The translations under genes were made by a program, and so were the position numbers. From IMG/VR virus record IMGVR_UViG_3300048625_000299, positions 124,001-188,000 of that record: DNA of 64,000 nucleotides, one strand, 5' to 3'. The first letter of the stretch is position 1. The number at the start of each line of letters is the position of its first letter. Shown one piece after another: positions 1 to 64,000 of this stretch. The notes beneath the pieces were generated by a model, which was given only the letters and a program-made list of their open reading frames with translations, had not been told where the DNA came from and searched no databases.

Positions 1-2171
1 ATCGAATGCTGGGACAACCCACTTTACACAACTGAAGATCGACTTGAGATGGCAAAGGGTAGAATCAAATTCCGTGATGGTGGTGTAAGATTATCACTTC
101 AAGAATGGAAGATTAAAAATGGCAAGAGTTGAGCATAAAACTACCTATCGCGTAGACATCATTGAGAGTGAGCGTGGTTGGGGCCAAAAGGTTGACGAGA
201 GTGTATACTTCGATAATGCTGAAGAGGCGATCGAGTATGCAAACGCGTATAACGAAAAGTTTAACCCACCTTTAAAAGCAGGCGAAGGTGTGCCAGATTG
301 GTACATGGTCGCACGATACGCAGGAGCAGTACGATAATGGAATACAAATGGATTTGCATCATGGCCGCCGTTGTCATGGGATCAGCATCGATCGGACATA
401 TGTTCGAAGAACGAGCAAGATCAGAATGCCGCATCGAAGCAATTAAAGCCGCTGGTGCTGCCAAACTCAACGTTGATGAAATTGCAAAGGTATGTGACAA
501 ATGATGCAAGAAAAGATTGAAATTCCTAGAAAAGAATATGACCAGTTGCTGCGCGACGCTCATTTGTTGAACTGCTTGCGCAATGCTGGCGTTGATAATT
601 GGGATGGCTGGGACTTCGCGATTGAAGAATTCATGTCACAATACGGCGACGAGTAATGTTCTTCGGTGGCCTCAATGGAGACGGGTTCGCTGACGAGTCG
701 GACTATGACTATGGCAGCTACAGTGAAGGACCACAATACAACCGCACTGGTCCGAGCAAGATAATTCGGTGCCATGGATGTGGTTGCTATGACTTTATGT
801 GGAAACACACCAAATTCGGTTGGCGTTTGGCATATAGTGGTGGTATACTAGAAGGCAAGATTCACGCATGCCCGTCTGAAGGAGAATGAAAATGGGATTC
901 GCAAATAGCACTGAGATTACTGTCTATGCAGATGATGCATACCATTACAGCGTCGTCGCAGAAGACATGGGTTGCTGTATTAACTACTACGAGCAAGGCA
1001 AGCCTGCACCATTCACGCATATTACCTTCGGCAATATGAAGGAGATGGAAGCAGTCGCAAAAGCAATGTTGCAAGCTGTCAACACGTACCGCACGATGTT
1101 GAATGGCTGATACTGAACAAACGTGGCGAGGAACGGAGATTGAGCTAGAGTATCTCAAATCCGTTTTCGTTCGCCTACACGAAATCGGCGAGAAGAATTG
1201 GAACGACTCACAACGTCAGCGGGCAAAAGATACTCGCAGGCGTTGTGTTGAGTTGTGTGAGTATCGCTACTACCTATTGAGAAAAAAGACCGATGTTTAG
1301 GACAGTCAAATCATACCTGACGCTCAAGTACGTCAGACATGCATTCAACGATCCGATTGGAGGTTGTGCAGTCAATGTGTACGTCGACTGTTATGGCGAA
1401 CAATGGTTGAAGGATAGTCGCTGGGCATTTTTTAGAGTGAGGACAGGTGGATGAGATCGCATGAATTAGCAAAACTCCTATTGGAGAATCCAGACGTTGA
1501 GCTGGTCCTTCAGGATGACCCTGAAGGTAATGGGTATCGTGCATTGCAAGGAGCAGACTTCGATGTCTTGTGGGATGAGTGTCAAGAGACAGTGCTCAGC
1601 ACAGACTGGTCAGCTGATGATGCTGATATGGACGATGATGAGTGGGAAAAATTGAAAGCTCAACAGTCTGGTAAGATCGCCGTATTGTATCCATAAGGAA
1701 CTGCAATGCCATGGTTCGATAACATGCGCAATGCTGGTGAATATCCTCGTAAAGGGTATGGCTGGCAGAGCGAAGAACAACAACGTGAAGAGATCCAACG
1801 CAAGATCAACAAGGGTTGGGATGAGCCTTGGGTGTTGAAAGAAGCTGCTAAGTTTGGCATCACTCGCCAAGAAGTAGACACGACTCAAGGTTATTGATAT
1901 GACACCATATGACCGTCTAGTCGCGTTGCAGGATAGGGAGATTGCGGCCGCCCAAGCTGCAGGGGAAGAGTTCTTCCTCGATCTTCCTGATGCATGGTAT
2001 GAACCACGACCAACTTATGGTTGCGAAAGCGGTCACATATCGCACAGATACCTCAAGAGCGAAGCTCAAATGAGAAGTCTATGTCTAGACTGTCACAAAC
2101 CGCTTGTGTTGTTGCCTGGACGATATACAGACGAAACACTAACAGCTGCGCTAGCAGTAATAGAGTAAGAT

Positions 2172-2561
2172 ATGACAGAAGAACAAAAGGCACTAGAACT
2201 AGCACGTGATGTGCTCGAGCGTACACGCAACGGTCTCGAATGGTACCAAGATAGCTATCCAGAAACGTGTGATGGTAGCGATGATGAGACATTAGCAGAG
2301 ATTGAAAAAGCAATCCGTGCGATCAATGTAATACTGACATCACGTAAAGACCCAATCACAGGACTAGCAATCAAGGCTGGATTGATTTCAGATCAACAAA
2401 ACGGGTTCGACCGTACACGGCTAGCTCCTACCGAACAGCGATTTGCTGAGCTGATTATTGAGCGTTGCGTAGAGGTTGTGATGGAAGGCGATCGCTATCG
2501 TCGCGACTACTTCGCTGCTAAGATTAAACAACACTTTGGAGTAGAAGATGGCAAGAGTTAG
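2172..2561 (+). CDS. Hypothetical protein; C-terminal half belongs to the MNERI/KFAELIV.EC/IK.HFGV paralog family
   Basis: QRFAELIIERC ... KIKQHFGVE motifs. Confidence 0.75.
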   Translation: MTEEQKALELARDVLERTRNGLEWYQDSYPETCDGSDDETLAEIEKAIRAINVILTSRKDPITGLAIKAGLISDQQNGFDRTRLAPTEQRFAELIIERCVEVVMEGDRYRRDYFAAKIKQHFGVEDGKS

Positions 2562-2993
2562 AGAAGGATGCGACTGTGGTTGCAACGATCCAGTCGCGCG
2601 CACACCAGAAAAGATGTTGCGGTTCCTCAAATATCGCTTCGAGATGGCTGGTGTGGCGGAATCTGTTGCTGACATCTACGCCCATGATATTGGTCTGATC
2701 CTCGATGAGTACTACGACACTCCAAAGGAGTTGATTCTCTACGCCGTCGAATATACAGATTGCATCTATGAGTCTGGATACTCTGTCGTGTCGTTGCACA
2801 GAACAGAAGAAGGTGCAAACAAGGCACTAGAAGAAGGTAAGGCCAAGAAGCTTGCCGAATGGAAAGAATTGGATCACGATGGACCACCTGATTGGGAGCT
2901 GTGGCGAATCCGCAATGTCGAAGTCCTGAAATAAGTTGTTGTAAACGTGGTTTGGATGTACAATCTATTCATAGCAATAGATCGGAGTATGTC

Positions 2994-3224
2994 GTGAACA
3001 AGCAAGTTAAAGAACTAGCAATTGAAGCTGGTGCCACGGAACGCAGTATGTGTTACGGTCATGGCGACTATCGCACTGAGCTCGTGATGACCGGCGAAGC
3101 AATCGAATTATTTGCCAAGTTGGTTGCTGGCGAATGTGCTTCGCTATTTCCACATCAGTTCACCGATGAGCAGTACCAACGCAGAATCGATAAGACTATT
3201 ATGAACCACTTCGAGGCCGAATAA
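2994..3224 (+). CDS. MNERI-family paralog (GTG start)
   Basis: GGAG SD then GTG; NKQVKELAIEAG ... ELFAKLVAGEC ... IMNHFEAE. Confidence 0.7.
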   Translation: MNKQVKELAIEAGATERSMCYGHGDYRTELVMTGEAIELFAKLVAGECASLFPHQFTDEQYQRRIDKTIMNHFEAE

Positions 3225-3235
3225 AGGAAACACCA

Positions 3236-3652
3236 ATGACACTAATGGAACAAATTAAAGTACAACAGATCGCTGCTCGTAAGGCTGGTGCACTACAGTC
3301 GCGCGAGGCGAGCTTGCTGACGACGTTGCTCGGTGAGGCTGCAATTGTTGGCAAGAATGCTGGCCGTGAAACTTCCGACCAAGAGGTTGTTGCTGTCATC
3401 AAGAAGTTCATCAAGAACATCGATGAGACTGAAAAGGCATTGCATGCACGCAATCTCGAAACAAGTACTTGCATGTATGAACGTGGTATCTTGGAGAAAT
3501 TCCTACCAGCACAACTGTCTGGCGAGGATCTCGGTAAGATTGCGCTGGAATTCACATCGATGCCAGAGTACATGAAGCACTTGAAAGAGAACTATACTGG
3601 TCAATATGACGGCAAAGTCGCTTCTACAATCGCTAAGACGGTGTTCCAGTAA
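3236..3652 (+). CDS. GatB/YqeY domain protein
   Basis: AARKAG...LLTTLLGE...KNAGRETSDQEVVAVIKKFIKNIDET...ILEKFLPAQLS pattern typical of YqeY. Confidence 0.8.
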   Translation: MTLMEQIKVQQIAARKAGALQSREASLLTTLLGEAAIVGKNAGRETSDQEVVAVIKKFIKNIDETEKALHARNLETSTCMYERGILEKFLPAQLSGEDLGKIALEFTSMPEYMKHLKENYTGQYDGKVASTIAKTVFQ

Positions 3653-6294
3653 TGTTACTCCGCGACGAAAGCGATTTCATTCGCGCTGCGAATATGTCAT
3701 ATGATCTAGCTGCGATCGTAACGACATATTTGAAGTTGTTCCGCAAACATACCAACGGGTGGGGTGATGTGTGGATGCCGGACGATTCGTTCGCGGTTGT
3801 CCACATCCCATCAAAGATCGAAGGTATGGTTTGCGTTGACGTGTTGTGGAAGCACAACTACTCTGTGACCACACCAACATACTATGATGTCGATGACGAC
3901 AATTTCAGCGAGAGCTGGGGGTCGTCAAACGTCAGCGGTGAGGAAACGAGTTTTCACGAATCGAATCAGTGCAAGCGAATTCATATTCCGATACGCCAAT
4001 TAATGATGGCGGAGCAGACGATGATCGACTTCTTCGTCAATAAAGAAAAAGAACTCAAGCGTGCCAAGGCAATGGCTGAAACTGCAGAAGAGATTGCACA
4101 GCTAGAGAAACGTCTGACGGAGCTTAAAAATGGAAGTTAAAGAACTAAAGCTGACACCTAGCTGCAAGCTCACTTATACTAACTACGAAAACATCTTCGT
4201 AAAGGACGTATGCTTGGAGTATGTTGAGCACTCATCTGATCATTGGCACAGCGATAGCGAGACGAGCATCGATATTGATCGAAAGATGGCGATCGATATC
4301 ATTAAGTTTTTGATGATGGCACACGAAATTAGAGGAACGATATCATGGAAAAGTCAGAGTTGTTCGCAGGAATGACGATTGGAGGACTAATTGTCCTTAT
4401 CATTACAGCATTGCCATTTTCAGACGCAGCAAGATATCGTAAAGCAATCGATGAATGTGAGCGCACACTACCCCGTAACGTCCAATGTAAAGTGGTAGGA
4501 GTACCAAATGTCTGAACAATACTTCAAAGCAAATCGTGCATTGATGCAGCGATTCAAGATCAATGACAATGTCGTGGTGATGTGGCCAGCTGGAACTGAT
4601 GAATTCGAAAGAGAGTTCGCAAAGCCCCCACAACTCGGTACTGTGGTTGGATACCAGCAGTATGGTGAGGGTAAGTTTGCACTGAAGATTTACATCATCG
4701 ATAAAGATACGCACTACGTCATCGATCCAAATAATCGAATGTCTCCTGTGGAGCATGTATGACGTGCAAGAGATGTGGGAAAGACCACTCTAACGATCCT
4801 CCATACAATGAGGAGGAAGCGTTATCGCGTGCAGGCGATGAGATAGCACGTGAAATTGATAAGGAAGTGTTACTCCAAGCTGGTGCCATGATGTCAGATA
4901 AGGGGTATAGTGAAGGATCATATGATCATCCAGGTTATAAAGAAACTCAAGCTCGCTGGCATGCGCTTTTTGCTCAGCTGGCCAAGGAAAGTAGAAATGG
5001 CAAATGAAAATCTAGTTGGATTGAGGAAATTGTTTCTCGATGCGCCCGCAGAACAACTCGACCCTGCGTTGGTTGAACTGGTCAAGAAGTGGGACGACGC
5101 TCCTACTGCATTGCAGATCTTGGAAGTGCTTGATAAGGCAATCTTCTGGGGTGCTGCTAGTGGGTTTGCTGTAACAGCACTGCAAGTGATGCTCGGAGCT
5201 GCAATGACAGACGAAGGAGTCACACTTGAGCAGTTAACGGAGAAAGCAGTATGGCGAAACGTGCCCTAACACTCGACTTTGATATTGCCGATCAGACTAC
5301 CGTCCTTAGCCTCAAGGATGCTCGCAAGCTATTGAAAGAGCAACTGAAGGAACATAAGAATGGAAAGTACTTACATCCAGAAGATGTTGGTGAAAACTAC
5401 ATTATCTTGGATGCTATCACTAAAGTACTGAACTACTATGGACATAAGTGATGCAAATATTCGAACAACAGGTTGAACGTAAGCGCAAATTAATCGCTAA
5501 GCACAACAAAGAGTTGCGAGAGTTGCTTGCAACTTGTCCCCACGAACGTGTAGAAGAGAAGTCTCGTTACTTTAGCGGCAGCTATTACGATCAAGCACAC
5601 ACGACCTATTGGAATGAGTGCATGGTATGTGGAGCGAAGTCGGAAGACACAGTCAAAGAACATAGTTGGTATGGATAATGAGAAAATCAAAACTGATTGA
5701 GTTGCTCAATGCAATTGAGGGCAATCCAGACATTAAGTTGTGGAACGGATATGTCGGCGATTATATGGACATCGAATCTGAACTGGTTCCCACACGTCTT
5801 GTTAAGATGACAGAAGCCCATATGTTGGAGATGGTCCGTCTTGAGCAAGCGTTGCACGGTGGCGCTGACCCAAAGACGTTCAAAATGTCGAGTGACGAAG
5901 AAGAACATACGCGCGCTTGCTATAAGAAGTACCATGAGTGGGAACATAATCAGTTTGTTACTGATGGAGATATCAAAGCAAAGCGGTATATGAAGAAAGA
6001 CATTTGGATTTTGTCTGCTAAGCTGCGTGGCAAGACATTCGGCGATCGTGTTGGTACAATGGGCTACTAGGAGTATTAAATGGATTGGTTATCTTGGGCG
6101 TTGTTGTTTATCGGTACGTGCAGCTGGGCAGGGCTCGTTGATTGGCGTGGTGATCAGGATTGTGTACGTTGGCCGCCATCATACTGCGCATTTGTGTTGC
6201 TCGTTGCTGCAGCTTGTTTGGGGCTCGTAATGGCAGAGATCGTCGTTCGGCTGGTTTCGCTTGGTGGCCTTGGTGTTAGAGATTTGGACTGATT

Positions 6295-6531
6295 ATGAGT
6301 GAACATGGACATTGCCCGAATTGTGGTGTAGACTTCGATGGTGGGTCTATTTGGGAACACTTCTTCAAAGAGACAGGAAGTGAGAGTGAGGCTGACCGCA
6401 TTGCTGAGCAGTATGGAGCTACGCGAGAGAAAGGCCAATGGGGCAGACAGATCGGCATCTATGATATGGAAACCGATCGCATACGTCAATGGCAATGTCC
6501 AGACTGCAATCACATCTGGGGTAGAAAATGA
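6295..6531 (+). CDS. Small zinc-ribbon protein
   Basis: CPNC near N-terminus and CPDC near C-terminus. Confidence 0.6.
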   Translation: MSEHGHCPNCGVDFDGGSIWEHFFKETGSESEADRIAEQYGATREKGQWGRQIGIYDMETDRIRQWQCPDCNHIWGRK

Positions 6532-6764
6532 ACGAACGAATTACAGAACTCATCGAACAACACAGTATCAACATCACTATTGATGGGCTTGGCTATGGCG
6601 AAGGCAACGTCGAAGGTCTCGCTGAGGCGATTGTGTTAGAATGCATCAAAGTATTCAGCAAAGATATGCCAGACCCAATAAGCCCAAACTACACAATCGG
6701 CAGTCTCGTGGAGATTGTCAATCGTACGTGCAATGTTGCAGATCATTTCGGAGTTGAGCAATGA
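6528..6764 (+). CDS. MNERI-family paralog
   Basis: MNERITEL ... LAEAIVLEC ... DHFGVEQ. Confidence 0.75.
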   Translation: MNERITELIEQHSINITIDGLGYGEGNVEGLAEAIVLECIKVFSKDMPDPISPNYTIGSLVEIVNRTCNVADHFGVEQ

Positions 6765-7282
6765 ACGTCAAACAGTCAGTTGAGTACAGCTTAGTTGCTG
6801 CTCATTATGGCAAACGTCATGCTCAGCGGAGCCAAGTGCCGTTGATTAATCATATCGATGAAGGACTGACTGTACTTGATCACATCGGCGCGACGAATGA
6901 AGCTAAGTTGGCGTTCTGCATCCACCCATTGGTGCAGAATGATACTGATCTAATGTTCTTCCATGATATTGTTGTCAATATGTGTTATCCACGCGTCATT
7001 ATGTTGGCAATGGAGTACCGTAGTGTAGCAAATGAGTATCTCAGCGAAGATGTTTGGGATGGTGGCGATATTCGTCTGAGCCCATTGAAAGATGTCAATG
7101 ATATGTTGATCGCTGACAAGGTACAGAACCGTAAAGATTACATCACATACCACCAAGGGACACACTCGAAGTCTAACATTTTGGACATATACTTCGGCGA
7201 ATGGTTGGATGTGCTGGGCGTAACAGAAGAAGCATATCAAGCATACTGTAGGATTATCGATGACGGAAAAGGAACTGATTGA
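6761..7282 (+). CDS. Divergent HD-domain (RelA/SpoT hydrolase-like) protein
   Basis: HYGKRHAQRSQVPLINH...AFCIHPLVQND...IADKVQN parallels H.GQ.R..G.PYI.H...AALLHD.VED...LADRLHN, but HD reads HP. Confidence 0.5.
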   Translation: MNVKQSVEYSLVAAHYGKRHAQRSQVPLINHIDEGLTVLDHIGATNEAKLAFCIHPLVQNDTDLMFFHDIVVNMCYPRVIMLAMEYRSVANEYLSEDVWDGGDIRLSPLKDVNDMLIADKVQNRKDYITYHQGTHSKSNILDIYFGEWLDVLGVTEEAYQAYCRIIDDGKGTD

Positions 7283-8099
7283 GTATTGGCAGCAGAAGAA
7301 GGCTGAGCTCCCAGTCGAGCGTCCTGTCGAGCGTCCTGCTGTGTGGACAAAAGAAGAAGCGATGTGTAAGATCCTCACATACCTGGCATACTACCACAAC
7401 CGCAGTGAGGACTTCAATACACTAATGAAGTGCAGTATGATCATCACAAAAGGTCACACAATCCCTGCATGGGTGAAAGAAGCCGTCGAGGCTTGGAAAG
7501 AAGCAACATGAAAATTTATCTAACTGGTGACCAATTCGTTAATCTGTTTTGGGAACTATATGGGCGGAAGATGGATAGCATCCACACCAAGACTGCTAGT
7601 CAGTGTGATCATGTCCTGTGGAGCTTGTTTGAAGTGTATGAGAAAGACGTGAAGGAAACGCTCGAAGGGGCGATGTGGGGGATCGAGGATTTCAATAGCG
7701 AAAGACCTAGTGAACTGATTGGATACCAATTCCACAAGAGCTTCCGCCAAGTTGATGTGATTCCAACCAAGCACATTGACCAAATTATCTGGATGTGTTT
7801 GCAAGATGCGCCAGTGTTCTGGAAGTGTATGGACAAGGCTTGCATGATTCTCGCAAATGAGAAAGCAGCTGAACTTTATGATGATGAGGTGTGGTAATGA
7901 AAATGATCAGATATCAAACACTAAACAAACGATTCGGCCATGAAGCTGGAACGATCGTATATCAGGCTCGTGGACACGATTATGGCCTCGCGCGCGACGA
8001 TACACACTTCACCGGTATAGATCACGTCTCTGTATCTCTGAAGGAAGATGGTGATTATCCATTCTTCACTATTCCTGTTGACCACTTGGTACAAATAGA

Positions 8100-8318
8100 A
8101 TGAGTAAACACTTCGATGATTTGATGTACAATGCCGGACTGACGGCATCTGGCTGCTGGGATCAATTTGATGAGTATGATAAGGAAGCAATCATGCGATA
8201 CAGCAAATTGATAGTACAAGAATGCATCCGTGTTGGCAGAAATGCATTTATCCATGATAATAGCATCCTGCCAGTGTTCCCTGTGGAACAGATTAAACAA
8301 CACTTCGGAGTAGAGTAG
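8100..8318 (+). CDS. MNERI-family paralog
   Basis: RYSKLIVQEC ... IKQHFGVE. Confidence 0.75.
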   Translation: MSKHFDDLMYNAGLTASGCWDQFDEYDKEAIMRYSKLIVQECIRVGRNAFIHDNSILPVFPVEQIKQHFGVE

Positions 8319-10029
8319 TGTATACCGTTATTCCTTTTCTATTTGGTGTCATAGGATGCCTTCTCGCCATCTTGGTCGTCTTCCTGATGGACGACCTAAT
8401 CCTCAAGGGACACCTTGCACGTAAGCTACGTCAACGATTAGGGATTGAGTGATGTGGCCATTCAATAAGCCTGAAGTTAGAGTGTCGCGCAGAAAGTCGA
8501 TCGACATTACAAAGTTCGATACGCTGGAGCAGCTGACATATTTCCTCAGCAAGGTCAACCTTTTCAGGAATGCTGCTGTCGATGAAGAGTTTTGGGACGA
8601 TCCAATGATCAAATGTGCACTAGGTGACAAGATTATCGAAACAACCTATAAGAATGGGTTGTGGGACTCAGAGAAAGAATACAATGCATCCAAAGATTAA
8701 ACAAATCGTCGAGAGCCTTGGTGGCGCTGGACGTAATGAAGACGGCGAACAGCTGATTCCTGCGCTTATAGGCAAACAGATTCAACAGTTTGCTGATATC
8801 ATTATGAGTGATGCAATCGATGCTGTGTTGTGGACCGATGAGTGCAACACCAGCGATCTTGCTTTTGAACAATTCCGCGAGAAGAAGCACGCAGCGATCG
8901 CCAGGTTTATACAGTTCCGCATGTGGCCCAAACACAAGCCAGGCACACCATTACATCAAATTATCAGAGATGGTGTCTATCGCGATTTCACCGACGAACA
9001 GATCATGGAAGAAACAAACTATCTCGCCACTCGTGAGATGATTGCCGAAGCACGCTTCGAATGTGACCAAGCAATGGAGCGAGCCAACTTAATGGATGGA
9101 ACACTATGATACCACTACCACCGGTCGAAGGCGACTTGCTGCCGCCAGTCGGATCCAAGGTATTGATCCATCTCAACAGCCTAAGCAAATGGGTTGAACA
9201 TGAGGTCGTTGGATACTATGTTTGGGGCAACCTCGGTGATGAGGAGAACCTCCATCGTGTGTTCGTTCGCGTCGTCGATGCTGATGGTATCCTGAACGCT
9301 CGCTTGTTGTCTGACGTGATACCAGTAACTCGAACATGGGTAGACTTAACAGATCGTGAGCTTCGCGCAATCATCCATGACCAAGCCCCAGAAGGTGGTT
9401 GGAGAGAGAAAGATCTGTGCTTGCATGTCGCAGGTGCACTACGTAGAAAGAATGCATAATGAATTTGATTATCGATGATGAGATGAAAGAGTTCGGTCGC
9501 CAGATGGCGATGATCTTGCGCGACAGCGATGATCGTGAGCTGAAAGCTGTTGGCGATTGGATGCTTGCTGCAGTGGTCGATCTGACCAACCTGACGGCAG
9601 GCCCTGTCGGTGATGGAATGTATTTCATTCAAGACACTCGTTCATATGTCGGCAACTGTGTTGTGTGGTGGGGTAAGGATAGCAAAGGATATACGACAAA
9701 CATCTCTGAGGCTGGCCGCTACACGCATGACCAAGCATTCCGTCAAATGGAATCGCGTGATACTGACATTCCATGGAAGTGTATTGATATTGAGCCGCTT
9801 GCTCGACAAACAATCGATGCGCAGTATCTTCCGCGTCAGTATGAGCAACAACGTCAAGTAGTAAAGAACAAGCTGTAATGTACGTCATAAAACGATATAG
9901 CAAAGACCCTGACGCGCCCACCGAGGTATGGCAGAAGTTCTCTTACAAACACAATGCTGATGAGTATGCAGCAGAGTTGAATGCACACCACGATGATTGG
10001 TTCTTTGTTGAATGGGAAGATGATCCAGT

Positions 10030-10302
10030 ATGAATAAGCGAATCGAAGAACTATCTGAGCAAGCCGATCTATATGCTCGGTCAGACAATTCCAGTATGTT
10101 GTTTGAGAACTATCAGAAACGATATACGGAAAAGTTTGCTGAGCTGATCGTTCGTGAGTGTGTCGCTCTTGCTATCGATGAGGAAGAACGATTTGCATCG
10201 TTTGATCCGACAGAATACAACAATCTGAATACGATTCATCTAGCAAATGCTATGGACAACTACCAAGCATTGATTATCAAACACTTCGGTATCGACAAAT
10301 GA
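10030..10302 (+). CDS. MNERI-family paralog
   Basis: MNKRIEEL ... EKFAELIVREC ... IIKHFGI. Confidence 0.8.
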   Translation: MNKRIEELSEQADLYARSDNSSMLFENYQKRYTEKFAELIVRECVALAIDEEERFASFDPTEYNNLNTIHLANAMDNYQALIIKHFGIDK

Positions 10303-10789
10303 CATCCCCAATTGTGAGAGGGTTTCCCCAGAAGTATGAAGATCACTTGTGGTATCCAATCCTTGTGAAGATCCAGAATGCTGGATATCATAGAATTGTT
10401 GAGATGCAAGGGAAAGATGTCAATGCACACAATGATATGGTCAGACGACAGAACCAACACACATGCCCAAGTGTAACCACACATGGTGAGTATGATTAAG
10501 GTCAAGTACGACGACATGGTGTTCCATTACATCACGATGCACTATGATGTTCATTGGTCTGGAACATGCATCTACGACGGGAAGATTGCCGAATTCGTTA
10601 CGCACGATGATACAGACTACCAATATATGAACGATACTTGTCCTTCGTGCTACTATGGTGCGCTGGACAAGTATTGCCACTGTGAATCGTATGTTGAATT
10701 GTGGTGTGAGATCATTCCACAGCCGGTGTGGAAGCGAGCAATCTTACACATTCGGAAATTGTATTACAAACACAGATACCATACAAGAT

Positions 10790-11056
10790 ATGCATACTAA
10801 TCCGTGGATCTCGGTAGAGAAGGAATTGCCACCTGAAGAGGAATTAGTGTTAGTTTATACTCCACCAAGAGGAACTAACTATGATGAATGCGTCGACTTC
10901 GATTGGATTTTCGAAGGGATATGGTATAATCACAATGACTTCTACGAACACTACGTCATTGTTGGTGGTCCGAAGTTAGGACCTGGACCTTCTGAGGAAG
11001 CTCCATATACACATTGGATGAGGATTCCAGAACTACCAACGCCGAAAGAAGCATGA
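10790..11056 (+). CDS. DUF551-like protein
   Basis: NPWISVEKELP...VLVY ... YTHWMRIPELP signature. Confidence 0.75.
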   Translation: MHTNPWISVEKELPPEEELVLVYTPPRGTNYDECVDFDWIFEGIWYNHNDFYEHYVIVGGPKLGPGPSEEAPYTHWMRIPELPTPKEA

Positions 11057-11255
11057 CACACAAACACGTCGTTCAAGTCCACACCTTAGATACTAACGGT
11101 GAGTCTACCATGAGATGGGTTGTTCCTGTAGTATTTGATAAAAAGACAAAAGCAGAAAAGTATGTTAAGCAATTTAACGCCACTGCTGAATTTGTTGGCA
11201 TTGCTAAGAAGGCTGTCTACCGTGGTCGGGTCAACGATGCAACAGGAGAATTGAT

Positions 11256-11471
11256 ATGAACGAACGACTAAAAGATCTCGAAATCCAATGCTGGGAGCCT
11301 CGTCAATATGGCCCTCCATGGTTTAACGCAGAGAAGTTTGCACAGTTAATCATTCAGGAATGTATCGAGATCGTTGAGCCATGTAAGTGTGGCTGCAGGT
11401 GCGAACAAGAAGTCACCATCACAGACTCAATCATCGCTGATATCAAAGAACACTTTGGAGTGACGGAATGA
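11256..11471 (+). CDS. MNERI-family paralog
   Basis: MNERLKDL ... EKFAQLIIQEC ... IKEHFGV. Confidence 0.8.
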   Translation: MNERLKDLEIQCWEPRQYGPPWFNAEKFAQLIIQECIEIVEPCKCGCRCEQEVTITDSIIADIKEHFGVTE

Positions 11472-11679
11472 CACCAAATCCTAAATTGCGAGAGATGATT
11501 AAACGATTAGAAGACCTTGCGGACTATATGTTTGCGTGGACGATCATTGCAATACTGTATTTGACCATAGCATATGATTATGTGCAAGTTCATGTGCGGG
11601 AAGCTTACTATAAGATGTTCAGCATTCCATACTATAAAGGCCAAGGGAAGTTTGGTCCGTATATTACGAGGTTAAAAGA

Positions 11680-11892
11680 ATGAATGAGCGAATTGAACAA
11701 CTCGAAACCCAATGCTGGATTAGTCGTGATGGTTATCAGACATTCGATCGTCAAAAGTTCGCAGAACTAATCATCAACGAGTGTACCACAATGATTGAAA
11801 GTGATCAGTGGGCCCAAGACAACCAATCATGGTCTAGGGGCATGCGGTTTGCTGCTGGACTGATCAAAGAACGCTTCGGAGTTGAAGAATGA
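11680..11892 (+). CDS. MNERI-family paralog
   Basis: MNERIEQL ... QKFAELIINEC ... IKERFGVEE. Confidence 0.8.
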   Translation: MNERIEQLETQCWISRDGYQTFDRQKFAELIINECTTMIESDQWAQDNQSWSRGMRFAAGLIKERFGVEE

Positions 11893-12377
11893 AACTAGAC
11901 AAATTTATTGAGAACCTGACCAAATTGCAAGCTGCTGGACATGGCGACTTGGAAGTGTTCTATGTCCATGGTGCGTCAGGCGATTCTGGGTATCTCGGAC
12001 ATCCGTCAGTCAATGTGATTGATGGATCGGAGCTATGCGGTGCGCTGGTCGATTGGACAGTTGGCGAGAAGTATATCTCCGTCTATGCTGGAAACTAAGG
12101 TATGGATATTGAATCATTGAACAATCTATGGAATGAACTGGTCGCACACTATGGTGACGACTTGCCAGATCCAGAACAACAACCAAAGGAATTTAAGTAT
12201 TATGTCAAACTCTACACATACGTTAAGAACGCTGATCTTGGAGCGGATGCAGCACATGAACAAGCAGATCAATCTAGCTGATTATGCGGACCACGGTGAT
12301 CGCGATTTGCTCGACGATTTCGAGGAAATGTTGATCGAATTCCATAATTTGGAAGATGATGGACAGCGAGGATTCTA

Positions 12378-12593
12378 ATGAGCAAGCTAATTCGAAAACT
12401 TGCTAATGAAGCAAGAATAGAAGTAGGACAGCGAATTGGGTACAACGACCGTGACCGCGAAGAAGCGTTTGAAGTAGAGTTCGCCAAGCTGATTGTTCGG
12501 GAATGTGCTGGTATTTGTTTTAGTAACTGGCGTGATAATGGCGATTCTTATGGTCTTCTAATCAAAGAACATTTCGGGATTAGCGATGAATGA
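12378..12593 (+). CDS. MNERI-family paralog
   Basis: VEFAKLIVREC ... IKEHFGI. Confidence 0.8.
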   Translation: MSKLIRKLANEARIEVGQRIGYNDRDREEAFEVEFAKLIVRECAGICFSNWRDNGDSYGLLIKEHFGISDE

Positions 12594-12825
12594 TCAATTA
12601 GTCAGGCAACTTGCTGAACAGGCTGGGTTTAAGATTTTAACTGACGGCAGAATCGTCCCTACACTCGACCATAATGGCGAATGCGGTAGAGATTTGGAAA
12701 AGTTCGCGGAATTGATCATCAAGCAATGTGCTGAACTAACTCTTGACTACAAAAGCGAAACCTACTACAATGGCTGGTTAGATTATCGTGACGAGATTAA
12801 GAAACATTTCGGAGTTAAACAATGA
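12586..12825 (+). CDS. MNERI-family paralog
   Basis: MNDQLVRQLAEQAG ... EKFAELIIKQC ... IKKHFGV. Confidence 0.8.
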   Translation: MNDQLVRQLAEQAGFKILTDGRIVPTLDHNGECGRDLEKFAELIIKQCAELTLDYKSETYYNGWLDYRDEIKKHFGVKQ

Positions 12826-13003
12826 CACCTGAAATGATGGAGCGAATTCGTAAGGATTTCGAGAGGGAACCAGATAAGGAGACTCTTCACTGGGAAGCGT
12901 ATATTGCAGGATATATGGCTGGTGTAAGGAGATTCGCTGAAAGACCTGATAGGAAAGAGATCCACGCTAAGATGGGTTATTCCAGAGTAGGATTGGGGAA
13001 TGT

Positions 13004-13252
13004 ATGAACGAACGAATTGAAGAACTATTGGGTCAGGCCTACGACGAAGCAGTGCCAGAAACTTGGACTACACTTTCTTCTGAACAATTAGGAAGGATAT
13101 ATGAAAAGTTTGCCGAATTGATTGTTCAGGAATGTATCGGCTGTTGTGAGCAGGTGATTAGTGATCCTGTTCCCGAAAGTGTAGATACTTGGTTGAATGG
13201 TGGCGAACAATGTATCCAAGAGATTAAGAAACATTTCGGAGTTGAAGAATGA
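13004..13252 (+). CDS. MNERI-family paralog
   Basis: MNERIEEL ... EKFAELIVQEC ... IKKHFGVEE. Confidence 0.8.
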   Translation: MNERIEELLGQAYDEAVPETWTTLSSEQLGRIYEKFAELIVQECIGCCEQVISDPVPESVDTWLNGGEQCIQEIKKHFGVEE

Positions 13253-13393
13253 GCATGTATTGTATTCCGAATGCACCCAAACAAAATGGGGATTTGTGGG
13301 TGGTAGTGAAAGACAATGTGGTGACTGTTCTTAATCCAGCAGGCGAATATTGGAGAAATAAGACATTCACAATAGAGCAATTCAAGCGAGAGC

Positions 13394-13921
13394 TCAATAT
13401 CTCTTTAGCCAGTCCTTGATTTCAGGCGTACGTCCCCAATCCCATCCATTAGGCAATTCGGCCAGCCTCTTCTCATTACCAGTCTTAGGGCAATGACACC
13501 ATCTTCTACCAGCAACAGTAGATTTGCCCATTCTAGCTATACTAACAAGAGTCTTAGACATAGCAGACTTCCTAGAGCCCAATGCATTACTAGGCCTACC
13601 ACGCTTAGAGTCAGCCATCTTAGCCTTGGTCTCATCAGACATTACCTTACCAGTATTAGCGGCCTTGACAGCATTAACCATCCTCAACTTCTCTTCATCG
13701 GTGAAGTATTTCCAGCCCCATTTCTTCTTAACAACACACCCTTCAATAACAATAGTGCAATTGTATTGCTTCTTTAGGCGCTCAATAACAGCATCATAAT
13801 TGCCAGAATCTTTGATTGTAGAGACCTTTTCCCACTCTCGACCCCATTCGTTGTAAAAAAGTTTATCGCCCTTATCGTCGGTTCTAAGCGTTCCTTGCCG
13901 CATGTAAACAGATATAAGCAT
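13394..13921 (-). CDS. NUMOD3-motif DNA-binding protein (homing-endonuclease-type C-terminus, no recognisable nuclease domain)
   Basis: GKVMSDETKAKMADSKRG and GSRKSAMSKTLVSIARMGK repeats; RRWCH...ELPNGWDWGR tail. Confidence 0.65.
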   Translation of the reverse strand: MLISVYMRQGTLRTDDKGDKLFYNEWGREWEKVSTIKDSGNYDAVIERLKKQYNCTIVIEGCVVKKKWGWKYFTDEEKLRMVNAVKAANTGKVMSDETKAKMADSKRGRPSNALGSRKSAMSKTLVSIARMGKSTVAGRRWCHCPKTGNEKRLAELPNGWDWGRTPEIKDWLKRY

Positions 13922-14002
13922 ACGTATTTCCTATAATTAATTAATCCTAGTATATAGGAAATGGATAGTTTTTGTGAGAAAGAAGCGTATATGTTTACGT
14001 AT

Positions 14003-14130
14003 AGTATTATACCCCGTCTTAAACTAGTATGCACAATATTATAGCAAAGTATAGGGAATAGAGATATAGATGCACAGTATATACCCCCGTCTTAAACTTA
14101 TATGCACATAGTATAAGGAAATAGGGTAAC
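14003..14130. repeat. Degenerate tandem direct repeat, core CCCCGTCTTAAACT(A/T)(G/A)TATGCACA
   Basis: Copies at 14012-14034 and 14085-14108; related copy at 21426-21449. Confidence 0.8.
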
Positions 14131-14280
14131 AGGTAGGAAAGTAGCACAAGCAGCCGTATATAACCATGTGCAGGTATAGGCAGCGGTAGGCTTAAGCACT
14201 CACTCCATTTGTGCAGCACACTGCTAAGCGCACACAATATTCCGTACAGCAGAACACCGCACTAAGTCAACGCAGCATTT

Positions 14281-14693
14281 AGTGCTACTGCTCACAGCCC
14301 AGAGTCACACTTTTGTTTCCAGTAATTGGGCAGCACAAAATGCCCACTAGCACTAAAGTGCCATGGCACAAAAGTGCCCAGGATTACAGCCAAAATAGCC
14401 ACTAGCTCAGTATAGCCCATGGCTAAAAAGTGCCAATAACGCGAAAGTGCTACTAGCTCAAAAGTGCTACTTTCATCTGAAAAGTGCCACTTTCGTGCTA
14501 CTCGGTCTATGGCTGAAAAGTGCTACTTGGATGGCGATTTCTGCCCATCAGCCAAAAGTGCCATGGCGATGGCTCAGAATAGCCAATAGCACTGAATAGC
14601 CACTTGGGCAGCTATTTTGTGTCCATAGCTAATCCTACCCACAAGAGGGCATGAAAGTGCTACTGTTAGTCAGAGTGGTACTTTTGTTTCCAG
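14281..14693. repeat. Non-coding iteron-like array of AAAGTGC(C/T)A motifs
   Basis: AAAGTGC at 14355, 14371, 14427, 14444, 14461, 14481, 14517, 14555, 14654; interleaved AATAGCC and CACTAGC motifs; no credible ORF. Confidence 0.85.
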
Positions 14694-14724
14694 AGTGAAT
14701 CTCCACATGATTTTGATGTTCGTG

Positions 14725-14753
14725 ATTATACTAGAACAAAGCTCACAAGTCAA
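14725..14753 (-). promoter_or_regulatory. Leftward sigma70-type promoter reading into the repeat array
   Basis: Minus strand TTGACT-17 bp-TATAAT. Confidence 0.75.
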
Positions 14754-14818
14754 CAGCTCACAGATAAGCTTACGATTTGGTTGGGTATTGTTGACATCTG
14801 TTTGGAATGGTGTACAAT

Positions 14819-14908
14819 GGGTAGTGGGAAGATCCTGAAGTTTGCGGAATCTTGGCCTGTCCGCTCTCCACGTCCATCCCCAGTCTGCCTGTTCGAACGC
14901 ATGCCCCT
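14819..14908. ncRNA. Candidate small RNA element E1 between convergent promoters
   Basis: Homologous to 16572-16656; no conserved ORF; rightward promoter 14791-14818 and leftward promoter 14909-14936. Confidence 0.4.
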
Positions 14909-15029
14909 ATTATACATGAAATTTTGGACTTGGCAACAGTTATTTGAATAAGCTTACACTCTGATTGGGTATCTGTTGTCTGTTTGTGACTTTGTGAGAT
15001 AATGAAGTCTTTCAATGAGGAGTGATGTT

Positions 15030-15341
15030 ATGTCTTTCAAGTACGGTGTGTCTTATAACTGTGAGATCGGTAATGATTGTGTGGGTGGTGCTGATGATGG
15101 ATTTTATTCATTAGACATGGTCGGCAATGATTTAGACAAGATTACGGCTTATATTAAGGAGCATGAGAGTGATTCTGATTTGGTGCTTGTTCTTGATGAT
15201 AATGGTGCTTTTATTGGGCAAGGTTGTTCCCAAGGTGGTGATGTTGTTGCCTACTTTGGCTACGATCACCGCGGTGATGGAGAAGTTTATCCCACAATCG
15301 TTGTGTTTGAAAATCCACAAGATTTGACAGTTATCGAATAA
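15030..15341 (+). CDS. Small acidic hypothetical protein
   Basis: Own promoter and GAGGAG SD. Confidence 0.7.
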   Translation: MSFKYGVSYNCEIGNDCVGGADDGFYSLDMVGNDLDKITAYIKEHESDSDLVLVLDDNGAFIGQGCSQGGDVVAYFGYDHRGDGEVYPTIVVFENPQDLTVIE

Positions 15342-15427
15342 CCTTACATTCTAGTTGGGTATTCGAAATAATCGTTGCTCAACTAGAATTTTGTGAGATA
15401 ATTAAATCTTTCAACAGGAGAATGTAA

Positions 15428-15604
15428 ATGAGAAAATATCTGTCGATTGAGTTGTATAGTGGAGAATGTGCTGAACTGTCATATGACGAGTTTATTGAGC
15501 AGATTGAGGGATGTGAGGAGATTACAGAAAATGCTCATTTCATTTCCTACAAATTTGAAGAGTATGTTGTGATTGAAGACAAAATTGCTGATTATGATGA
15601 ATAA
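15428..15604 (+). CDS. 58-aa highly acidic protein (not in ORF track)
   Basis: MRKYLSIELYSGECAELSYDEFIEQIEGCEEITENAHFISYKFEEYVVIEDKIADYDE; promoter plus CAGGAG SD. Confidence 0.7.
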   Translation: MRKYLSIELYSGECAELSYDEFIEQIEGCEEITENAHFISYKFEEYVVIEDKIADYDE

Positions 15605-15614
15605 GGAGAATGTT

Positions 15615-15845
15615 ATGTTAGATACAGTTGAGGTTGTTTCTGTAGAAGATGGTGGATTTTATCAAGACGCATATACAAGTGGCTCTACTGTAGATGTTGT
15701 GCTAAAACGTGGAAATGAGTTTGCAAAGTGCGAAGGAATTCTCATTTTTGAAGAACAGGATGATGAGTCTATGTTCGAATATTTTGAGGAGTGGAAACAA
15801 ATGGCTCAATCTGGTGAAGACGGATATAGCTATTGGATTGAGTAA
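15615..15845 (+). CDS. Small acidic hypothetical protein
   Basis: AAGGAG SD before ATG at 15615. Confidence 0.7.
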   Translation: MLDTVEVVSVEDGGFYQDAYTSGSTVDVVLKRGNEFAKCEGILIFEEQDDESMFEYFEEWKQMAQSGEDGYSYWIE

Positions 15846-15918
15846 GCTTACAGGGGAGTTGGTTATTCAGTTGACCAACTCTCAATTCTGTGCGACAATT
15901 ACATTTTAAGGAGCTGAA

Positions 15919-16179
15919 ATGAGAGTTAAATTCTGTTTTGTAGATTCTGGTACTGGTGAAAATGATGTTGTGACTTTATCGGTTAAAAATATGTCACAAT
16001 CTGAATTCGAACGTGTTTTCAATCAATACATCAATTATGGCGAAGAAGAGTCACCACTCCGTTTGGAACTAAAATCGCTAATTAATCACGGTCAAAATTG
16101 GGTAGCAACATTCACTCATCATTGTGCCTATTTCGGTCCAGTTTTGATTACCGGTATTGTTTACACGAATTTCAAATAA
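15919..16179 (+). CDS. Hypothetical protein
   Basis: Own promoter and AAGGAG SD. Confidence 0.7.
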   Translation: MRVKFCFVDSGTGENDVVTLSVKNMSQSEFERVFNQYINYGEEESPLRLELKSLINHGQNWVATFTHHCAYFGPVLITGIVYTNFK

Positions 16180-16267
16180 AAGTCAACAAGCTTACGTTCT
16201 GATTGGGTATCTGTTGCCCAATCAGAATTTTGTGAGATAATGAAGTCTTTCAACAGGAGAATGTAAA

Positions 16268-16414
16268 ATGAAAACAAACGAAGATGTCGTGCGTGCTGAG
16301 GATTGTTTCGGTAATTTGATGTCTGCTCTGTCAGATTTGGGATTAGACCATATTAATGATGTACTGCACGATTTGCGTGCACAGATGTTTGAAGAATTGG
16401 ATATCGAAGATTAA
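16268..16414 (+). CDS. 48-aa acidic protein (not in ORF track)
   Basis: MKTNEDVVRAEDCFGNLMSALSDLGLDHINDVLHDLRAQMFEELDIED; promoter plus SD; followed by terminator. Confidence 0.7.
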   Translation: MKTNEDVVRAEDCFGNLMSALSDLGLDHINDVLHDLRAQMFEELDIED

Positions 16415-16434
16415 GATTTCACAACAGGACGACA

Positions 16435-16456
16435 GGACACCGAAGTGTCCTTTTTT
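16435..16456 (+). terminator. Rho-independent terminator
   Basis: GGACAC-CGAA-GTGTCC-TTTTTT. Confidence 0.8.
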
Positions 16457-16571
16457 GTGTTTGGGAGGTACACTTTTGTTTCCAGGATAGTTTGGAACTA
16501 GATTAGCCAACTCTGTTCCAATATCTGAACACAGACTAGCCCGTTGTCGGAATGTAAAAATCGTGTATAAT

Positions 16572-16656
16572 AAAGGGTGGGAAGATCCCAACGTTAGCCC
16601 CAAGTATTGTTTAGCCGCTCTCGACGTCCACCCCAGTCCTGCTTTCGAATGCCTCA
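16572..16656. ncRNA. Candidate small RNA element E2 between convergent promoters
   Basis: Homologous to E1; rightward promoter 16544-16571 and leftward promoter 16657-16684. Confidence 0.4.
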
Positions 16657-16787
16657 ATTATACATCAGAATTTGATTTCGGCAACAGCGTTTGGAATGTC
16701 CTTCTGATTTGTCCTGGTATTTGTTGCCCATGTTGTCCGAATGTGAATTTGTGCTATACTGGGCGCATCACTTAACAGGAGTCTATT

Positions 16788-17129
16788 ATGATTGAAATCG
16801 CACCAGCGCTCGCAACCGTTCACTCGGGAAATTTGCAAAAAGTTTTGTATGACAAACACCTAATCGCCGCGCTCGCCCGGCAATTGGTCGCGTCTTCTGC
16901 GGAGGGACATATCGAAATGATTTCCGATTTCCCCGGCGAATATAACACATTCGCGGACGTCGATAAAGTGATGCAATATTCAAAAGACGCCGCTGCGGAT
17001 ATGTTTTCGGATTTTGTAACGGAATTCCGAGACGCCGTACACGCTGAAATCCAAAAAGTCAACATCGAAGTCCGTAAAGTGAATTTCACAAAAGAATTCG
17101 TCGATGATGTGTACGCCGTAATTACATAA
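16788..17129 (+). CDS. Hypothetical protein
   Basis: Own promoter and CAGGAG SD. Confidence 0.7.
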   Translation: MIEIAPALATVHSGNLQKVLYDKHLIAALARQLVASSAEGHIEMISDFPGEYNTFADVDKVMQYSKDAAADMFSDFVTEFRDAVHAEIQKVNIEVRKVNFTKEFVDDVYAVIT

Positions 17130-17228
17130 AAGTCAACAGTTACTGAATGTCCTTCAAAATCAGAGGGACATTCGTTGACTGAGATTTTAAATGTGTTACA
17201 ATGGGCACATCACAACAAGGAGTGCTAA

Positions 17229-17318
17229 ATGGAAGATTCTGAATTGGAAGAGCTGATCGCTCTGTGCGAAGAATTTGAATATCACAACAACCAGGAAAGT
17301 GAGTTTGACTATGCTTAA
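17229..17318 (+). CDS. 29-aa acidic microprotein (not in ORF track)
   Basis: MEDSELEELIALCEEFEYHNNQESEFDYA; promoter plus AAGGAG SD; overlaps next start at 17311. Confidence 0.55.
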   Translation: MEDSELEELIALCEEFEYHNNQESEFDYA

Positions 17319-17514
17319 GGTCGGAGAACGCGTACAAGTGGAGAATCTGGAAGGCGTGCACACAATCGTCGGCCACGGATTCTATGAGCAAGAGCATTTT
17401 GCAACAACTTCCCCAGCATACATCATTCGGATGGATAAGGGGCAGTGGACGGAAGACCACAATGCATTCATCAACGTGATCGTTGTCCACCCTGATAATG
17501 TGACGGAGGTTTGA
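17311..17514 (+). CDS. Small SH3-like hypothetical protein
   Basis: MLKVGERVQV...VVHPDNVTEV pattern. Confidence 0.6.
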   Translation: MLKVGERVQVENLEGVHTIVGHGFYEQEHFATTSPAYIIRMDKGQWTEDHNAFINVIVVHPDNVTEV

Positions 17515-17765
17515 GATGTTTGACAATCCGTACAAACACCCACATGGAACGATTTGCGTTGTGCGAGAGGTTCATGGAAAGCCAATTGCGCTCAGGGTAC
17601 TCCCTCAAGAGTATGGAACGAATTGGCCTGGTTGTTTCACCCTGCTTTTCTAAGAAAAGTCAACAGCCAAAATAATGAGCTTACAGAGCAGTTGGGTATT
17701 CGAAAAAGTTGTTGCCCAACTCTCAAATTGCACAGATAATTGAGTCATCACAAACAAAGGAGTAT

Positions 17766-17990
17766 ATGATGACAGTAGCAGAATTGATTGAGCAGTTGAA
17801 AGAGATGAACCAAGACGCTGAAGTGCATTTTGCACATGGCAGCGGAGATCATTGGCGCACAGTCGTGGCTCCCAAGGTCGACATGGTTTCTGAGGGGTAT
17901 GTCAAGTACAGCGAATACCACCGGATGGACAAGATCGATGACGGCGACGAAATCGATGAGTCTGCACGGGAAGTCGTAATCTTGGAATAA
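17766..17990 (+). CDS. Hypothetical protein (MTVAELIEQL family)
   Basis: Own promoter and AAGGAG SD. Confidence 0.7.
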   Translation: MMTVAELIEQLKEMNQDAEVHFAHGSGDHWRTVVAPKVDMVSEGYVKYSEYHRMDKIDDGDEIDESAREVVILE

Positions 17991-18080
17991 CAGTCTCTTT
18001 TAGTTGGGTATTCGGGTGTAACCGTTGACCGATTGCCCAACTGAGATGAGAATTGAGACATCCAAACAAAGGAGTGAAAC

Positions 18081-18398
18081 ATGATCAACATGGACGAATT
18101 CGAAGCGCTGCTAAACGAGAATAAGGAAATCACTGTTCTCGGCCGCAAGTTCGGGCAAGGGACTATCTTGCGCAAGTGCGACCCAGTTGCATTCCACGTC
18201 GAATATCACACCTACTGTGCTGCAGTAGAAGATGCGATTGAAGAAGAGTTGGAGGCTGATCGTTTTGATGAGGCATTGAAGCTGCTCAACGGCTATGTCG
18301 CTGACGGCGTCGAATTCCCTGATGCATTCTTCAAAGTGACATCTCGTTTTCCTACCATAGAACAGGAGGAATTGCAACTGGCATATGATTCACAATAA
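18081..18398 (+). CDS. Acidic hypothetical protein
   Basis: Own promoter and AAGGAG SD. Confidence 0.7.
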   Translation: MINMDEFEALLNENKEITVLGRKFGQGTILRKCDPVAFHVEYHTYCAAVEDAIEEELEADRFDEALKLLNGYVADGVEFPDAFFKVTSRFPTIEQEELQLAYDSQ

Positions 18399-18487
18399 TT
18401 TGACCAAACCTGTTGCCCAATAGGGCAATCTCACAGACAATTGAATTTCACAAGTTTTTAATAGTGTTCAACCTCAAGGAGAAAACC

Positions 18488-18871
18488 ATGAACGCAACTA
18501 CCAAAGCCACCATCGCCCAAGCAACCGTGAAAGCTGCTGCAGCACCGAAAGCCGTCAAAGCGAAAGCTGAGAAGGTCGCTCAAGTGATCGTCGCAAAAGC
18601 TGCTGAGACTGCAAAAGCGAAAGTCGCAGCGAAGCCAAAGGCCCCTGCTAAAGTGAAAGCAGAAGCCCCAGCAAAAGTTGAGAAGGTCGTCAAAGCTAAA
18701 CCTGCTGTGAAAGCTGAAGTGACGAAGAAGGTGTCTAAGAAGGCACAAGCTCTGGAAATCATCTTGAAGAATCCAGAAGCTGGTCGTCAGAAGATCCTTG
18801 CGATGTTCCAATCTAAGCTGAGCATGTCTGCAGCACAAGCAAACACGTATTACTACTTGGTCAAGGCCTAA
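18488..18871 (+). CDS. Lys/Ala-rich (histone H1-like) protein with C-terminal helical domain
   Basis: AKAKVAAKPKAPAKVKAE low-complexity region; C-terminus paralogous to 20884..21135. Confidence 0.7.
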   Translation: MNATTKATIAQATVKAAAAPKAVKAKAEKVAQVIVAKAAETAKAKVAAKPKAPAKVKAEAPAKVEKVVKAKPAVKAEVTKKVSKKAQALEIILKNPEAGRQKILAMFQSKLSMSAAQANTYYYLVKA

Positions 18872-18970
18872 AAGTCAACGGTTGCTGAATACCCTTCTTA
18901 ATTGAGGGGTATTTGTTGACTGAGACTCAATCTGTGCTATAATCGGCACATCGACAACTAGGAGAAACGC

Positions 18971-19123
18971 ATGTATAATCCACTCGATCTTTTCACAGCA
19001 CGTCAACTGATGCCCCAGCAAGTCAATGCCGCCATGGCTGCTGCAGAACTCAAAGTCCGTGCTCAGACAGTTCAATCTGTGATGCACGAAGCCAAATTGC
19101 CTGATCTTCCCTGCGAAGAATAA
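18971..19123 (+). CDS. 50-aa hypothetical protein (not in ORF track)
   Basis: Promoter 18915-18943 and TAGGAG SD. Confidence 0.55.
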   Translation: MYNPLDLFTARQLMPQQVNAAMAAAELKVRAQTVQSVMHEAKLPDLPCEE

Positions 19124-19208
19124 CCTTACAATCTGGTAAGGTACTCGTTGCCCAGTTGTGAGATTGGGCAGATAATTGAGTCATCATTCAACAACAGGAG
19201 AAACTGAA

Positions 19209-19643
19209 ATGATGCAAGCAGGCAAATACTATGTGGGCGACCTCTGCTACGTAATGACCGACGCAGAATGGGAACAGTTCTGTGATATCACGATCGATGG
19301 CATGAAGTGCAAAGACGGTGAGTTTGAACTGCCTGATGGCCGCAAGTTCGCAACCTATGGAACGTACTGGGGCGATGGCTGCTATTTCGATCAATATGGC
19401 AACGAATATACCGTAGACGCAGGTTTGATCGGCTGTATTCGTGTAGAAGACATTCGTGCACAGAAGTATGAGAACATCGAAGAGCTTGGCGCAATCCACG
19501 AATTCCAAACTGATTTCGTAACAGGTGGTGGACGTGCTGATTGTGGCCGCGGCGGCAAGTGGAACGGGACAATCCAATTTGGCCGCATTGCGATCGAGAC
19601 AAATCCCGTAGACGAAGATGATGAGGATGACAACGATTATTGA
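19209..19643 (+). CDS. Hypothetical protein (YYVGDLCYV / TVDAGLIG family)
   Basis: Own promoter and CAGGAG SD. Confidence 0.7.
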   Translation: MMQAGKYYVGDLCYVMTDAEWEQFCDITIDGMKCKDGEFELPDGRKFATYGTYWGDGCYFDQYGNEYTVDAGLIGCIRVEDIRAQKYENIEELGAIHEFQTDFVTGGGRADCGRGGKWNGTIQFGRIAIETNPVDEDDEDDNDY

Positions 19644-19727
19644 TTGAGCTTACGATCTGGTCAGGTATTGCTTGACCAGATTTCCAATCTCACAGATAAT
19701 TGACTCATCAACAACAGGAGAAGTGAA

Positions 19728-20090
19728 ATGTCAACACGCTGCATCATCGGTTATTCGGACGGTAAGATCCACGGCATGTACAGCCACTATGATGGCTACC
19801 CTGAACATGTCGGTAAGATCCTTGTACAACACCACAACAGTTTCGCTGCGATGGAAGAGATCCTCGAAGGTGGTCAAATCCGCAGCTTCGATCATGATGG
19901 CACAATCTGTCGCTTTGGACATGGTCCTATCGAAGGCGCTGAGACATTCGACAACGTCAAAGAAGTGTTGTCTAGTGGCTTTGATTATGTCTATCTGTGG
20001 TCAGATGATGGCTGTTGGAAATGTTGGGGCAAAGAACGTGGCGTAGTGAAGGAATTTGATATTCCTGGTAATCGTCCGTGGGAAGCATGA
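19728..20090 (+). CDS. Hypothetical early phage protein (STR..IG / YSHYDGYP family)
   Basis: Own promoter and SD; motif recognised from other phage early genes. Confidence 0.75.
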   Translation: MSTRCIIGYSDGKIHGMYSHYDGYPEHVGKILVQHHNSFAAMEEILEGGQIRSFDHDGTICRFGHGPIEGAETFDNVKEVLSSGFDYVYLWSDDGCWKCWGKERGVVKEFDIPGNRPWEA

Positions 20091-20503
20091 AAGATCTATT
20101 TGATTCCAACGCTGTCTATTTTATCGCATATTTTGTGGTGATGGCAGCGTTTGGACAATACATGATTCTGCGTAAGATTGCGGACTTCATTGACAACGTG
20201 AAGACTGCATTCACCAGAGCGAAGAAGGTAGTCAGGCAGAGACAACGAGCAACGGATGTCGAAGTGAAGGCAACTGAGCTTGTCGTGCAGCCTGATATCA
20301 AATTCAAAGTCAACCAGAAGGAATGTGAAAAGCAATTGAACTACATCAGGCAGCAAAGAGCTGTAGATGCAGGGATGCATGATTTGACATCGAAATTCCA
20401 TAGGAAGTCAACAGTCAAATAATGTCCTTCAAGTCTGTATGGATATCGGTTGTCGAGTTGGTCTTTTGGACAGATAATAGAGTCATCACAAACAAAGGAG
20501 TAT

Positions 20504-20728
20504 ATGATGAACTATCAAGAACACGCAGCAGTCGCAGTCACATCAGTCTACGAAGCAGTGACAGATGTCCAAGTCGCAAATACAGCTCATATGTACGCAG
20601 GGACTTTGTTTGTTGCATGCACGCCACGTGATGCAGCGAAGATTGAGACCACGCTGATTGAGAATCTCAACTGCGGAGTGATTGTCAGCCGAGTTGGTCC
20701 TGAGTTCGCATTCGATTTCACAGTATAA
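20504..20728 (+). CDS. Hypothetical protein
   Basis: Leader nearly identical to that at 17733-17770. Confidence 0.7.
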   Translation: MMNYQEHAAVAVTSVYEAVTDVQVANTAHMYAGTLFVACTPRDAAKIETTLIENLNCGVIVSRVGPEFAFDFTV

Positions 20729-20883
20729 TCATGGGCAAGAAGCACATCGAAAACCCAACACAACTGGACGAGGGCGCAAAGCGCCTCGCTCATTACAACG
20801 AATGGTTGCTTGATCCCAACCGACCATTCGGAACAATCTACCCCGGCTATCAAACATCCACCAAACCTACCAAAGGAAAGAAA

Positions 20884-21135
20884 ATGCCCTCAACAGTAAT
20901 CGCAGACATGACCAAGGTGTTGACCAAAGAGAAAAAGGTCGCTATCAAGCCAGCAAAGAAGGCTGCTCGTGTATCCGATGGTCCTCGTGCAGGCAGCAAG
21001 TCCGAACTTGCTGTGGAGATCTATAAGCGTCTGAAGGGCGACAAGGCATCTGTCATTGCAGCGTTCCAGTCTGAGCTCAGCATGTCTGTTGCAGGGGCAA
21101 CGACTTACTTCTACAACGCTAAGAAGGCTGCATGA
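20884..21135 (+). CDS. Basic protein, paralog of 18488..18871 (possibly starts at 20731)
   Basis: FQSELSMSVAGATTYFY vs FQSKLSMSAAQANTYYY. Confidence 0.7.
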   Translation: MPSTVIADMTKVLTKEKKVAIKPAKKAARVSDGPRAGSKSELAVEIYKRLKGDKASVIAAFQSELSMSVAGATTYFYNAKKAA

Positions 21136-21358
21136 TGGACATCGCCACCAGCAACTACATTGATCAGCAGTTGTTCCAGGTGGCGCCACTGCCCCTGCAG
21201 GACGAGCACTACCCGCACGGATTCGATCTCCAGATCAGGACAGAGGGACGCAAGACGAACTACCTGAAGGTGACACCTGCTCAGATGAAGAAGATCGAAG
21301 ACGTTCTAAGGGGCATCGGCTGTTGACCCAAGTACGCAGAGTGTGTATAGTCAGCTTT

Positions 21359-21426
21359 GTGCTGGATGATATAGGATTCTATTAAGCGACGCACTGCGTT
21401 CATCTGGATCTCAATGCGTCCAGCAC
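21359..21426 (+). ncRNA. Candidate 68-nt structured small RNA
   Basis: Directly after promoter 21322-21351; 10-bp closing stem GTGCTGGATG/CGTCCAGCAC; no ORF. Confidence 0.4.
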
Positions 21427-21762
21427 CCCCGTCAACTTAAACTAGTATGGAGTGCATTGTGCAACATAACCCAATCCCTCGCAGCCCATTGTTTGCAACG
21501 CCTGTTGACCAGCAGTCGCTCGACGCATACATTCAGCGACTGCCAAAGAGTGACCAAGCGATGGCCTACACGGTGTCAATGATGACATTCAATTTAGCAC
21601 ACAAGCTAGTCAATGATGAGATGGCACTGGAAACAAACTAGCCACTAGCTGACAGAGCAGCCCTCCCAAGGCCGGAAACAAAATAGCCCATGGGGGGTGT
21701 TTTGGAAACGCAAGTACTATACGTGCGGAGGGTATTAGAAAGTCCCGGGGAATCTCTATTCC

Positions 21763-22003
21763 AATCCGGTTTCTAATAGAGTCGTTTTCTAAAAATTTTT
21801 GTGCGGGAAACGTGCTGAAAAAGGTCTCCCCATATTTCTGGGGATATCATCATAGAAACATTCGATAGTTGCACCAAAAACTATCCGGATTCCAGATAAA
21901 GTTGATCTCAAAAATTTTTCCGCAGAAAATCTCAATTCAAATCCGGTTTCTAGGAAAGCGGATGTCTAAAAATTTTTTGCGGAAAAACGCGCTAAAAAGG
22001 GTC
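21763..22003. repeat. Two ~64-bp degenerate direct repeats with A5T5-6 tracts
   Basis: AATCCGGTTTCTA...CTAAAAATTTTT..GCGG..AAACG.GCT.AAAA.GGTC at 21763-21826 and 21940-22003; partial copy 21906-21929. Confidence 0.75.
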
Positions 22004-22608
22004 GTTTATGAGTTGTAATGGATATGTGTCACTTCCTGCATTCAAGGTGCGTGATGCATGTAATGCATATTTGCAGAGGCGTGAAGATCGGATTCTGCGT
22101 GAGCGGGAACCCATCATTCAATCATTCAGTCAGCCAAGGTTTTTCGGTCTTTTGCGTCCGCGTACAAGAGAAGAGGCTATCAGAGCTGCTAAGGCGGACG
22201 GGTTCATTTCTGATTATGATGAAATCTGGATGCGCGGTCGCTACTATGCTGTTCGTGTAGAAGAAGTGCTGCACATGGCTAAAGTTGCTGTTGATAATCG
22301 AGTTGAGTTTGTTCAGGTGTCTTCTGAGGTACTTGAAAGCATTGGTAATGATTTGATGAAGAAGGGAAATCAATAATGTTTGCGTATTCCATCCAATTTG
22401 ACAATCCTGAATTAATCGAGTACAATCGAAAAACGTTCAGTGCATACAATGTCGGTGATAAGGTAATGATCGACGATGGTGATGGCCGGACGTATTTTGG
22501 TGTCGTACATGGTTTCGCCTATAATAGTGTAGGCGAGATGGTATTGTACGTCAATATGATTGGTATGAGTGAAATTCGGTCGTACCATCCTTGTAATGTA
22601 AAGGTGAT

Positions 22609-22923
22609 TTGAAAATGAGTGAAAAGAAGTATACAGTGTTTTCGTTGTCTAAGGGTAACGACGCATACATCGGTCTGACATCGAATATCAAGAACGCATT
22701 GAGTGTATATCGCCAACGCGCTACAAACCCGAAAGCAGATCAATACAATAGCCGACACTTTACGCGCGTTCGTGAAATCGGCGGATATGATGCATTGTCA
22801 TTGAATATCATCGGCGAATTCAATACGCGCGCAGAAGGATACGACATGCAAATGCATCAGCTGAACAATACTGACCCATCGCTGAATACGCTGTTCAAAA
22901 ATCTCGATGAATACCGCAGTTGA
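22609..22923 (+). CDS. Small GIY-YIG-like endonuclease
   Basis: YTVFSL...AYIGLT...YNSRHF.RVREIGG...PSLN; GIY half degenerate. Confidence 0.55.
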   Translation: MKMSEKKYTVFSLSKGNDAYIGLTSNIKNALSVYRQRATNPKADQYNSRHFTRVREIGGYDALSLNIIGEFNTRAEGYDMQMHQLNNTDPSLNTLFKNLDEYRS

Positions 22924-23424
22924 TCTGAAGGAAATGTATATTCGAGCGCTCAAGGCTTTTAAACACAAAAAGCCAGCGCTCGACCAAGTATACAATGACC
23001 TCACTAAGGCCCTGATGAGAAAAGAGATTTCAAAGACTGACTATGAATATGTTAGACAATTTGGAAAATCTATCTCTAGCTGAGATCATCGATAACCCAA
23101 TTACATACTGCATTGCACTTGCATTAATTTGCGGTGCATGCTTCTTCCTCGGCTTTCTTATCGGTACGTTCCTGTGAAAAACATCGCCATCTTCTCAGAC
23201 TTCGAATTCGACCACATCACACCAGATATCAGCGAGCAAGCACGCGCATCTGCATGGGAGCTGTGGAGAGACGATCTCGACGACAAACAGCTTTCTAAAG
23301 TCGCTCTGCTGACCGGAGCAAATAGCATCCTCTACTACTTCGGAAGCAAGGTGCTACTCACTGACGTTCAGTGGGACGAAGAACAGAAGTGCTTCCTGTG
23401 GGAAGTTGAATTTGACCAAACCAG

Positions 23425-23452
23425 TTGACGTTTTCCTGAAAAGAACTATAAT
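23425..23452 (+). promoter_or_regulatory. Sigma70-type promoter of DUF932 gene
   Basis: TTGACG-16-TATAAT. Confidence 0.7.
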
Positions 23453-23487
23453 GACAGTTCTTTAATTAACTTTGTAAGGAAATCGAA

Positions 23488-24438
23488 ATGGCTCACATGG
23501 TCGAAACAATGGCATATGCAGGTGAAACCCCATGGCACGGACTCGGTGTACAAGTACCGGCTGATCTATCACCCGCGCAAATGTTGGAAAAAGCAGGACT
23601 TGATTGGACTGTAGAGAAGATTCCTGCGTTTGCTGAGATTGGTGGAAAAAAAACCAGCGTCGGGTGGTCTGCGCTTGTCCGTAATACTGATGAGCAGATG
23701 CTTAGTGTGGTTTCCAATGATTGGAATCCAGTGCAGAACCATGAGGCATTTGAATTCTTCCATGAATATTGCGCTGCTGGTGATATGGAAATGCATACTG
23801 CTGGTTCACTGCGCAACGGCCAGATCGTATGGGGTCTCGCCAAGGTGAAAGAATCGTTTGAATTGTTCAAAGGCGACCAAGTTGACTCATATTTGCTGTT
23901 TACTAACCCTCATAAGTTCGGCCAATCGATCGACGTCCGCTTTACACCAATTCGCGTCGTATGTAATAACACATTGACGCTGTCTCTTTCCAAATCCGAA
24001 GAGCGCATGGTCAAGAAAAGCCACCGTACAGAGTTTGATGCTGCTTTGGTCAAAGAGCAACTCGGTATTGCAACCGATAAGCTCGCAAAATACAAGGAAA
24101 TGGCTGAATTCTTGGGCAGCAAGCGCTATACTAACGGCTCAATGACTGAGTATTTTAATAAAATCTTCCCTGTTATCGCATATAATAAGGAAAAAGGCGC
24201 GCAGCGTAAGGAAATATCTAAGTCTGCCACACGTGCAATGGAAATTGTATCGACACAGCCTGGTGCTCAGTTCGCTGAAGGATCGTTCTGGCAACTGTTC
24301 AATGCAGTGACATACCTGACAGACCACGAAATCGGTCGCTCAGCAGACACTCGCTTGCAATCTGCATGGTTTGGTCCTAATAAGAACCTGAAGATCAAAG
24401 CGCTGGAAACAGCAGTTGAAATGGCGGAGATGGCATAA
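23488..24438 (+). CDS. DUF932/DUF945 phage-plasmid protein
   Basis: MAHMVETMAYAGETPWHGLG...TAGSLRNG...TPIRVVCNNTL signature. Confidence 0.9.
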   Translation: MAHMVETMAYAGETPWHGLGVQVPADLSPAQMLEKAGLDWTVEKIPAFAEIGGKKTSVGWSALVRNTDEQMLSVVSNDWNPVQNHEAFEFFHEYCAAGDMEMHTAGSLRNGQIVWGLAKVKESFELFKGDQVDSYLLFTNPHKFGQSIDVRFTPIRVVCNNTLTLSLSKSEERMVKKSHRTEFDAALVKEQLGIATDKLAKYKEMAEFLGSKRYTNGSMTEYFNKIFPVIAYNKEKGAQRKEISKSATRAMEIVSTQPGAQFAEGSFWQLFNAVTYLTDHEIGRSADTRLQSAWFGPNKNLKIKALETAVEMAEMA

Positions 24439-24746
24439 TGAAACTAGAATTCACAAAAGTGAAGCACACCAAGACCAATCGGTTGTTGGAAATGCTGCAG
24501 GATGGCGAGCGAGGCAATATGGATTACTTCGCAAAGAAGCTGGGGACGAATAATGATGTGGTTCGAGGGCTGATTTGCCTCTTACGTAAACGTGGATATA
24601 AAATCTTCAATCGTGTAGTCGAGGGAACTACTAGACAAACGCAGTACTTCTTGGTCAAGCGTGGCATGCAGGAGCAACTTGTAATCAACAAAGTTCACCA
24701 CACAATGGATGTGCCACACGGAACACATTTGTTGAAAGTTAGTTGA
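24438..24746 (+). CDS. Putative winged-helix DNA-binding protein
   Basis: FAKKLGTNNDVVRGLICLLRKRGYKI HTH-like segment. Confidence 0.5.
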   Translation: MKLEFTKVKHTKTNRLLEMLQDGERGNMDYFAKKLGTNNDVVRGLICLLRKRGYKIFNRVVEGTTRQTQYFLVKRGMQEQLVINKVHHTMDVPHGTHLLKVS

Positions 24747-24772
24747 TTTTCATTAGTAGTCGACTATATAAT

Positions 24773-24804
24773 GGGGTCAGGATGCAATGTCCTTGACCCC
24801 TTTT
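24773..24804 (+). terminator. Hairpin plus T-tract
   Basis: GGGGTCA...TGACCCC-TTTT. Confidence 0.6.
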
Positions 24805-24858
24805 CTGTCTTTAATACTAGGATGCTAGACAGACGTCCGTAACAATTAGGAGTATGTA

Positions 24859-25713
24859 ATGATGTACAAAAATCAATTCGTCGCCGCTGTCAAATCCGGC
24901 AATAAAGTTCTTCGTGAAGTGGGCGATACCGTCTACCTTCCATTCGGATGCGAGTATTCCATCCTTCTCAAAAACCTCAATATCGTTCGAGCAGAAGCGC
25001 GGATCACGATCGATGGTGAAGATGTCCTCGGTGGCAACTCGATTGTTGTCAATCCGAATTCCGATCTCGAACTAGAGCGTTTCTTGAAAGACCTTTCCAA
25101 GGGCAATCGATTCAAATTCATCGAACGTACATCCTCTGTAGAACAACATCGAGGTGTTGGTGCAGGAGATGGACTGATTCGAATTGAATGGCAGTATGAG
25201 AAGCCACGCCCAATCTATACCGTCCGCCCTGATCCGTTTTCCAGCACGCTGTGGGGCAACAATAACTCACCATGGATCCGAGCGTCTGGTGCGACATATA
25301 ACGTCAATGGTGCGCTACGTGGCGTCGATATGTCGAATGGCGATAGCACAAGAGCATATGCCGCTTCTGCAACCAACGCTACATTGCAGAATATGGGAAT
25401 CACAGCTCAGGCTGCTTCATTCCATGACGGGATGGCAACTATGGACTGGGCCGAACTGAAACAATCAACAAATGATGTCGGCATCACCGTTCCAGGCTCG
25501 TTATCGGATCAGAAGTTTGCCACCGTTGCTTCGTTCCCGCTTGAAGACCAAAAGCACGTGATTGTGTTGCAACTCAAGGGCGAAACAGAGTATAATAAGG
25601 TTACTGCACCTGTTACCGTAAAAGCCAAACCCAAGTGTGTAACTTGTGGTAAGGTAAATAAGGCAACAGCTAAATTTTGTTCCAATTGCGGAACTGCATT
25701 AGAAATCGTTTAA
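24859..25713 (+). CDS. Conserved hypothetical protein with C-terminal zinc ribbon
   Basis: CVTCGK...FCSNCG at C-terminus; TAGGAG SD. Confidence 0.75.
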   Translation: MMYKNQFVAAVKSGNKVLREVGDTVYLPFGCEYSILLKNLNIVRAEARITIDGEDVLGGNSIVVNPNSDLELERFLKDLSKGNRFKFIERTSSVEQHRGVGAGDGLIRIEWQYEKPRPIYTVRPDPFSSTLWGNNNSPWIRASGATYNVNGALRGVDMSNGDSTRAYAASATNATLQNMGITAQAASFHDGMATMDWAELKQSTNDVGITVPGSLSDQKFATVASFPLEDQKHVIVLQLKGETEYNKVTAPVTVKAKPKCVTCGKVNKATAKFCSNCGTALEIV

Positions 25714-25911
25714 ACATATACCATGATCCTGACAAAATCAAATAGACGCAACGGCATGGCCGCTCGCAAAGACGGCCTCAGAAGCATGTGGTGCGGCCGT
25801 TGCGATCGTGATGTTGTTGGTGATTATGGTAAGTGTGGAGCTTGTGGTTACTCCCGCAAAAAGGAAAAAAAGAAAATTCCTAGGTTGGAGAAGCTCGAGG
25901 AATTGTTGTAA

Positions 25912-26245
25912 TCCCTTCAAAGCGAAGGACTTCTGGACGCGGGTTCGACTCCCGCCAGGTCCACCAAAAGGATTTTCAATGGATCAGTGGGATGATTATT
26001 TTCCTCCCTTAAATTTGTGGAACTACAGCCTACATTGGCAGTGGATCGATACTGATTCGGAAAATCCTTCTGATGGGCCTGCCATGGTTTCGACAGGGGT
26101 AGATAGTAGAGACGGCAACACGGTAGGCGATGACCGTAAATCAAGCGAAATCTATAAATGCAAACGATGAAGCATTTTTGATGGCTGCCTAATAGGCCCC
26201 ATCTGAGTTTTGCTGGTTGAACTTGGAAACAGAATCAACCAGCAC
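25912..26245 (+). ncRNA. ssrA: Circularly permuted (two-piece) tmRNA, tag (A)ANDEAFLMAA
   Basis: T-arm GCGGG-TTCGACT-CCCGC then CAGGTCC-A-CCA (25939-25966) lies upstream of the 5' strand GGGCCTG (26075); acceptor stem has G3:U70; tag ORF 26160-26192; 5' and 3' limits approximate. Confidence 0.9.
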
Positions 26246-26263
26246 TAATTTAAGGAGTAAAAA

Positions 26264-26884
26264 TTGCTTAGAGTTGCACATACCGAATTCATCGGTCCAG
26301 CAGTTCTAACCAAGCCGATAGACGACAGTCTGTTTACTTGGGAGAACATCCAATATTTTGATAATGATGGCTTCCAGTTAAGCAAACTTGAACAAGAATT
26401 CTACAAAGCGAATGGCGTAGAGCTCAACTACATTAATGGTGTGTGGGGAGCACAAACGCCATGGTTTGTCGGCAACGATCCACACTTTGTAGTCGACCAC
26501 AGCATGCTAATCACAAGATGCTGTTATAGCGGAGAGGCGCTGGCTCAGATCAAGCGATTTGCTACGCCAGATAAGTTTCCGTATCTGATGAAGTACACGA
26601 TGATTCGCCCTAAATGGGGAATCGACTTTGCACTCGAGTATTTCAATAAGGACAACTTTCTAGAAGTGCTCCATCTTGAGTTGGATTTCCATGACATTGG
26701 TACTGCACGGACGATCAAAGGATTTTATGAACACCGAATCGTCACTACTGATTGGAATGAATTCGTCCTCAGCCTAATTGACCTCAAAGATCAATGGGAC
26801 ATTCTTGAGGGGATCGAGCGTAATGATTGGAAAGCTCGATTCTGGGGAATGTCGAAGGCTGAAAACATTCTCAAAGTTGTATAA
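26264..26884 (+). CDS. Hypothetical protein (TTG start)
   Basis: 206-aa ORF with AAGGAG SD. Confidence 0.7.
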   Translation: MLRVAHTEFIGPAVLTKPIDDSLFTWENIQYFDNDGFQLSKLEQEFYKANGVELNYINGVWGAQTPWFVGNDPHFVVDHSMLITRCCYSGEALAQIKRFATPDKFPYLMKYTMIRPKWGIDFALEYFNKDNFLEVLHLELDFHDIGTARTIKGFYEHRIVTTDWNEFVLSLIDLKDQWDILEGIERNDWKARFWGMSKAENILKVV

Positions 26885-26979
26885 GCTATATAATATACAC
26901 GTTGCCCATTAGAGGCCCTGTATGGTTTTGCAGTACCATCAAAGAAACTGCTACATTACACACACAATAGGAGACACAT

Positions 26980-27186
26980 ATGTCCAAAACACCATACGAG
27001 ATCCGTCTCGATCTTCTCAAGATCGCTCAAGATCAAATGAACCAACGTTATTACAATGATCTACAGATCAAAACACATAACGCCACAGTGAGTAACACTC
27101 CAATCAACGAGGTTCCAGAATTTCCAGATGCTAGCAAACTTCTATTAGAAGCGGAAATCCTCAAGGGCTTTGTAGATAGAGGCTAA
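26980..27186 (+). CDS. Conserved small phage protein (SKTPYEIRL family)
   Basis: TAGGAG SD; recognisable N-terminus. Confidence 0.75.
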   Translation: MSKTPYEIRLDLLKIAQDQMNQRYYNDLQIKTHNATVSNTPINEVPEFPDASKLLLEAEILKGFVDRG

Positions 27187-27271
27187 ACGCCCGTGGGTAT
27201 AACTGCTTATACTACCGGCAGGAATATTGTCGGTATAAGTAATTATACCCAATTAATATGATTGAAATCTA

Positions 27272-27412
27272 ATGTCACTCATCCCGCAAGATAAACTAGC
27301 AACCGATTTCTGGCAACACGAATGTGAAGCAAAAGAAGGTGCTGTTGTTTATAACGAAAAGGGCAAGTCCTGCCCATATTGCTCGGCAACCGAGCCCAAG
27401 CCAACCAAGTAA
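27272..27412 (+). CDS. 46-aa Cys/His protein (not in ORF track)
   Basis: WQHEC...SCPYCS putative zinc ribbon. Confidence 0.45.
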   Translation: MSLIPQDKLATDFWQHECEAKEGAVVYNEKGKSCPYCSATEPKPTK

Positions 27413-27523
27413 GGCTTGTCAACCCCATTGATTCGTTGATGCTGCTTTAGTGGCAGTACAATTGCCTGTCGACTTTTTTAAAATGTCGTGGTATAATAAC
27501 GAATCTGACCAGGAGGTGCAAAC

Positions 27524-28096
27524 ATGCATACTACAGCTTCAAATGCTGTCGATAGGACTGTGATACAACTAATCCGAGCTACGTGCTTTGTGATTGGTGT
27601 ATGTGTGGTAATATCTGCTTTAAACTTCGCCATTAACTACCGTACTGAGAATACAGTTACGCCAGTAGTTAATACATCTGCAAGAGAAATAGAAACCCAG
27701 CTGACTTGCCTAGCACGCAATATCTATTGGGAAGCTGCAGGCGAGCCTTTTGAAGGTAAGGTCGCTGTAGCACAAGTTACGATGAATCGTATGGCGAGTG
27801 GTAAATTCCCAGACACAGTCTGTGGTGTTGTCCACCAGAAGACGACTGTATATAATAAGATCGTCTGTCAATTCTCGTGGCTATGTGAAAACAACTATCG
27901 CACGAAGACTGTCCATCGCAAGATGTATCAGGAAAGCGAGGAGGTTGCTAAGATGGTGATGTTGGAAGGGTTCCGTCTAAAGACCTTGGACAATGCCCTG
28001 TACTACCACGCCGATTATGTCAACCCACGTTGGAACAAAGATAAGGTCACGCAAATTGGCCGTCATATTTTCTATAAGGACAAGAGCAATGGATAA
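27524..28096 (+). CDS. Cell wall hydrolase, SleB/Hydrolase_2 family
   Basis: CLARNIYWEAAGEPFEGKVAVAQVTMNR...CQFSW...ALYYHADYVNPRW...IGRHIFY. Confidence 0.92.
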   Translation: MHTTASNAVDRTVIQLIRATCFVIGVCVVISALNFAINYRTENTVTPVVNTSAREIETQLTCLARNIYWEAAGEPFEGKVAVAQVTMNRMASGKFPDTVCGVVHQKTTVYNKIVCQFSWLCENNYRTKTVHRKMYQESEEVAKMVMLEGFRLKTLDNALYYHADYVNPRWNKDKVTQIGRHIFYKDKSNG

Positions 28097-28376
28097 GTTG
28101 GAATCGATCAAAGAGTATCTACGTCATATCTCTACTGAGACTATTGGTTGGCTTGCAGTCATCCTGATTCACTGTAGTACTGTTCCACCAATCCTTTCTC
28201 TTCTGCTCGGCGTATCAGACCACCTACCTTCGATTGATGTGGTAGCGTTTATGTGGTTCGGTTTAATCTTGCTTTTCATCAAAGCTCTGATCACCAAAGA
28301 TATGTTGAATGTTATTACTATTGGCGTTGGGTTCATCTTCCAAGCCATGCTACTCGGACTATTAGTATTCAAATAA
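28089..28376 (+). CDS. Small multi-pass membrane protein
   Basis: Three hydrophobic segments; directly after hydrolase. Confidence 0.65.
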   Translation: MDKLESIKEYLRHISTETIGWLAVILIHCSTVPPILSLLLGVSDHLPSIDVVAFMWFGLILLFIKALITKDMLNVITIGVGFIFQAMLLGLLVFK

Positions 28377-28615
28377 TGGAAGAACAAATCAATCAACTCA
28401 TCAACGTCCAGGATTTCCTTCAAAAGATTGAACAAATCGCTGTTGAAAAACGACTGGATTACATGGATGCTGTACTGTGGTACTGTTCCAACTCTGGACT
28501 TGAAATTGAAACTGCAGCTGAACTGATACGCAAGAATGCTAAGATGAAGGCACGTATTAAAAACGATGCTGAGAATAGCGGATACTTGCCGAAGACGGCG
28601 AAGCTGCCTATTTAA
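28376..28615 (+). CDS. gp33: Late promoter transcription co-activator gp33
   Basis: IEQIAVEKRLDYMDAVLWYC...LEIETAAELI...DAENSGYL; precedes gp59 and gp32. Confidence 0.85.
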   Translation: MEEQINQLINVQDFLQKIEQIAVEKRLDYMDAVLWYCSNSGLEIETAAELIRKNAKMKARIKNDAENSGYLPKTAKLPI

Positions 28616-28623
28616 TAATTAAT

Positions 28624-29205
28624 ATGAATGGTTATGAAGCGTACAAATTATACGTTGCGATGAAGAACCATTTCAATTCTCAAACATACGACTTTTTTAA
28701 GTATGGTGGGAAAACTCGAGCGAGCTTGGCGGCGTTCGAGAAACGAAATGACAAACACTTCTTCAACGTCCTTGCTAAACACAAGGACTGCCAGAATTAC
28801 ATACTTGCAAACATTGTCGAAGGTGGCCCAGATCTTTGGGTCGGCGACATTGCAAATGAACAACAGGCTGAGAGCAACTACTTGAGATGGAAGGCCCGTA
28901 CGGAATCTATGACGTACAACTTTACCAACGATCTTGATCAGTTGCTCACAGACTACGATGACAACCTGAAGGTGAATGATGGTCAACATCCACACCTTCT
29001 GAAGTTGGTAATACAAAAATCAATATCACTAGAAACGCTGGTCATCCTAAACGACCTATGCGGTTTCTTCAAGTATTGGTCACGTAATATTACCGACCCT
29101 GTTGTGTGGCCGCGATATAAGATGCTTGCAAAAAAGTATCGGCCATTCGTTCCTTTTGACCCACAAAAGACGAAGAAAATTGTGATTGATAAGTTTAAAA
29201 CCTAG
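28624..29205 (+). CDS. gp59: Helicase loader gp59
   Basis: YKLYVAMKNHF...YDFFKYGGK...F.KRNDK.FF...SLETLVIL. Confidence 0.9.
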   Translation: MNGYEAYKLYVAMKNHFNSQTYDFFKYGGKTRASLAAFEKRNDKHFFNVLAKHKDCQNYILANIVEGGPDLWVGDIANEQQAESNYLRWKARTESMTYNFTNDLDQLLTDYDDNLKVNDGQHPHLLKLVIQKSISLETLVILNDLCGFFKYWSRNITDPVVWPRYKMLAKKYRPFVPFDPQKTKKIVIDKFKT

Positions 29206-29305
29206 TGTAGGGAAGCTATATACTAGACATATCATGCTTATGTGAATACACAACGTTTATATACCGTTACATTTTTAATACACCGTAATACAAGGAAATA
29301 CATCT

Positions 29306-30238
29306 ATGGCAATCGATTTCAATGCCCTCAAAACAAACCGCAAGTCTCTTACAGACAAGTTGGTATCAGAAGTTCAGAAACTGAACGCACCTGCCTCAGG
29401 CAACTCCCAAGACGAAGACAAATACTGGAAACCAGAAGTTGACAAAGCTGGTAATGGCTATGCTATTATCCGTTTCTTGCCAGCTCCAGGTGGTGAAGAC
29501 CTTCCATATGTCCGTATCTTCGACCACGGCTTCCAAGGCCCAGGCGGATGGTACATTGAGAAGTCTTTGACTACACTCAACCAAAAAGATCCAGTGTCTG
29601 AGTACAATTCACAACTGTGGAACTCTGGCATCGAAGCAAACAAAGACCTTGTTCGCAAATATAAGCGTCGTCTGTCGTTCACTTCCAACATCTATGTTGT
29701 TAAGGATCCAGCTCATCCAGAAAACGAAGGTAAAGTATTCTTGTTCAAGTATGGCAAGAAGATCTGGGACAAGATCGAACTCGCTATGAACCCAGAGTTC
29801 GAAGACGAGCAAAAGATCAACCCATTCGATTTGTGGGAAGGTGCTAACTTCAAGTTGAAGATCCGCAACGTTGAAGGCTACCGTAACTACGACAAGTCTG
29901 AATTCGAAGGCGCTGCTCCATTGTTTGCGAGCGACGAAGATCTCGAAGCAGTTTGGAAACAAGAGCACTCACTCGCTGAGTTGGTCGATCCAAAGAACTT
30001 CAAGACCTATGACGAATTGAAGACTCGTCTGAACCGTGCTCTCGGTTTGGACGGTGGCGCAGCTCAACCACGCACTACAGCTGAGTCTGCAAAGACAACA
30101 ACAGCTCCATGGGACGAGGAACCAGCAGCCGCGGCAGCTCCAGCATTTAAAACAGCTGCAGCAAGACCAGCTCCAGCAGCAACAGAAGACGACGATGACG
30201 AATCGCTCGCATTCTTCAAGAAGCTAGCTGAAGAGTAA
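29306..30238 (+). CDS. gp32: Single-stranded DNA-binding protein gp32
   Basis: WKPEVDKAGNGYAIIRFLPAP...HGFQGPGGWYIE...NPFDLWEGANFKLKIR; acidic tail. Confidence 0.97.
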   Translation: MAIDFNALKTNRKSLTDKLVSEVQKLNAPASGNSQDEDKYWKPEVDKAGNGYAIIRFLPAPGGEDLPYVRIFDHGFQGPGGWYIEKSLTTLNQKDPVSEYNSQLWNSGIEANKDLVRKYKRRLSFTSNIYVVKDPAHPENEGKVFLFKYGKKIWDKIELAMNPEFEDEQKINPFDLWEGANFKLKIRNVEGYRNYDKSEFEGAAPLFASDEDLEAVWKQEHSLAELVDPKNFKTYDELKTRLNRALGLDGGAAQPRTTAESAKTTTAPWDEEPAAAAAPAFKTAAARPAPAATEDDDDESLAFFKKLAEE

Positions 30239-30245
30239 AAAGTAA

Positions 30246-30267
30246 GGCCCCTTTCGGGGCCTTTTTT
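30246..30267. terminator. Bidirectional rho-independent terminator
   Basis: GGCCCC-TTTC-GGGGCC-TTTTTT between convergent genes. Confidence 0.85.
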
Positions 30268-32665
30268 ATTGGAATGTTGGAATTGCTCCGCCCGTCTTAT
30301 ACCACGGCTGACCGAAAGAGTGTTTCTCTTTGTATATGCTGACTGGTGGTACTGATGGAGGCGTCTTCGAGCTGTTGCCGCCTGTAGGAGTAGATGGTGC
30401 TGCTGGTGATGCTGCAACAGCATTGCCAGGCAGGCTATCAAAGTTACCAGTAAACATATTGCTAAAGTCGTTGAACCCTCTAATCGTTTCCTGGAACCCT
30501 TGCAAGGCTGCAATCTGATCGTCCTTCAGTCCCATACTCTTCAAACTTCTAGTTTGAATCATCATCGGGGTGTCCGGAACGCCAGCAGCAGTCGCCCCTG
30601 CAGTAACGGCCATTGGGCTATTGACGTTACCTACATCGATGCCGGACCCGGACGCCACTGTCTTAGCATAGTTTGCGATCTCGACTGGGTTGGTCGAGGT
30701 ATGCCACTGCTTTAGGCCTTGAGCGATTGTCAGGTTAGCGTACAAGGGTCTTTCCCACTGACGACGTTGAGCCATTAAGCCAGCTTGCTTAGAAGGAAAT
30801 CTTGCAAATTGACCGCCGTCCGATGCTGTGTCGCCTGGTGCCCCGCCAAATTCCTTCATCCAGTTTGCAAACTTCAAGTTGCCTGGGTTGTTATTTCTAA
30901 ACGACATCGACCCAGGATACCAACCTTCAGCTTTTGCCTGGCCACCAAGGATTTGCGATTTCTCTTCTTCTGTCAGATCGCTGAATTTCAAAGTTAGCAG
31001 CGATCTGCGTGCTTCACCTGAAGCCTCTGGCTGCAAACCAGAAGGTGTTTCGGTTGGCTTTGCGTTGTTTGTCTGAGGGGTCGGAGTTGTGTCGGTCTCT
31101 GTTATGCTAGCACCAGTTGTTTTCGGTGTACGTAGTTTTCCAGCCGCATATGATGAAGCAGCAGTAACGCCAAATCCAACAGCAGCCGCACCAGCTGGCG
31201 TAATGAACGGGGTAAGAGCTGCAGAACCGATCGATCCAACAAGCCCCATAGCCTCCATACCAGCAGCAGCGTAATCGCCATTCTCGATATCATCATATAT
31301 CTGCGGAAGCGTCATAGCGACATTCAATGCGCCGAGAAGTTTACCACCATATTTCGAAAATATCGATCCTGCTTGTTTACCAGCATCGCCAACGGCACTG
31401 ACAGCTTCCTTGACTCTTACGCCAGCCTTTTCCATCGATGTGAGTTGGCCATTGGCAAGACGGTCCATCTTTGCCTGCTGAGCTACCGAACGTCCACCAG
31501 CATCGCCTGGGATGACAATACCACCAGCAGTCATTCTTTCCCCGACACGTAGAGGGGATGATGGAGCATTAGTGGGAACTTGCCATGGGGCAGCTGTTGC
31601 GGCAGCAGGTGCCGATGGCGTTACTGCTTGAGCTGCGTTGGCCGCACGGGCCGCGCCTAGTCTGTTGAGAGCGCCGACTCCCTTGTAGCTGCCATATAAT
31701 CCAGCTCCAAGTGTCGCGAGCCCAATCGATTCCTCGGAATATTGTTCGCCACCAAAGAATCCGCCAACACCGCCAAGGACACCACCAGTCCAACCGCCCA
31801 TCTTTTTACCTGCCAAGAACCCCATAGAGGCACCTGTCATGCCACCAAGGTTTTTCTTATTCAGTGGAAGATCTTTACCAGCAGCATCAGTGCCGACGCC
31901 GAGTCCTTCTTTGACGTATTTGGAGATGGTAGGACTGAGGTCTGCAAATGCTTCCTTGACGCCTTGAACGATTGCACCACCAACTGCTGTCCCTACATCC
32001 TTGGCTGTTTCTTTGATTTGGGTATTGAGCTGTTTGGACAATTCATCAGATGATGGCAACCCAGCGCCCTTAAGAAAATCTTCAAGGAAGTTCTTAATCT
32101 CGTCCTTATTTTTGTATATCAAACCACCAGCTGCAACGCCAAGACCAGCCTTAGCGATGGTGCCTAGGTTGCCAGACAACAGGTCTCCGAGGGACGATAG
32201 CATCCCTCCCTTATCACCTGCCTTCTCGTTCTTATTGTCGTTTGCGAACAAGGATCCGAGTGAGGATGGGGAAGATGCATATGGACGGTTGTCGCCAGCA
32301 TTTTTTGATATTTGGTTTTGCGCTTTTAGTTGCGCAGTGCTGAGACTACGAATATCTTTAAGTAGCGCATTCATGGAACGAAGTTGTGCATTCATCCCAC
32401 TGAGACTGCTTGCTGTAGTCTTGCTTACTTTCTTGATATCGACGACGTCGTCTTTTTGCTTTTTGTCTGTCGACTTGCTTCCACTACCTTGTTGCTTCTT
32501 ATACTCAGCAACAGTCTGTCTGATAATGGGGCCCACACCTAAACCCAGCTTATACAGCGATCCACGTGGATCGAATTGATCCATGACAGCTTCTTTAGCT
32601 GTTCTGGCTGCTCCCGTTACCGTCTTTCTGGTACCTTGTGCTGCTGCGTCTAGTATGTTGGCCAT
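30266..32665 (-). CDS. Tape-measure/baseplate-hub-like protein with NNPGNL muramidase-like domain
   Basis: Long Ala/Gly-rich helical sequence; FRNNNPGNLKF...FARFPSKQAGL motif; follows gp26/gp51. Confidence 0.65.
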   Translation of the reverse strand: MANILDAAAQGTRKTVTGAARTAKEAVMDQFDPRGSLYKLGLGVGPIIRQTVAEYKKQQGSGSKSTDKKQKDDVVDIKKVSKTTASSLSGMNAQLRSMNALLKDIRSLSTAQLKAQNQISKNAGDNRPYASSPSSLGSLFANDNKNEKAGDKGGMLSSLGDLLSGNLGTIAKAGLGVAAGGLIYKNKDEIKNFLEDFLKGAGLPSSDELSKQLNTQIKETAKDVGTAVGGAIVQGVKEAFADLSPTISKYVKEGLGVGTDAAGKDLPLNKKNLGGMTGASMGFLAGKKMGGWTGGVLGGVGGFFGGEQYSEESIGLATLGAGLYGSYKGVGALNRLGAARAANAAQAVTPSAPAAATAAPWQVPTNAPSSPLRVGERMTAGGIVIPGDAGGRSVAQQAKMDRLANGQLTSMEKAGVRVKEAVSAVGDAGKQAGSIFSKYGGKLLGALNVAMTLPQIYDDIENGDYAAAGMEAMGLVGSIGSAALTPFITPAGAAAVGFGVTAASSYAAGKLRTPKTTGASITETDTTPTPQTNNAKPTETPSGLQPEASGEARRSLLTLKFSDLTEEEKSQILGGQAKAEGWYPGSMSFRNNNPGNLKFANWMKEFGGAPGDTASDGGQFARFPSKQAGLMAQRRQWERPLYANLTIAQGLKQWHTSTNPVEIANYAKTVASGSGIDVGNVNSPMAVTAGATAAGVPDTPMMIQTRSLKSMGLKDDQIAALQGFQETIRGFNDFSNMFTGNFDSLPGNAVAASPAAPSTPTGGNSSKTPPSVPPVSIYKEKHSFGQPWYKTGGAIPTFQ

Positions 32666-32668
32666 TTG

Positions 32669-32863
32669 TTATTTTTGTTTCTTATTGTTAAGCCGTTCGG
32701 TCTCTTGCTCTAAGTAATCTTTCAATAAGTCTACGTAGATATCTCTTTCATATGGTATCATGTCCTCAAAGTCACGAATTGAGTAGTGATGATGCTGAGC
32801 CAAGTTAAAAAGCAACTGGTAGTAGTTGCTTATCGTGTTGTGGCTCAGCCCAATATAAAAAAA
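32669..32863 (-). CDS. gp51: Baseplate hub assembly catalyst gp51-like ORF, lacks a canonical start (not in ORF track)
   Basis: LSHNTISNYYQLLFNLAQHHHYSIRDFEDMIPYERDIYVDLLKDYLEQE; frame opens at the T7 run at the end of gp26. Confidence 0.8.
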   Translation of the reverse strand, partial: FFYIGLSHNTISNYYQLLFNLAQHHHYSIRDFEDMIPYERDIYVDLLKDYLEQETERLNNKKQK

Positions 32864-33558
32864 TCATTGAGGTTTTGTAAGACCACTTTCTTTTCTACAC
32901 CGTTGCTATTTGTATACGAAGTTTCGTAGTGTAGTTTCGGCATCGTTTCTAAAAACTTCTGAATCTCTTTGAATGTAGTGACGTCTAGAGATGTAATGAA
33001 ATCTACCAACTCTTCGTCAGTGTAATCTTTAGTATCATATACTTCATTTTCGTCGTATACTTTATCGATACAGTACTTGATTACTTCAAAATATAAGTCA
33101 ACTTCAGATGAAGCCTGTTCGACTGCTTTAAGCATGTCGGTCTTAGGATAACGCAAAACTAATCCGAGCTGATCGTTGATCTTGATATTTGAGTTGTGGT
33201 CGGGATTATTGATAATCTCAACTTTGTCAAGATCGATTTGTAGTTTATAATCTTGATCATCGTCTGGATCGCGGTACGTTACATCGATTACGTTGTTGAT
33301 TGAACGACCACGTAGCTTGATGAACAGGTATTCGAGATCGAATGTTGCTAGCTTGTCAACATCCACAGTATCCAACAGACAATTATTAACGACTTGTTTG
33401 ATAGCCAATACTACGTCCCTAGTGTTGCCGGTAGTTTGTGCTGTAAGTAAGATCTTTTCCTCTTTGACGAGGAACGGACGCATCTTGACTTTTGTTTTGG
33501 ATGAAGGAATAACAACTTCAAAGATAGGATAATTAATTTTAGGAAGACTCATTTTCAC
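32845..33558 (-). CDS. gp26: Baseplate hub subunit gp26
   Basis: LPKINYP.F...IPS...VKMRPFLVKEEKILL...LATFDLEYLFIKLRGRSI. Confidence 0.92.
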   Translation of the reverse strand: MKMSLPKINYPIFEVVIPSSKTKVKMRPFLVKEEKILLTAQTTGNTRDVVLAIKQVVNNCLLDTVDVDKLATFDLEYLFIKLRGRSINNVIDVTYRDPDDDQDYKLQIDLDKVEIINNPDHNSNIKINDQLGLVLRYPKTDMLKAVEQASSEVDLYFEVIKYCIDKVYDENEVYDTKDYTDEELVDFITSLDVTTFKEIQKFLETMPKLHYETSYTNSNGVEKKVVLQNLNDFFILG

Positions 33559-33563
33559 CTCAG

Positions 33564-34481
33564 TTAATAGTTAAGTCGGTTTGGTAATAAAGAACGCAAT
33601 AATGTAGATCCAGAATTGACCACATTGAGTACGTCGTTGACGTTGCGTGGACTCTTGACGGAAGTAATAGTTTGCAGGACGGACGCACCCTTCATCACAT
33701 TATCGAATAGTGATGCGTTTTGTGATGCGAGCGTTTGGCGGCTTGGCTCGCGTAGTTGTAGTTCGAGACTGCCATCATATGCCCAATGTGAGTATGTAAA
33801 TGTTACAGGAATACGTACCAGGTCGTTGACACTAGACCAGTCTCTTTGGATTTCACCCAAAAACATAGGATATGCGTTGTATAGTTTGACAACACCAATC
33901 TTTTGTTGTACCTCATCGTATGTTACGATGTCGATTGTTGTCTTGTATGAGTCACGGTAGCTGAGCTCGAATGGTTTGCCATAAAAAGAGTCCAACGCTA
34001 CGCCAGCCTGCGGCATGTTATCAAACCCTATGATAGCGCTCATCCAAACATAGAAGAACTGGTGGATAATGCCGCGAGCATCTCCGATGAACGAAACGGT
34101 TACATCGTTGAATCCTGCTGAATATGGTTTCTTTTCAAGAGGGCCGACTCCATGACGTCTAACTGATGAGGTCATTAGTTGGATACCAGGCTGATTTACA
34201 CGCTCAGCACGCAAAGTGACTAGTTGCGACAACAGTGCACCAGCGTCAGGCACAACCCCTCCGAAAAGATTGGGAGGCGTTAGTCCGACGTATGTTAGGT
34301 TTGGCTTCTCGATCCCCCACTTACGAACGCCGGCTCTTACGCCTTCGGACGCTCTAGCGAAAGGTTCAGCAGAACGTTTTTCGCTAGTGGTTTGTTTGAG
34401 ACCAAAAACTTGGTTGGCAGCACCACCCAGTAGGCCTAGTGTGCCTAGAATTTGTTGGTTGCGGTCGTTGAGGGATGCCAT
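33564..34481 (-). CDS. Tail-tube-fold baseplate protein (gp54-like)
   Basis: RAERVNQPG...YSAGFNDVTVSF...KLYNAYP...IPVTFTYSHW gp19/gp54-like fold motifs. Confidence 0.7.
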   Translation of the reverse strand: MASLNDRNQQILGTLGLLGGAANQVFGLKQTTSEKRSAEPFARASEGVRAGVRKWGIEKPNLTYVGLTPPNLFGGVVPDAGALLSQLVTLRAERVNQPGIQLMTSSVRRHGVGPLEKKPYSAGFNDVTVSFIGDARGIIHQFFYVWMSAIIGFDNMPQAGVALDSFYGKPFELSYRDSYKTTIDIVTYDEVQQKIGVVKLYNAYPMFLGEIQRDWSSVNDLVRIPVTFTYSHWAYDGSLELQLREPSRQTLASQNASLFDNVMKGASVLQTITSVKSPRNVNDVLNVVNSGSTLLRSLLPNRLNY

Positions 34482-35089
34482 TATCTCTTTCTAATGATTC
34501 GTCTGCTGTCTTCGTGAACTTGCGATGTCGATGCTTTCTGGAATCTTTCCAACGGCAGGAATAGAGCGATACTCCACTCAGTTGCTGGGATTGGTACAAG
34601 GTTAGACGCCAATCCCTTATTTAGGTAGTGTTTCACGCATGGCTGGAAGTAACGATTCTTCGAAGCGCTTTGTAGGATTGCATAAGACAGTTGCAGTTTC
34701 GTTTTAGGATCCTTTGTGTCGCCAGTGGCCACAGTCATTAGCTGATCCATCAGTGCTGCTCTCATCGTGTGAGGAAGGTAATGCATGTTTATTCCCCACA
34801 TTCCTGTGCTGTCCACGTGGAAAGGAAACACTAGAGGATACTTGTCCCAATATGGCAGATCCTTTGCTGTCGTTGCCTGATATTGGAACAACAACATTTG
34901 TCCGATGATTGAGTTCGACGGCACGCCTTTTTGAACAACGGCTGGCGCAGACTTGATGACGGTCCTTGCATTCTTCATAGCCGAAGTTGCTGTCGTCTGC
35001 ACCCACTTGCGCGCCTCTGTGGTACGTGTAGGAATCGTCGATGAGTCGACGTTCTTTTTCAATAATGATGCAAATACACCAGTAGCCAT
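34481..35089 (-). CDS. gp2: DNA end protector protein gp2
   Basis: GQMLLFQY...LPYWDKYPLVF...GINMHYLP...PCVKHYL...W.IALFLP. Confidence 0.9.
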   Translation of the reverse strand: MATGVFASLLKKNVDSSTIPTRTTEARKWVQTTATSAMKNARTVIKSAPAVVQKGVPSNSIIGQMLLFQYQATTAKDLPYWDKYPLVFPFHVDSTGMWGINMHYLPHTMRAALMDQLMTVATGDTKDPKTKLQLSYAILQSASKNRYFQPCVKHYLNKGLASNLVPIPATEWSIALFLPLERFQKASTSQVHEDSRRIIRKR

Positions 35090-35090
35090 A

Positions 35091-35531
35091 TTAAATTCCT
35101 AGATGTTGTTCAGTTAGGATGCGAAACTTCCATGCCTTCTTGAGGCAGAACTCTTCCGCTGCTTGCCATTTAGCAGAATTAACACCCCACGTCATGACTT
35201 CGTTGATGTATTGTTTGGTTTTTCTTTTTTGAACGACGGGCGGCTGTGTCTGCTTCTTTGGTTTGATTTCGATAACCAGTGTTTCGACGTTACCATCTCT
35301 GTTCCTTTGCTTGATCCAGAAATCGGGAAAATAACGGTGAACGCGCCCGTCGACTGGTGATATGTATGGGATGCAGAATTCCTCGCTCGACCATTCCAAC
35401 ACGTCTGGGTGAGCGTCTAAATATATCATAAATTTTAATTCCCACGACGACCTGAAAACGATGCCAGAAGGATCGCCTTTATATTTTGTCGGATTCTTGG
35501 GACGGAAACTTCCCTTGTAACTTTTACTCAT
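35091..35531 (-). CDS. gp4: Head completion nuclease gp4
   Basis: YKGSFRPKNPTKYKGDP..IVFRSSWE...WSSEE..IPY...HRYFPDF...IEIKP. Confidence 0.95.
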   Translation of the reverse strand: MSKSYKGSFRPKNPTKYKGDPSGIVFRSSWELKFMIYLDAHPDVLEWSSEEFCIPYISPVDGRVHRYFPDFWIKQRNRDGNVETLVIEIKPKKQTQPPVVQKRKTKQYINEVMTWGVNSAKWQAAEEFCLKKAWKFRILTEQHLGI

Positions 35532-35549
35532 ATAGAATATTTATCTAAC

Positions 35550-36950
35550 ATGGCAAACAAATATACGCAGTATGGAGCAGTAGTTGCTGGCGCAACTGCC
35601 ATTCCGGCTGTATTTAAGGGCGTGGGTGCTGCTACTGATGCATTCAAAGCGTCAAATGCTCTGACTGCTGGTACGGATGTGTCGGGAGCAATGGGTGCTG
35701 CTGCTGATGCTGGTACGTCGGCGATGAGCTCTGCATTTAGTTCCACACTCAACAACCCAGCATTCCTAACTAGCGTCGGGGTGGGATTAGTGGGATTGGC
35801 TCTTGGGTCTGGATCTAAGATCCCCTCGCTCAATCTACCAAACCTTGCTGCGACAGCAGCAGTCGGGCTTAGCGTCAGCGCCTTACTCAAACAAGGTAAA
35901 GCGGCAGCAGCGTCGGCGGAACAAGCATCGATGGCGCGCGGTGGTTCGCTGACATCGCCATCGAACTTCAAGACGTCTGCTGCGATGGATCCTAATATCG
36001 CTGTTATGAACGAACGCGAAAAAGGAAAGACGCTGCAACTGACATTTCCGAAATCACTTAGCCCTGATTATTGGATGCGGTTTTCGGTACGCAAGTATGA
36101 TCGCAAGTCGTCGCAGTCGAATGCATCCAGCACATTGTCTGATTTCCACACCATGATTAAATTGCCGTTGCCCAACAACCTTGTAGATGCCATCAAAATA
36201 TCATATCAAGAATTAGGCATGGGGATGTTCGGAGGTCCGATGCTCGACATTGCAGACGATGCATATAAGGCATTCCAATCCAATGGTGGATCTATGGGCA
36301 GTAAGTTCGGAAGCGCCGCGCAGGCCGGAGTTGGCGGAATGGCTAAACTGCTTAGCGATGATAATGTCAAAGCAGCCTTGGCGCGTAAATTGATTACGAA
36401 CTCCACTATGGGTGCAGCATTTGACATGATAACTGGAAATGCGCCAAACCCACACATGGCCATATCATTCAATGGTGTCAACCTCAAAAAGCACTCTTAT
36501 ACTTGGAGATTTTCTCCCGACAACTATGCTGAAAGTAAGGAACTCGAAAACATCATTCGTAACCTTCAGGCTGCAGCTCTGCCAGGCATCGAAGGTGAAT
36601 ATGCTCTACTGTTGAAATTTCCTGATATTGTTATCGTGGAAATGAATCCCAGCAACTTGATCCCTTTCAAACCATGTGTGATCGACTCGGTTGGTATTAA
36701 CTATGCACCGAATGGCGTTCCTTCCTTCTTTAGAGCATACGATACATCTGCAGACGATGGTAAGAGATATCCAACAGAAGTCGAGATGACCATAATTCTC
36801 CGTGAAATGGATATCCACACAAGCGCGATGCCTTTCTACTCGGAGACACGTCAAGGGCAGAATGATTACTATGAAGGTGAGGCTCCATCCTCAGCTGTCC
36901 AAACATCAGAAGCCACTCAATTGAGTGATCTCAAACCAACAACGGCTTAA
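35550..36950 (+). CDS. gp48: Baseplate tail-tube cap gp48 with long Ala/Gly-rich N-extension
   Basis: IKLPLPNNL.D...NPHMAISFNGVNLKKHSYTWRFSP...ES...KFP...PCVIDSVGINYAPNG. Confidence 0.8.
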   Translation: MANKYTQYGAVVAGATAIPAVFKGVGAATDAFKASNALTAGTDVSGAMGAAADAGTSAMSSAFSSTLNNPAFLTSVGVGLVGLALGSGSKIPSLNLPNLAATAAVGLSVSALLKQGKAAAASAEQASMARGGSLTSPSNFKTSAAMDPNIAVMNEREKGKTLQLTFPKSLSPDYWMRFSVRKYDRKSSQSNASSTLSDFHTMIKLPLPNNLVDAIKISYQELGMGMFGGPMLDIADDAYKAFQSNGGSMGSKFGSAAQAGVGGMAKLLSDDNVKAALARKLITNSTMGAAFDMITGNAPNPHMAISFNGVNLKKHSYTWRFSPDNYAESKELENIIRNLQAAALPGIEGEYALLLKFPDIVIVEMNPSNLIPFKPCVIDSVGINYAPNGVPSFFRAYDTSADDGKRYPTEVEMTIILREMDIHTSAMPFYSETRQGQNDYYEGEAPSSAVQTSEATQLSDLKPTTA

Positions 36951-36951
36951 T

Positions 36952-37815
36952 ATGGCTCGATATTTCGAAAACTTCAACACAGCACAATACAACGACGAAA
37001 TTTGTCGCAATATTACTCACCGTGCGGGCATTACACGCGATGTGATGAATCGTACTTCTGTGTTTTATCCATACCAGACTAAGGAAGGCGAGCGTCCTGA
37101 TACGCTGTCGCACCTATACTATGAAGATTCGATGATGGAGTGGTTGGTGTTCTTCGCCAACGGTATCATCGACCCATATTATGGGTGGTATTTGTCTGGC
37201 GACCAATTCAACCAATACATCATCAGTAAGTATGGCTCGCTTGCTGAAGCGCAACTTAAAACACATCACTACCAAGTTAATTGGGTGGGTGATGATACTA
37301 AGCTAACAATCTCAGCATACGAAGGCCTCCAAAGTGTAGCTCCGATTAACCTTAAGCGGTACTGGGCTCCGGTATTAAATGAATATGGTAGTGTTGTGTT
37401 CTATCAACGTGCCCAATTAGATCTTACAGTGACGACAAACCGCATAACACAATTCACGGTGGCGTCGTCGGCTGGATTTGAGGTTGGTGAGTTAGTCAGC
37501 CAGCTCAGTGGCGACACAGTAGTAGGTTATGGAGAAATCGTCGCTCTAGATACTGGAAGCATTGTGATCAAGAACGTCAATGGGTTATTCGGCGCCGGTG
37601 TGGCAATTACTGGGTTTAGCTCAGGAACACAAGCAACACCAATAACCGTCACGGTGCTAACGGAAAACATTCCTACAGTAGAGCAAATATACTGGAGATC
37701 GGTGTCGATATATGACTTTGAAGAGTTGTTAAATGAGCAACGCAAGACTGTTAAACTTATCGATAAGAGATATGCAGAGCAAGCTCAACTCAACCTACAA
37801 GCTGTGATGGGATAA
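36952..37815 (+). CDS. gp53: Baseplate wedge subunit gp53
   Basis: YF.NF...YQTKEGERPDTLSHLYY.D...W.V.FAN.IIDPYYGW. Confidence 0.9.
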   Translation: MARYFENFNTAQYNDEICRNITHRAGITRDVMNRTSVFYPYQTKEGERPDTLSHLYYEDSMMEWLVFFANGIIDPYYGWYLSGDQFNQYIISKYGSLAEAQLKTHHYQVNWVGDDTKLTISAYEGLQSVAPINLKRYWAPVLNEYGSVVFYQRAQLDLTVTTNRITQFTVASSAGFEVGELVSQLSGDTVVGYGEIVALDTGSIVIKNVNGLFGAGVAITGFSSGTQATPITVTVLTENIPTVEQIYWRSVSIYDFEELLNEQRKTVKLIDKRYAEQAQLNLQAVMG

Positions 37816-37816
37816 C

Positions 37817-39133
37817 ATGGCAGAACAAAACGTACTCGGCCGTGCAATTATCAAAGAAGCTGTCATTTATAATGGTGATGGCGTTTCGTTGTCGGTTACA
37901 GATAATTTGATATCGGTGCAAATACATGAGGACATCTATAATCCTTTTGTTAGTTGCGAAATGATGCTGTTTGATTATGACAGCCTTGCAAAGAAGTTTC
38001 CTCTAGTTGGCGAAGAGTTCTTTAGATTCGCATATCAAAGCGTCGATGGTAAGATTGTAACTTATGAGTTCTTTTTAGGAACCAAGGACACGGCCGGCAT
38101 GACCGAGCTCAACTCCGCTAAGGGCTATGTTTTACGTGGAGTTACTAAGGAGCGCGCATTCGATACAGCGAAGACTGTATCGCGCGCATATACTGGTACA
38201 TATGCAAGTATCGCTGGCCAAATATTCGACGACTACATCAAACTAGATGCTGATGGTCATATGTTCAATTTTGAACCAAGCCGCGGCGTTGGTAGATTTG
38301 TCGTTCCGCAACTAAGTCCGCTGGCGGCCATCGACTTCTGTCGAGGCAGATCTGTTGCGACAGGAGAATCTCGTACGCCATTTACGTTTTTCCGCAGCTC
38401 AGAAGGCTATTCATTCACGTCGCTAAGTGGTCTGTTTAATAGACAAGGTTCACAACCATCTGCTTCAATAACTCACACATATGCAGCAAGACAGATGCCA
38501 GCCGAATATGATGAGCAACTTGCTAATGGTGTTAAAGTCGATATTATTAGCTTCGATATTGCATCGTTCTACGATACGACTGATAAAATTGACTCAGGTG
38601 CATTTAATACAGATTCATATTCATTCGACCTAACGACCAAGGCATTCGTGCTCAATAAGAGGTTCAACCTTGTCGATGATGGTAACAAATTCCAGCTTGG
38701 TGGTCAAGGATACAACAACCGTGCTAGTTTTGCAGAGACGTTTGCCAATACAAGATGTGTAGCATACTATGTTCCTACTGACTGCTCATGGGAGCTGAAC
38801 GACTCACAGAGCACACAAAAAGATCTATATTCTGAATATGTCGGTGAAATGAAAGCGTATGCTAACTTGCTAACTGAGTACAACATCCACTACACGATAT
38901 ACGGCGATTCGAATGTGACTGCAGGGCAAGTTATGAAGATCAACGTTCCACAGTCACGCGAGATCGCAGCCAAAGGCGAAGGCAAGAGCACTACAGATAA
39001 GATGTATTCTGGATCGTTCTTGTGTGCTCGAGTGGTACATACATTCAGTTTCAATGAAAACGTGGACTATTATGTCCACATTAGTGCCGTAAATGGCGCG
39101 CGCAATTATAGTATTGAGGATATCAGAACATGA
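37817..39133 (+). CDS. Baseplate hub protein (gp27-like)
   Basis: IHEDIYNPFVS...PLVGEEF...FFRSSEGYSF.SL...IYGDSNVTAGQV.....YSG.FL; sits between gp53 and gp5. Confidence 0.65.
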   Translation: MAEQNVLGRAIIKEAVIYNGDGVSLSVTDNLISVQIHEDIYNPFVSCEMMLFDYDSLAKKFPLVGEEFFRFAYQSVDGKIVTYEFFLGTKDTAGMTELNSAKGYVLRGVTKERAFDTAKTVSRAYTGTYASIAGQIFDDYIKLDADGHMFNFEPSRGVGRFVVPQLSPLAAIDFCRGRSVATGESRTPFTFFRSSEGYSFTSLSGLFNRQGSQPSASITHTYAARQMPAEYDEQLANGVKVDIISFDIASFYDTTDKIDSGAFNTDSYSFDLTTKAFVLNKRFNLVDDGNKFQLGGQGYNNRASFAETFANTRCVAYYVPTDCSWELNDSQSTQKDLYSEYVGEMKAYANLLTEYNIHYTIYGDSNVTAGQVMKINVPQSREIAAKGEGKSTTDKMYSGSFLCARVVHTFSFNENVDYYVHISAVNGARNYSIEDIRT

Positions 39134-40014
39134 GTGAAATGGGTAAGATGGGGTTTGTGTGGTGGTTTGGCGTCGTTGAAGATGTCATGGATCCGCTGCA
39201 GCTCGGCCGTGTTAAGGTGCGCGTGTATCATTTTTATTCGATGAATAATTCTTTGCTGCCTACGGAAGATCTGCCTTGGGCTCATATAGTGATGCCAACC
39301 ACCAGCGCTAGCTATCAAGGTAAGGGTTGGAGTCCTACGTTCATTCGTCCTGATAGTACAGTGTTTGGATTCTTCGTTGATGGTCCTCAAGGCCAAATGC
39401 CGATTGTGTTAGGAACTTATCCTGGCATTCCGCAACCGAATCCAGACTTCACTGATACTGATAACTTTACTTCCGACATGCATGACGTCAGCCAGTTGGC
39501 AAGAGGAGTTAATAAGTTGTCATCTGCCAAGGCAGAGGTGAGGTCCAAGGAAGATAATCCTATGGAACCACCTCCGACAGCGACGTTCGGTGCGCAGTAT
39601 CCATACAATAAAGTATTTGAGTCTGAACGTGGGCATGCTATCGAGATGGATGATACACCAGGTGCCGAGCGTATCCATGTGTACCACAACAGCGGGTCAT
39701 ATGTGGAGATGAGTAACGGCATGACGGTAGATAAAACCAACGGCATCCGAATAAACACTGCTACTGTTGGCCATTATACAAAGAGTAATGGCGATATGTT
39801 TGTCGTTGCAGATGGTGCGTTGACGATATATGCGAAGGGTGCTATTAATATGGCGTCTGATAAACAGATATCGATGTCTGCTCCGCTGATAAATATAAAT
39901 GGAACTGCCGCTGTTAACATCAATACAGCTGGTATGTTGTCTATGTCTGGTTCTACCACAACAGTCTCGGGTATCTTGGGCCTTTGGTTGAATCCTGGAA
40001 GCACTGTATCATAA
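39130..40014 (+). CDS. gp5: Baseplate central spike gp5 (no lysozyme domain)
   Basis: WWFGVVED..DPLQLGRVKVR...LPWA...YPYNKVFESERGHAIEMDDTPGAERI. Confidence 0.92.
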   Translation: MSEMGKMGFVWWFGVVEDVMDPLQLGRVKVRVYHFYSMNNSLLPTEDLPWAHIVMPTTSASYQGKGWSPTFIRPDSTVFGFFVDGPQGQMPIVLGTYPGIPQPNPDFTDTDNFTSDMHDVSQLARGVNKLSSAKAEVRSKEDNPMEPPPTATFGAQYPYNKVFESERGHAIEMDDTPGAERIHVYHNSGSYVEMSNGMTVDKTNGIRINTATVGHYTKSNGDMFVVADGALTIYAKGAINMASDKQISMSAPLININGTAAVNINTAGMLSMSGSTTTVSGILGLWLNPGSTVS

Positions 40015-40024
40015 TAGGAGTAGC

Positions 40025-40312
40025 ATGCCGAAGTTAGTTGGAAGAGTAGGAGCTCCTACTGATACTGTTGGTGGCGTGCCTTTGATGGCGCCACTATATC
40101 CTACCGTCACGGTAGGTGGACTTCCGATAGCTGTTGTCGGTACTCCTGTTGCACCTCATGGTGCAGGACCGCATGCAGCATCAAAGATGGCAGTTGGCAA
40201 TCCTTTAGTGTGGGTAGGTGCAGCAAAGACACCAGTATGTGGAACTGGAGATACAGCAACATGCGTACATCCCTTGATAGTTGGGCCTGACGCAAAAGTA
40301 TTCATAGGCTAA
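40025..40312 (+). CDS. PAAR-repeat spike tip protein
   Basis: TVTVGGLPIAVVG.PVAPH...H...GDTATCVH; follows gp5. Confidence 0.85.
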   Translation: MPKLVGRVGAPTDTVGGVPLMAPLYPTVTVGGLPIAVVGTPVAPHGAGPHAASKMAVGNPLVWVGAAKTPVCGTGDTATCVHPLIVGPDAKVFIG

Positions 40313-40313
40313 A

Positions 40314-40742
40314 ATGGCAAATATTTCAATAGCAGATAAATTCACATCTACAGATGTAAAGACGGAGTTGTTTAGTGACTTTGGTGTAGACCTGCAGCTC
40401 CATCCTGGTAAACGCGACATTGTGCGCATGACGAACGAAAATGCTGTTAAGCGGTCGATTGTCAATCTGCTATTGACGGACTATCACGAGCGATTCCACC
40501 AACCATATCTTGGTGCTAATATTAAGCACCTGCTGTTCGAGCCAGCTTCCGAAGATACGCTTTCGTTGCTACGACATAGAATTCTCACATGCATCAGCAA
40601 ATTTGAACCACGCGCTAATGTGATATCGTTGCGCGTCACCACGACTGCTGATGAACACCAAGTACAAGTCAATCTAGTGTTCAGCCTTGTTAACACTTCA
40701 ACTCCTGTAACACTTAACCTCCTTCTTAATAGAGTACGATAA
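40314..40742 (+). CDS. gp25: Baseplate wedge subunit gp25
   Basis: NENAVKRSIVNLLLT...ERFHQPYLG..I..LLFEP...FEPR. Confidence 0.93.
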   Translation: MANISIADKFTSTDVKTELFSDFGVDLQLHPGKRDIVRMTNENAVKRSIVNLLLTDYHERFHQPYLGANIKHLLFEPASEDTLSLLRHRILTCISKFEPRANVISLRVTTTADEHQVQVNLVFSLVNTSTPVTLNLLLNRVR

Positions 40743-42541
40743 TGGCCAACGGTTCAATTAATCTTGTCAATCTAGACTTCGACACACTGAAGTCGTCCTT
40801 CAAGTCTTACCTCAGCTCACAAACCGCATTTAAGGACTTCAACCTCGAAGGGTCGAATCTTAATGTATTGCTTGATGTAATGGCATACAATACATACATT
40901 AACTCCTTCTATCTGAACATGGTCGCGAGCGAGATGTTCCTTGATACAGCTCAGTTGAGAGCTAGTGTGATATCACACGCCAAGGAGTTGAATTATGTTC
41001 CACGATCATTCCGATCAGCCAAAGCTACTATCGATTTGGCCGTGACGCCAACGAACCCTAATGGTATCACTACCGTCACGATACCGCGCGGTACGTCGTT
41101 CACTAGTAAAGTCGGGTCGAACACATATACATTCACTGTTCCGGATAACCTACTGATTACGGGGTCTACTAACGGCACATTCTATGCGAGCAATGTGGAC
41201 ATATATGAAGGATCACTCGTTACGGACACGTTCGTTTACAATTCGGCAAGCGAGAGCCAGCGCTTCATCCTATCAAATCCCACAGTCGACACAACCAGCT
41301 TGCGTGTGTATGTCACTGAGGATAATAGTAGCACCACACTATCATACCAGCAAGCAACTTCATTCTTAGGGCTGAACAATGCATCGCAAGCATTCTTCGT
41401 ACAGGCTGCCGAGAATGACTTGTACGAGATTGTATTTGGTAACGGTACACAAGGACGCCTACCGAAGCACGGAGCAGTTATTTCCGTCGTATACCAAGTA
41501 GGCAATGGTGAGCTGCCAAACGGATGTAGCATTTTTGCAAGCGATGATGCAATCGACGGTCATACCAATGTTCGTGTAACTACGGTGCAAGATGCCATCG
41601 GTGGCGCAGTGCATGAAACTACACAGATGATTCGTAAGAATGCTCCACGCTACTTCCAAACGCAAGAGCGTGCGGTTACGGCATCAGATTATCGTACATT
41701 ATTGCAACTCAACTATCCTGAGATTACTTCCATATATGTGTTCGGCGGCGAAGAAGCCGACCCACCACGTTACGGAAAGGTTATGATCTCTACCGATATT
41801 GCAGGGTCTGATGGCGTATCAGATTCGAAGAAAGAAGAATATAGAAAGTTCTTAAAGACTAGATGCCCACTAACGATCGATCCTATTTTTATCGATCCAG
41901 AATTCTTAAATGTGGAAGTATATTCTACCGTAACGTATAATGTCGACACGTCGGCGTCCTCCGAAGCAGAATTGATATCTGCTATTGCTACCAAGGTACG
42001 TGTGTTTAACGAGCAGAACCTAAACGATTTTGGTACAACGTGCCGCTACTCAAAGTTGGTGAAAGCCATCGACGATACTACTCCAAGCATAATCGGCAAT
42101 AGTACTGAACTGATCGCATATAAGGACCTAAATCCTGCACTCAACTCAACAGAACCATTTACTGTACATTTCCGCAATCCTTTGAAGATTCTTAATAGCG
42201 CGTATGTGCACCCATATGTCGACAACCATACGATATCGTCGTCATTCTTTACCTATGGCGGAGCGCAGTGCAAAGTTGAGGACGATGGGTTTGGGGTTGT
42301 TCGTATAGTTACAATTGCTGATGAGGGAGCAGACCATGCAACCATCATCAACGTCGGTACGGTAGACTACACGACAGGCACTATAGTTTTCAATGCTGGG
42401 TTGAATATATCCGCATATGAGGGAAGCGCAATACGCTTGCGCGCCGTGACAGACAGTAAGGACATTACAGCTACGCAAAATGATATAATCAGAATCAAAG
42501 ATGATGATATAATCGTAACAGTTATTGGTGAGCGCGGATAA
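40742..42541 (+). CDS. gp6: Baseplate wedge subunit gp6
   Basis: LDFDTLK.SFK.YL..Q..FKDFNLEGSNL.VLLDVMAYNT...QERAVTASDY. Confidence 0.95.
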   Translation: MANGSINLVNLDFDTLKSSFKSYLSSQTAFKDFNLEGSNLNVLLDVMAYNTYINSFYLNMVASEMFLDTAQLRASVISHAKELNYVPRSFRSAKATIDLAVTPTNPNGITTVTIPRGTSFTSKVGSNTYTFTVPDNLLITGSTNGTFYASNVDIYEGSLVTDTFVYNSASESQRFILSNPTVDTTSLRVYVTEDNSSTTLSYQQATSFLGLNNASQAFFVQAAENDLYEIVFGNGTQGRLPKHGAVISVVYQVGNGELPNGCSIFASDDAIDGHTNVRVTTVQDAIGGAVHETTQMIRKNAPRYFQTQERAVTASDYRTLLQLNYPEITSIYVFGGEEADPPRYGKVMISTDIAGSDGVSDSKKEEYRKFLKTRCPLTIDPIFIDPEFLNVEVYSTVTYNVDTSASSEAELISAIATKVRVFNEQNLNDFGTTCRYSKLVKAIDDTTPSIIGNSTELIAYKDLNPALNSTEPFTVHFRNPLKILNSAYVHPYVDNHTISSSFFTYGGAQCKVEDDGFGVVRIVTIADEGADHATIINVGTVDYTTGTIVFNAGLNISAYEGSAIRLRAVTDSKDITATQNDIIRIKDDDIIVTVIGERG

Positions 42542-45500
42542 TGAACATACTATTACACGATAAGATATCTCCTCTCATCGAGTCGCAGTTCCCTGCCTTC
42601 TATAGAGAAGAGGGACCGCAATTCGTAGCTTTTGTTAAGGCGTACTACGAATGGCTCGAGCAGACAGGCAACCCACTACATGAAGCTAGAAACCTGCTTC
42701 AATACCGCGACATCGACTCGACGCTAGATGCATTCATCCCACACTTCGCGGACAAGTATCTGAATGGCGCGAGAAACGTAACGATCGGCGAGCAACGCGA
42801 TCTGATCAAACACTCGCACGATTTGTATCAAACGAAAGGAACTGTTCAGTCGCTACGACTCGTGTTCCGTATGCTGTTTGGCGAATCAGTGGATGTGTAT
42901 TATCCTGGTGATGACATCTTGCGCGCATCTGATGGCGTGTGGGTTATTCCAAAATACATCGAATTGTCGGTCAGTGATATGGCAGTCACGTTTGTGGGCC
43001 GCGACATCAGAGGCAACTTGTCGGGTGCGAAAGCGTTCGTTGAGCGTGTGGACCGTAAGACATTCGATGGTAAGGTCGTAGATGTTGCTTATCTATCAAA
43101 CGTACAGCCAAACCAAGAAACTGGGCAGGCATTCGTGTATGGTGAATATATTTCGGCCGATGGCATTATCAAGGGTGCCCCTCAGGTAGTCGGTTCATTG
43201 ACACGCGTCAATATTACCTCATCTGGTAGCGGGTTTGTTGAGGGCGAAACGGTCGATATCGTATCGAGTCGTCGCGGCCATCGAGGCAAAGCGCGCGTTA
43301 CTTCTGTGGGTAATAGAACAGGTGAGGTCAATTACCGTCTTCTTGATGGTGGTTATGGTTATACGCTGAATGCTAACATATATGGAACCGATCAGAAGGT
43401 ATACGTATCTGCTAATGTGTTGTCGCTGACGGCATTTACGAGCAGCAACTCTTTCATCACTAGCTTTCCGGAATTTACTACAGTAGTACAGCCGCTAACG
43501 AACGTATCATTCAGCACTGCCAATACAACATTCAGTGCTGGCGACTTGGTGTATGGTACTACTAACACAACATCTCAAGTCCTTGCAACAGGATTCGTGC
43601 TGTCTGTATCTCAAGCCGTCGGTTCTGGTACGATGGTAATATCCCCTCACACAACTGCAGCTGCCAATATCGACAGCGTGCAATTCGCGAACACGATGAC
43701 TGGATCATTCATTATCGGCGAAAGTGTGTATCAATCAAATAGCAGCGGAAATGCTGCAGTTGGCACGGTTGTAAAGGCCAACTCATCATACATTGTCCTC
43801 GATCAGCGTTATGGACCATTTGCGAACGGGCAGCTGATCATTGGCAGCACGTCTGGTGCCAGAGCTAATGCAGCATCTGTTGACATAAGAGCTTTCGATA
43901 ACACAAACTTTTCAAACACCAACATCACTAGATTGTTGGTAGGTGAGACAACTGGTGGAGCATACAAGACTGGAGCAAGCGACATAAGCGCATCGGCTAA
44001 TGTGGTGGGGTCTAACACAGGAGCTGTAGGCGTGTTCGAAGTGACGAACAGCTTTAAAGGCGGCTCACATGCATGGTTGTATTCTCCATATAATGGTGCT
44101 GTGGCCGACATTACCGTGACGTCGAGTGGTTATCCTGGACAATTCAAGATTGGTGCTATTGGTAACACTGAAGTTGTATACTTAGGTTCCGATCTGCTGA
44201 GTGCCAATGCAGCGCCCAATACGACGTTCCTGGAATTGCCACTAGACTCATCGACATATGGGTTTGCAGCGAATACTTCTGCCAATCTGTCTTCTGTACT
44301 TGCGTCTGCATTTAGTAAAAATGCATACACCATCGGTACTGTACTGACGCTGACCGAGCGCAACCCTGGATACGACAACACGGCGAAACCATTCGTAGTC
44401 GAGATAGAGCAAATCGTCGCTTCTTATGGTAAGCGTAGCAGATTCACCGTCGGTATTGCTAACAACGTTGGTATGTTCGGCGTAGGGGAGCGAGTCACAC
44501 AGAGCATCAATCTTCCTGTCGCGAACGTGGCCGTTACAAATGCTAGCGGAACATTTGACTTTTCGATCAGAGAGACTATCAAACAAGTCCGTGCTGATGG
44601 TCATACTACGTTTGGCGATCTATACACAACATCACTGGTGAGCGGAGCTGGGTCCATTCGCATACTGATCGCTAACACAGCAAATACGTTCGACTCATCA
44701 AATACGATTGTGGGGCTGGTGTCAGGTACAACAGCTAATGTGACATCTGTGGGACTAGCAAACGTTGGTATAACTACTTCAGGTATTGTTGTAGGATTGT
44801 CGAACAATCAAGTCGACATTCAGCGCACATCTTTCCGCGACTTCGTGCGGGGATCTATAATATCTGGTGCTGAATCGGGTGCGACCGCGAACGTCGTCAC
44901 CATCCAAGAAGACTCTTCGTCTGGTGTGCTTGGCAACAACGTATATGTTGACCCAGAAGCTGGTATTTCTGATGGACGGATTAATACTCTCGAGGTTTTG
45001 GATTCTGGTTTCTTGTACGAGGATGGCGAGACTGTCGATATCTCGGCCCCAGGCAATCAAATCACAGCAGCAGGCATTGCTCGCATCGAGACGTATGGAT
45101 CATCGGAAGGTTACTGGAGAGGCGATCGTGGAACGCTCGATAGTACCAAGAGAATCCAAGACAACGAATACTATCAAGAATACTCGTATGAGATCCGAAC
45201 AGGACTCAGCAGAGAAAAGTATGAAAGTGTCGTTAAGAGCCTGACTCACGTTGTGGGAACAAAGATGTTCAACAAGTATGTCGGCGTGACATTGTCGAGT
45301 AAGCCAGTAGCATCAGCGAAGGCCACATACAGCAGGATCACCACACTAACGCTATCCGGCACGACTGGAACGTATGTGGTTGGCGAGACCGTCAGCCAGG
45401 CAAGTCAGGGAACTGGTCGGGTTATATCGTATAACAACACACTAAATAGATTGCAACTCGTAGATGTTGTAGGATCATTTACTGCATCAGGAACTGTTAC

Positions 45501-45552
45501 TGGTGCCAGCGCAACTGCGACAATCAACAGCGTAAACCTCTTGTTTATATAA
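42541..45552 (+). CDS. gp7: Baseplate wedge initiator gp7-like
   Basis: LIESQFPAFYREEGPQFVAFVKAYYEWLE...KGT..S...FRMLFGE...IQDNEYYQEYSYEIR. Confidence 0.8.
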   Translation: MNILLHDKISPLIESQFPAFYREEGPQFVAFVKAYYEWLEQTGNPLHEARNLLQYRDIDSTLDAFIPHFADKYLNGARNVTIGEQRDLIKHSHDLYQTKGTVQSLRLVFRMLFGESVDVYYPGDDILRASDGVWVIPKYIELSVSDMAVTFVGRDIRGNLSGAKAFVERVDRKTFDGKVVDVAYLSNVQPNQETGQAFVYGEYISADGIIKGAPQVVGSLTRVNITSSGSGFVEGETVDIVSSRRGHRGKARVTSVGNRTGEVNYRLLDGGYGYTLNANIYGTDQKVYVSANVLSLTAFTSSNSFITSFPEFTTVVQPLTNVSFSTANTTFSAGDLVYGTTNTTSQVLATGFVLSVSQAVGSGTMVISPHTTAAANIDSVQFANTMTGSFIIGESVYQSNSSGNAAVGTVVKANSSYIVLDQRYGPFANGQLIIGSTSGARANAASVDIRAFDNTNFSNTNITRLLVGETTGGAYKTGASDISASANVVGSNTGAVGVFEVTNSFKGGSHAWLYSPYNGAVADITVTSSGYPGQFKIGAIGNTEVVYLGSDLLSANAAPNTTFLELPLDSSTYGFAANTSANLSSVLASAFSKNAYTIGTVLTLTERNPGYDNTAKPFVVEIEQIVASYGKRSRFTVGIANNVGMFGVGERVTQSINLPVANVAVTNASGTFDFSIRETIKQVRADGHTTFGDLYTTSLVSGAGSIRILIANTANTFDSSNTIVGLVSGTTANVTSVGLANVGITTSGIVVGLSNNQVDIQRTSFRDFVRGSIISGAESGATANVVTIQEDSSSGVLGNNVYVDPEAGISDGRINTLEVLDSGFLYEDGETVDISAPGNQITAAGIARIETYGSSEGYWRGDRGTLDSTKRIQDNEYYQEYSYEIRTGLSREKYESVVKSLTHVVGTKMFNKYVGVTLSSKPVASAKATYSRITTLTLSGTTGTYVVGETVSQASQGTGRVISYNNTLNRLQLVDVVGSFTASGTVTGASATATINSVNLLFI

Positions 45553-45554
45553 GC

Positions 45555-47315
45555 ATGTCAAAAATATTTACTACTAAATTCAGAACAGCGGTGGTTGGTA
45601 GAATCATCACGTCTAACCCGATTTTCTATATGTTTTTAGGAAAGTCGCAGCCATTCATCGACGATCTGAATGCACCTGACCCTACGGACCGTGTATCAGA
45701 AACATACACGGGAGCGTACGATTCGATGATCGCCGCTAAGTCTATTGCTAGTACGGACATGTCACCTATGATCCCTAGAATCGATTGGCAGTCTGGTGTT
45801 GGCTACAAAGCATACCGTCATGATTCTGGCAGTTTATATGGAAACAACTTCTATGTGTCGGTAGATTCAGGCAGCGGCCATGATGTGTTTAAGTGTTTGA
45901 GCAATAACGGCACATTGTCAACTGTTGCTCCGGATGCAACTTCCACATCTCCAAGCGATGACATATATGAGACGTCGGATGGATATCAGTGGAAATATAT
46001 GTACACTGTCCCTAATGCTGTGTTTACAAAATTTGCTTCTGAGGACTTCATCCCTGTGTTTGCGAATGCTGCTGTGGTGGGCAATGCTGTGTCTGGAGCA
46101 ATCGACTACACACAAGTTACATACGGCGGATCGAATTATGATGCACATACCAATGGCACGATCCAAGCAACATCGGTCGGCGGCAACTCATTGCTATATG
46201 TAATCGAGTCCTCTGCATCATCAAATGCAAACTTCTACAACGGTTCGGCCATCAAGATCACAACTGGTACTGGTGCAGGCCAACAGCGCACCGTCGCAGG
46301 ATATCTTGTGTCTGGATCAACTCGTACTATAGTGCTGGACCGTCCGTTTGACTTATCTCCAACGATCTCATCAACATATGAGATCACACCGAATGTATTG
46401 GTTATCGGCAATGGCAACAACTTCCAAGCTCGTGCGCTCGTCAATTCGGCTGCATCTAATTCCGTCTATAAGATAGAAATCACTAATAGGGGCAGTGGAT
46501 ATACCACAGCGTCATTGTACTTTGCAGGTAATACGGGCGGCGTATCCAATGCAGCTTCGGCCGAGGCAATCATTGGCCCTAAGGGTGGCCACGGATCGGA
46601 TCCAATTAACGAGCTTGGTGGTAGATACTTGTGTATAACCACTACCTTCAATACCAGTGATGCTGAAGCAAACAACAAGGTACTGGATACAAGCGAGTTC
46701 CGATCCATCGGCATCATATCCAACCCATCGATGGCAAACATTCAGCTATCATACACAAGCTCCACTGGATCGTTCATCAACGGCGAAACAATAACGCAAG
46801 CAACCACCAATGCGACAGGTAAAGTAGTCACATCGACTGCTAATACAGTCACACTGACAAACGTGACACGCCATTTCCGTACAGGAAATTCAAGTGTAAA
46901 CTATATCGTGGGTGCAAATTCTGGAATATCTGCCGAGGTTGTTGCTGTAAGAAACAACAACAGCGCAAACTTAACTGCAAACGTTAGTTATGCCTGCCAG
47001 CTTACTAAGTTGAACATATCATCGTTGTCAGGCTCATTCGTATCAAACGAAACGGTGACTATGACCGGCAACACTGCAACATCTAACGCGATAGTGTACT
47101 TTGCAAACACATCGCAAGTATGGCTGACTCACGTAAAGGGTGCTGTAGGAACTGATGTGATGAGCCCAACTACAGGATCGACTGCTCCGATTGATAGCGT
47201 AGTATATCCAGATATTATCTACGGTTCTGGTGATATTATGTACATGGAGAATTTTTCGCCGATAAATAAAGCACAAGGTCAAACAGAATCAATCAAAGCT
47301 ATTATAGAATTCTAA
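45555..47315 (+). CDS. gp8: Baseplate wedge subunit gp8
   Basis: PRIDWQSG..Y..Y...VFKCLSNNG...TSDGYQWKYMY...GHGSDP..ELGG. Confidence 0.88.
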   Translation: MSKIFTTKFRTAVVGRIITSNPIFYMFLGKSQPFIDDLNAPDPTDRVSETYTGAYDSMIAAKSIASTDMSPMIPRIDWQSGVGYKAYRHDSGSLYGNNFYVSVDSGSGHDVFKCLSNNGTLSTVAPDATSTSPSDDIYETSDGYQWKYMYTVPNAVFTKFASEDFIPVFANAAVVGNAVSGAIDYTQVTYGGSNYDAHTNGTIQATSVGGNSLLYVIESSASSNANFYNGSAIKITTGTGAGQQRTVAGYLVSGSTRTIVLDRPFDLSPTISSTYEITPNVLVIGNGNNFQARALVNSAASNSVYKIEITNRGSGYTTASLYFAGNTGGVSNAASAEAIIGPKGGHGSDPINELGGRYLCITTTFNTSDAEANNKVLDTSEFRSIGIISNPSMANIQLSYTSSTGSFINGETITQATTNATGKVVTSTANTVTLTNVTRHFRTGNSSVNYIVGANSGISAEVVAVRNNNSANLTANVSYACQLTKLNISSLSGSFVSNETVTMTGNTATSNAIVYFANTSQVWLTHVKGAVGTDVMSPTTGSTAPIDSVVYPDIIYGSGDIMYMENFSPINKAQGQTESIKAIIEF

Positions 47316-47326
47316 GGAAAAGCTAA

Positions 47327-50300
47327 ATGCCATTAGACAAACAGTCAACGACGCTAAGACAGTCTCCATACTTCGACGACTATGCCGAAGAGAGCAACTA
47401 TCACAGAGTCCTGTTTAAGCCATCCGTGGCTGTGCAAGCGCGCGAACTGACGCAATTACAGACAATCTTGCAGAACCAAATCGAGCGATTTGGCGATAAC
47501 ATTTACCAAACGGGTACAATTATCAAGGGTTGTTCCTTGATTACGGATTCAGAATATCACTACGTCAAATTGTTCGACTTGCAACCAAGTGGCGATAACT
47601 ATTCGATTTCTGCACTCGTAAACACGTTCGTCGTTGAATCGACCAGCAACCTGCATGCTCTCACAGTCAACTATGCGCAAGGCGGTCAACAGCTTGATCC
47701 TGATCTAAACACATTGTACCTGAAGTATTTGAACACAGGCACAAATGGTGAGAAGACCTATAGCAACAACTCTGTTTTGACGTCATATCATCGCGACTAC
47801 CGTGTGGAGTCGATTCGTGTTGTTGATGGCGGTACGCTATACTCTAACAGCGATGTTGTTGGGTTCGTGAGCAACACTGGATCTGGTGCAAGTGCACAAA
47901 TTATTACATACGCTAACGGAACAATCCGTAGTGTGAATGTGGTCGAACGTGGATCTGGATATGTAACAGTACCTGATATCACCATTACATCCACTAATGG
48001 ATCTGGTGCATCATTGAACATCATTAACTACCTTGCTCAGGTGCAGGTAGCTAATAGCGTGTACACATCTCCAGTTGGCCGTGGTACAGCTATCAAAACA
48101 TCTGATGGCGTTATCTACCAAAAAGGCCATTTCATCCGTGTTGCCGCGCATGAAACCATCCTTTCAAAATACAATATTACACCTAGCAACGTTGCAGTAG
48201 GTTTCGTTACTAGCGAAGCCGTTGTTAATAGCAACTCAGACCAAACGTTACTCGATAATGCAGGCGGTACGACCAACTTTACAGCTCCAGGTGCAGACCG
48301 CCTCAAGCTGACTGCTAACCTCGTTGCACTATCTACAGCAAACGCTGCAAGCAACAACGAATTCTTGTCGTTGTATGAATATCAAGATGGGCGTGTCGTT
48401 AAAGACCGCACATTCACCCAGTACAATTCTATCAATAAAGAATTGGCACGCCGTACGTACGAAGAATCTGGTAACTATGTTGTCAACCCATTCACGCTAT
48501 ATTCAGAAGGTATTGTAGGTAACACCTCTCATCTGAGCATGGTCGTTGGTGCTGGCGTCGGGTATGTTGAAGGTGGCCGTGTTGAGATTATGAACAACAC
48601 CCGCTATCCAATCCGCAAGGCTACAGATACAGCTACAGACACAACACAAACAATCGCAACCAATTATGGTGGATATGTGATGATCAAAGAGTACATGGGT
48701 ACCTTCGATGTCAAGAATGCGACCACTATAGCGTTGTACAATGATACAACCGCTTCGCCTTATGGCCGTGCTGCTATTAGCACTGGTGCTGGCATTGGCG
48801 CCCCATCTGGTGGTGTTCAGATTGGTACTGCTCGCGTTCGTTCAGTTGCTTATGATTCGGGTGTTCCTGGGTCTGCTGAGTGTACATATCGTATGTACTT
48901 GTTCGACGTCCAAATGTCTCCTGGTTATGCGTTCAGAGACGTCCGCACCGCGGTCGCTAACAGCTCAGGCGTTGCAGATATTATCTGGGACAGCGCTCTA
49001 GGATATGCTGTACAATATGATACAGATTTCGACCGCCTTGTATTTGAGACTGGCACGTTCGCTGTACAACAACTCGACAATGAAGTTGTAATTGCTCGCA
49101 CATCCAACAACACAGGTTCGTTTACGTTGTCTGGTGACTTGAGTATTTCGTTGGGTAGTGGTGTCCAATTCCCATACGAAGCAAGCTCTACGCTTAACAC
49201 AGTTCAAGAACGAGACTTCATTGTTGTGCCAAGCAGCGCGATGACTAAGTCGTCCAATAACAGTGGCACAATTACTGTATCGTCTGGTGCTAATACCGTC
49301 ACTGGTACTGGTACATTATTTACGACTGAGTATACAGTCGGTCAATACATTAAGGTCGGCAACACAAGTATCTCAGGCAACACTGCTCTGATTACTCGTA
49401 TCATTTCGAATACGTCTTTGCAAGTTGCTACTAACTGGGGCGCGACGTGGTCTGGTAATGCTCACCATACAACATACCCAGCAAACGTGCCAATCGATTT
49501 TGCTCCTGCGGGCCGCAGCATCACTACAGATTCTACACGTAGTGCTATTACCGTTTCATTGGGTCACCCAATTACAGCAACAGCTGGCGCTACAATCTAC
49601 CACGATGCAGAGTATGATTCTCCTGCTGTTCGTGTTAAGTCTGCCAACACATATTACGTAAAAGTTTCCAATACAGCAACAAATACATCATCAAGAGGTC
49701 CATGGTGTTTGGGCATTCCAGACGTCGTCGATCTGATTGGCGTATATGTGGGGACTGGTACCACATACGCCAACACGTCTAGCACAAACTATCGCGACAG
49801 TTTTGTCATTGATAGTGGTCAGACTGATAACTTCTATGGCCTCGCTTCACTGAAGATTAAGCCAGGTGCATCTGTCTCGCTCACCAATAAGAACTTGTTG
49901 GTGGTCGTTAAGGCAATGACGCACGGCGTCGGATCATACATCTCGACTGAATCGTATAGTGGCGCTATCGATGATGTGAGCGAGCCATTGCCAGCTAATA
50001 AGATCCGCACACAGGATATTCCTGTATTCGTTTCGCCAAAGACTGGTAAGGCATATGATTTGCGTAATGTGATTGATTTCCGTCCAATCTGCTCTAATAC
50101 AGCAGTACTGGCAGCGAATACTTCAACAGCAACCATCGATCCAAGCAGCACGGTATCTTTTGCTGCTACGGATAAAAAGTTTCCATCGCCAACAAGATCC
50201 TTCACGGGTTCCGTGACGTCATATTTGGCACGTCGTGATAGAATCATCATCGATAAAGTCGGCTCCATCCGTATTGTTGAAGGTACTCCATCCAACTCAC

Positions 50301-53300
50301 CATCCGTCCCTGTTGAGCCAGAAGGATGTATGACTATCGGCGTGGTCAATGTTCCATCATATCCAAGTTTATCTGCTAAAGAAGCTGCTGATAGCGGCCG
50401 TCCAGATTTGGGTGTGTATGTGCTTCCACAACAAAACCGTAGATACACGATGAAGGATATTTCCGACATTGAAGGCCGTATCAGCCGTTTGGAATACTAC
50501 ACACTATTGAATACCCTGGAAACAAGCACCAAACAAATGGTATTGCCTGGAGAAGCTAACTCATCGATTGAGCGCTTCAAGAACGGATTCTTCGTAGACC
50601 CAATGACGGACTATAATGTATCTAATTTGCAAGATCCAGAATACAAAGTATTGATCGATACGGTTAGCGGCATTGCACGTCCATACTTCTCCGACGCACG
50701 CGTCGATCTGAAGTTCAATCCATCTACAAGCACGAACGTCAGCAAGCATGGTGATCATGTATTGATCAACTACAGCAATACGACAGTAATGTTGAGCCAG
50801 CCTACTGCTACTAAGGACCGCACTTTGGTAGACCAATACTGGAGATATGTTGGTAACCTGACCACCGTTCCATCATTCGATAGCTACTACGACATCGCAA
50901 ACACGTCCGTGTCTGTTGTTATTGATTTGGCATCACCACTCAATAACCTAGCGCAAGCTACATCGGCCGCATTGTCGCAACTCAAGGTCAACACGAACGT
51001 CCTTGGATCTGTCAATGCCGGAAGCTCATACCTGATCAGCCAATCTGGATTGACCCAGACATGGAGACAGAACGTCAATACTGCTCTTGCAGATACTAAA
51101 GTGACATTGGCTGGCGGCGGTGCTACTACTTCCAACGCAACGACCGTCGATATATTGAGTAGCCTAGAACTGCAACAATATATTCGCGATCAACGCGTCC
51201 ACTTCGTCAGCACTGGTTTGCGTCCTGGCGCACGCCATTACGTGTATTTCGATGGCGTTCACATTTCAGACAGAGCAGCTCCTGCCACTGTAGACTTGTC
51301 GTTGACGTCGCTATTGCCAACATCTTTCGTTGCTACTGGTGCGATCGGTTCTCCGCTCGTTGCTAACAGCATGGGTGTAGTGGCAGGGTTTATCGACATT
51401 CCTAAATCGACATATTTCGTCGGTGAGCGTTCCGTCGTGTTGATGGACGTCGACAACGTTGAGTCTGAGGCTTCTGCTACATCACGCGGTTTTGGTAAGT
51501 TCACAGCATACGCATTCTCTGGCAACAGAACTAACTTATCGATTTCGACAAAGACTATCGATGTTGCTGGTGGTAGCGGATTCTCCGCGACAAATTACCT
51601 GTCAGCCACATACTACCGCAACGACCACACAGATTTCAACGTTCAGTTGCCTAATCCAGACCCACTTGCACAAACATTTAAAGTGCAATCAACGGGCGAT
51701 CAGACCGACGGCGTGTTTATCACCGGTCTAGACGTATACTTCAAGGCAAAGGATGCCACACAAGGTGTCACTATCGAGATTCGTGAAACTAATAATGGCG
51801 TGCCTGCATCCGTTATTGTTCCATTCTCACGAGTATACAAAACAAGCAGTCAAGTGTCCATCAGTAACAATGCGTCCGTTGCTACTACGTTCAACTTTGA
51901 GACGCCTGTATATTTGAGAGCTGGTAACGACTATGCTATTGTATTGTATCCAGACGCTAATACGCCCGAATATCGTGTATTCACAGCACGTGTCGGCTAT
52001 AAAGATCTGACCAACGCAAACCTGACAGTCAATCAAAACTGGGGCCTTGGTACGTTGTTCTACTCTACATCGGGATCGGTGTGGACGCCTGTTCAGGACG
52101 AAGACTTGAAGTTCACCATCAGACGCGCTAAGTTTGAAGCTACTTCTGGTACTGCTGTTCTAAACAACAGTGATTATGAGTTCCTGACAATCACAAATGC
52201 GTCTGGCGCTGTGCGTGGTGGCGAAGCGATTGCTCAGCTCCACCCAAACAACTACCTGAATACTGTGCTAACATCAGCTACAGATAACAACATTATCAGC
52301 ACAAGTACCAATATGACCTCTTCGTTGGCTGCTGGTGACGATGTATTGATCATCTATGGCACAAGCCCAACAGTAAGCTCTGGCAATGTAACGATTAGCT
52401 CGACTACAGTAACCAATGCTGCTGGCCAGTCTACGTCATTCACAACAGACTATAGTAACGGCAGCTTCATCAAGCTTGGTAGCTCATCGAATGGCGAAAT
52501 CCGTCAAATCGTGTCTGTAACCAACAACACATTGATGACGATCGACGCGCCAATCGTAGGCAATACAACAAGTACACAACAGTTCCGCATTTCGCCACTG
52601 TTCCAAGTTGCAAAGGTACTATCGGCCAACTCTTCAACAATTACGTTGAATAAGGCTGCCGCAGCAAATACCACATCGACCGTGCAAGCTACTATCCAAA
52701 AGGCAGTTGCAGGTACAGTTGACACGTACGACTATGGCAATAACATCATCTATATCAACAACTCTTCGTCAGCTAACGACACATTCAAGTTCTTTGCATC
52801 GAATAGCACATACCGTGCTACGATCATAGGAGACACTACACAAGCCAAGGCAGAGGTGTCTAGCATCGATAACGTCAGCGTCAACTTTTTCAAGCCGTTC
52901 TTCAGCACAATCGTGACTCCAGGAACATCGTTGTCATTGACATCGACCTTCACGCTCCAAAATACTGGAACAACGGACACGAAGTTGTATGAGTTGGGTA
53001 TGTTGAATAAGCTGTCCTTCAACGATAATGCTGTGATCAAGAGCCGTAGTAATGAGATTGTTGGATCTGTCGTGACTAAGTCGTTTGCTGTGTCGATGAG
53101 CTTCAGTTCATCGTCTACAGACACGTCGCCTGTTCTCGATGTGAACCCAGTCAGCGTCATTACGACTCGCAACCTGATCAACAACGATACGACCAACGAA
53201 ACAACTCGCTACGGCAATGCTGTAAGTAAGTATATTTCTAAGCGTCTATCATTGACAGAAGGAATGGATGCTGAGGACGTTAAGGTATTCTTGACAGCAT

Positions 53301-53887
53301 ACAAACCAACCGGCACTAACGTCGACGTATATGCTAAGGTGCTTAACTTTAGCGATGGTGAGTTGTTCGAAGATAAAGACTGGACATTGTTGGACTTGTC
53401 TACGTCCCCATATGTGTACAGTGATTCGTTGAACGATCAAGACTACCGTGAATACGAGTACACATTCCCAGCTACACCGCCATCTTTACAGCTCGGCGGT
53501 GTAGGCCAGACGTACAGCAATACTACGATCACAGGATCTAGCACCGCGTTCGATACATACTTGGCTGCTGGCGATTTCATTAAAGTAGTTAAGTCGAACA
53601 CTTTGACTGATTATGACGTGCTGCGTGTAGCATCTGCCAATAGCAGCACGATCACTACAACAACCGATGTATCGTTTACGTCTACTGGATGTACCATCGA
53701 AAAGGTTACACAACCTAAGGCCGCGTTCAAGTATTGCCGCAACAATAACATTGTTCGTTACCATGGTATAACTGGCGCCGCGTATGATACGTACAAGTAT
53801 ATGGCAATCAAGATCGTATTGAGATCGCCATACAACTACTTGGTACCAACAGTCAATGACGTACGTGCATTAGCAGTATCGGTATGA
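47327..53887 (+). CDS. Large virion structural protein (DUF4815/VrlC-like)
   Basis: SPYFDDY...YHRVLFKPSVAVQARELTQLQTILQNQIERFG...RFKNGFFVD...DPLAQTF. Confidence 0.88.
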   Translation: MPLDKQSTTLRQSPYFDDYAEESNYHRVLFKPSVAVQARELTQLQTILQNQIERFGDNIYQTGTIIKGCSLITDSEYHYVKLFDLQPSGDNYSISALVNTFVVESTSNLHALTVNYAQGGQQLDPDLNTLYLKYLNTGTNGEKTYSNNSVLTSYHRDYRVESIRVVDGGTLYSNSDVVGFVSNTGSGASAQIITYANGTIRSVNVVERGSGYVTVPDITITSTNGSGASLNIINYLAQVQVANSVYTSPVGRGTAIKTSDGVIYQKGHFIRVAAHETILSKYNITPSNVAVGFVTSEAVVNSNSDQTLLDNAGGTTNFTAPGADRLKLTANLVALSTANAASNNEFLSLYEYQDGRVVKDRTFTQYNSINKELARRTYEESGNYVVNPFTLYSEGIVGNTSHLSMVVGAGVGYVEGGRVEIMNNTRYPIRKATDTATDTTQTIATNYGGYVMIKEYMGTFDVKNATTIALYNDTTASPYGRAAISTGAGIGAPSGGVQIGTARVRSVAYDSGVPGSAECTYRMYLFDVQMSPGYAFRDVRTAVANSSGVADIIWDSALGYAVQYDTDFDRLVFETGTFAVQQLDNEVVIARTSNNTGSFTLSGDLSISLGSGVQFPYEASSTLNTVQERDFIVVPSSAMTKSSNNSGTITVSSGANTVTGTGTLFTTEYTVGQYIKVGNTSISGNTALITRIISNTSLQVATNWGATWSGNAHHTTYPANVPIDFAPAGRSITTDSTRSAITVSLGHPITATAGATIYHDAEYDSPAVRVKSANTYYVKVSNTATNTSSRGPWCLGIPDVVDLIGVYVGTGTTYANTSSTNYRDSFVIDSGQTDNFYGLASLKIKPGASVSLTNKNLLVVVKAMTHGVGSYISTESYSGAIDDVSEPLPANKIRTQDIPVFVSPKTGKAYDLRNVIDFRPICSNTAVLAANTSTATIDPSSTVSFAATDKKFPSPTRSFTGSVTSYLARRDRIIIDKVGSIRIVEGTPSNSPSVPVEPEGCMTIGVVNVPSYPSLSAKEAADSGRPDLGVYVLPQQNRRYTMKDISDIEGRISRLEYYTLLNTLETSTKQMVLPGEANSSIERFKNGFFVDPMTDYNVSNLQDPEYKVLIDTVSGIARPYFSDARVDLKFNPSTSTNVSKHGDHVLINYSNTTVMLSQPTATKDRTLVDQYWRYVGNLTTVPSFDSYYDIANTSVSVVIDLASPLNNLAQATSAALSQLKVNTNVLGSVNAGSSYLISQSGLTQTWRQNVNTALADTKVTLAGGGATTSNATTVDILSSLELQQYIRDQRVHFVSTGLRPGARHYVYFDGVHISDRAAPATVDLSLTSLLPTSFVATGAIGSPLVANSMGVVAGFIDIPKSTYFVGERSVVLMDVDNVESEASATSRGFGKFTAYAFSGNRTNLSISTKTIDVAGGSGFSATNYLSATYYRNDHTDFNVQLPNPDPLAQTFKVQSTGDQTDGVFITGLDVYFKAKDATQGVTIEIRETNNGVPASVIVPFSRVYKTSSQVSISNNASVATTFNFETPVYLRAGNDYAIVLYPDANTPEYRVFTARVGYKDLTNANLTVNQNWGLGTLFYSTSGSVWTPVQDEDLKFTIRRAKFEATSGTAVLNNSDYEFLTITNASGAVRGGEAIAQLHPNNYLNTVLTSATDNNIISTSTNMTSSLAAGDDVLIIYGTSPTVSSGNVTISSTTVTNAAGQSTSFTTDYSNGSFIKLGSSSNGEIRQIVSVTNNTLMTIDAPIVGNTTSTQQFRISPLFQVAKVLSANSSTITLNKAAAANTTSTVQATIQKAVAGTVDTYDYGNNIIYINNSSSANDTFKFFASNSTYRATIIGDTTQAKAEVSSIDNVSVNFFKPFFSTIVTPGTSLSLTSTFTLQNTGTTDTKLYELGMLNKLSFNDNAVIKSRSNEIVGSVVTKSFAVSMSFSSSSTDTSPVLDVNPVSVITTRNLINNDTTNETTRYGNAVSKYISKRLSLTEGMDAEDVKVFLTAYKPTGTNVDVYAKVLNFSDGELFEDKDWTLLDLSTSPYVYSDSLNDQDYREYEYTFPATPPSLQLGGVGQTYSNTTITGSSTAFDTYLAAGDFIKVVKSNTLTDYDVLRVASANSSTITTTTDVSFTSTGCTIEKVTQPKAAFKYCRNNNIVRYHGITGAAYDTYKYMAIKIVLRSPYNYLVPTVNDVRALAVSV

Positions 53888-54102
53888 TTGTGCAGACCAC
53901 GGACGCCAATTTTGCGCGTGATACAGAGAATCACGCGGTAATAAATACCAATACTACCGCGTTCATGCTATACAAACAGCAGCGAGACAAGTCACGTACA
54001 GTGGACGCACTCGCTGCTGAAGTCAACGATTTGAAGAGTGATATCAGCGAAATCAAACAATTATTAGGACAATTGATTAAAAATGCCTCTACTAATAGCT
54101 AA
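53884..54102 (+). CDS. Small conserved coiled-coil virion-associated protein
   Basis: RD...AVINTN...EVNDLKSDISEIKQLL; typical follower of DUF4815. Confidence 0.7.
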   Translation: MIVQTTDANFARDTENHAVINTNTTAFMLYKQQRDKSRTVDALAAEVNDLKSDISEIKQLLGQLIKNASTNS

Positions 54103-54886
54103 TGTAAACCCAACGTCCGACACGTTTCAGTCGTGGGTCGATAAGACGAATCAGATCGCAGATGCCATGTCGACTGTCGTTCTTACAACGGCCGCTAATA
54201 CCATTGGTGGACAAAATAGCGCTAACGCATTTGTGAATGGTATCTTTGCTGCTCAAACAATGGTGGCTGTCAGCGAGCTTCGTGGTGGGGGAGTCACTTC
54301 ATCTGCTAACTTGTATGTTACCTCTAATGCTCATTTTACGGGCGCTAACCTAAGTGCAGCTACGACGTATCTAAATCTTCAAGCAACGTCTGCTCTCGCT
54401 AACGCTACGATATTGACGATAACTGGTACTACTGCCAACGTGACGTCCAATTTGTACGTTAAGGGAAGCTCCTTGACAGTAGTTGCTGCTGGTAGAGTTG
54501 GTATCAATACGACATCCGCCGATGCTGCACTGACCGTAGTTGGTGGTGCGAACGTATCTGCGGCGCTGTATGTTGGCACCACAACTACATTGAATGGTAA
54601 CGTCGTTGCTACTGCCAACGTCACGTTGTACTCGGCAGGCGACAATTCGGTAGGAACGTTGTATTTGGGCAATACAGCAACTCGGTATCTGAAGTATGAT
54701 GGCACAAAGTTTATACTAGCCACAGCTAACCTACAAGTTAATGGTTACATCACAGCAAGCGGCATTACTACTGTCAGCAACACAGGAATCGACGGAGTTG
54801 ATGTCGCAGCATTTAAGGCTGCTTACGATAACCGCAACATACTAAGAGTATACGACGTCAACGGCACGCAGCTATTCTCTATGTGA
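54083..54886 (+). CDS. Putative fibre/fibritin-like virion protein
   Basis: DTFQSWVDKTN N-terminal motif; Thr/Asn/Gly beta-rich body. Confidence 0.6.
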   Translation: MPLLIANVNPTSDTFQSWVDKTNQIADAMSTVVLTTAANTIGGQNSANAFVNGIFAAQTMVAVSELRGGGVTSSANLYVTSNAHFTGANLSAATTYLNLQATSALANATILTITGTTANVTSNLYVKGSSLTVVAAGRVGINTTSADAALTVVGGANVSAALYVGTTTTLNGNVVATANVTLYSAGDNSVGTLYLGNTATRYLKYDGTKFILATANLQVNGYITASGITTVSNTGIDGVDVAAFKAAYDNRNILRVYDVNGTQLFSM

Positions 54887-54896
54887 TTGGTGATCC

Positions 54897-55907
54897 ATGG
54901 GAAGACCTCTTAAAATATTATCTTCATCGGGCTCAGCTATTTCCTTCAAGGAAATGTCCGATGCTGAAATCTACAACACATTTTCATATCCCATACTACA
55001 GCAGTTTGCCAGCAATTACGATTCAGGCAACTTGACTAGTAGTGGAGGATCTGGAACGCTATCGTCCGTCGGTAGCATAATTGATTATTATACCGTAGGT
55101 ACGGTAGGCGCTCATCCAACATCGGCAGTAGCTTACGATACAGACTCTGTATACTATAAGACCGATACAGTCACTGAAAGCATCACTCGTCCGCTCACGT
55201 GGGCTAATGGCGCAATCAGGGAAATGTCCGATGCTGAAATCAACACATACATTATCGATCCAACACTTGCCAACATGGCGAATGGTGGATTGGGGTCATA
55301 TTATTTGACATCCGGTAGTGCTCCGTCGCACGTAGGTGGCGGGACATGGACATCGAGGTATGGCAATGCGGATATAATCGACTCCGGTTCGTATGGCAGT
55401 CAGTCCATCACGGTCTGGCAATTGACTAGCATATCAGCTCCTTCTAGCACCGCACTGCCCGTTCGCTGGACAAACAACAACATATACCAATACCAAGGTT
55501 CGCTGATCAACAGCCTCACAGCACGATTCCGTAACAGAATGAAGACGACTGGAATCGGCCTCCACAGTATCGGAGCATCGGCTCCTGGAACTGGCACTTG
55601 GGCGTCCCGTGGATCATACCAAGACACAAAGCGTATAATATCGAATCTCGGATACACAGGATATTACACTGGATCGTATACTGGAACGTATGCGGGAGCA
55701 TACGCAGGTGACTATGCTGGTAGCTACATATTGTGGTACGGCGGAAGTATCGGCGCTTACTATACAGGTTACTACACTGGATATTACACTGGGTACTATA
55801 CGGGATACTATACTGGTTCGTATGCTGGAACGTATGCGGGTGATACTGTTACTGCTGGTACAGAATGGATCGGTAGTGCATATTATTTGTGGGTACGCAG
55901 AAGCTAA
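54897..55907 (+). CDS. Putative tail fibre/adhesin with Y-x-G-x tetrapeptide repeats
   Basis: YTGYYTGSYTGTYAGAYAGDYAGSY...YYTGYYTGYYTGYYTG; duplicated EMSDAEI module (22-bp exact DNA repeat at 54950 and 55220). Confidence 0.6.
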   Translation: MGRPLKILSSSGSAISFKEMSDAEIYNTFSYPILQQFASNYDSGNLTSSGGSGTLSSVGSIIDYYTVGTVGAHPTSAVAYDTDSVYYKTDTVTESITRPLTWANGAIREMSDAEINTYIIDPTLANMANGGLGSYYLTSGSAPSHVGGGTWTSRYGNADIIDSGSYGSQSITVWQLTSISAPSSTALPVRWTNNNIYQYQGSLINSLTARFRNRMKTTGIGLHSIGASAPGTGTWASRGSYQDTKRIISNLGYTGYYTGSYTGTYAGAYAGDYAGSYILWYGGSIGAYYTGYYTGYYTGYYTGYYTGSYAGTYAGDTVTAGTEWIGSAYYLWVRRS

Positions 55908-55910
55908 TAA

Positions 55911-56354
55911 ATGGAGTTAAAAATGAAATTCGAATTTCCTATCTGGGAAAACTTAGACACTAAAAATCGTATCCGCGTGAAAGCCACACAAGAGGATGGT
56001 ACATCCTCTGTTATGCTTATCCCAGTCGACGACACTAATGAACATTATCAGAGCTTACTTGAACAGGTGAGTATGGATGAGGTAGACACCAACTCTGAAC
56101 AACTCCGTCAAGCTGGAGCTGAAGGTCGCGAAAAGAGTGCCGCTCAGCAAGCCGAAAAGGCAGAACAGAAACGCGCCAATACGCTGTTCAACGCAAAGAT
56201 CGAAGCGTTTGAGATGCCAATCGTCCAGTCTGCTAGCAAAGCATGGAAGGCAAAGATTCGCAAGGCGACAACTTCTGTTGAGGTCGTAGCTATTGTGGCC
56301 GCATTGATTATTAAAGCAGGTGAACCAGTTGAAGAAAGTGCCGAAGCCAAATAA
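55911..56354 (+). CDS. Hypothetical protein, possibly fibre chaperone
   Basis: Between fibre gene and glycosyltransferase; LFNAKIEAFE...KAKIRKA. Confidence 0.55.
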   Translation: MELKMKFEFPIWENLDTKNRIRVKATQEDGTSSVMLIPVDDTNEHYQSLLEQVSMDEVDTNSEQLRQAGAEGREKSAAQQAEKAEQKRANTLFNAKIEAFEMPIVQSASKAWKAKIRKATTSVEVVAIVAALIIKAGEPVEESAEAK

Positions 56355-57030
56355 TGGCTTTGTAATTATTGCAACTTCCAAGAGGAAGTATTTGATCTCG
56401 GCAATTAATACTGCCGAGTCAATCAAAGATTATTATCCCGAAGCATCAGTAACATTATACACAACGCCAGACATACTTGCCGACAATGATGTCAGTATGT
56501 TCGACGAAGTGATCACTGATGGAGTGCCACGCGACCGCCGTGCAAAGCTATGGGCACTTAGTAGAACGCCATATGACACGACGGCATACTTAGATGCAGA
56601 TACGGTCGTCGTGTCATATGAGATAACCGATATCTTCGATCAGCTTGGTGATAGCGATATCATCTTTACCAAAATTAGACAGTACAACTCCAACCCAAAA
56701 GGGTACCTCGAAGACCCTGAGTATATCCGACATGGTGGGGTGTTTGTGTATAATAATAAACCAGACACACTGAAATTCATGGAGAACTGGTGGACGTTGT
56801 GGTTGACTACTAGATCGATTGAAGATTACAAACTTGCATATCCTGAGTACCCAGCACGCATGAAAGAGTGGGACCAATTCTACTTGTTCTATTTGGCTAA
56901 GCATACAAACCACAACCTCAAGTTAGGTTTCTTCGAAGATGATGCTCGCTGGAATTTCGTTAGTGGTTATTTACGCAGCGAGCTGAATGGTAAGCAACCA
57001 ATCATCGAACACTATACCATTAAAGATTAA
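56320..57030 (+). CDS. GT-A fold glycosyltransferase (GT8-like)
   Basis: KLWALSRTPYDTTAYLDADT (DxD)...GGVFVY...WDQF. Confidence 0.8.
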   Translation: MNQLKKVPKPNNGFVIIATSKRKYLISAINTAESIKDYYPEASVTLYTTPDILADNDVSMFDEVITDGVPRDRRAKLWALSRTPYDTTAYLDADTVVVSYEITDIFDQLGDSDIIFTKIRQYNSNPKGYLEDPEYIRHGGVFVYNNKPDTLKFMENWWTLWLTTRSIEDYKLAYPEYPARMKEWDQFYLFYLAKHTNHNLKLGFFEDDARWNFVSGYLRSELNGKQPIIEHYTIKD

Positions 57031-57034
57031 TATT

Positions 57035-57724
57035 ATGATTTTCGCGAATAGATTACCATCCGACCTTGTCGCTGACCTATACAAATTCAGCGACTGGTTC
57101 TTCAGTCAGCAGCTAGAGGATAGCGTCAAAATGACGCCTAAGAACCTCGATACTCAGTATGCTGTTAGTACTGAGTATCTCGAACTGATGAAATCGAGAC
57201 CAGATAATGTCGGGTATCCAGAAGAGGCACATGGGGCCGACTTCAGACATGTTGGCGCATATGATACAAATTTGTACTTCGATCGTGTGCAAGAGATCGA
57301 CCGCAAACTAATGAGTTTTACTGGCAGCCACAACAACGCTCTTAAAATGTATTACCCGCCAGGTGGATATATTGGATGGCATAACAATGCCAATGCGCCT
57401 GGATATAATATCTTGTTTACATATAGCGAAACAGGCGAAGGCGACTTCCGATACATCCATCCACAAACAGGCGAGTTGGTGATTATGCCCGATCGCAAGG
57501 GGTGGAGCTGTAAGGTTGGATATTATGATATCGTAGATGGCAACCCATTGTGGCATGCTGCATGGACAGGTTGTAATAGATTAAATTGGGCGTATATCAT
57601 TCATCCTGCTCTTTGGGCAAGCTTAGCCGAAGAGTTGGAAATTGATATCGACGCTATAACAAACATATTCGGACGCGATCCTACAAATGATGAAGCTGCA
57701 TCAAAGCTGGTTAGAAGAGGTTGA
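57035..57724 (+). CDS. 2OG-Fe(II) oxygenase-like protein
   Basis: YYPPGGYIGWHNN...LWHAAW...R jelly-roll motifs; HxN in place of HxD. Confidence 0.65.
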   Translation: MIFANRLPSDLVADLYKFSDWFFSQQLEDSVKMTPKNLDTQYAVSTEYLELMKSRPDNVGYPEEAHGADFRHVGAYDTNLYFDRVQEIDRKLMSFTGSHNNALKMYYPPGGYIGWHNNANAPGYNILFTYSETGEGDFRYIHPQTGELVIMPDRKGWSCKVGYYDIVDGNPLWHAAWTGCNRLNWAYIIHPALWASLAEELEIDIDAITNIFGRDPTNDEAASKLVRRG

Positions 57725-58313
57725 TGGCGATGTCGGTGTGTTCTGGTCCTCTGGGCTAGAGTCAACGTTGTTGCTGCTCATGTGCATAGAGAAGTATGGT
57801 AAGGATAGAGTACATACCTTCACACAAAAGTTTCCACATGATGATCCCTTTGACCGAGCAGTCAAGCACTACCACTACTTTGCAGACGCACTTGCAGATG
57901 AGATGGGGCTGTGCAACCATCATACAGTAGAGGTTGGTTCGGGGGGATTGAATAGCAACGAAGTCCGAATCGATTTATACAACGCTGCTATCAAACTTGT
58001 TCCGAATATCGAGGCGATATATGTTGGGGTTAATACTACACAAGTTGGGCGTCTCATAGACCCAACACAACGTCAAATCGTAGCGGACGCATGGGATACC
58101 GCAACCCTAATAAAAACACCTTTCATGGACATCAAAAAATACGAAGCGATTAAGATGTTTTATGAATATGGATACAGTCAGTGGATTACTAGCACGCGAT
58201 CGTGTGCTAGGTCTACAGTATATCATTGCGGTAGATGCTCCAATTGTACAGAGCGGAAGATGGGGTTCGATCAGGCCGGCATACAAGACCCAACGACTTA
58301 CATGATCGATTGA
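57687..58313 (+). CDS. QueC-like PP-loop ATPase
   Basis: SSGLES (PP-loop variant); TRSC...HCGRCSNC..R zinc site. Confidence 0.75.
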   Translation: MMKLHQSWLEEVDGDVGVFWSSGLESTLLLLMCIEKYGKDRVHTFTQKFPHDDPFDRAVKHYHYFADALADEMGLCNHHTVEVGSGGLNSNEVRIDLYNAAIKLVPNIEAIYVGVNTTQVGRLIDPTQRQIVADAWDTATLIKTPFMDIKKYEAIKMFYEYGYSQWITSTRSCARSTVYHCGRCSNCTERKMGFDQAGIQDPTTYMID

Positions 58314-58999
58314 ATCATTCTAACATTTGGGTTAAATTCATCTCCCAACCATAACCAATCTTCTTGGAATTCTGATAGATAGAGCTCATTGTATTCTACA
58401 GCATGGTCTCTATCTTTTGGTTTACGTGCAAAAGAATTACGCGGCTCAAAGTGTGATAATTTGCCACCACGTTGGCGTATAATCTCATCAACGAAGTTTT
58501 GCTCCCCATTGATTGGTGGGAGTGCCACCATTAAGTCGATAATGTAGCGCTGCATCCAATAGCGCGGCGATGTATGAAATGTTTCGGGGATGCATTTGAA
58601 GTCTCCGCCATTGAACTTATACAGCCCACCGTTGATAGTAAACCCTTCGCCCTTCCATCTAGTCCACCATCTGTATGGGGCAACCAATTCGTTAGGCGAA
58701 ACGTGTTGGTTGAATATATCAGTGACATCGTCCACAAACGTCCAATCGAGATCAGACACGAAACAAACCTGACCTTCCGGAGCCATGTTAAAGAAATCAA
58801 CTTTGTGCCATTGTCGTCTCCCATCGTCATTTTCGATCGGAATCACCTCTATGTGTTTGCCAAATTCAGACTTATCGTAAGTGGTGTAGCAGTGCAGTTG
58901 TAGCGGCAGATTTACATGATCTTTTAGCTGTCTGTAAAATCTTTCCACATGATTGGGCGTGTAGTTGGGCCCAGTGCAAACTGTATAAATCGGTATCAT
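58298..58999 (-). CDS. Glycosyltransferase-like protein
   Basis: VCTG..YTP.HVERF...WHKVDFF...DLD...GEQNFV. Confidence 0.65.
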   Translation of the reverse strand: MIPIYTVCTGPNYTPNHVERFYRQLKDHVNLPLQLHCYTTYDKSEFGKHIEVIPIENDDGRRQWHKVDFFNMAPEGQVCFVSDLDWTFVDDVTDIFNQHVSPNELVAPYRWWTRWKGEGFTINGGLYKFNGGDFKCIPETFHTSPRYWMQRYIIDLMVALPPINGEQNFVDEIIRQRGGKLSHFEPRNSFARKPKDRDHAVEYNELYLSEFQEDWLWLGDEFNPNVRMIQSIM

Positions 59000-59598
59000 A
59001 ACTTCTGGATTGCTACTTGCGATGAGTCAGGAATGTCCAATACCTCGATTCTATTCCAGTTGCAGTGTATGAAGGAATCTATCGCCAGTCTAGGAGATAG
59101 AGATGGATCGCCCGACTTTTCTTTTGCTGAGTGTTTAGTGTATTTCCAACGGGTTGCGTCGTCTAGTAGTATAACGCCCCCTTGCCGTATTAATTGGAAG
59201 CAACGAACAAGATCTTCAAGTACAGTTGCTGCAGTGTGATCGCCATCGATATAAATGAAGTCAATTCCTGAACCGATTCTGTGGATCACGTCCGATGATG
59301 GGATGTTATAAAAAGTAATCTTATCTCTATGAGTGCATTGGTTCATGTTGTCCACGAAGCGATCTTTTACAATATCCAGTACTGTCTCATCAACTTCGTA
59401 GTTTCCTTTAAACGGATCGATCGCTACGTGATTGACGATCGATGGATAATTGTCTACCATCCAAAACGTAGTGCGGCCTTCGAATACGCCAATCTCCATC
59501 GTATAAGATGGGTTGATAATATGCTTGTCAAATATGTGCTTAATATTCTTGGTACTGGCTTTTGCCCAATCTACGATATAATTGTAGCTCACTTCCAA
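58996..59598 (-). CDS. Class I SAM-dependent methyltransferase (Methyltransf_24-like)
   Basis: MEIGVFEGRTT...IDP...DFIYIDGDH....VLED...GGVILLDD. Confidence 0.88.
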   Translation of the reverse strand: MEVSYNYIVDWAKASTKNIKHIFDKHIINPSYTMEIGVFEGRTTFWMVDNYPSIVNHVAIDPFKGNYEVDETVLDIVKDRFVDNMNQCTHRDKITFYNIPSSDVIHRIGSGIDFIYIDGDHTAATVLEDLVRCFQLIRQGGVILLDDATRWKYTKHSAKEKSGDPSLSPRLAIDSFIHCNWNRIEVLDIPDSSQVAIQKL

Positions 59599-60266
59599 TA
59601 CTCCTTCACGATCGGGTCATCTAATACGTCTGTTGGCTTAGGGTGGCCATGAAATATACACACAGCGTACGATGGACGATATTTAAATTTAGCGCCGTCG
59701 CATAGATCAGCGCCACGGCGATAAGAGTAAACCTCTCCTCGAGGAATAGTAGCGACTGGCAGCTTCTCGTGCCACAGGAAGCGATCGACCCCTTTGTACG
59801 TCGCCATATGTCTTTCTGGGTCTTGCATGAAGTGCTCGTATATTGACGATGCGTCCTTCCATATCATTATGCTGGAATTATACATCGTATTGCGTTCCAT
59901 CCAATCCGAGAGAATGATTGGATCTTTCCAATAAGCCATGCATACAGTCAAGCTGTCGGAGGCTAGTTCAAATAGGTGGTCGATGTTTCCATGAATGACT
60001 ACGTCTAGGTCAAACAGCATCTTAACGTCATACTGCTCTAACTTAGGATGAACAAGAATGGGAAGCTTAAACCACCACGTCTCGAAGTCATGCTTGGATT
60101 CGATTGGCAGTATGTGGATCGATTGATCGATCCCAGTAGGATCATCGGTGTAGCAATAAATAGGGGTGAGTGGATCACCCCAACGCCGAAGCATCGATGC
60201 TAGATTGTTAACATATTCGGCCGAGTATTTTTGGCCCCACTTCAGACAGACATAACAAGTTTTCAT
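59589..60266 (-). CDS. Glycosyltransferase-like protein
   Basis: CLKWGQKYSAEYVNNL...WWFKL...FDLDVVI...NSSIM...CIFHG.PKP. Confidence 0.75.
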   Translation of the reverse strand: MKTCYVCLKWGQKYSAEYVNNLASMLRRWGDPLTPIYCYTDDPTGIDQSIHILPIESKHDFETWWFKLPILVHPKLEQYDVKMLFDLDVVIHGNIDHLFELASDSLTVCMAYWKDPIILSDWMERNTMYNSSIMIWKDASSIYEHFMQDPERHMATYKGVDRFLWHEKLPVATIPRGEVYSYRRGADLCDGAKFKYRPSYAVCIFHGHPKPTDVLDDPIVKEYWK

Positions 60267-60288
60267 ATTATAATGTGTTGAGGAACGT

Positions 60289-61326
60289 ATGTATATTTAT
60301 CGTGATGGAATAGAATCTTTGCACATCGAGCTTACAAATAAATGTAACGCTCGATGTCCCCAGTGCTCGAGAACGAATAATGTAGAGATTGAAAATAGCC
60401 AAGTAGAGATCACAATACAACAGTTCAAGTCTTTTTTTGATGTTGGGTTCATCCAAAAACTGAAGAAGGTTAAGTTTTGTGGGAATTTTGGCGATCCTGC
60501 GATGGCTAAAGACTGCATCGCTATACACGAATACATTACTGATTGCAATCCTAACATTAACCTATCATTCGATACCAATGGCGGCATCCGCACGACTACG
60601 TTTTGGAAACAACTAGGTAGATTCTACATTGACAAGCCAGAGAGCCATATAATATTTCATATCGATGGTTTGGAGGATACCAATCACATATACAGAGCAG
60701 ATGTCAGCTTCTCCAATGTAATGAAGAACGCAAGGGCGGCGATTTCGACTGGTGCGAATGTGGTTTGGGCATTTATTCCATTCATGCACAATGAGCATCA
60801 AGTAGAGGAGGCTGAGCAAATATCAAAGCAAATGGGATTCACTACGTTTGCTGTTAAGATAAGCTCGAGGTTTGAACATAAGCTCAAACCATTTCCATAC
60901 CGCGATTCTAAAACAGGAATCACCAAGCACATATATCCAGCAACCTCTTCTGAGTTCAACGTGAATGCATTATTAGCCAACCTTGATGAGCCGGTATGTG
61001 CTGCAGAAAAAAGGAAAGAAGTATACGTAGATGCTAGAGGCAGAGTCCACCCATGCTGTTGGTATGGGTCGGGGTATGAGACTAATCAAGATTTTAGACA
61101 AGCCGTCGATGCTCAACATAATCCTCACCTGAACGCCACGCCAATATGCGATGCTACTAATACACAACTATTCCACAACATCAAACAAGCATGGACGGTA
61201 GCAGACAACATACTAGCCAAACCTTGCCACAAGAAGTGTAGTGGTAGAGTGATGAATTTCTGGATGATAGATGGCGAAATTACACCACAGAAGAACTACG
61301 CTGAATGGCTAAGGGAAGACCTATGA
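60289..61326 (+). CDS. Radical SAM enzyme with SPASM/twitch-like C-terminus
   Basis: CNARCPQC (CxxxCxxC); FCGNFGDP; VDARG.VHPCCW...CHKKC. Confidence 0.9.
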   Translation: MYIYRDGIESLHIELTNKCNARCPQCSRTNNVEIENSQVEITIQQFKSFFDVGFIQKLKKVKFCGNFGDPAMAKDCIAIHEYITDCNPNINLSFDTNGGIRTTTFWKQLGRFYIDKPESHIIFHIDGLEDTNHIYRADVSFSNVMKNARAAISTGANVVWAFIPFMHNEHQVEEAEQISKQMGFTTFAVKISSRFEHKLKPFPYRDSKTGITKHIYPATSSEFNVNALLANLDEPVCAAEKRKEVYVDARGRVHPCCWYGSGYETNQDFRQAVDAQHNPHLNATPICDATNTQLFHNIKQAWTVADNILAKPCHKKCSGRVMNFWMIDGEITPQKNYAEWLREDL

Positions 61327-61910
61327 TATTCACAACCGATGTTGGTAATATAAATGTCACAATTGCTGACGTTATCACGGATGATTTTCAGTTCTTGATG
61401 GATGGTGCAGCGGCAGAGCGGGCCATTGATTATGCACGACTCGAGTTAGGAAAGAAGTATGAATATAGCGTCGTACTTTCATACAATAGCATACCATATG
61501 GTTTCTTCTTGATGTGTAATGGAGGCAGATATGCACCCAACGTGCTACGCGTATACACCAAGCTGTATACTATACCTCAGTTCAGATCCGCAGCTAATAT
61601 AGATAAATTCCTGCTGCCAGGAGACACTGCTGGCAGAGTGATGTATCAATCGCATAGTATAATCGCCAACTTCGTTGAGGATATACTACCGACAACAGAA
61701 ATCAAACCATACGATTTATACTTCTACTCGCGCGCTCCTGGAGACACTCTGATAGTATCGCTGATGAATAAATTCGCAAGAGTCAAATGGACTGCCGTCG
61801 ACGACATAGTGTTCCTTACAGGGCGGAAAGAATCAGATCCGCACTGTTGGAAGCATATTGTATATAAAGGCGACTTGGCGGCATTCACTCAACCATCAAG
61901 ACCTATTTAA
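61323..61910 (+). CDS. Hypothetical protein, possibly GNAT-like
   Basis: LRVYTKLYTIPQFR resembles GNAT motif A; weak. Confidence 0.4.
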   Translation: MIFTTDVGNINVTIADVITDDFQFLMDGAAAERAIDYARLELGKKYEYSVVLSYNSIPYGFFLMCNGGRYAPNVLRVYTKLYTIPQFRSAANIDKFLLPGDTAGRVMYQSHSIIANFVEDILPTTEIKPYDLYFYSRAPGDTLIVSLMNKFARVKWTAVDDIVFLTGRKESDPHCWKHIVYKGDLAAFTQPSRPI

Positions 61911-62594
61911 TATCCGAACGATCGCAGCACCCAAATCCCATTTGCCGAATACTGGATCACGTGGATGTTGGTGGTGGTGGTCGTGGTAAGTTTCGCCAGC
62001 TAGTAGCCAAGCGAGATATGGCCTGCTGATTGCTTTGCCGTCCTTATGTCCGAGGTAGTTCACTGAAGCCTGTCCTAAGAACCCATATGTATTGATAATG
62101 GTCCACGATATAGGACCAAAGAGTATGCTCATCACTACAAACCCAAGTATTGCGACCGGTAGGTAGTACTTCATTTGAGCTTGGTACAGTGGATTGCGTA
62201 AATTTGTTTTATTGGCGTATGCCATATTAAAATCATAATATGCAATCATCAAGTTAGCCCAAAGCCCCTTATGTGGACCGTGTGGATCTCTGTCGGTGTC
62301 GACGTATCTGTGGTGCTTATTGTGTGTCGCTGCCCACGACAGTACTTGCGTAAACGCAAAAGCCGCACCGAGCACCAAAAACATTACTTCTGCCCATCTA
62401 GGACATTCCCAAGCATAGTGCGTGACGTACCTGTGGTAATATGCCGACACTACGCCAGCCACAATTACCATACCTGCTATGAACCAAAGAATATACACCC
62501 ATTGTGGGTCAGTTATCAGTGTGTATAGTGTAAAGGCCGTACTAGCGAAGAATATTGTTTGTTGGATTATCTTTTGCATCCATGTTGGAATCAT
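61896..62594 (-). CDS. Membrane fatty-acid (delta-9-like) desaturase
   Basis: Three His boxes HRYVTH, HNKHH, HDHHH; DTDRDPHGP; TM segments. Confidence 0.9.
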   Translation of the reverse strand: MIPTWMQKIIQQTIFFASTAFTLYTLITDPQWVYILWFIAGMVIVAGVVSAYYHRYVTHYAWECPRWAEVMFLVLGAAFAFTQVLSWAATHNKHHRYVDTDRDPHGPHKGLWANLMIAYYDFNMAYANKTNLRNPLYQAQMKYYLPVAILGFVVMSILFGPISWTIINTYGFLGQASVNYLGHKDGKAISRPYLAWLLAGETYHDHHHQHPRDPVFGKWDLGAAIVRILNRS

Positions 62595-63400
62595 GGGGTC
62601 ACCTCATACGTCAGATCTATGTTGAATTCTTTTAGGCTTTCTTTTGCCTTCCAGTAGTTATCTCCCTCTACTGCAGACATCATCGCATCTTTATCGGTCC
62701 ACATGAATTCATATATGCGACTGGTTGGCGTATTGCTGCCCTTGCACCCATACACCTTTTTAGTTTTGTAAAACGACTCATTCATAAATGGCATCATAAA
62801 GTTTTGCTCGATTGTGGACCGAATGTCTTGAATGCCGTCGAACATACCAATCATATCGCTGTTGGTATAATCATACTCGACTCGTAGGCCATATGTTTGC
62901 TTTGGTGACGTATCGTCACATGCATACTCAGTCATAATAAAATGTGTGCGAGGCATTACGCCACCGTTGACTGCTGTGTGATGAGCCTCAGCTGAATTGA
63001 TCTGGCGGATACGACCGTCCGCTGGTAGATGATAACCTCGTTGCTTATCATAATCATAATAAAAGCTGCCACGATTCTCGATTACAGACAAGTGGTATTT
63101 GTTATCAGGGTCATTGTGGTGACGCAAACAGAATCCAGCTGGCAGAATAATGAACACCGATCTGTTCATTTTGAATGGCATGTCGGCAATCACACGTTCG
63201 AATATTGTATCCTTGAGGACGGGATTGATAATCGGTCTATGGAAATATGTGTAGTCTTCAAACTCTGGATCTTCTGCGAAGCATGCCTGCAATATACCAT
63301 TGCGCGCAACGTTGGGGAGGATCTTCGTCTCCCAATCATGTTTGACTTCTGCTGGATCGTATAGGAAATCACCAAACAACTGTACTGATTCATGCATCAT
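62591..63400 (-). CDS. Asp/Asn beta-hydroxylase-like 2OG-Fe(II) cupin
   Basis: LRHHND (HxD)...YHL...HHTAVNGG..PRTHFI. Confidence 0.7.
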   Translation of the reverse strand: MMHESVQLFGDFLYDPAEVKHDWETKILPNVARNGILQACFAEDPEFEDYTYFHRPIINPVLKDTIFERVIADMPFKMNRSVFIILPAGFCLRHHNDPDNKYHLSVIENRGSFYYDYDKQRGYHLPADGRIRQINSAEAHHTAVNGGVMPRTHFIMTEYACDDTSPKQTYGLRVEYDYTNSDMIGMFDGIQDIRSTIEQNFMMPFMNESFYKTKKVYGCKGSNTPTSRIYEFMWTDKDAMMSAVEGDNYWKAKESLKEFNIDLTYEVTP

Positions 63401-63594
63401 ACTCTTGTCCTTACTGATGAATTGTGTGCCGATGTTGGTAGGGAGAAGTCGTATGCTGCGAATTTGTTTTGATTGATTTGCTTGATCAAATCTTCATATG
63501 CTAGTGTGGCTGTCATCCCAATTCCCATATACACTCTCTCATCGACACGTAGCAGTGCCATGGTTTTTCCAGCTTGTGTTGAATACCTTATCAC
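63397..63594 (-). CDS. Small hypothetical protein
   Basis: Fills gap in minus-strand operon with overlapping junction. Confidence 0.55.
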   Translation of the reverse strand: MIRYSTQAGKTMALLRVDERVYMGIGMTATLAYEDLIKQINQNKFAAYDFSLPTSAHNSSVRTRV

Positions 63595-63595
63595 A

Positions 63596-64000
63596 TCAAC
63601 CTCTCTCTATAATCATACTTGCACACTTGCCGCCAAATCCAAATGAATTATTCAACGTCTTAGTAATTGCGCGTTTTGTTGGATGCATGACGACTCCTGC
63701 GTGCTTAGTGACCACACATCCTTGTGTATGTGGTACGATTCCACGGTTCATGGATATGATGCTGTAGATTGTCTCTAATACACCAGCGGCCGCAAACGTG
63801 TGTCCTATCTTACCTTTGTTCGAATACACAGGCAGCAACCCACAAACATCGATGATCGCATCATACTCTACTTCATCGCCACCCGGTGTAGAAGTTCCAT
63901 GTGCATTGACTACGTCCGGACTGCCGCCGTATTTGATAGCTTGCTCCATTGCGGTCCTAGCACCCTCGCCACTAGGCAATGTGCGGTTAAATGCATCCGA
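63596..64000 (-). CDS. Beta-ketoacyl-ACP synthase (FabF/FabB) C-terminal part; 5' end outside window
   Basis: VNAHGTSTP.GD..E...SNKGKIGHTFAAAG..E...NNSFGFGG. Confidence 0.92.
   Translation of the reverse strand, partial: SDAFNRTLPSGEGARTAMEQAIKYGGSPDVVNAHGTSTPGGDEVEYDAIIDVCGLLPVYSNKGKIGHTFAAAGVLETIYSIISMNRGIVPHTQGCVVTKHAGVVMHPTKRAITKTLNNSFGFGGKCASMIIERG

What the first reader, a model, noticed from the sequence alone, without database searches (positions are those of the whole stretch)
14281..14753. Iteron-like palindromic array with a near-consensus promoter firing into it: candidate replication origin
Seen: nine AAAGTGC(C/T) copies in ~300 bp, some forming near-palindromes (AAAGTGCYACTTT at 14461 and 14481), in ORF-free DNA. 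A minus-strand TTGACT-17-TATAAT promoter points into it. Established: T4 origins are primed by promoter-derived R-loops, and oriE has iterons. Inference: origin or terminase-loading site.
Basis: partly seen in the sequence, partly recalled or inferred. Interest (0 to 1): 0.6.

Follow-up and report, generated by a model that had tools for sequence, protein, structure and literature searches.

The report
Conserved transcribed iteron-like array, T4-like phage
A unique, conserved block of about 15-20 short repeats lies just downstream of a strong leftward early promoter in the longest gene-free stretch of an uncultured freshwater T4-like phage. It is real, under selection and present in RNA libraries. 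In one relative it is interleaved with perfect host DnaA boxes, so a replication origin is the leading but unproven reading.

Summary
Nine exact AAAGTGCY copies lie at 14355-14661, against 17 in the whole 234,864-bp genome. With variants such as AATAGCC they form a ~17-bp-period array (14333-14665) bracketed by two inverted extended units. A TTGACT-17-TATAAT promoter on the minus strand (14753..14725) fires into it. It is the only minus-strand match among the genome's 11 near-consensus sigma-70 promoters.

The array sits in a 1,093-bp non-coding gap, the longest in the genome outside the tRNA cluster. It is conserved in at least six related lineages of uncultured phages. Non-coding identity to the closest relative is 85-89%, against 60% at third codon positions of the adjacent gene.

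Contigs from three metatranscriptome studies cover the array. One ends about 19 nt from the promoter's predicted start. The strand is unknown.

One relative carries eight perfect DnaA boxes within 780 bp, interleaved with the units.

There is no Rfam match, no supported RNA structure, no GC-skew signal and no synteny or sequence likeness to T4 oriE.

Best reading: a protein-binding iteron array of an early, transcription-activated origin or replication-control region (about 0.38). Main rivals are a repeat non-coding RNA acting as a decoy, and an operator array. Terminase loading has no support.

The parts
14333..14665 (+). Main repeat array: about 15-20 degenerate units of ~17 bp, consensus AAAGTGCYAYTRGC plus 2-3 variable bases. 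Nine are exact AAAGTGCY; variants include AATAGCC and GTATAGCC.
   Evidence: unique in the genome
14300..14322 (-). Inverted extended unit (on the minus strand, CTGGAAACAAAAGT..ACTCTG), left boundary of the array
   Evidence: the same 23-nt unit occurs in direct orientation in the G002 lineage
14671..14693 (-). Inverted extended unit, right boundary of the array and the first unit met by the leftward transcript
   Evidence: conserved next to the promoter in G001, L222, L232 and L236
14725..14753 (-). Promoter P2: TTGACT-17-TATAAT, predicted start near 14718, firing leftward into the array
   Evidence: the only minus-strand hit among 11 near-consensus promoters in the genome; conserved in G001, L229, L235, L222 and, as TTGTCA-17-TATAAT/GATAAT, in G002/L240
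14909..14936 (-). Promoter P1: TTGCCA-16-TATAAT, a second leftward promoter. In relatives, cargo genes are inserted between P1 and P2.
14791..14818 (+). Rightward early promoter TTGACA-16-TACAAT, back to back with P2 and convergent with P1
14976..15003 (+). Rightward early promoter (TTGTCT-16-GATAAT with an upstream TG) for the ORF at 15015; part of a repeated promoter cassette
14121..14299 (.). Conserved non-coding block (87% identical to G001), with TGTGCAGCACA-type palindromes. No RNA contig of the window's own phage covers it (X2); a short low-depth contig of a relative in X14 overlaps it.
14003..14108 (+). Two copies of a 33-nt element 73 bp apart, inside a 31% GC stretch (13922-14120). 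They carry DnaA-box-like GTATGCACA (14027) and ATATGCACA (14100), plus AGATGCACA (14068). The element travels with the ORF175 cassette in all lineages.
13394..13921 (-). ORF175: NUMOD3-motif protein, probably a homing-endonuclease-like DNA binder. Units lie within about 1 kb upstream of it wherever that much sequence is held (10 of 14 contigs); of the other four, only L241 (330 bp held) shows a partial unit.
14374..14640 (.). Stretch held as one 100%-identical contig (depth 48) in metatranscriptome X2

Best explanation
The array is a set of binding sites (iterons) for a sequence-specific DNA-binding protein that is not yet identified. It lies directly downstream of a strong host-RNA-polymerase early promoter. 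Together with the conserved block and the AT-rich stretch to its left, it forms an early replication origin or replication-control region. Shown: the array is unique, conserved and under purifying selection; the promoter is conserved; RNA libraries contain the array; one relative has added a dense cluster of perfect DnaA boxes to the same units. Inferred: a protein loads on the units, with host DnaA alongside in the L364 lineage. Leftward transcription from P2, and the divergent rightward promoter 40 bp away, help open the DNA, as transcriptional activation does at lambda ori or the promoters do at the T7 primary origin. The T4-type replisome then assembles there early in infection, before recombination-dependent replication takes over.
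For: The array is unique in 235 kb. It sits in the longest non-coding gap outside the tRNA cluster. The same motif is kept in window, G001/L219, L229, L235, L232/L233, L222/L364, G002/L240 and L236, although individual units are gained, lost and re-spaced. Non-coding identity to G001 is 85-89%, against 60% at third codon positions of ORF175. Units occur in both orientations, and the extended unit is inverted in most lineages but direct in G002. That fits recognition of double-stranded DNA. No pairing covariation supports an RNA or hairpin structure. L364 has 8 perfect TTATNCACA boxes within 780 bp, interleaved with the units, and none elsewhere in its 6.3 kb. The window's whole genome has 12 in 235 kb. 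The window's highest density of TGCACA hexamers lies at 14030-14215. A 31% GC stretch adjoins. P2 is the only leftward near-consensus promoter, and RNA contigs cover the array. T4 oriE also depends on an early promoter (PMC3016281).
Against: No initiator gene is conserved next to the array. ORF175 is a mobile, homing-endonuclease-like gene. The window itself has no perfect DnaA box in the gap. Unit number ranges from 3 to about 20, and spacing from 16 to 21 bp without helical phasing. In the G002, L236 and L364 lineages the units lie in the leader of a leftward protein gene, which fits a regulatory role equally well. There is no skew signal. The AT-rich element belongs to the ORF175 cassette rather than to the array. 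T4-type phages are not known to use DnaA or Rep-type initiators (own knowledge).
Confidence: 0.38

Rival explanations
1. The product is a non-coding RNA of roughly 350-450 nt, transcribed leftward from P2 and made of about 15 RGCACUUUU repeats. It acts as a decoy or sponge for a host or phage RNA-binding factor or ribonuclease. The architecture resembles CsrB, RsmZ or CrcZ, or the phage pseudo-antitoxin repeats that mimic ToxI.
For: Metatranscriptome contigs cover the array in 3 studies at depths equal to or above the neighbouring genes (48 against 19-46; 85 against 39-63). In X11 the contig ends about 19 nt from P2's predicted start. P2 lies directly upstream of the first unit wherever the held sequence reaches that far (not in L232, L233 or L236). 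The A-tract side of the main units always lies on the + strand, that is, antisense to the leftward RNA. Arrays are largest where no protein gene follows. Copy-number change is typical of sponge RNAs (own knowledge).
Against: The strand of the RNA is unknown, because only contigs were available. There is no Rfam match. The consensus fold has a covariation term of only -1.06 kcal/mol. R/Y positions that would pair show no covariation. The extended unit flips orientation between lineages. The DnaA boxes of L364 act on DNA. Units are 17 nt and degenerate, unlike the exact 34-45-nt repeats of type III antitoxins (own knowledge; PMC12283969 was listed but not read).
Confidence: 0.25
2. The units are operator or roadblock sites, in the DNA or in the leader, that control the leftward transcription unit (P1 - cargo genes - P2 - units - gene) and perhaps the divergent rightward early promoters. 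The large arrays are expansions of that control region.
For: In the G002/L240, L236 and L364 lineages, 3 to about 9 units lie between the promoter and a leftward protein gene. In L364 two perfect DnaA boxes sit immediately upstream of that gene's start codon, which looks like DnaA-dependent control. P2 and a rightward promoter are back to back.
Against: Fifteen to twenty sites over 330 bp, with no protein gene for 700 nt downstream in the window, G001, L235 and L232 lineages, is far more than operators need. L364 also has DnaA boxes in a further 520-bp non-coding stretch beyond the gene. No regulator gene is conserved nearby.
Confidence: 0.18
3. It is a T4 oriF/oriG-type origin: the P2 transcript forms a persistent R-loop in the array and primes leading-strand synthesis.
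For: A strong promoter fires into non-coding DNA. RNA is present. R-loop origins are established for T4 (PMC3016281).
Against: The promoter is early sigma-70-type, not a middle promoter. The array is 46% GC with no G-richness on the RNA strand, and the RNA would pair through rU:dA tracts, the least stable hybrids (and own knowledge). The repeats themselves have no role in this model.
Confidence: 0.08
4. It is a terminase-loading (pac) site or a centromere-like partition site.
For: Repeat arrays occur at some pac sites and at plasmid or prophage centromeres (own knowledge).
Against: The record ends in a 127-bp direct repeat, consistent with an assembly overlap of a circularly permuted genome, so no fixed end maps here. 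The array lies among early genes, not next to packaging genes. The phage is a lytic T4-like type with no partition genes seen nearby.
Confidence: 0.03

Closest known systems
Iteron-type theta origins with DnaA boxes (P1 oriR, pSC101, RK2, F; lambda ori)
   Same: Tandem 17-22-bp direct repeats, an adjoining AT-rich stretch, host DnaA boxes beside or between the repeats (seen here only in relative L364), and transcription nearby that can activate opening.
   Different: No Rep/O-type initiator gene is adjacent. There are up to ~20 contiguous units at 16-21 bp without 2-turn phasing. The window has no perfect DnaA box. The genome is a large lytic T4-like phage.
T4 oriE
   Same: [quoted passage not shown]
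   Different: T4's repeats have a 24-bp period and lie inside gene 5 coding sequence between baseplate genes. Here the array is non-coding, 26 kb upstream of the gp6 homologue, unrelated in sequence and has a 17-bp period. The role of T4's iterons is itself unproven.
T7 primary origin / T4 oriF-oriG (promoter-primed origins)
   Same: Promoter(s) reading into non-coding DNA, with an AT-rich stretch further on.
   Different: The AT-rich stretch is 600-800 bp from the promoter, and the intervening repeats have no counterpart. The promoter class differs from T4's MotA-dependent ones.
Protein-sequestering repeat RNAs (CsrB/RsmZ, CrcZ) and phage pseudo-ToxI repeats
   Same: An untranslated RNA of a few hundred nt made of many short degenerate repeats, driven by one strong promoter, with variable copy number between relatives.
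   Different: There are no GGA or A-rich CA motifs, no hairpin presentation, no Rfam match and no partner protein. Units also occur inverted. Repeat length and exactness are unlike type III antitoxins.

Membership tests
Iteron-type (initiator-dependent) replication origin | Cluster of direct repeats of about 17-22 bp, unique in the replicon | tested here: met
Iteron-type (initiator-dependent) replication origin | Initiator gene adjacent to, or overlapping, the iterons | tested here: inconclusive
   The only linked gene is ORF175 (NUMOD3; weak GIY-YIG-like fold, Z 4.0). It looks like a mobile endonuclease and is absent from the L364 lineage.
Iteron-type (initiator-dependent) replication origin | Host DnaA boxes beside the iterons | tested here: inconclusive
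   8 perfect boxes in relative L364. The window has only 1-2-mismatch boxes at 14027, 14068 and 14100.
Iteron-type (initiator-dependent) replication origin | AT-rich unwinding element next to the repeats | tested here: inconclusive
   13922-14120 is 31% GC, but it is about 200 bp from the array and belongs to the ORF175 cassette.
Iteron-type (initiator-dependent) replication origin | Replication starts there | not testable with these tools
   Needs infected-cell DNA time courses. GC skew is uninformative.
T4 oriF/oriG R-loop origin | MotA-dependent middle promoter followed directly by an unwinding element | tested here: not met
   The promoter has a -35 TTGACT of early type. The downstream 400 bp is 46% GC.
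T4 oriE | Synteny (inside or next to gene 5) and likeness of the repeats | tested here: not met
Known structured or repeat RNA families (Rfam, including ToxI-type antitoxins and CsrB/Rsm) | Match to a curated covariance model | tested here: not met
   No hit at E<=1 in 13000-16000. Only tmRNA models match elsewhere in the window.
Repeat sponge RNA (functional class) | Discrete abundant transcript of the repeat strand | tested here: inconclusive
   Contigs in 3 RNA studies cover the array. Strand and ends could not be read from contigs.
CRISPR array or mimic | Exact repeats of 28-37 nt separated by unique spacers | tested here: not met
   Units are 17 nt, degenerate and contiguous.

The most novel reading that the evidence does not exclude
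The array's product is a phage-made repeat RNA, leftward from P2, with about 15 copies of RGCACUUUU. It soaks up a host RNA-binding factor or ribonuclease early in infection. Each unit carries an RNase E-type RN|WUU site and a partial likeness to the BoxA core GCUCUUU. That would be a new class of phage decoy RNA.
Probability: 0.2. Interest if true: 0.8.

Novelty: new variant of a known kind. Interest (0 to 1): 0.5.

Why it matters
Replication origins are known experimentally only for T4 itself among T4-type phages, and even there the role of the oriE repeats is unresolved. This element is unique in its genome, strongly conserved, and coupled to an early promoter. In one lineage it carries a dense DnaA-box cluster. 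That gives a concrete, testable candidate for how distant T4-like phages start replication, and suggests that some recruit the host initiator DnaA, which T4 biology would not predict. If the function instead lies in the RNA, it would be a new phage decoy RNA. Either way, the 17-bp unit is a ready bait for finding its binding protein.

Tried and rejected
- **GenBank phages:** DNA searches of the gap, both near and distant, found nothing.
- **Loose two-unit pattern in IMG/VR:** it returned only chance and giant-virus tandem repeats. The stricter pattern found L222.
- **Strict pattern in bacterial genomes:** it hit mainly a Prevotella/Bacteroides dispersed repeat. No listed locus had 4 or more units.
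- **Paralogous small protein at 13004:** its relatives gave 63 loci, none with the array. The downstream 108-aa protein found no kin.
- **Hairpin models:** pairing across the A-rich part or across the unit junction was rejected. R/Y positions show no covariation, with 21 Watson-Crick against 33 other combinations.
- **RNA folds:** both strands fold better than shuffles (z -3.2 and -4.2). This follows from the inverted units. The alignment fold gave almost no covariation.
- **Coding potential:** rejected. All ORFs in the gap break in G001, and the 42-aa minus-strand ORF loses its start codon in L235.
- **Sigma-54 promoter likeness (TGGCAC...GC):** rejected on reading the sequence, because the spacing is one base short.
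- **Other DnaA-box concentrations in the genome:** they lie inside genes and look like chance.
- **ORF175 fold:** Foldseek found nothing. VIA-align gave only Z 4.0 to the I-TevI catalytic domain.
- **Holes in RNA contig coverage:** treated as suggestive only, because the tool warns that a hole proves nothing.
- **Not used:** the large representative protein search, complex prediction and alternative genetic codes.
- **Operators' limits:** Read laying was given 5,001 letters.

Full report
**Setting.** The window is bases 124001-188000 of a 234,864-bp virus record with a 127-bp terminal overlap. Baseplate proteins (gp6-, gp7- and gp8-like) place it among distant T4-type myoviruses. The best cultured relatives are Caulobacter phage Cr30 and the Sinorhizobium phiM12 group, at about 40% amino-acid identity. 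The phage carries 40 tRNA genes and a betaproteobacterial-type tmRNA. Nearly all genes are on the + strand, so cumulative GC skew rises steadily and cannot mark an origin.

**The observation.**
- The finding lies in a 1,093-bp gap (13922-15014). On one side is a minus-strand 175-aa gene (13394-13921); on the other, + strand small early genes.
- Apart from the tRNA cluster, this is the longest stretch of the genome without an ORF. Every mechanical ORF inside it is broken in the nearest relative.
- AAAGTGCY occurs nine times between 14355 and 14661, always on the + strand. The window has 10 copies and the whole genome 17.
- Counting variant units (AATAGCC, GTATAGCC and others), the array runs 14333-14665 with a period of about 17 bp and a consensus AAAGTGCYAYTRGC plus 2-3 free bases.
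- Two copies of an extended unit in inverted orientation (14300-14322 and 14671-14693) bracket it.
- The minus-strand promoter TTGACT-17-TATAAT is at 14753..14725. Of the eleven matches to TTGAC[AT]-N16-18-TA[TC]AAT in the genome, it is the only one on the minus strand.
- A second leftward promoter (14936..14909) and two rightward early promoters (14791-14818 and 14976-15003) complete a divergent and convergent promoter cluster.

**Conservation.**
- GenBank phages hold nothing similar. Uncultured relatives do.
- G001 (gp6 91% identical) keeps the whole gap at 86% column identity.
- L219, L229, L235, L232, L233 and L222/L364 keep the array, and all of them except L232 and L233 (contigs end short of it) keep the promoter. 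G002/L240 and L236 keep the unit motif but only about three units.
- Between the window and G001, third codon positions of the adjacent gene are 60% identical. The conserved block 14121-14299 is 87% identical, the left half of the array 85% and the promoter region 89%. The non-coding DNA is therefore under purifying selection.
- Units are gained, lost and re-spaced between lineages (period about 17 bp here, about 21 bp in L232), while the motif stays. Orthologous units switch between GTGCC and TAGCC cores.

**Transcription.**
- One metatranscriptome (X2) holds contigs 100% identical to the window. These are 12000-13928 (depth 30), 14374-14640 (depth 48, the array alone) and 15003-15502 (depth 19). 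Nothing covers 13929-14373, and only a trace (depth 0.35) falls in 14641-15002.
- Two other studies (X11, X14) hold an L229-like relative. There a 387-nt contig (depth 85) runs from the equivalent of 14312 through the array and ends about 19 nt short of the start predicted for the leftward promoter.
- This is what a leftward transcript from that promoter would give. However, contigs carry no strand, DNA carry-over cannot be excluded, and holes prove nothing. I count it as moderate support for transcription of the array.

**RNA or DNA.**
- No Rfam family matches.
- Both strands fold better than shuffles, as any sequence with inverted repeats would. A four-lineage consensus fold has a covariation term of only -1.06 kcal/mol.
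- The R and Y positions that would pair in either hairpin register do not covary.
- Units occur on both strands. The extended unit is inverted next to the promoter in most lineages but direct in G002. These points favour recognition of double-stranded DNA.
- Against that, the A-tract side of the main units always lies on the + strand, and the units follow the leftward promoter wherever the held sequence reaches it (in L236 other same-strand genes lie upstream instead). An RNA-level motif therefore remains possible.

**The DnaA clue.**
- In relative L222, extended leftward as L364, the same promoter and the same units are interleaved with perfect DnaA boxes. Eight TTATNCACA boxes, two of them the canonical TTATCCACA, lie within 780 bp. 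None lie elsewhere in the 6.3-kb locus.
- The window's whole genome has twelve such boxes in 235 kb.
- L364 is collinear with the window to the right of the gap.
- The window has no perfect box in the gap. It has the genome's densest cluster of TGCACA hexamers (14030-14215) and three boxes with 1-2 mismatches.
- Dense DnaA-box clusters next to iterons are the hallmark of iteron-plasmid and P1-type origins (own knowledge; PMC4980987 was listed but not read).

**Context of the leftward island.**
- The order P1 - (optional cargo) - P2 - units - (gene or conserved block) - ORF175 cassette recurs across lineages.
- Cargo differs between them: three small ORFs in G002/L240, and an HNH/EndoVII-like endonuclease in L229.
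- ORF175 has a NUMOD3 motif, 18 homologue clusters of the same length and a confident N-terminal beta-alpha domain. That domain resembles the I-TevI catalytic domain only weakly, at Z 4.0.
- ORF175 brings its own upstream module, the twin 33-nt element, which in other lineages includes a clear terminator hairpin. It looks like a mobile endonuclease cassette parked beside the array, not an initiator. It is absent from L364.

**Comparison with T4.**
- T4 oriE lies antisense within gene 5. Its repeats have a 24-bp period inside the gene 5 coding sequence.
- The T4 review states that no link between those repeats and origin activity has been established, and that oriE depends on an early promoter.
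- The present array is non-coding, lies 26 kb from the gp6 homologue and is unlike in sequence. It is not an oriE homologue, although it shares the pairing of an early promoter with repeats.
- An oriF/oriG-type R-loop is not favoured. The promoter is of early type, the transcribed stretch is 46% GC without G-richness on the RNA strand, and hybrids would rest on rU:dA tracts (own knowledge).

**Verdict.**
- The element is real, unusual and functional.
- I rank an iteron-type, transcription-activated origin or replication-control region first (0.38). A repeat decoy RNA is second (0.25), an operator or leader control array third (0.18), a pure R-loop origin fourth (0.08) and packaging or partition last (0.03).
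- The strand and ends of the RNA, an early copy-number peak, and the identity of the unit-binding factor would settle it.

Noticed in passing
window 25852-26260 (+): Phage-borne tmRNA gene. Rfam beta_tmRNA scores 144 bits (E 4e-44) and tmRNA_permuted 146 bits. ARAGORN calls it permuted, with tag ANDEAFLMAA. This hints at a betaproteobacterial host.
   Followed up: partly
window 16430-16790: Second copy of the roughly 100-nt element seen at 14819-14915 (GGGAAGATCC ... TTCGAA ... ATTATACAT). It again lies between a rightward promoter and a convergent leftward TTGCCG-16-TATAAT promoter, and next to one inverted extended unit (16467-16487) and a bidirectional-looking terminator hairpin (about 16432-16458). 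Between window and L222, U-to-C changes keep a small + strand hairpin.
   Followed up: partly
window 14948-15015, 16185-16253, partial 15327-15414: Repeated early-promoter cassettes (ATAAGCTTAC ... GGGTATCTGTTG ... TGTGAGATAATGAAGTCTTTCAA) in front of + strand small genes. They recall the mobile promoter cassettes described for T4-type phages (own knowledge).
   Followed up: partly
window 13394-13921 (-) and loci L229-L241: ORF175 family: 19 clusters, 174-177 aa, 55-100% identical, with a NUMOD3 motif and a C-terminal GW.WGR motif. Each copy carries an upstream module with two copies of ACTRGTTTAAGACG around a terminator-like hairpin. It is found in several different gene neighbourhoods, as a mobile endonuclease would be.
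   Followed up: partly
L229 2534-3076: An HNH/endonuclease VII-like gene (phrog_3322, E 4e-30) is inserted between the two leftward promoters in one relative. G002/L240 carry three small unknown ORFs at the same site, so it is an insertion hot spot.
   Followed up: partly
L363 3903-4070 (T4 79402-79569): The T4 oriE 'iterons' are six 24-bp-period repeats inside the 3' part of gene 5. They probably reflect the octapeptide repeats of the gp5 beta-helix (own knowledge).
   Followed up: partly
window 12378-13252 (+): Three paralogous small proteins (71-82 aa) share a KFAELIV.EC core and a C-terminal KHFG motif. Relatives are widespread in IMG/VR contigs (63 loci).
   Followed up: no
genome 24.2-37.7 kb (outside the window): A cluster of 40 tRNA genes accounts for all other long ORF-free gaps of the genome.
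   Followed up: partly
window 47327-53887 (+): A 2,186-aa protein with a DUF4815 domain lies directly after the gp6/gp7/gp8-like baseplate genes.
   Followed up: no
L364 1690-2100: Beyond the leftward 85-aa gene (phrog_13298), the relative has a 520-bp non-coding stretch with two more perfect DnaA boxes, two copies of CCAAACAGATTTTGG 77 bp apart, and several TTTGGAT motifs.
   Followed up: no

What the first reader, a model, noticed from the sequence alone, without database searches (positions are those of the whole stretch)
14748..21351. Array of back-to-back promoter cassettes, each carrying 1-3 small genes
Seen: ~16 rightward promoters with shared upstream AGCTTAC and TGGGTAT boxes, often with an inverted repeat across the -35 (e.g. 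TTCTGATTGGG/CCCAATCAGAA at 16198-16228). Many are preceded ~35-45 bp upstream by AAGTCAAC or GGCAAC, which is an opposite-facing -35, often just after the previous stop codon. Leaders are near-identical between units (17733-17770 vs 20471-20508; 14990-15014 vs 16228-16252). Established: promoter/stem-loop cassettes (PeSL) shuffle early genes in RB49-like T4-type phages. Inference: a recombinogenic plug-in array with its own regulator box and built-in antisense transcription. I do not recognise this divergent-promoter architecture from described systems.
Basis: partly seen in the sequence, partly recalled or inferred. Interest (0 to 1): 0.7.

Follow-up and report, generated by a model that had tools for sequence, protein, structure and literature searches.

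The report
Phage early-gene promoter/hairpin cassette array
This is a run of 16 near-identical promoter-plus-hairpin linkers, each driving one to three tiny genes, in the variable early region of an uncultured freshwater T4-like phage; it is a new example of the known "PeSL" cassette system, and related phages show the cassettes being gained, lost and reordered at these linkers.

Summary
Window 14748-21351 holds 16 rightward sigma70-type promoters (GTTGNC-N17-TAnAAT). Most share a conserved upstream block, a hairpin across the -35 and near-identical leaders, and together they drive 19 small ORFan genes. The genome is a 235-kb T4-like phage from IMG/VR.

The architecture matches the published PeSL (promoter-early stem-loop) cassettes of T4-type phages, which include a subclass with the stem-loop over the -35. 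Five metagenomic relatives carry the same linkers but differ in gene content and order. Breakpoints lie in the -10/leader, at the -35, at the AAGTCAAC box or at stop/start codons, and some linkers are hybrids.

The "built-in antisense transcription" idea fails for the cassettes. AAGTCAAC or GGCAAC is the complementary arm of an inverted repeat with the -35, and it has no usable -10 when it follows a gene. Complete leftward promoters exist at only three sites, all flanking a conserved non-coding core at the array's left edge and its second copy. That core occurs in at least 24 large-phage contigs, next to DnaA boxes or iterons, and looks like a replication origin or a small-RNA gene.

A dedicated regulator for the upstream block is possible but untested.

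Verdict: new member, with local variations, of a known kind.

The parts
14748..21351 (+). Whole array: 16 promoter/hairpin linkers and 19 small genes (g1-g19), all rightward
14748..14818 (+). Linker A: AAGTCAAC 14747-14754, AGCTTAC/TTGGGTAT block 14768-14789, -35 14791-14796, -10 14813-14818. It fires into the non-coding core, not into a gene
14946..15029 (+). Linker B (-35 14976, -10 14998-15003, leader GAAGTCTTTCAA, SD GAGGAG) driving g1 15030-15341
   Evidence: g1 together with one linker is absent from relative L015, with the crossover in the shared -10/leader
15342..15427 (+). Linker C (hairpin arms 15349-15357/15380-15388 around -35 15375-15380; -10 15397-15402) driving g2 15428-15604 and g3 15615-15845
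   Evidence: z -4.8
15846..15918 (+). Linker D (hairpin arms 15857-15864/15874-15881; -35 15871; -10 15894-15899) driving g4 15919-16179
   Evidence: z -3.7. g4 is only 64% nt identical to its L015 counterpart while its neighbours are 86-94%
16180..16267 (+). Linker E (AAGTCAAC 16180-16187; hairpin arms 16197-16207/16217-16227; -35 16214; -10 16236-16241) driving g5 16268-16414
   Evidence: z -4.7
16434..16457 (+). The only canonical intrinsic terminator in the array (7-bp GC-rich stem followed by T6)
   Evidence: A metatranscriptome contig ends at 16445 and contig depth falls after it
16544..16684 (.). Second copy of the boundary module: rightward promoter F (-35 16544, -10 16566-16571), conserved core 16615-16655, and a leftward promoter (-35 16679-16684, -10 16657-16662)
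16691..16787 (+). Linker G (GGCAAC 16680-16685 pairs with GTTGCC; -35 16733; -10 TATACT 16755-16760; leader GGGCGCATCAC) driving g6 16788-17129
   Evidence: L015 has a different linker in front of the 97%-identical g6
17130..17228 (+). Linker H: long nested hairpin (outer arms 17130-17137/17174-17180, inner arms 17145-17155/17163-17173), -35 17175, -10 17197-17202. Drives g7 17229-17319, g8 17311-17514 and g9 17516-17653
   Evidence: z -5.9
17654..17765 (+). Linker I (AAGTCAAC 17657-17664; hairpin arms 17690-17696/17715-17721; -35 17712; -10 17735-17740; leader TGAGTCATCA) driving g10 17766-17990
17991..18080 (+). Linker J (hairpin arms 18003-18009/18036-18042; -35 18025; -10 18048-18053) driving g11 18081-18398
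   Evidence: A 10-nt indel between the upstream block and the -35 distinguishes it from L015 and from run X13
18399..18487 (+). Linker K (-35 18413-18418 is the 5' arm of a short hairpin; -10 18436-18441; no upstream block) driving g12 18488-18871, which has a Lys/Ala-rich N-terminal part and a C-terminal domain paralogous to that of g18
18872..18970 (+). Linker L: nested hairpin (outer arms 18872-18879/18915-18921, inner arms 18887-18897/18905-18914), -35 18916, -10 18938-18943. Drives g13 18971-19123
19124..19208 (+). Linker M (CCTTAC/GTAAGG hairpin 19123-19142; -35 19148; -10 19171-19176) driving g14 19209-19643
   Evidence: g14 matches phrog_20074
19644..19727 (+). Linker N (hairpin arms 19655-19663/19673-19681, which include the -35 at 19672; -10 19695-19700) driving g15 19728-20090 and g16 20087-20422
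20423..20503 (+). Linker O (AAGTCAAC 20405-20412; -35 20450; -10 20473-20478; leader 96% identical to that of linker I) driving g17 20504-20728, g18 20731-21135 and g19 21132-21326
21323..21351 (+). Promoter Q (TTGACC-N17-TATAGT). Its -35 overlaps the stop codon of g19, and it is the right breakpoint of the g19 indel
14725..14753 (-). Leftward promoter (TTGACT-N17-TATAAT) back to back with promoter A
   Evidence: Conserved in L015, L021 and L063
14861..14936 (-). Leftward promoter (-35 14931-14936, -10 14909-14914) and the conserved non-coding core it transcribes (14861-14907). The core has a 3-bp covarying stem around the invariant loop GUUCGAACAG, followed by a G-rich tract
14300..14700 (-). 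Iteron-like array lying downstream of the leftward promoters. All six genomic copies of AAAAGTGC are at 14370-14554, and the array is flanked by ACTTTTGTTTCCAG at 14309 and 14680
   Evidence: It is positionally equivalent to the DnaA-box clusters of related elements

Best explanation
The array is the early hyperplastic region of an uncultured T4-like phage. It is built from PeSL-type composite linkers. Each linker runs from the stop codon of the preceding gene to the start codon of the next.

A linker contains, in order:
- often the box AAGTCAAC(A/G)G;
- a conserved block of about 30 nt (AATAAsCTTAC-N7-TTGGGTATT);
- a sigma70-type promoter (GTTGNC-N17-TAnAAT, often with an extended-10 TG);
- one of three conserved leaders, ending in a GGAG Shine-Dalgarno.

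Nested inverted repeats make a stem-loop that encloses or includes the -35.

Shown here: the motifs, their excess over chance, the cassette-specific (covarying) complementarity of the hairpin arms, stronger folding of the sense strand, and cassette gain, loss, replacement and reordering among relatives with junctions inside or at the edges of the linkers.

Inferred: host RNA polymerase fires every cassette early in infection. In read-through RNA the hairpin forms at the 3' end of the upstream message and attenuates, processes or stabilises it. The repeated linkers are patches of homology for the phage recombination machinery, so a gene can be plugged in or removed together with its own promoter, without disturbing its neighbours.
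For: T4-like identity: gp6, gp7 and gp8 baseplate domains; nearest isolates are Caulobacter phage Cr30 and Sinorhizobium phage phiM12, at about 40% amino-acid identity.

Promoter excess and clustering.

Hairpins:
- Folding z-score -2.55 against -0.45 and -0.18 for controls.
- Complementarity of a cassette's own arms against arms of other cassettes: permutation p < 1/5000.
- The sense strand folds more stably than its reverse complement (-22.3 vs -17.6 kcal/mol; 30 of 39 cassettes; p = 7e-6) and has more G-U pairs. After controlling for composition, z is -2.06 against -1.18.

The genes are small ORFans; only a few match PHROG families, all of unknown function.

Differences from L015 (about 88% nt identity): six in 6.6 kb.
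- g1 plus one linker is lost or gained, with the crossover in the shared -10/leader.
- g5, the terminator and the second core copy are replaced by an unrelated gene; an E-type promoter is joined to a G-type leader.
- A complete 212-nt cassette is inserted exactly from stop codon to stop codon.
- The g9 indel ends at the AAGTCAAC box and the g19 indel ends at a -35.
- Identity per segment ranges from 64% to 100%.

Gene order differs in L021 and L064, and L063 lacks g1-g5.

A metatranscriptome of a relative (X13) shows further arrangements.

A 100%-identical metatranscriptome (X2) covers the array genes at uneven contig depth (6-57, against 122 for baseplate genes). It has contigs that run through linkers K-O and one that ends at the terminator.

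The published PeSL definition fits, including stem-loops that overlap the -35 (PMC2839356; PMC4122927).
Against: - No promoter, terminator or recombination activity was measured. The RNA data are unstranded contigs, and DNA carry-over cannot be excluded.
- Indel junctions at gene boundaries are expected under selection whatever the mechanism. Only the hybrid linkers and the crossover inside a shared leader point specifically to linker-linker recombination.
- Two indels (the extra gene between g7 and g8, and g9) use microhomology at start/stop overlaps rather than linkers.
- Few hairpins are followed by a U-tract, so most are not classical terminators.
- In relative L064 the linkers keep the upstream block and the promoter but have weak hairpins (z -0.6).
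- The region upstream of the -35 is not AT-rich as it is in described PeSLs.
Confidence: 0.72

Rival explanations
1. The upstream block AATAAsCTTAC-N7-TTGGGTATT is the binding site of a dedicated phage or host factor. That factor would switch all cassettes of the array on or off together, which is the reader's "own regulator box".
For: - The block is conserved over 30 cassettes of three phages whose shared array proteins are only 40-65% identical; information peaks are 1.1-1.8 bits.
- It is absent from the 25 other sigma70-like sites of the genome.
- It lies either 0-2 or 9-11 nt from the -35, a difference of one helical turn. The orthologous linker J switches class by a 10-nt indel.
- It persists in L064, where the hairpins are weak.
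- The conserved array gene g18 has a confident three-helix C-terminal domain.
Against: - No regulator has been identified. The g18 model has no significant structural match and no Pfam hit.
- Parts of the block are hairpin arms that covary (GAATGTCC/GGACATTC, GAATAACC/GGTTATTC, TAATACCC/GGGTATTA).
- The 9-11 nt spacer insert is A-rich, like an ordinary UP element.
- The protein-DNA complex prediction was not run by the tool.
Confidence: 0.25
2. Each cassette carries a divergent antisense promoter (AAGTCAAC or GGCAAC read as an opposite-facing -35), so the array makes antisense RNA against the upstream gene.
For: The reverse complement of AAGTCAAC is GTTGACTT, identical to the phage's own -35 consensus. 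Three such sites have a perfect TATAAT at 16-17 nt on the minus strand.
Against: Those three sites all flank the non-coding boundary core. None of about 14 boxes that follow a coding gene, in the window, L015 and L021, has an acceptable -10. The box lies a fixed 42-43 nt (or 32, or 50-53 nt) from the rightward -35 and pairs with it in the long hairpins of linkers H and L.
Confidence: 0.07
3. The cassettes move by site-specific recombination at the GTCAAC/GTTGAC inverted repeats, in the manner of integron attC sites, rather than by homologous recombination.
For: Cassettes are bounded by imperfect inverted repeats with conserved outer arms. Two indels end exactly at AAGTCAAC or GTTGAC. Folding is stronger on one strand.
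Against: The junctions are heterogeneous: -10/leader, -35, AAGTCAAC, stop codon, start codon. No integrase was seen; the only neighbouring DNA enzyme-like gene carries a NUMOD3 homing-endonuclease-type motif. Every cassette has its own promoter, unlike integron cassettes.
Confidence: 0.05
4. The linkers are only leftovers of tandem duplication of an ordinary early promoter. They have no structural or recombinational role.
For: Leaders and promoters are near-identical within a genome and are homogenised differently in each phage. L064 uses CTTATAAT-AGAGTCAT where the window uses CAGATAAT-TGAGTCAT.
Against: Invariant boxes alternate with variable segments whose two arms covary, which simple duplication does not produce. 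The architecture is kept across distant relatives. Hybrid linkers show exchange between them.
Confidence: 0.1

Closest known systems
PeSL (promoter-early stem-loop) cassettes of T4-type phages RB49/phi1, T4/PST and KVP40/nt-1 (Arbiol et al. 2010, PMC2839356; Comeau et al. 2014, PMC4122927)
   Same: - Linkers of about 80-110 nt that start at the upstream stop codon and end with the SD and ATG.
- A near-consensus sigma70 promoter.
- A stem-loop that can overlap the -35.
- Clustering among small ORFans in a hyperplastic region of a T4-like genome.
- Indels, replacements and displacements between relatives at or next to the motifs, with crossovers between the -10 and the SD.
   Different: - The region upstream of the -35 is a conserved G/C-containing 30-nt block, not simply AT-rich.
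- The stem-loops are nested: the outer arm is the complement of the -35 and sits right after the stop codon.
- Stems are not polyG/polyC.
- The host and phage lineage are different (a freshwater phage, nearest to phages of alphaproteobacteria at about 40% identity).
- Neither activity nor mini-circles have been shown.
T4 early promoters with extended upstream conservation, and T4 middle (MotA-box) promoters
   Same: Early promoters conserved far beyond the two hexamers. GCTTAC followed about 13 nt later by TAT superficially recalls a MotA box plus a -10.
   Different: No MotA or AsiA homologue was detected (the control genomes were silent too, so this is weak evidence). The -10-like part is G-rich and lacks the invariant T. 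The block lies upstream of a complete -35/-10 pair.
Integron gene cassettes (attC)
   Same: Small mobile gene units bounded by imperfect inverted repeats that fold on one strand.
   Different: Each cassette here has its own promoter. No integrase was found. The junctions are not at a single core site.
Transcript-primed or iteron/DnaA-box origins (T4 oriF/oriG R-loop origins, T4 oriE iterons, P1 oriR). This comparison applies to the boundary module only and rests on general knowledge, not on a test made here
   Same: A promoter reading into a conserved, partly G-rich element, next to an array of DnaA boxes or iterons.
   Different: No sequence similarity was tested. No initiator gene was identified. 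GC skew is uninformative. In some relatives the transcript ends at a terminator about 130 nt downstream, as a small-RNA gene would.

Membership tests
PeSL cassette | Sigma70-like -35/-10 promoter in the intergenic linker | tested here: met
   16 sites. The strict pattern gives 13 hits in 6.6 kb against about 1 per strand per genome in shuffles
PeSL cassette | Stable stem-loop within, overlapping or next to the promoter | tested here: met
   Mean z -2.55 over 39 cassettes. Arm complementarity is cassette-specific (p < 1/5000). Overlap with the -35 is a described subclass
PeSL cassette | Begins at the stop codon of the upstream gene and ends with the Shine-Dalgarno and start codon of the next | tested here: met
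   TAA or TGA is part of the first box in most linkers. A GGAG or AGGA SD is present in 13 of 15
PeSL cassette | AT-rich tract upstream of the -35 | tested here: not met
   It is replaced by the conserved block AATAAsCTTAC-N7-TTGGGTATT. An A-rich insert of 9-11 nt is present in only about a quarter of cassettes
PeSL cassette | Concentrated in a hyperplastic region of a T4-like genome among small genes of unknown function | tested here: met
   T4-like baseplate genes. 19 ORFs of 29-144 aa without a Pfam match. Elsewhere in the genome promoter-like sites are several kb apart
PeSL cassette | Insertions, deletions and replacements between close relatives at or next to the motifs | tested here: met
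   Six differences from L015 in 6.6 kb, against about five discontinuities in the next 20 kb. Reordering in L021 and L064
PeSL cassette | Measured promoter and terminator activity | not testable with these tools
   Only unstranded metatranscriptome contigs were available. Array genes are covered unevenly, and one contig ends at the canonical terminator
PeSL cassette | Mini-circles formed by recombination between flanking linkers | tested here: inconclusive
   The 'goes back' joint 16415->15343 in X13 and the 17741->20480 joint in X4 could be variant gene orders, circle or deletion products, or k=31 assembly chimeras
Divergent (antisense) promoter pair at every cassette | A complete -35 and -10 on the minus strand upstream of each rightward promoter | tested here: not met
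   Complete at only 3 sites in the window, all next to the non-coding core. None of about 14 gene-adjacent boxes qualifies
Integron-like cassette array | An adjacent tyrosine recombinase and recombination at one core site of the inverted repeat | tested here: not met
   The junctions are heterogeneous. The neighbouring minus-strand gene has only a NUMOD3 motif. The full genome was not screened for integrases
T4 middle-mode (MotA) promoter | A MotA box at -30 replacing the -35, with MotA and AsiA encoded by the phage | tested here: not met
   No PF09114 or PF09010 match in the genome, although the controls were silent as well. A normal -35 is present downstream of the box

The most novel reading that the evidence does not exclude
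The 30-nt upstream block may be a true operator shared by all cassettes of this phage clade, read by an unidentified phage or host factor on one face of the helix (0-2 or 9-11 nt from the -35). The array would then be a plug-in regulon: any gene dropped between two linkers would automatically acquire promoter, regulator site, insulator hairpin and ribosome-binding site. The array is also anchored to a widely conserved origin-like or small-RNA module that supplies the only genuine divergent promoters.
Probability: 0.2. Interest if true: 0.65.

Novelty: new member of a known kind. Interest (0 to 1): 0.4.

Why it matters
This extends the PeSL mechanism of modular gene shuffling from a few cultured coliphages, Yersinia phages and vibriophages to an uncultured freshwater lineage of large T4-like phages. 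It does so with population-level evidence from metagenomes and metatranscriptomes that cassettes are exchanged at the linkers.

The unusually well-defined linker grammar (stop codon, inverted -35, conserved block, promoter, leader) gives a clean substrate for testing how such linkers insulate, express and recombine early "ORFan" genes. Early genes of this kind are where anti-defence and host-takeover functions tend to reside.

The boundary element found along the way may mark a conserved replication origin or small-RNA gene of many large phages.

Tried and rejected
- Nucleotide search of the array against 50,697 GenBank phage records: no match.
- Rfam at gathering threshold on the window, and at E <= 1 on the boundary region: only the tmRNA.
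- Reading the upstream boxes as a MotA-type middle promoter: no MotA or AsiA, and the -10-like part is G-rich.
- RegB endoribonuclease as a reason for the uniform GGAG SDs: no homologue (the controls were silent).
- A conserved peptide in the non-coding core: the start codon is not conserved and the indels are not multiples of three.
- A consensus RNA fold of the whole core on either strand: none. Only a 3-bp covarying stem around an invariant loop was found.
- GC skew as an origin marker: no inflection.
- Complex prediction of g18 with linker DNA: the tool did not fold it, so there is no evidence either way.
- g18 structure: a confident three-helix C-terminal domain, but no significant PDB match. 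The ESM Atlas gave only weak leads (DUF3489, AT-hook).
- The motif scan AGCTTAC-N7-TTGGGTAT in IMG/VR gave mostly chance hits. Only loci that also carried the leader motif were relatives.

Full report
**Context.** The window is bases 124001-188000 of a 234,864-bp IMG/VR virus record with direct terminal repeats. Large ORFs downstream of the finding carry T4 gp6, gp7-like and gp8 baseplate domains. The gp6 homologue is closest, at about 40% identity, to Caulobacter phage Cr30 and to Sinorhizobium phages phiM12 and phiN3. No GenBank phage matches the array at the nucleotide level. The object is therefore an uncultured, distant T4-like phage. Public runs that hold it are freshwater metagenomes.

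- Reading the sequence and scanning it gives 16 rightward sigma70-like promoters between 14791 and 21351.
- A strict pattern derived from them occurs 29 times on the + strand and 4 times on the - strand of the genome, against about one per strand in shuffles. Thirteen of the + hits lie in this 6.6 kb; the rest are several kb apart.
- Nine linkers share a 30-nt family containing AGCTTAC and TTGGGTAT. The exact composite occurs four times in the genome, all here.
- Three leader classes run from the -10 to the GGAG Shine-Dalgarno.
- The promoters drive 19 ORFs of 29-144 aa. None has a Pfam match, and only a few match PHROG families, all of unknown function.

**Hairpins.**
- The 60 nt upstream of the -35 plus the spacer fold with a mean z-score of -2.55 in 39 cassettes of the window and two relatives. 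Other promoter-like sites of the genome give -0.45 and random segments -0.18.
- The arms differ from cassette to cassette but stay complementary. Each upstream region pairs better with its own -35/spacer than with those of other cassettes (mean -15.8 vs -12.5 kcal/mol; none of 5000 permutations was as low).
- There are two geometries. In linkers C, D, E, I, J and N, the variable N7 plus TTGGG pairs with the bases after the -35. In H and L, a long nested hairpin has AAGTCAAC pairing with GTTGACT (the -35), and GAATnnCC pairing with GGnnATTC.
- The sense strand folds better than its complement (30 of 39; p = 7e-6) and has twice as many G-U pairs. This holds after controlling for composition (z -2.06 vs -1.18). 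It favours a role in sense RNA or in one DNA strand.
- Only a few hairpins are followed by a U-tract. The only canonical terminator is at 16434-16451.

**What AAGTCAAC and GGCAAC are.**
- They lie a nearly fixed 42-43 nt (sometimes 32 or 50-53 nt) upstream of the rightward -35 and are its reverse complement.
- As minus-strand -35 elements they would need a -10 inside the 3' end of the preceding gene. None of about 14 such boxes in three phages has one.
- Complete leftward promoters, each with a perfect TATAAT, occur only at 14753->14725, 14936->14909 and 16684->16657. These are three of the four minus-strand hits in the whole genome.
- All three flank a non-coding element that exists in two copies (14861-14907 and 16615-16655).
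- The "divergent promoter" picture is therefore true only at the left boundary of the array and at its internal duplicate, not at each cassette.

**Comparison with relatives.** Motif scans and a search with g18 retrieved five relatives.
- Against L015 (about 88% identity) there are six differences in 6.6 kb:
  1. g1 plus one linker is absent, with the crossover inside the -10/leader segment shared by linkers B and C.
  2. g5, the terminator and the second core copy are replaced by an unrelated gene, and an E-type promoter is joined to a G-type leader.
  3. An extra small gene sits between g7 and g8, flanked by the start/stop overlap ATGCKTAA.
  4. g9 is absent; the junction is at the AAGTCAAC box.
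  5. A complete 212-nt cassette is inserted exactly from stop codon to stop codon after g17.
  6. g19 is absent; the junction is at the -35 of promoter Q.
- Identity per segment ranges from 64% (g4) to 97-100% (g6, linker K), which is a mosaic.
- The next 20 kb shows about five discontinuities.
- L063 lacks g1-g5, which is the result expected from an exchange between the two core copies. It also carries an extra minus-strand gene.
- In L021 the order is g11, g12-like, g17, g8, g14, g15, g18. In L064 it is g2, g15, g6, g11, g13, g18, g17, g19, g16.
- Contigs of metatranscriptome X13, from a relative at about 92% identity, show g5 followed by linker C and two contexts for one gene end. A DNA contig of X4 joins linker I to linker O through their 31-nt identical leader, but this could be an assembly chimera.
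- Gene content and order are therefore not fixed, and several junctions lie inside linkers.
- Caveat: junctions at gene boundaries are what selection would leave in any case. The specific evidence for linker-linker exchange is the hybrid linkers and the crossover inside a shared leader.

**Expression.** A metatranscriptome-labelled run with 100% identical contigs (X2) covers the array genes at contig depths of 6 to 57. It shows nothing over the two non-coding cores, one contig that runs through linkers K to O, and one that ends in the terminator. The baseplate region sits in a single contig at depth 122. The uneven depth argues for RNA. However, contigs carry no strand and DNA carry-over cannot be excluded, so transcription start sites and antisense RNA remain untested.

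**The upstream block.**
- Over 30 cassettes of the window, L021 and L064, the consensus is AGAATAACCTTAC-AGTTTGG-TTGGGTATTGG, with information peaks at AATA and GGTAT.
- It is absent from the 25 other promoter-like sites of the genome, so it is not needed for early promoter function as such.
- It sits 0-2 or 9-11 nt from the -35. The orthologous linker J changes class by a 10-nt indel between the window and L015 or X13.
- Part of it is hairpin arm: the GAATAnCC/GGnTATTC pairs covary. Yet it persists in L064, where hairpins are weak.
- Binding by RNA polymerase alpha subunits or by a dedicated factor is possible. Nothing available here could test it. No MotA, AsiA or RegB homologue was found.
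- The conserved array protein g18 has a confident three-helix C-terminal domain but no significant structural relative. The protein-DNA prediction was not run by the tool.

**Comparison with what is known.** PeSLs were defined in RB49/phi1 and later found in T4/PST and KVP40/nt-1.
- They start at the upstream stop codon and contain an AT-rich tract, a strong sigma70 promoter and a stem-loop, and they end with the SD and ATG.
- The stem-loop may lie upstream of the promoter, between the hexamers, downstream, or overlapping the -35 or the -10.
- They cluster in hyperplastic regions and mark indels between close relatives. Crossovers have been mapped between the -10 and the SD, and mini-circles have been detected (PMC2839356; PMC4122927).
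- The present array meets every sequence-level criterion except the AT-rich tract. The activity and mini-circle criteria could not be tested.
- I therefore file it as a new member of that kind, with lineage-specific variations: a conserved G/C-containing block, nested inverted repeats that use the -35 itself, and three leader classes.

**By-product: the boundary module.**
- The core transcribed by the leftward promoters is conserved far beyond this clade. A 21-base pattern finds 25 IMG/VR loci in contigs of up to 364 kb, where about 0.1 is expected by chance.
- In RNA sense it reads CAUGC-GUUCGAACAG-GCA-NN-CUGGGGAUGGACG..., with a 3-bp stem that covaries around the invariant loop (covariation 0.42 vs 0.13 in shuffles). 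There is no Rfam match.
- Downstream of it, in the direction of the transcript, lie arrays of short repeats:
  - 3-6 DnaA boxes in six loci, including L021, with none upstream and a background of 0.14 per 700 nt;
  - AAAAGTGC-type iterons in the window, L015 and L063 (all six genomic copies are within 185 nt);
  - another 10-mer repeated 11 times in L203.
- In L095 and L092 a terminator-like hairpin follows about 130 nt downstream.
- This looks like a replication origin with a primer or activator transcript, or like a small-RNA gene next to an origin. It explains why genuine back-to-back promoters exist at the edge of the array.

**Verdict.** The system is a PeSL array in a new phage lineage.

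Noticed in passing
window 14861-14936 and 16615-16684 (minus strand); L072, L092, L095, L104, L125, L187-L204: A leftward sigma70-type promoter reads into a non-coding core of about 45 nt that is conserved in at least 24 distinct large-phage contigs. The core has a 3-bp covarying stem around the invariant loop GUUCGAACAG and then a G-rich tract. It has no Rfam family. The window has two copies.
   Followed up: partly
window 14300-14700; L021:1-520 region; L072, L191, L193, L197, L204 downstream of the core: Arrays of short repeats lie just downstream of that core. In the window these are AAAAGTGC-type iterons (all 6 genomic copies at 14370-14554), flanked by ACTTTTGTTTCCAG. In six related loci they are clusters of 3-6 DnaA boxes. 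This is a candidate replication origin.
   Followed up: partly
window 25852-26260 (+): The phage encodes a permuted (two-piece) tmRNA of the betaproteobacterial type, with tag peptide ANDEAFLMAA. This is a possible clue to the host.
   Followed up: no
window 13394-13921 (-): The only minus-strand gene next to the array is a 175-aa protein with a NUMOD3 motif, the DNA-binding module typical of homing endonucleases. It is preceded by repeated GTGCATA..GTTTAAGACGGGGTATA units at 13990-14110.
   Followed up: no
window 18488-18871 and 20731-21135: g12 and g18 are paralogues in their C-terminal 45-residue three-helix domain. g12 has a Lys/Ala-rich, histone-H1-like N-terminal part. The g18 family has more than 120 metagenomic homologues and sits at or near the right end of the small-gene array in the three relatives fetched through it (L063, L064, L066).
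   Followed up: partly
window 11468-13419 (+): The adjacent block of small rightward genes has overlapping start/stop codons and no linkers. Several products are paralogues that share the motif KFAELI..EC and end in HFGV(E/K). This is a second, linker-free style of ORFan region.
   Followed up: no
window 21751-22003: Two 76-nt direct repeats (76% identical, 177 nt apart) lie just downstream of the array, each with terminator-like hairpins on the minus strand.
   Followed up: no
genome position about 27,100 (outside the window): A consensus early promoter is directly followed by sequence that looks like the 5' end of a tRNA gene, which suggests a promoter-driven tRNA cluster.
   Followed up: no

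What the first reader, a model, noticed from the sequence alone, without database searches (positions are those of the whole stretch)
14791..16684. Two homologous non-coding elements between convergent promoters, with conserved flanks around a variable 25-26 nt core
Seen: E1 (14819-14908) and E2 (16572-16656) both read GTGGGAAGATCC-[variable]-CCGCTCTC.ACGTCCA(T)CCCCAGTC..TTCGAA..TGCC..ATTATACAT. The cores are unrelated: 14836-14860 TGAAGTTTGCGGAATCTTGGCCTGT and 16589-16614 CAACGTTAGCCCCAAGTATTGTTTAG. Each element has a strong promoter on both sides, facing inward. No ORF is conserved, and the 5' GGG(TA)GTGG can pair with CCA(T/C)CCC. Inference: a scaffold-plus-variable-guide small RNA family or a sense/antisense RNA pair; a protein-binding decoy is also possible. 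This is my best candidate for an undescribed system, but it rests on only two copies.
Basis: partly seen in the sequence, partly recalled or inferred. Interest (0 to 1): 0.75.

Follow-up and report, generated by a model that had tools for sequence, protein, structure and literature searches.

The report
Conserved promoter-linked RNA element, T4-like phages
The two look-alike non-coding stretches are real copies of an undescribed, highly conserved element found once or twice per genome in uncultured freshwater T4-like phages, always just after a strong host-type promoter and often followed by arrays of DnaA boxes or other repeats, so it most likely marks transcription-primed replication origins rather than a guide RNA.

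Summary
E1 and E2 exist as described, each between inward-facing sigma-70-type promoters. They are the only two copies in this 234,864-bp T4-like phage.

They belong to a family of at least 85 distinct copies in viral and metagenome contigs. None is in Rfam, cultured phages or cellular genomes.

The family-wide unit reads on the window's minus strand:
- a sigma-70-type promoter;
- 0-45 nt;
- invariant UUCGAA;
- a 4-12-nt hairpin whose two closing pairs covary perfectly;
- invariant GGG(G/A)UGGACGU;
- then unrelated sequence.

A 5' leader often pairs with the hairpin loop, which would make a pseudoknot. It has no above-chance match in the phage, and no conserved neighbouring gene was found.

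Genomes carry one or two copies, close together. All 13 DnaA-box clusters in 619 kb of element-bearing loci lie 15-273 nt downstream of an element. E1 is followed by the genome's only AAAGTGCYA repeat array and an AT-rich stretch.

Best reading (about 0.4): an origin module in which an early transcript primes or opens DNA, as at T4 oriE and oriF or ColE1. Here the plus-strand promoter would supply an antisense or opposite primer. A trans-acting small RNA remains a serious rival.

The parts
14909..14936 (-). E1 minus-strand sigma-70-type promoter (TTGCCA, 16 nt, TATAAT). The start site is inferred near 14902. This is the promoter kept throughout the family.
   Evidence: 11 of 12 consensus positions. 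Every family copy has a sigma-70-like -10/-35 pair 0-45 nt upstream.
14861..14902 (-). E1 core element. On the minus strand it reads leader AUGCG, UUCGAA (14897-14892), hairpin CAG-GCAGA-CUG (14891-14881), GGGGAUGGACGUGGAGAGCGG (14881-14861).
   Evidence: Covariance model R1 scores 46.2 bits, E 1.4e-8. Hairpin covariation. Leader UGC can pair with loop GCA.
14838..14860 (-). E1 variable hairpin GCGGA-(11 nt)-UCCGC.
   Evidence: MFE folds. In relative L429 the stem is kept and the loop is replaced.
14824..14835 (.). GTGGGAAGATCC block shared by E1 and E2. It forms a small hairpin (GGA-AGA-TCC) at the plus-strand start site and the minus-strand RNA 3' region.
   Evidence: L429 has GGC-AAA-GCC here, a compensatory change.
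14791..14818 (+). E1 convergent plus-strand promoter (TTGACA, 16 nt, TACAAT). The start site is inferred near 14825.
   Evidence: 11 of 12. Conserved in L429. A convergent promoter occurs in only a subset of the family.
16657..16684 (-). E2 minus-strand promoter (TTGCCG, 16 nt, TATAAT). The start site is inferred near 16650.
   Evidence: 10 of 12.
16615..16654 (-). E2 core element of the leaderless class. It reads A-UUCGAA (16649-16644), hairpin AG-CAGGA-CU (16643-16635), GGGGUGGACGUCGAGAGCGG (16634-16615).
   Evidence: R1 scores 47.0 bits, E 8.9e-9.
16578..16590 (-). Small hairpin UGGGA-UCU-UCCCA followed by CCCUUUAUUA. It looks like a weak terminator for the E2 minus-strand RNA, which would then be about 75 nt.
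   Evidence: Terminator scan.
16544..16571 (+). E2 convergent plus-strand promoter (TTGTCG, 16 nt, TATAAT). The start site is inferred near 16578.
   Evidence: 10 of 12.
14345..14665 (+). Repeat array downstream of E1 in the minus sense. About 8 copies of AAAAGTGC(T/C)AC, spaced 17-36 nt.
   Evidence: (8 of the genome's 10 sites lie here). Conserved as an array in L429. Positions 14374-14640 form a separate RNA contig in run X1.
13900..14100 (.). AT-rich stretch (29-33% GC) with a 33-nt direct repeat, at the far end of the 0.9-kb non-coding region. Candidate DNA-unwinding element.
14725..14753 (-). Second minus-strand promoter (TTGACT, 17 nt, TATAAT), between E1 and the repeat array.
   Evidence: 11 of 12.

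Best explanation
E1 and E2 are the two copies in this phage of a conserved module that marks transcription-activated replication origins in a lineage of freshwater T4-like phages.

Shown by tool results:
- A strong host-type (sigma-70) early promoter on the minus strand sits directly before a 40-nt element.
- The element is UUCGAA, a short covarying hairpin, and an invariant purine-rich tract GGG(G/A)UGGACGU. In many copies the hairpin loop also pairs with the 5' leader.
- Genomes carry only one or two copies, side by side.
- The element is often followed within 15-300 nt by arrays of DnaA boxes or other short direct repeats. E1 has the genome's only such array, plus an AT-rich stretch.

Inferred:
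- Host RNA polymerase fires early.
- The purine-rich 5' RNA stays annealed to its C-rich template as an R-loop, or at least holds the duplex open.
- That RNA serves as a leading-strand primer, as at T4 oriF, oriG and oriE, and at ColE1.
- The downstream repeats recruit host DnaA or a phage initiator to load a helicase.
- The inward-facing plus-strand promoter of E1 and E2 either primes the opposite direction or makes an RNA I-like antisense that limits primer formation.
- The folded hairpin or pseudoknot with its invariant flanks is probably the recognition surface for a processing or loading factor.
For: - **Size and distribution of the family.** 97 covariance-model hits, 85 distinct, in 86 sources. 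Complete element-bearing records have a T4-type gp23 capsid gene in 3 of 3. The window has T4-type baseplate genes.
- **Promoter linkage.** Every copy has a sigma-70-like promoter 0-45 nt upstream on the element strand.
- **Low copy number.** Six genomes hold 1-2 copies each, usually 0.6-2 kb apart. That is unlike a general early-promoter signal.
- **DnaA boxes downstream only.** Counts per 100-nt bin are 7, 45, 21 and 8 for +0 to +400 and zero for -400 to 0, against about 1.4 expected.
- **DnaA-box clusters.** All 13 distinct clusters in 619 kb lie 15-273 nt downstream of an element. Arrays hold 5-12 boxes with about 11- or 22-nt phasing.
- **Repeat arrays in general.** Arrays of 7 or more repeats occur downstream in 10 copies and upstream in none.
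- **E1 context.** Eight of the genome's 10 AAAGTGCYA sites form an array at 14355-14662. A 29-33% GC stretch lies beyond it. Together they make a 0.9-kb non-coding region.
- **Precedent.** T4 origins are a promoter plus an unwinding element and form R-loops. oriE depends on an early promoter and has evenly spaced repeats (PMC3016281). The T4 record annotates the oriE primer RNA as antisense to gene 5, the same orientation as E1 and E2 relative to their neighbours.
- **No wobble pairs.** The hairpin's closing pairs show four Watson-Crick types and no G-U or A-C in 147 cells. This fits a structure that must also form in DNA.
- **Transcription in relatives.** RNA contigs from runs X2 and X3 (about 92% identical relatives) cover about 14670-14868 and 14670-15440.
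Against: - Only a quarter to a third of copies have an obvious array. E2 has none.
- An R-loop or unwinding role does not by itself explain why UUCGAA and GGGNUGGACGU are invariant. T4 oriF R-loops need no specific sequence (PMC3016281).
- Some copies are followed at once by a terminator (L177, L301). That suits a short free RNA better.
- The genome's GC skew shows no inflection at the site.
- The metatranscriptome of the same phage (X1) has gaps exactly over E1 and E2.
- T4 oriE has no homologue of the element.
- No replication assay or R-loop data exist.
Confidence: 0.4

Rival explanations
1. A trans-acting early small RNA of about 50-230 nt. Its conserved 5' domain (hairpin or pseudoknot plus the single-stranded G-rich tract) binds and sequesters or redirects a conserved host or phage factor, a protein or an RNA. 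The 3' part is only a terminator or spacer.
For: - It has its own strong promoter.
- In L177 and L301 a terminator follows the core directly, giving an RNA of about 52 nt. E2 has a hairpin plus U-tract at about +60 to +75.
- The sequence between two hairpins is invariant, as expected of a binding site.
- In this window the RNAs lead into no same-strand operon.
- X2 and X3 hold RNA contigs consistent with a minus-strand RNA of about 230 nt.
Against: - No complementary target of 14 of 16 nt or better exists in the phage genome or in the two MAG assemblies (Dechloromonas, Methylophilaceae) that carry the only genome-collection copies, on short, probably phage-derived contigs.
- Most copies lack a canonical terminator within 190 nt (8 of 53 have one).
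- It does not explain the tight, one-sided association with DnaA-box and repeat arrays.
- No G-U pairs occur in the covarying stem.
Confidence: 0.25
2. A cis-acting leader on early transcripts. It would work in the nascent RNA or the non-template DNA, like HK022 put, lambda nut or an ops-type site, by modifying RNA polymerase (antitermination or pausing) or by stabilising the transcript.
For: - It is always promoter-proximal.
- In most loci the downstream ORFs run in the same direction as the element RNA and the upstream ORF is divergent.
- One or two copies per genome recalls nutL and nutR.
Against: - In this window E2 points into the 3' end of a plus-strand operon. E1 faces only a repeat array and a homing-endonuclease gene with its own promoter.
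- A second promoter usually lies between the element and the next gene.
- No NusG-like gene is present.
- There is no boxA or boxB, and no put, nut or JUMPstart hit in Rfam.
Confidence: 0.1
3. In this phage the unit works mainly as a sense/antisense switch. The minus-strand RNA and the plus-strand 5' UTR (77 nt of full complementarity), or collisions between the converging polymerases, tune expression of the plus-strand early gene clusters at 15015 onward and 16788 onward.
For: - Both promoters are near-consensus and are conserved in L429.
- The same layout occurs in L106b, L188 and L314b, with start sites 68-86 nt apart.
Against: - Most family members have no convergent promoter. This cannot be the reason the core is conserved.
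- Each plus-strand gene cluster has a further promoter of its own after the element.
Confidence: 0.1
4. A mobile promoter cassette or recombination hot-spot, like the PeSL cassettes of T4-type phages or a homing-endonuclease target. On this view it spreads horizontally, and its conservation reflects spread rather than a molecular function of its own.
For: - It lies in a hyperplastic region of small early genes with repeated promoter cassettes.
- Nuclease genes are frequent neighbours: GIY-YIG in 15 loci and a NUMOD3 ORF in the window.
Against: - Compensatory changes in the hairpin and in the leader-loop pairing, together with invariant flanks across otherwise unalignable contexts, indicate purifying selection on a structure.
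- There are only 1-2 copies per genome, although these genomes have many early promoters.
Confidence: 0.08
5. One reading: a scaffold-plus-guide RNA, whose variable 25-26 nt direct a partner protein to complementary targets.
For: Conserved and variable segments lie side by side, and the two copies differ in the variable part.
Against: - The variable cores match nothing in the phage beyond chance: 10-11 nt, against a mean of 11 for shuffled queries.
- No conserved neighbouring effector gene was found.
- In relatives the variable part is a hairpin with a conserved stem (L429), or is absent because a terminator follows the core.
Confidence: 0.03

Closest known systems
Phage T4 oriE (early-promoter primer RNA with repeats; repEA and repEB)
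   Same: - Both are in T4-type phages.
- Both use an early sigma-70-type promoter.
- The primer transcript runs antisense to the surrounding genes (T4 annotation).
- Both have a cluster of evenly spaced short direct repeats (PMC3016281), matching E1 with its AAAGTGCYA array.
   Different: - T4 oriE has no homologue of the element (best R1 score 6.7 bits).
- The T4 transcript encodes RepEA and RepEB. No conserved ORF follows E1 or E2.
- T4 has no DnaA-box arrays at oriE (my knowledge). Many family members do.
Phage T4 oriF and oriG (promoter plus unwinding element, R-loop origins)
   Same: A promoter-driven RNA is proposed to remain hybridised just downstream and to prime leading-strand synthesis. 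The number of sites per genome is small.
   Different: - Those origins use MotA-dependent middle promoters and an AT-rich unwinding element with no sequence requirement.
- Here the promoter has a normal -35 box, and the transcribed start is G-rich, structured and invariant.
ColE1-type origin (RNA II primer and RNA I antisense; a DnaA box near the origin in pBR322)
   Same: - A primer-type RNA whose 5' end is covered by an antisense RNA from a convergent promoter (77 nt here, 108 nt in ColE1).
- A G-rich RNA segment favours a persistent hybrid.
- DnaA box or boxes lie downstream.

The ColE1 and pBR322 facts are from established knowledge and were not tested here.
   Different: - There is no sequence similarity.
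- The conserved part here is the first 40 nt, not a 550-nt folded RNA.
- The antisense promoter is absent from most family members.
HK022 put and lambda nut promoter-proximal antitermination sites
   Same: Two homologous non-coding copies per phage, each shortly after an early promoter. They are structured nascent RNA.
   Different: - No boxA or boxB, and no N-like or NusG-like partner was found.
- E2 leads into no operon.
- The association with DnaA-box arrays has no counterpart.
PeSL (promoter-early stem-loop) cassettes of T4-type phages
   Same: An early promoter plus a stem-loop, in hyperplastic regions next to small ORFs and nuclease genes.
   Different: PeSLs are many per genome and are defined by a promoter plus a terminator-like stem (my knowledge). 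This element has 1-2 copies, invariant flanking motifs and a covarying 2-3-bp stem that is not a terminator.

Membership tests
Any Rfam 15 RNA family | Covariance-model match at or near the gathering score | tested here: not met
   No hit on E1 or E2 at the gathering threshold or at E<=10. None on 20 related loci.
T4-type R-loop origin (oriF/oriG) | Promoter directly upstream of the initiation zone | tested here: met
   Sigma-70-type promoter 0-45 nt upstream in every copy. It is an early-type promoter, not a MotA-type one.
T4-type R-loop origin (oriF/oriG) | AT-rich unwinding element immediately downstream of the promoter | tested here: not met
   The first 45 nt are 54-62% GC. The nearest AT-rich stretch to E1 is about 0.8 kb away, at 13900-14100.
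T4-type R-loop origin (oriF/oriG) | Persistent RNA-DNA hybrid and phage-dependent replication of a cloned fragment | not testable with these tools
   This needs S9.6 or bisulfite footprinting and plasmid amplification assays.
T4 oriE-like origin | Early promoter whose transcript runs antisense to neighbouring genes | tested here: met
   for the window. T4 annotation.
T4 oriE-like origin | Cluster of short direct repeats next to the promoter | tested here: inconclusive
   Met for E1. Not met for E2. Present in a quarter to a third of the family.
T4 oriE-like origin | Sequence homology to T4 oriE, repEA or repEB | tested here: not met
   R1 finds nothing in the T4 oriE region. No match in cultured phages.
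ColE1-like primer and antisense pair | Antisense RNA from a convergent promoter covering the 5' end of the primer RNA | tested here: inconclusive
   Met for E1, E2, L429, L106b, L188 and L314b. Absent from most copies.
Guide-RNA system (scaffold plus variable guide plus effector) | Variable segment complementary to targets | tested here: not met
   Longest matches in the phage's own genome are 10-11 nt, against a shuffled mean of 11.
Guide-RNA system (scaffold plus variable guide plus effector) | Conserved adjacent effector gene | tested here: not met
   No ORF cluster is shared by most loci. The commonest neighbours are a GP88-family protein, a small GIY-YIG nuclease and small unknown proteins, each in 16 loci or fewer.
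lambda nut / HK022 put antitermination site | Lies at the head of an operon containing terminators; boxA and boxB, or a two-stem put fold | tested here: not met
   E2 faces the 3' end of a plus-strand operon. There is no boxA or boxB. The second hairpin is not consistently present (mean z -0.36).
Type III toxin-antitoxin RNA (ToxI-like pseudoknot repeats) | Tandem repeats next to a toxN-like gene; homologous repeats in host genomes | tested here: not met
   These are single units, each with its own promoter. Of the first 120 hits returned in 185,579 species genomes, only 2 have the promoter context, and both are small phage-like MAG contigs.

The most novel reading that the evidence does not exclude
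The element is a new kind of origin RNA. On this reading a short structured primer or opener transcript, with invariant UUCGAA and GGGNUGGACGU held together by a small hairpin or pseudoknot, is specifically recognised by a host or phage factor. It would couple host RNA polymerase firing to helicase loading at adjacent DnaA-box or repeat arrays. That would mean a lineage of T4-like phages recruits host DnaA for origin firing.
Probability: 0.3. Interest if true: 0.75.

Novelty: new variant of a known kind. Interest (0 to 1): 0.6.

Why it matters
How T4-type phages choose and fire their origins is still open. The T4 review itself lists as unanswered the rules for R-loop formation and the role of the oriE repeats (PMC3016281). 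T4 origins share no sequence motif.

This family offers a conserved, sequence-defined, structurally constrained element. It sits between an early promoter and arrays of initiator-binding sites in dozens of uncultured T4-like phages. If it is origin-linked, three things follow:
- It gives a recognisable origin signature for annotating large uncultured phage genomes.
- It points to use of host DnaA by T4-like phages.
- It provides a compact system (promoter, 40-nt element, boxes) for testing how a transcript is turned into a replication start.

If it is instead a free small RNA, it is an abundant, highly conserved early phage RNA with an unknown and presumably conserved partner. Either way it is a new non-coding family with good covariation support.

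Tried and rejected
- **Known RNA families.** Rfam at the gathering threshold and at E<=10 on the window, and at the gathering threshold on 20 related loci, returned nothing.
- **Cultured phages.** blastn with the 2.1-kb region and with a 51-nt element found no match.
- **Literature search by sequence strings.** It returned only unrelated primer hits.
- **tRNA or tmRNA mimicry.** ARAGORN finds nothing at E1 or E2. I considered a resemblance of CCGCTCTCNACGTCCA to a tRNA 3' end (seen in L053) and a 7-nt complementarity to the phage tmRNA 3' end. I dropped both: no T-arm is present, and the A insertion in half the copies breaks the pairing.
- **Resemblances recalled from memory.** These were the T-box, RfaH ops, boxA, CsrA sites, the 23S L1 stalk and a G-quadruplex. 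None is consistent across the alignment, and some copies lack the fourth G-tract.
- **Host origin or target.** The genome-collection scan returned only chance coding hits, plus two phage-like MAG contigs. A pattern search in those two MAGs found nothing above the control level.
- **Phage NusG or RfaH-like partner.** None was found.
- **A consistent second hairpin or long-range pairing of the G-tract.** Neither is supported family-wide.
- **Using wobble pairs to assign the strand.** This was uninformative: mean helix length 2.91 with G-U allowed and 3.10 with A-C allowed.
- **Genome GC skew as an origin test.** This was uninformative because nearly all genes are on one strand.
- **Metatranscriptome contigs.** They are patchy and carry no direction, so they cannot settle which RNAs exist.
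Full report
**Setting.** The window is bases 124001-188000 of a 234,864-bp IMG/VR phage record with direct terminal repeats. It carries T4-type baseplate wedge genes and a beta-proteobacterial-type two-piece tmRNA gene. The finding lies in a stretch of small plus-strand early genes, each preceded by a repeated promoter cassette.

**Checking the observation.**
- GTGGGAAGATCC and CCGCTCTC[C/G]ACGTCCA each occur exactly twice in the whole genome, at E1 and E2, even with two mismatches allowed.
- A covariance model built later also finds only these two copies, at 46-47 bits, with the next hit at 11 bits.
- The four inward-facing promoters match 10-11 of 12 consensus positions.
- The E1/E2 alignment scores 74 against at most 33 for shuffles. 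It extends further right than noticed (14806-15004 versus 16559-16761), through the next plus-strand promoter.
- E1's ATTATACAT ends at 14917, not 14908.
- Indels exclude a shared ORF.

**A large family.**
- Scanning IMG/VR with CCGCTCTCNACGTCCA gave mostly chance hits, but two contexts were clearly homologous.
- Wider patterns in viral, metagenome and genome collections, followed by model R1, gave 97 hits: 85 distinct, with 76 distinct core sequences.
- Of the first 120 hits returned from 185,579 species genomes, only two have the right context. Both are short MAG contigs with 37% and 46% GC, binned with Methylophilaceae and Dechloromonas, so they are probably phage. The rest are coding-sequence coincidences in GC-rich genomes.
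- There is no match in Rfam, in 50,697 cultured-phage records, or in a sequence-string search of the literature.
- Three of three complete element-bearing records encode a T4-type major capsid protein.
- Each genome has one or two copies, usually 0.6-2 kb apart and in the same orientation.

**What is conserved, and on which strand.** The alignments show that the family-wide unit reads on the window's minus strand:
1. a sigma-70-type -35/-10 pair;
2. 0-45 nt;
3. invariant UUCGAA;
4. a hairpin of 4-12 nt;
5. invariant GGG(G/A)UGGACGU, then usually GGAG;
6. unrelated sequence.

All copies have the promoter on this strand. My strict filter accepted 55 of 85. The others have GATACT or TATACT -10 boxes or a 27-40-nt leader. 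The plus-strand promoter and the GTGGGAAGATCC block are shared only with near relatives.

**Evidence for the structure.**
- The hairpin's two closing pairs are paired in 76 of 76 and 70 of 71 distinct sequences. Each uses four Watson-Crick types (CG 38, AU 20, GC 17, UA 1; and AU 29, GC 28, CG 8, UA 5).
- The covariation score is 0.85, against 0.17 for shuffles and at most 0.16 for slid registers.
- In copies with a transcribed leader, 3-4 leader bases pair with the 5' part of the hairpin loop. Examples are AUAG/CUAU, UUG/CAA, UGC/GCA in E1, GCAU/AUGC and UGA/UCA.
- Forty-seven of 69 copies have at least 3 contiguous leader-loop pairs, against 30.9 +/- 3.1 when leaders and loops are permuted (0 of 2000 permutations reach the observed count). 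This gives an H-type pseudoknot with UUCGAA in its first loop. E2 belongs to a leaderless class that lacks this pairing.
- There are no G-U or A-C pairs in the closing pairs, and G-U is no commoner than A-C in the leader-loop helix. Wobble pairs therefore cannot assign the strand, and the structure may matter in DNA too.
- A second hairpin after the core is common but not consistent (mean z -0.36).

**The variable core.** It is simply where conservation ends.
- In E1 it forms a hairpin (GCGGA...UCCGC). Relative L429 keeps the stem and replaces the loop.
- In L177 and L301 a terminator follows the core at once.
- The cores of E1 and E2 have no above-chance match elsewhere in the phage.
- The conserved G-tract has no complement in the phage or in the two MAG assemblies that carry the genome-collection copies.
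- No neighbouring gene is conserved across the family.

So the guide idea finds no support.

**Context that points to a function.**
- DnaA-box-like nonamers are very strongly enriched just downstream of the element and absent upstream. Counts per 100 nt are 7, 45, 21 and 8 from +0 to +400, and zero from -400 to 0, with about 1.4 expected.
- All 13 distinct clusters of three or more boxes in 619 kb of element-bearing loci lie 15-273 nt downstream of an element. Some have 9-12 phased boxes followed by AT-rich DNA.
- Other copies are followed by other repeats: TCTGAGGTA nine times in L322, and GCACTTTT-type repeats in L429 and the window.
- In the window, 8 of the genome's 10 AAAGTGCYA sites form an array at 14355-14662, downstream of E1 in the minus sense. 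An AT-rich stretch with 29-33% GC follows it. Together they make an unusual 0.9-kb non-coding region.
- The array is bracketed by two of the window's three copies of CTTTTGTTTCCAG.
- E2 has no array.

**Transcript data.** Only direction-less Logan contigs were available.
- In run X1 (the same phage), the flanking genes and the array (14374-14640) are covered, but E1 and E2 fall in gaps.
- In X2 and X3 (relatives about 92% identical), contigs span about 14670-14868 and about 14670-15440. This is what overlapping minus- and plus-strand RNAs from the two E1 promoters would assemble into.
- This is suggestive, not decisive.

**Interpretation.** The combination fits a replication-origin module best:
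- a strong early promoter;
- a purine-rich promoter-proximal transcript;
- one or two copies per genome;
- a one-sided, tight association with initiator-binding arrays;
- a T4-type host lineage.

T4 origins are promoters whose transcripts form R-loops that prime leading-strand synthesis. oriE uses an early promoter, has evenly spaced repeats, and its primer RNA runs antisense to the surrounding late gene (PMC3016281; T4 annotation). The convergent promoter of E1 and E2 gives the topology of ColE1 RNA I over RNA II (established knowledge).

What this does not explain:
- why UUCGAA and the G-tract are invariant;
- why many copies, including E2, lack arrays;
- why some copies terminate right after the core.

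A free small RNA that binds a conserved factor therefore remains a serious alternative. A cis-acting leader, a local sense/antisense switch and a mobile promoter cassette rank lower, for the reasons given under each rival. T4 oriE itself has no homologue of the element, so the similarity is one of architecture, not descent.

**Verdict.**
- The strand, the scaffold and the guide idea need revision.
- The element is a new, well-supported non-coding family.
- Its most likely role (about 0.4) is at transcription-primed origins of freshwater T4-like phages.

Noticed in passing
window 25852-26260 (+): A two-piece (permuted) tmRNA gene of the beta-proteobacterial type, with tag peptide ANDEAFLMAA, encoded by the phage. 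A related phage contig (L075:4638-5052) carries one too. This suggests a betaproteobacterial host.
   Followed up: partly
window 14345-14665 (+): An array of about 8 AAAAGTGC(T/C)AC repeats, holding 8 of the genome's 10 sites. Positions 14374-14640 form a separate 267-nt contig (depth 48) in metatranscriptome X1. The protein that binds the repeats is unknown. A related AAAGTG repeat (four copies, 10-nt period) occurs about 0.5 kb from the element in the L043, L177 and L312 clade.
   Followed up: partly
window 14310-14322, 14681-14693, 16473-16485 (+): The 13-mer CTTTTGTTTCCAG occurs three times (0.08 expected). Two copies bracket the repeat array. The third lies downstream of E2 in the minus sense. 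Its function is unknown. The RNA contigs of relatives end near the 14681 copy.
   Followed up: no
window 13900-14110: An AT-rich (29-33% GC) non-coding stretch with a 33-nt direct repeat (14003-14035 and 14076-14108).
   Followed up: no
window 13394-13921 (-): A 175-aa ORF with a NUMOD3 motif, resembling a free-standing homing endonuclease. It appears to have its own promoter and is transcribed in run X1. In 15 related loci a small GIY-YIG gene lies divergently beside the element.
   Followed up: partly
window ~14950-15014, 15342-15422, 15845-15914, 16190-16261 (+): A repeated early-promoter cassette (aagcttacNNtctgattgggtat...tttgtgagataatgaagtctttcaacaggag) precedes each small acidic plus-strand gene. 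This recalls the PeSL cassettes of T4-type hyperplastic regions.
   Followed up: no
L115 (minus strand), about +370 to +450 from its element: A tRNA gene (anticodon CAT by eye) lies on the opposite strand directly after the 12-box DnaA array. Four CACTATATA repeats follow it.
   Followed up: no
window 18081-18398 (+) and L090, L280, L292, L308 at +407 from their elements: A small conserved protein of about 95-105 aa and unknown function (phrog_9396) recurs near the element in 12 loci, on either side of it.
   Followed up: no

What the first reader, a model, noticed from the sequence alone, without database searches (positions are those of the whole stretch)
25912..26245. Phage-encoded circularly permuted two-piece tmRNA
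Seen: the acceptor piece (T-arm plus CCA, 25939-25966) precedes the coding piece (GGGCCTG at 26075; tag ANDEAFLMAA-stop 26160-26192), with G3:U70 alanine identity. A 108-nt intervening segment is closed by a long stem (AAGGATTTTC 25968-77 / GAAAATCCTT 26060-69). No smpB is in the window. Established: permuted tmRNAs occur in Alphaproteobacteria, some marine cyanobacteria and a betaproteobacterial lineage; ANDE-type tags are beta/gamma-like. Inference: betaproteobacterial host, or an independent permutation in phage; may rescue ribosomes when host tmRNA/tRNAs are cleaved by defences.
Basis: partly seen in the sequence, partly recalled or inferred. Interest (0 to 1): 0.75.

Follow-up and report, generated by a model that had tools for sequence, protein, structure and literature searches.

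The report
Phage-borne two-piece tmRNA gene
A large uncultivated freshwater T4-like phage carries a complete, circularly permuted ribosome-rescue RNA (tmRNA) gene; the gene is real, but phage copies of this kind are already on record, and it says nothing about the host.

Summary
The window lies in a complete 234,864-bp T4-like phage genome with 40 tRNAs and no SmpB.

The kind is not new. A 2022 paper already lists 53 permuted tmRNA genes in isolated phages.

The host inference fails. The gene is 81-90% identical to genes on other viral contigs but only about 71% to Rhodocyclales genes. The same "beta-type" gene also sits in phages of Pseudomonas, Xanthomonas, Stenotrophomonas and Synechococcus elongatus. 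An independent permutation is unlikely, because the full-length beta model matches.

Selection is evident in 28 phage genes. Compensatory changes occur in the helix joining the pieces, the acceptor stem (G3.U invariant) and the stem closing the spacer. Two close relatives keep the gene at the same position near gp59-gp32.

New side observations:
- The spacer interior is hypervariable.
- In many relatives the spacer holds a small ORF ending exactly at the TGA before the coding piece, often a 19-27-aa hydrophobic peptide.
- The window's gene is a mosaic of two sublineages.

Processing into two pieces and tagging activity remain untested.

The parts
25904..25936 (+). 5' part of the acceptor piece: the strands of the long helix (P2) that hold the two pieces together. 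25904-25909 pairs with 26115-26120, and 25929-25935 pairs with 26094-26100. It overlaps the stop codon (25909-25911) of the upstream ORF.
   Evidence: Rfam alignments. RNAalifold on 28 phage genes shows compensatory changes in most of these pairs.
25939..25966 (+). tRNA-like 3' domain: T arm (stem 25939-25943 / 25951-25955, loop TTCGACT), acceptor 3' strand 25956-25962, discriminator A 25963 and encoded CCA 25964-25966.
   Evidence: The T arm is invariant in 28 of 28 relatives.
25967..26074 (+). Intervening segment (spacer) of 108 nt, expected to be removed. Closing stem 25968-25977 / 26060-26069 continues after an AA bulge into a second 9-bp helix. An unpaired TGAT (26071-26074) stands just before G1 of the coding piece.
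   Evidence: Fold of -40.4 kcal/mol, z -3.8. The closing stem covaries across the phage family, with 5-15 double changes per pair. The interior is not homologous even in the close relatives L115 and L022.
25979..26170 (+). 63-codon ORF that starts in the spacer, 6 nt behind AAGGA (25968-25972), and runs into the tmRNA body to TGA 26168-26170. It may or may not be translated.
   Evidence: Relatives with proven-looking spacer ORFs have the same layout. This peptide itself has no homologue.
26075..26120 (+). Start of the coding piece: acceptor 5' strand GGGCCTG (26075-26081, G3.U70 with 25960), the TGGTTTCGAC element, and the 3' strands of helix P2 (26094-26120).
26121..26159 (+). Hairpin modelled by Rfam as part of pseudoknot 1 (about 26120-26137), followed by the conserved TAAAT lead-in before the resume codon.
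   Evidence: Rfam alignments. GTAAATGCAAACG is conserved across the family. The pseudoknot itself was not tested.
26160..26195 (+). Tag reading frame: resume codon GCA, peptide ANDEAFLMAA, double stop TAA TAG. The stops lie in the loop of a hairpin, GATGG 26180-26184 / CCATC 26199-26203.
26212..26243 (+). 3' terminal hairpin of the coding piece (GCTGGTTGA / TCAACCAGC). The second hairpin of the bacterial beta model is absent. No terminator follows; the ribosome-binding site of the next ORF starts at 26252.
   Evidence: L023 keeps this hairpin through a compensatory change.
25723..25911 (+). Upstream 62-aa ORF whose last codons overlap the start of the tmRNA gene. It is not found in the close relatives.
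26264..26884 (+). Downstream 206-aa ORF of unknown function, probably co-transcribed. It is 88% identical in relative L115, directly behind its tmRNA.

Best explanation
This is a working ssrA gene of the two-piece (circularly permuted) type. It belongs to a lineage carried by phages and is inherited within a group of freshwater T4-like phages.

Proposed mechanism:
1. The gene is transcribed on the + strand as part of a longer transcript running towards the gp59-gp32 replication genes.
2. The precursor folds so that the acceptor piece (about 25904-25966) and the coding piece (26075 to about 26243) pair through a 7-bp acceptor stem and the long helix P2.
3. The 108-nt spacer sticks out as a hairpin.
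4. Host RNase P cuts before G26075. Host nucleases trim to CCA at 25966 and remove the spacer and the outer flanks.
5. Host alanyl-tRNA synthetase charges the RNA through G3.U70 and A73.
6. Host SmpB delivers it to stalled ribosomes.
7. Translation resumes at GCA 26160 and adds ANDEAFLMAA, which marks the product for host proteases.

Together with the phage's 40 tRNAs, the gene would keep ribosomes available during infection, when host RNA synthesis stops and broken mRNAs accumulate.

Shown here: gene identity, structure under selection, phage location, absence of a phage SmpB.

Inferred: transcription unit, processing, charging, tagging, benefit to the phage.
For: - Detection: ARAGORN and two covariance models match at full length, far over threshold.
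- Pairing of the pieces: the acceptor stem pairs 7/7 with G3.U in all 8 sequence variants seen among viral permuted genes.
- Covariation: RNAalifold on 28 phage genes gives 39 pairs, 24 with compensatory changes, in P2, the acceptor stem and the spacer-closing stem.
- Genome: complete T4-like phage with terminal repeats, 40 tRNAs, and no SmpB, integrase or standard tmRNA.
- Synteny: the close relatives L115 and L022 have the order Zn-ribbon protein, tmRNA, (206-aa ORF), cell-wall hydrolase, gp59, gp32. More distant T4-like contigs also keep a tmRNA within a few kb of gp59/gp32.
- Abundance: more than 200 further viral contigs carry permuted genes.
- Tag: it is of the bacterial proteolysis type. 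ANDE..F..AA is shared with Rhodocyclales tags such as ANDERFALAA and ANDERFAMAA.
- Presence in RNA data: the region occurs in a freshwater metatranscriptome library. Contig depth there is uneven (35, 95, 234), whereas it is flat in a DNA run from a different sample.
- Precedent: two-piece tmRNA works in Caulobacter (Keiler et al. 2000, as cited in PMC9004378).
Against: - No direct evidence of processing or ends. Only assembled contigs were available, and RNA libraries can hold DNA.
- No promoter or terminator of its own was found.
- The second 3' hairpin of the bacterial beta model is missing, and pseudoknot 1 was not tested.
- The host, and hence the fit with its SmpB, synthetase and proteases, is unknown.
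- The tag ends in LMAA rather than the commoner ALAA.
Confidence: 0.8

Rival explanations
1. The RNA is made but acts against the host. It could be a competitor that soaks up SmpB or ribosome A sites to block host trans-translation. Alternatively its tag could have a phage-specific purpose other than ordinary quality control, for example marking host proteins for recycling.
For: - A phage tmRNA-like domain without a tag is reported to inhibit tmRNA (DS6A; PMC4131195 and PMC11915505).
- Tags evolve fast among close relatives: ANDEAFLMAA, ANDSKFALAA, VTANESSYALAA.
- Some family members encode 27-31-aa tags unlike any bacterial one in the sample.
- The Melnitz paper also proposes selective tagging.
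Against: - The gene keeps a full tag frame, the conserved lead-in to the resume codon, and a protease-type C terminus. A pure competitor would not need these.
- The window's own tag is of ordinary length and type.
Confidence: 0.12
2. It is a passenger: a piece of host DNA picked up recently, an attachment-site remnant, or an assembly chimera, with no function in the phage.
For: - tmRNA genes are common integration sites, and their 3' ends are often found in prophages (one search shows many such short matches; PMC9004378).
- Assemblies of both runs break inside the conserved T-arm region.
Against: - The gene is complete, not a fragment.
- The phage is T4-like and has no integrase.
- Two related contigs have the gene in the same place.
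- Compensatory changes show purifying selection within phages.
- The nearest bacterial gene is only about 71% identical.
Confidence: 0.02
3. The stretch is mainly protein-coding (the 120-codon open frame 25808-26170, or the 63-codon ORF from 25979), and the RNA match is secondary.
For: - One frame is open across the whole acceptor piece, the spacer and the first 96 nt of the coding piece.
- Relatives do carry real-looking small ORFs in the spacer.
Against: - Conservation follows the RNA structure, not the frame. The spacer interior is unrelated in close relatives, while the RNA parts are 91-97% identical.
- The peptide has no Pfam or PHROG family and no homologue.
- A spacer ORF would be an addition to the tmRNA, not an alternative to it.
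Confidence: 0.06

Closest known systems
Two-piece tmRNA of Rhodocyclales (Azonexus/Dechloromonas, Thauera, Azoarcus, Accumulibacter, Propionivibrio); Rfam RF01850 beta_tmRNA; the 'third lineage' of Sharkady and Williams 2004 (cited in PMC9004378)
   Same: - Same gene order: acceptor piece, spacer, coding piece.
- Same helix P2 layout.
- Full-length model match at 144 bits.
- Same tag pattern ANDExF..AA.
   Different: - Only about 71% identical over 190 aligned positions.
- It falls in a separate all-viral clade.
- The spacer is 108 nt, against 24-40 nt in the bacterial sample. That sample was limited by the search pattern.
- The last 3' hairpin is absent.
- It sits in a phage, without a neighbouring or genomic smpB.
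Permuted tmRNA genes of isolated phages: Xanthomonas jumbo phage XacN1, Stenotrophomonas Menderavirus (Marzo, Mendera, Moby), Pseudomonas Samunavirus (SM1, PA_L9, PaMx31), Xanthomonas phage JGB6, Synechococcus elongatus phage BUCT-ZZ01
   Same: - All are beta-type by Rfam, at 94-108 bits.
- All have a spacer that ends in TGAT.
- XacN1 falls in the window's 17-row clade.
- Most are listed as 'Permuted' in Table S1 of PMC9004378.
   Different: - They are much more divergent from the window than the uncultivated freshwater contigs are.
- They occur in different phage groups: siphoviruses, jumbo and other myoviruses.
- Their spacers show no ORF.
- Several are unannotated or overlapped by a 'hypothetical protein' in the records.
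Alpha-type two-piece tmRNA of Methylophilales phage Melnitz and pelagimyophages (PMC9004378)
   Same: - A permuted tmRNA in a T4-like aquatic myovirus.
- The RNA type does not match what the host class would predict.
- The proposed roles are the same.
   Different: - Melnitz is alpha-type (RF01849, 107 bits) and is followed by a glutamine riboswitch.
- The window's gene is beta-type with no riboswitch.
- The two genes are at different genome positions.
One-piece tmRNA of mycobacteriophages (Bxz1 group) and Bacillus phage G (PMC4131195)
   Same: A phage-encoded ssrA in a large, tRNA-rich phage that has no smpB.
   Different: Those have the standard gene order. No standard tmRNA is present here.

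Membership tests
Permuted (two-piece) tmRNA | The gene order is circularly permuted: the 3' tRNA-like half with CCA lies upstream of the 5' half and the tag frame. | tested here: met
   Acceptor piece ends at 25966 and the coding piece starts at 26075. RF04321 scores 146 bits against a gathering score of 47.
Permuted (two-piece) tmRNA | A tRNA-Ala-like domain: 7-bp acceptor stem with G3.U70, discriminator A, CCA, and a T arm with the GTTCGA-type loop. | tested here: met
   GGGCCTG / CAGGTCC pairs 7/7, followed by A and CCA. The stem covaries in relatives while G.U stays invariant.
Permuted (two-piece) tmRNA | The pieces are held together by helix P2, between the 5' end of the acceptor piece and the region after the 5' tRNA-like half. 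| tested here: met
   25904-25935 pairs with 26094-26120. Compensatory changes occur at most pairs in 28 phage genes.
Permuted (two-piece) tmRNA | A tag frame that starts at an alanine resume codon, ends in a hydrophobic ..AA C terminus, and is followed by a stop. | tested here: met
   GCA ... ANDEAFLMAA TAA TAG at 26160-26195.
Permuted (two-piece) tmRNA | The transcript is cut into two RNAs and the intervening segment is lost. | not testable with these tools
   Only assembled contigs of the runs were available. The 'joints' over the spacer also occur in a DNA run, so they come from co-occurring relatives rather than from RNA processing.
Permuted (two-piece) tmRNA | It works with SmpB in trans-translation. 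| not testable with these tools
   No SmpB in the phage genome. The host is unknown.
Beta-type two-piece tmRNA (RF01850) | Full-length match to the clade-specific model, over its gathering score and better than the alpha and cyano models. | tested here: met
   144.3 bits against a gathering score of 84, over model positions 1-331. Lower-scoring matches from the same clan were suppressed.
Beta-type two-piece tmRNA (RF01850) | Two hairpins at the 3' end of the coding piece. | tested here: inconclusive
   The first hairpin is well formed (26212-26243). The second is marked non-pairing in the model alignment and runs into the next gene's ribosome-binding site.
Beta-type two-piece tmRNA (RF01850) | It resides in a betaproteobacterial (Rhodocyclales) chromosome. 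| tested here: not met
   It sits in a complete T4-like phage genome. In the tree it lies in an all-viral clade, outside the Rhodocyclales clade.
Phage-borne beta-type permuted tmRNA lineage (defined here) | Located on viral contigs; spacer starts (A/T)AAG.., ends ..TGAT and is closed by a covarying stem; 5' domain close to GGGCCTGCCATGGTTTCGACAGGG. | tested here: met
   The 5' module is 91-97% identical to L085, L011, L115 and L022.

The most novel reading that the evidence does not exclude
In this phage lineage the 'throw-away' spacer of the permuted tmRNA gene may be a slot for small protein genes, so that one precursor would serve as both tmRNA and mRNA.

Evidence in relatives:
- Many spacers carry a ribosome-binding site right after CCA.
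- The ORF stops exactly at the TGA of the TGAT that precedes the RNase P site.
- The excised spacer would therefore be a complete mini-mRNA, often for a 19-27-aa membrane peptide.

In the window the ORF (25979-26170) has no stop before the cut site. The excised spacer would then be a built-in non-stop message, and the peptide could be made only from uncut precursor.

A second unexcluded reading is that the Rhodocyclales two-piece tmRNA descends from such a phage gene rather than the reverse.
Probability: 0.3. Interest if true: 0.65.

Novelty: new member of a known kind. Interest (0 to 1): 0.4.

Why it matters
The main value is a correction. A 'beta-type' two-piece tmRNA in a viral contig should not be used to predict a betaproteobacterial host, because this RNA type circulates among phages of several bacterial classes.

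The gene adds an uncultivated freshwater T4-like phage group to the list of phages with near-complete translation toolkits: 40 tRNAs plus a ribosome-rescue RNA.

The side observations could interest tmRNA and phage specialists if confirmed:
- a covarying stem that closes a hypervariable spacer;
- small ORFs nested in that spacer;
- exchange of modules within the gene;
- a bacterial lineage whose nearest relatives are phage genes.

These points bear on how permuted RNA genes are processed and how they spread.

Tried and rejected
- **Host from the RNA type.** Rejected; see the interpretation verdict.
- **Cyanophage.** gp32 is 65% identical to cyanomyovirus gp32, but the genome has no psbA. Left open.
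- **Direction of transfer between phages and Rhodocyclales.** In the free tree the bacterial clade nests among phage genes. The AU test does not reject a single phage clade (p 0.141), so nothing is claimed.
- **RNA processing from public runs.** Only contigs were available. The joints that skip 96-114 nt of the spacer also occur in DNA, so they reflect related phages with other spacers.
- **Known RNA motif inside the spacer** (such as Melnitz's glutamine riboswitch). None found.
- **Own promoter or terminator.** None found. The nearest promoter-like site is at 25567-25596.
- **Homologues of the window's spacer peptide.**
  - The only match among about 400 loci is the window's own genome under another locus id, L415.
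  - It has no Pfam or PHROG family.
- **Homologues of relative L115's 62-aa spacer ORF.** One near-identical protein among 5.8 billion, so no independent support.
- **Cupriavidus copies as prophage-borne.** Their neighbours look chromosomal (LysR regulator, enolase-family enzyme). Unexplained.
- **Encoded CCA in phage versus bacterial genes.** The comparison was dropped because my two search patterns fixed that feature.
- **Sharkady and Williams 2004.** The paper could not be read.

Full report
**1. The observation**

- The T arm is at 25939-25955 and the acceptor 3' strand CAGGTCC at 25956-25962.
- The discriminator A is at 25963 and CCA at 25964-25966.
- A 108-nt spacer (25967-26074) is closed by a perfect 10-bp stem, 25968-25977 with 26060-26069.
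- GGGCCTG at 26075-26081 pairs 7/7 with the 3' strand and gives G3.U70.
- The tag frame ANDEAFLMAA is at 26160-26189, followed by TAA TAG.

The detectors agree.
- ARAGORN reports a single permuted tmRNA in the window and in the whole genome.
- Rfam gives RF04321 tmRNA_permuted 146.2 bits (gathering 47).
- Rfam gives RF01850 beta_tmRNA 144.3 bits (gathering 84). Both matches cover the full model length.
- No other RNA family matches the region.
- The standard tmRNA model stays under its threshold everywhere in the genome.

The gene runs from about 25904, where the helix joining the two pieces begins, to about 26243, the end of the last hairpin. It sits between a 62-aa ORF, whose stop codon it overlaps, and a 206-aa ORF whose ribosome-binding site starts at 26252.

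**2. The genome**

The window is bases 124001-188000 of a 234,864-base IMG/VR virus record with direct terminal repeats, rated 100% complete.

It is a T4-like myovirus.
- The helicase loader gp59 is at 28624-29205 and gp32 at 29306-30238.
- A tail tube gene, baseplate wedge genes and a DNA end protector follow downstream.
- gp32 is about 65% identical to those of cyanomyoviruses and of the Sinorhizobium phiM12 group.

The genome holds 40 tRNA genes at 24.9-37.6 kb. It has no SmpB, tyrosine integrase, CCA-adding enzyme or psbA.

The same sequence is present in a freshwater metagenome and in a freshwater metatranscriptome library.

**3. Selection on the gene in phages**

Two viral contigs, L115 and L022, are close relatives of this phage. 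Their flanking proteins are 56-89% identical to the window's. They carry a permuted tmRNA at the same position:
- zinc-ribbon protein
- tmRNA
- 206-aa ORF (present in L115, absent in L022)
- SleB-like cell-wall hydrolase
- 127-aa ORF
- gp59
- gp32

More distant T4-like contigs also keep a tmRNA within a few kilobases of gp59/gp32.

Three pattern scans of IMG/VR returned well over 200 viral contigs with ARAGORN-permuted genes.

Among the viral permuted genes, the acceptor stem occurs in eight sequence variants. All pair 7/7 and all keep G3.U.

RNAalifold on 28 phage genes predicts 39 pairs, 24 of them with compensatory double changes. The changes fall in three places:
- the three segments of helix P2;
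- the acceptor stem;
- the stem that closes the spacer, with 5-15 double changes per pair.

The T arm and the G.U pair never vary. This pattern fits an RNA kept functional by selection. It rules out a recently captured host fragment, an attachment-site remnant or a chimera.

**4. Which lineage, and the host**

I aligned the acceptor piece and the coding piece up to the tag stop, about 195 columns. The window's gene is 81-90% identical to genes on viral contigs and about 71% identical to the best bacterial gene.

The careful tree has 127 rows and is rooted on standard tmRNAs rearranged in silico. It shows the following.
- The alpha-type gene of phage Melnitz branches first.
- The beta-type genes form a supported group (97/86).
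- The window lies in a 17-row clade made only of viral genes, including Xanthomonas jumbo phage XacN1 (95/87).
- The Rhodocyclales genes form their own tight clade (97/97). Their nearest neighbours are again phage genes: Pseudomonas phage PA_L9 and two IMG/VR contigs (98/96).

Rfam types the following as beta-type:
- Pseudomonas phage PA_L9
- Xanthomonas phages XacN1 and JGB6
- Stenotrophomonas phage Marzo
- the freshwater cyanophage BUCT-ZZ01, which infects Synechococcus elongatus

As far as I know, these hosts have one-piece tmRNA. That rests on established knowledge, not on a test here.

An independent permutation is also unlikely, because the gene shares the whole beta architecture.

The direction of transfer between phages and Rhodocyclales cannot be decided. 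The bacterial clade nests among phage genes in the free tree, but a tree with all phage beta-type genes held as one clade is not rejected (log-likelihood difference 28.9, AU p 0.141). My samples were also shaped by the search patterns.

**5. What is already known**

Phage tmRNAs have been recorded since the mycobacteriophage Bxz1 group (PMC4131195).

Buchholz et al. 2022 (PMC9004378) reported the following.
- Phage Melnitz carries a two-piece tmRNA.
- They counted 133 unique tmRNA genes in 18,146 phage genomes, 53 of them permuted by ARAGORN.
- Their Table S1 lists Mendera, Moby, YB07, SM1, XacN1, S-CAM3, Ccr29 and others as permuted.

The 2025 tmRNA database holds 79 phage sequences (PMC11915505).

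The kind is therefore known, and this is a new member. I found no paper that describes the beta-type phage lineage as such, or ORFs inside the intervening sequence. The 2025 paper mentions only a tRNA-Ala gene and a repeat element inside intervening sequences.

**6. How it most likely works**

No promoter-like site lies directly upstream. The nearest is TTGCAA-18-TATAAT at 25567-25596. No terminator follows the gene, whereas many family members end in a strong terminator. The gene is therefore probably part of a longer transcript.

The spacer folds into a long hairpin (-40.4 kcal/mol, z -3.8). The 10-bp closing stem continues, after a two-base bulge, into a further 9 base pairs.

The base before G1 is T in 28 of 28 relatives. 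To my knowledge this is the base that bacterial RNase P prefers at position -1.

By analogy with Caulobacter, I infer this sequence of events:
1. RNase P cleaves before 26075.
2. The 3' end is trimmed to CCA at 25966.
3. Host alanyl-tRNA synthetase charges the RNA.
4. The RNA acts with host SmpB.

The tag is of the ordinary proteolysis type, and a bacterial ANDERFAMAA exists in the sample.

The metatranscriptome contigs cover the whole region at uneven depth (35, 95 and 234), whereas a DNA run from a different sample is flat (395/369). This is compatible with transcription but proves neither transcription nor processing.

**7. Seen along the way**

*Hypervariable spacer.* Spacers range from 4 to 211 nt in viral genes. 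The interiors are unrelated even between the window (108 nt), L115 (200 nt) and L022 (138 nt). The ends are kept: (A/T)AAG... at the start and ...TGAT at the end.

*ORFs that end at the TGAT.*
- Of 141 unique viral spacers of at least 50 nt that end in TGAT, 25 hold such an ORF.
- Each starts at an ATG within 30 nt after CCA, often behind TAAGGAG, and stops exactly at the TGA of TGAT.
- Interior shuffles give 5.7 +/- 2.3, with a maximum of 15 in 1000.
- In the frame that ends at that TGA, 15.4% of spacers contain a membrane-like 15-residue window, against 1.6% in the other two frames.
- Sixteen of 19 complete ORFs in spacers of 60-125 nt are membrane-like and 19-37 aa long.
- Related peptides differ by whole codons, for example MNDNLxxLAIGVIVVLVxFALVLL and MDNEYSxxVGFIxVxVVFALVLL.

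*ORFs that run into the tmRNA.* A CPxC...HKC peptide, MKYTALCPxCF...KHKCFSD, recurs in nine spacer variants. It reads on into the tmRNA 5' domain.

*The window's own spacer.* It has the second layout: AAGGA, 6 nt, then ATG at 25979, with the frame open to 26170. The peptide has no relative, so its reality is open.

*Mosaic gene.* The window's 5' module is 91-97% identical to L085, L011, L115 and L022. Its tag end and last hairpin are 95% identical to L023 and L073, which are only 64-70% identical in the 5' module.

**8. Verdict**

It is a new member of a kind that is already published. The host inference and the 'independent permutation' alternative are not supported. Processing and activity are inferred, not shown.

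Noticed in passing
Relatives L062, L076, L389, L353, L364, L374, L344, L371, L404, L082, L309, L397, L103, L284, L090, L115, L018, L107, L002 (spacer between CCA and G1 of their permuted tmRNA genes); window 25979-26170 for the local counterpart: Many phage permuted tmRNA genes hold a small ORF in the intervening segment. It starts just after CCA, behind a Shine-Dalgarno-like TAAGGAG, and stops exactly at the TGA of the conserved TGAT before the coding piece. There are 25 such ORFs against 5.7 expected. Most encode 19-27-aa hydrophobic peptides, a few encode 39-65-aa soluble ones, and the signal is frame-specific.
   Followed up: partly
L382, L352, L369, L387, L368, L384, L381, L006, L406 (101-nt spacers): A recurring 30-codon spacer ORF with a CPxC...HKC zinc-knuckle-like pattern (MKYTALCPxCFxRFxWVxxKGLTKHKCFSD). 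It has no stop before the RNase P site and reads 27-90 nt into the tmRNA body. Variable sites by codon position are pos3 10, pos2 6 and pos1 4.
   Followed up: partly
window 26176-26243 versus 25904-26159: The window's tmRNA gene is a mosaic. The acceptor piece, 5' domain and pseudoknot-1 region match one sublineage at 91-97% (L085, L011, L115, L022). The tag end and last hairpin match another at 95% (L023, L073).
   Followed up: yes
L103, L112, L030, L035, L031, L054, L059, L082, L092, L090 and others (tag frames): A subgroup of the phage lineage encodes unusually long tags of 27-31 residues. An example is ANADTFDFSAMSFTGNTVRGAANESRFALAA, which still ends in the usual ..FALAA.
   Followed up: no
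L120 (PP869205.1 PA_L9, 1460-1844), L121 (AP018399.1 XacN1, 1449-1868), L123 (OQ436456.1 JGB6, 1450-1840), L424 (ON615601.1 BUCT-ZZ01): Beta-type permuted tmRNA genes score over the Rfam threshold in isolated phages, yet the public records leave them unannotated. In JGB6 the gene is overlapped by a 'hypothetical protein' CDS on the opposite strand.
   Followed up: partly
L155, L171, L181, L188 (Cupriavidus contigs); also L133, L178, L182: Several Cupriavidus genomes carry permuted tmRNA genes of two kinds. One (tag ANDEKFALAA) groups with IMG/VR phage genes and the other falls inside the Rhodocyclales clade. In L171 the neighbours look chromosomal (LysR regulator, enolase-family enzyme) rather than prophage-like. 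Whether these are second copies beside a standard ssrA was not checked.
   Followed up: partly
L183 (Pseudomonas indica), L166 (Bacteroidota MAG), L232 (Hydrogenedentota MAG), L141 (Gammaproteobacteria MAG): Rhodocyclales-type two-piece tmRNA genes occur in records named for unrelated taxa. The cause could be transfer, a second copy or misbinning.
   Followed up: no
genome C1:24922-37641 (outside the window): An array of 40 tRNA genes includes duplicates for Glu, Asp, Lys, Tyr, Pro, Asn, Met and Thr. It lies about 110 kb away from the tmRNA gene.
   Followed up: no
window 23488-24438 and 24859-25713: Upstream neighbours are a DUF932 / phrog_1221 protein and a 284-aa protein with a C-terminal zinc ribbon. 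The DUF932 gene has a 69.5% DNA match to the gene annotated 'phage/plasmid like protein' in phage Melnitz. Both neighbours are conserved in L115 and L022.
   Followed up: partly
window 30266-32665 (- strand): A 799-aa ORF with no Pfam or PHROG match lies in a local G+C peak (0.52 against about 0.45), between gp32 and the tail genes.
   Followed up: no
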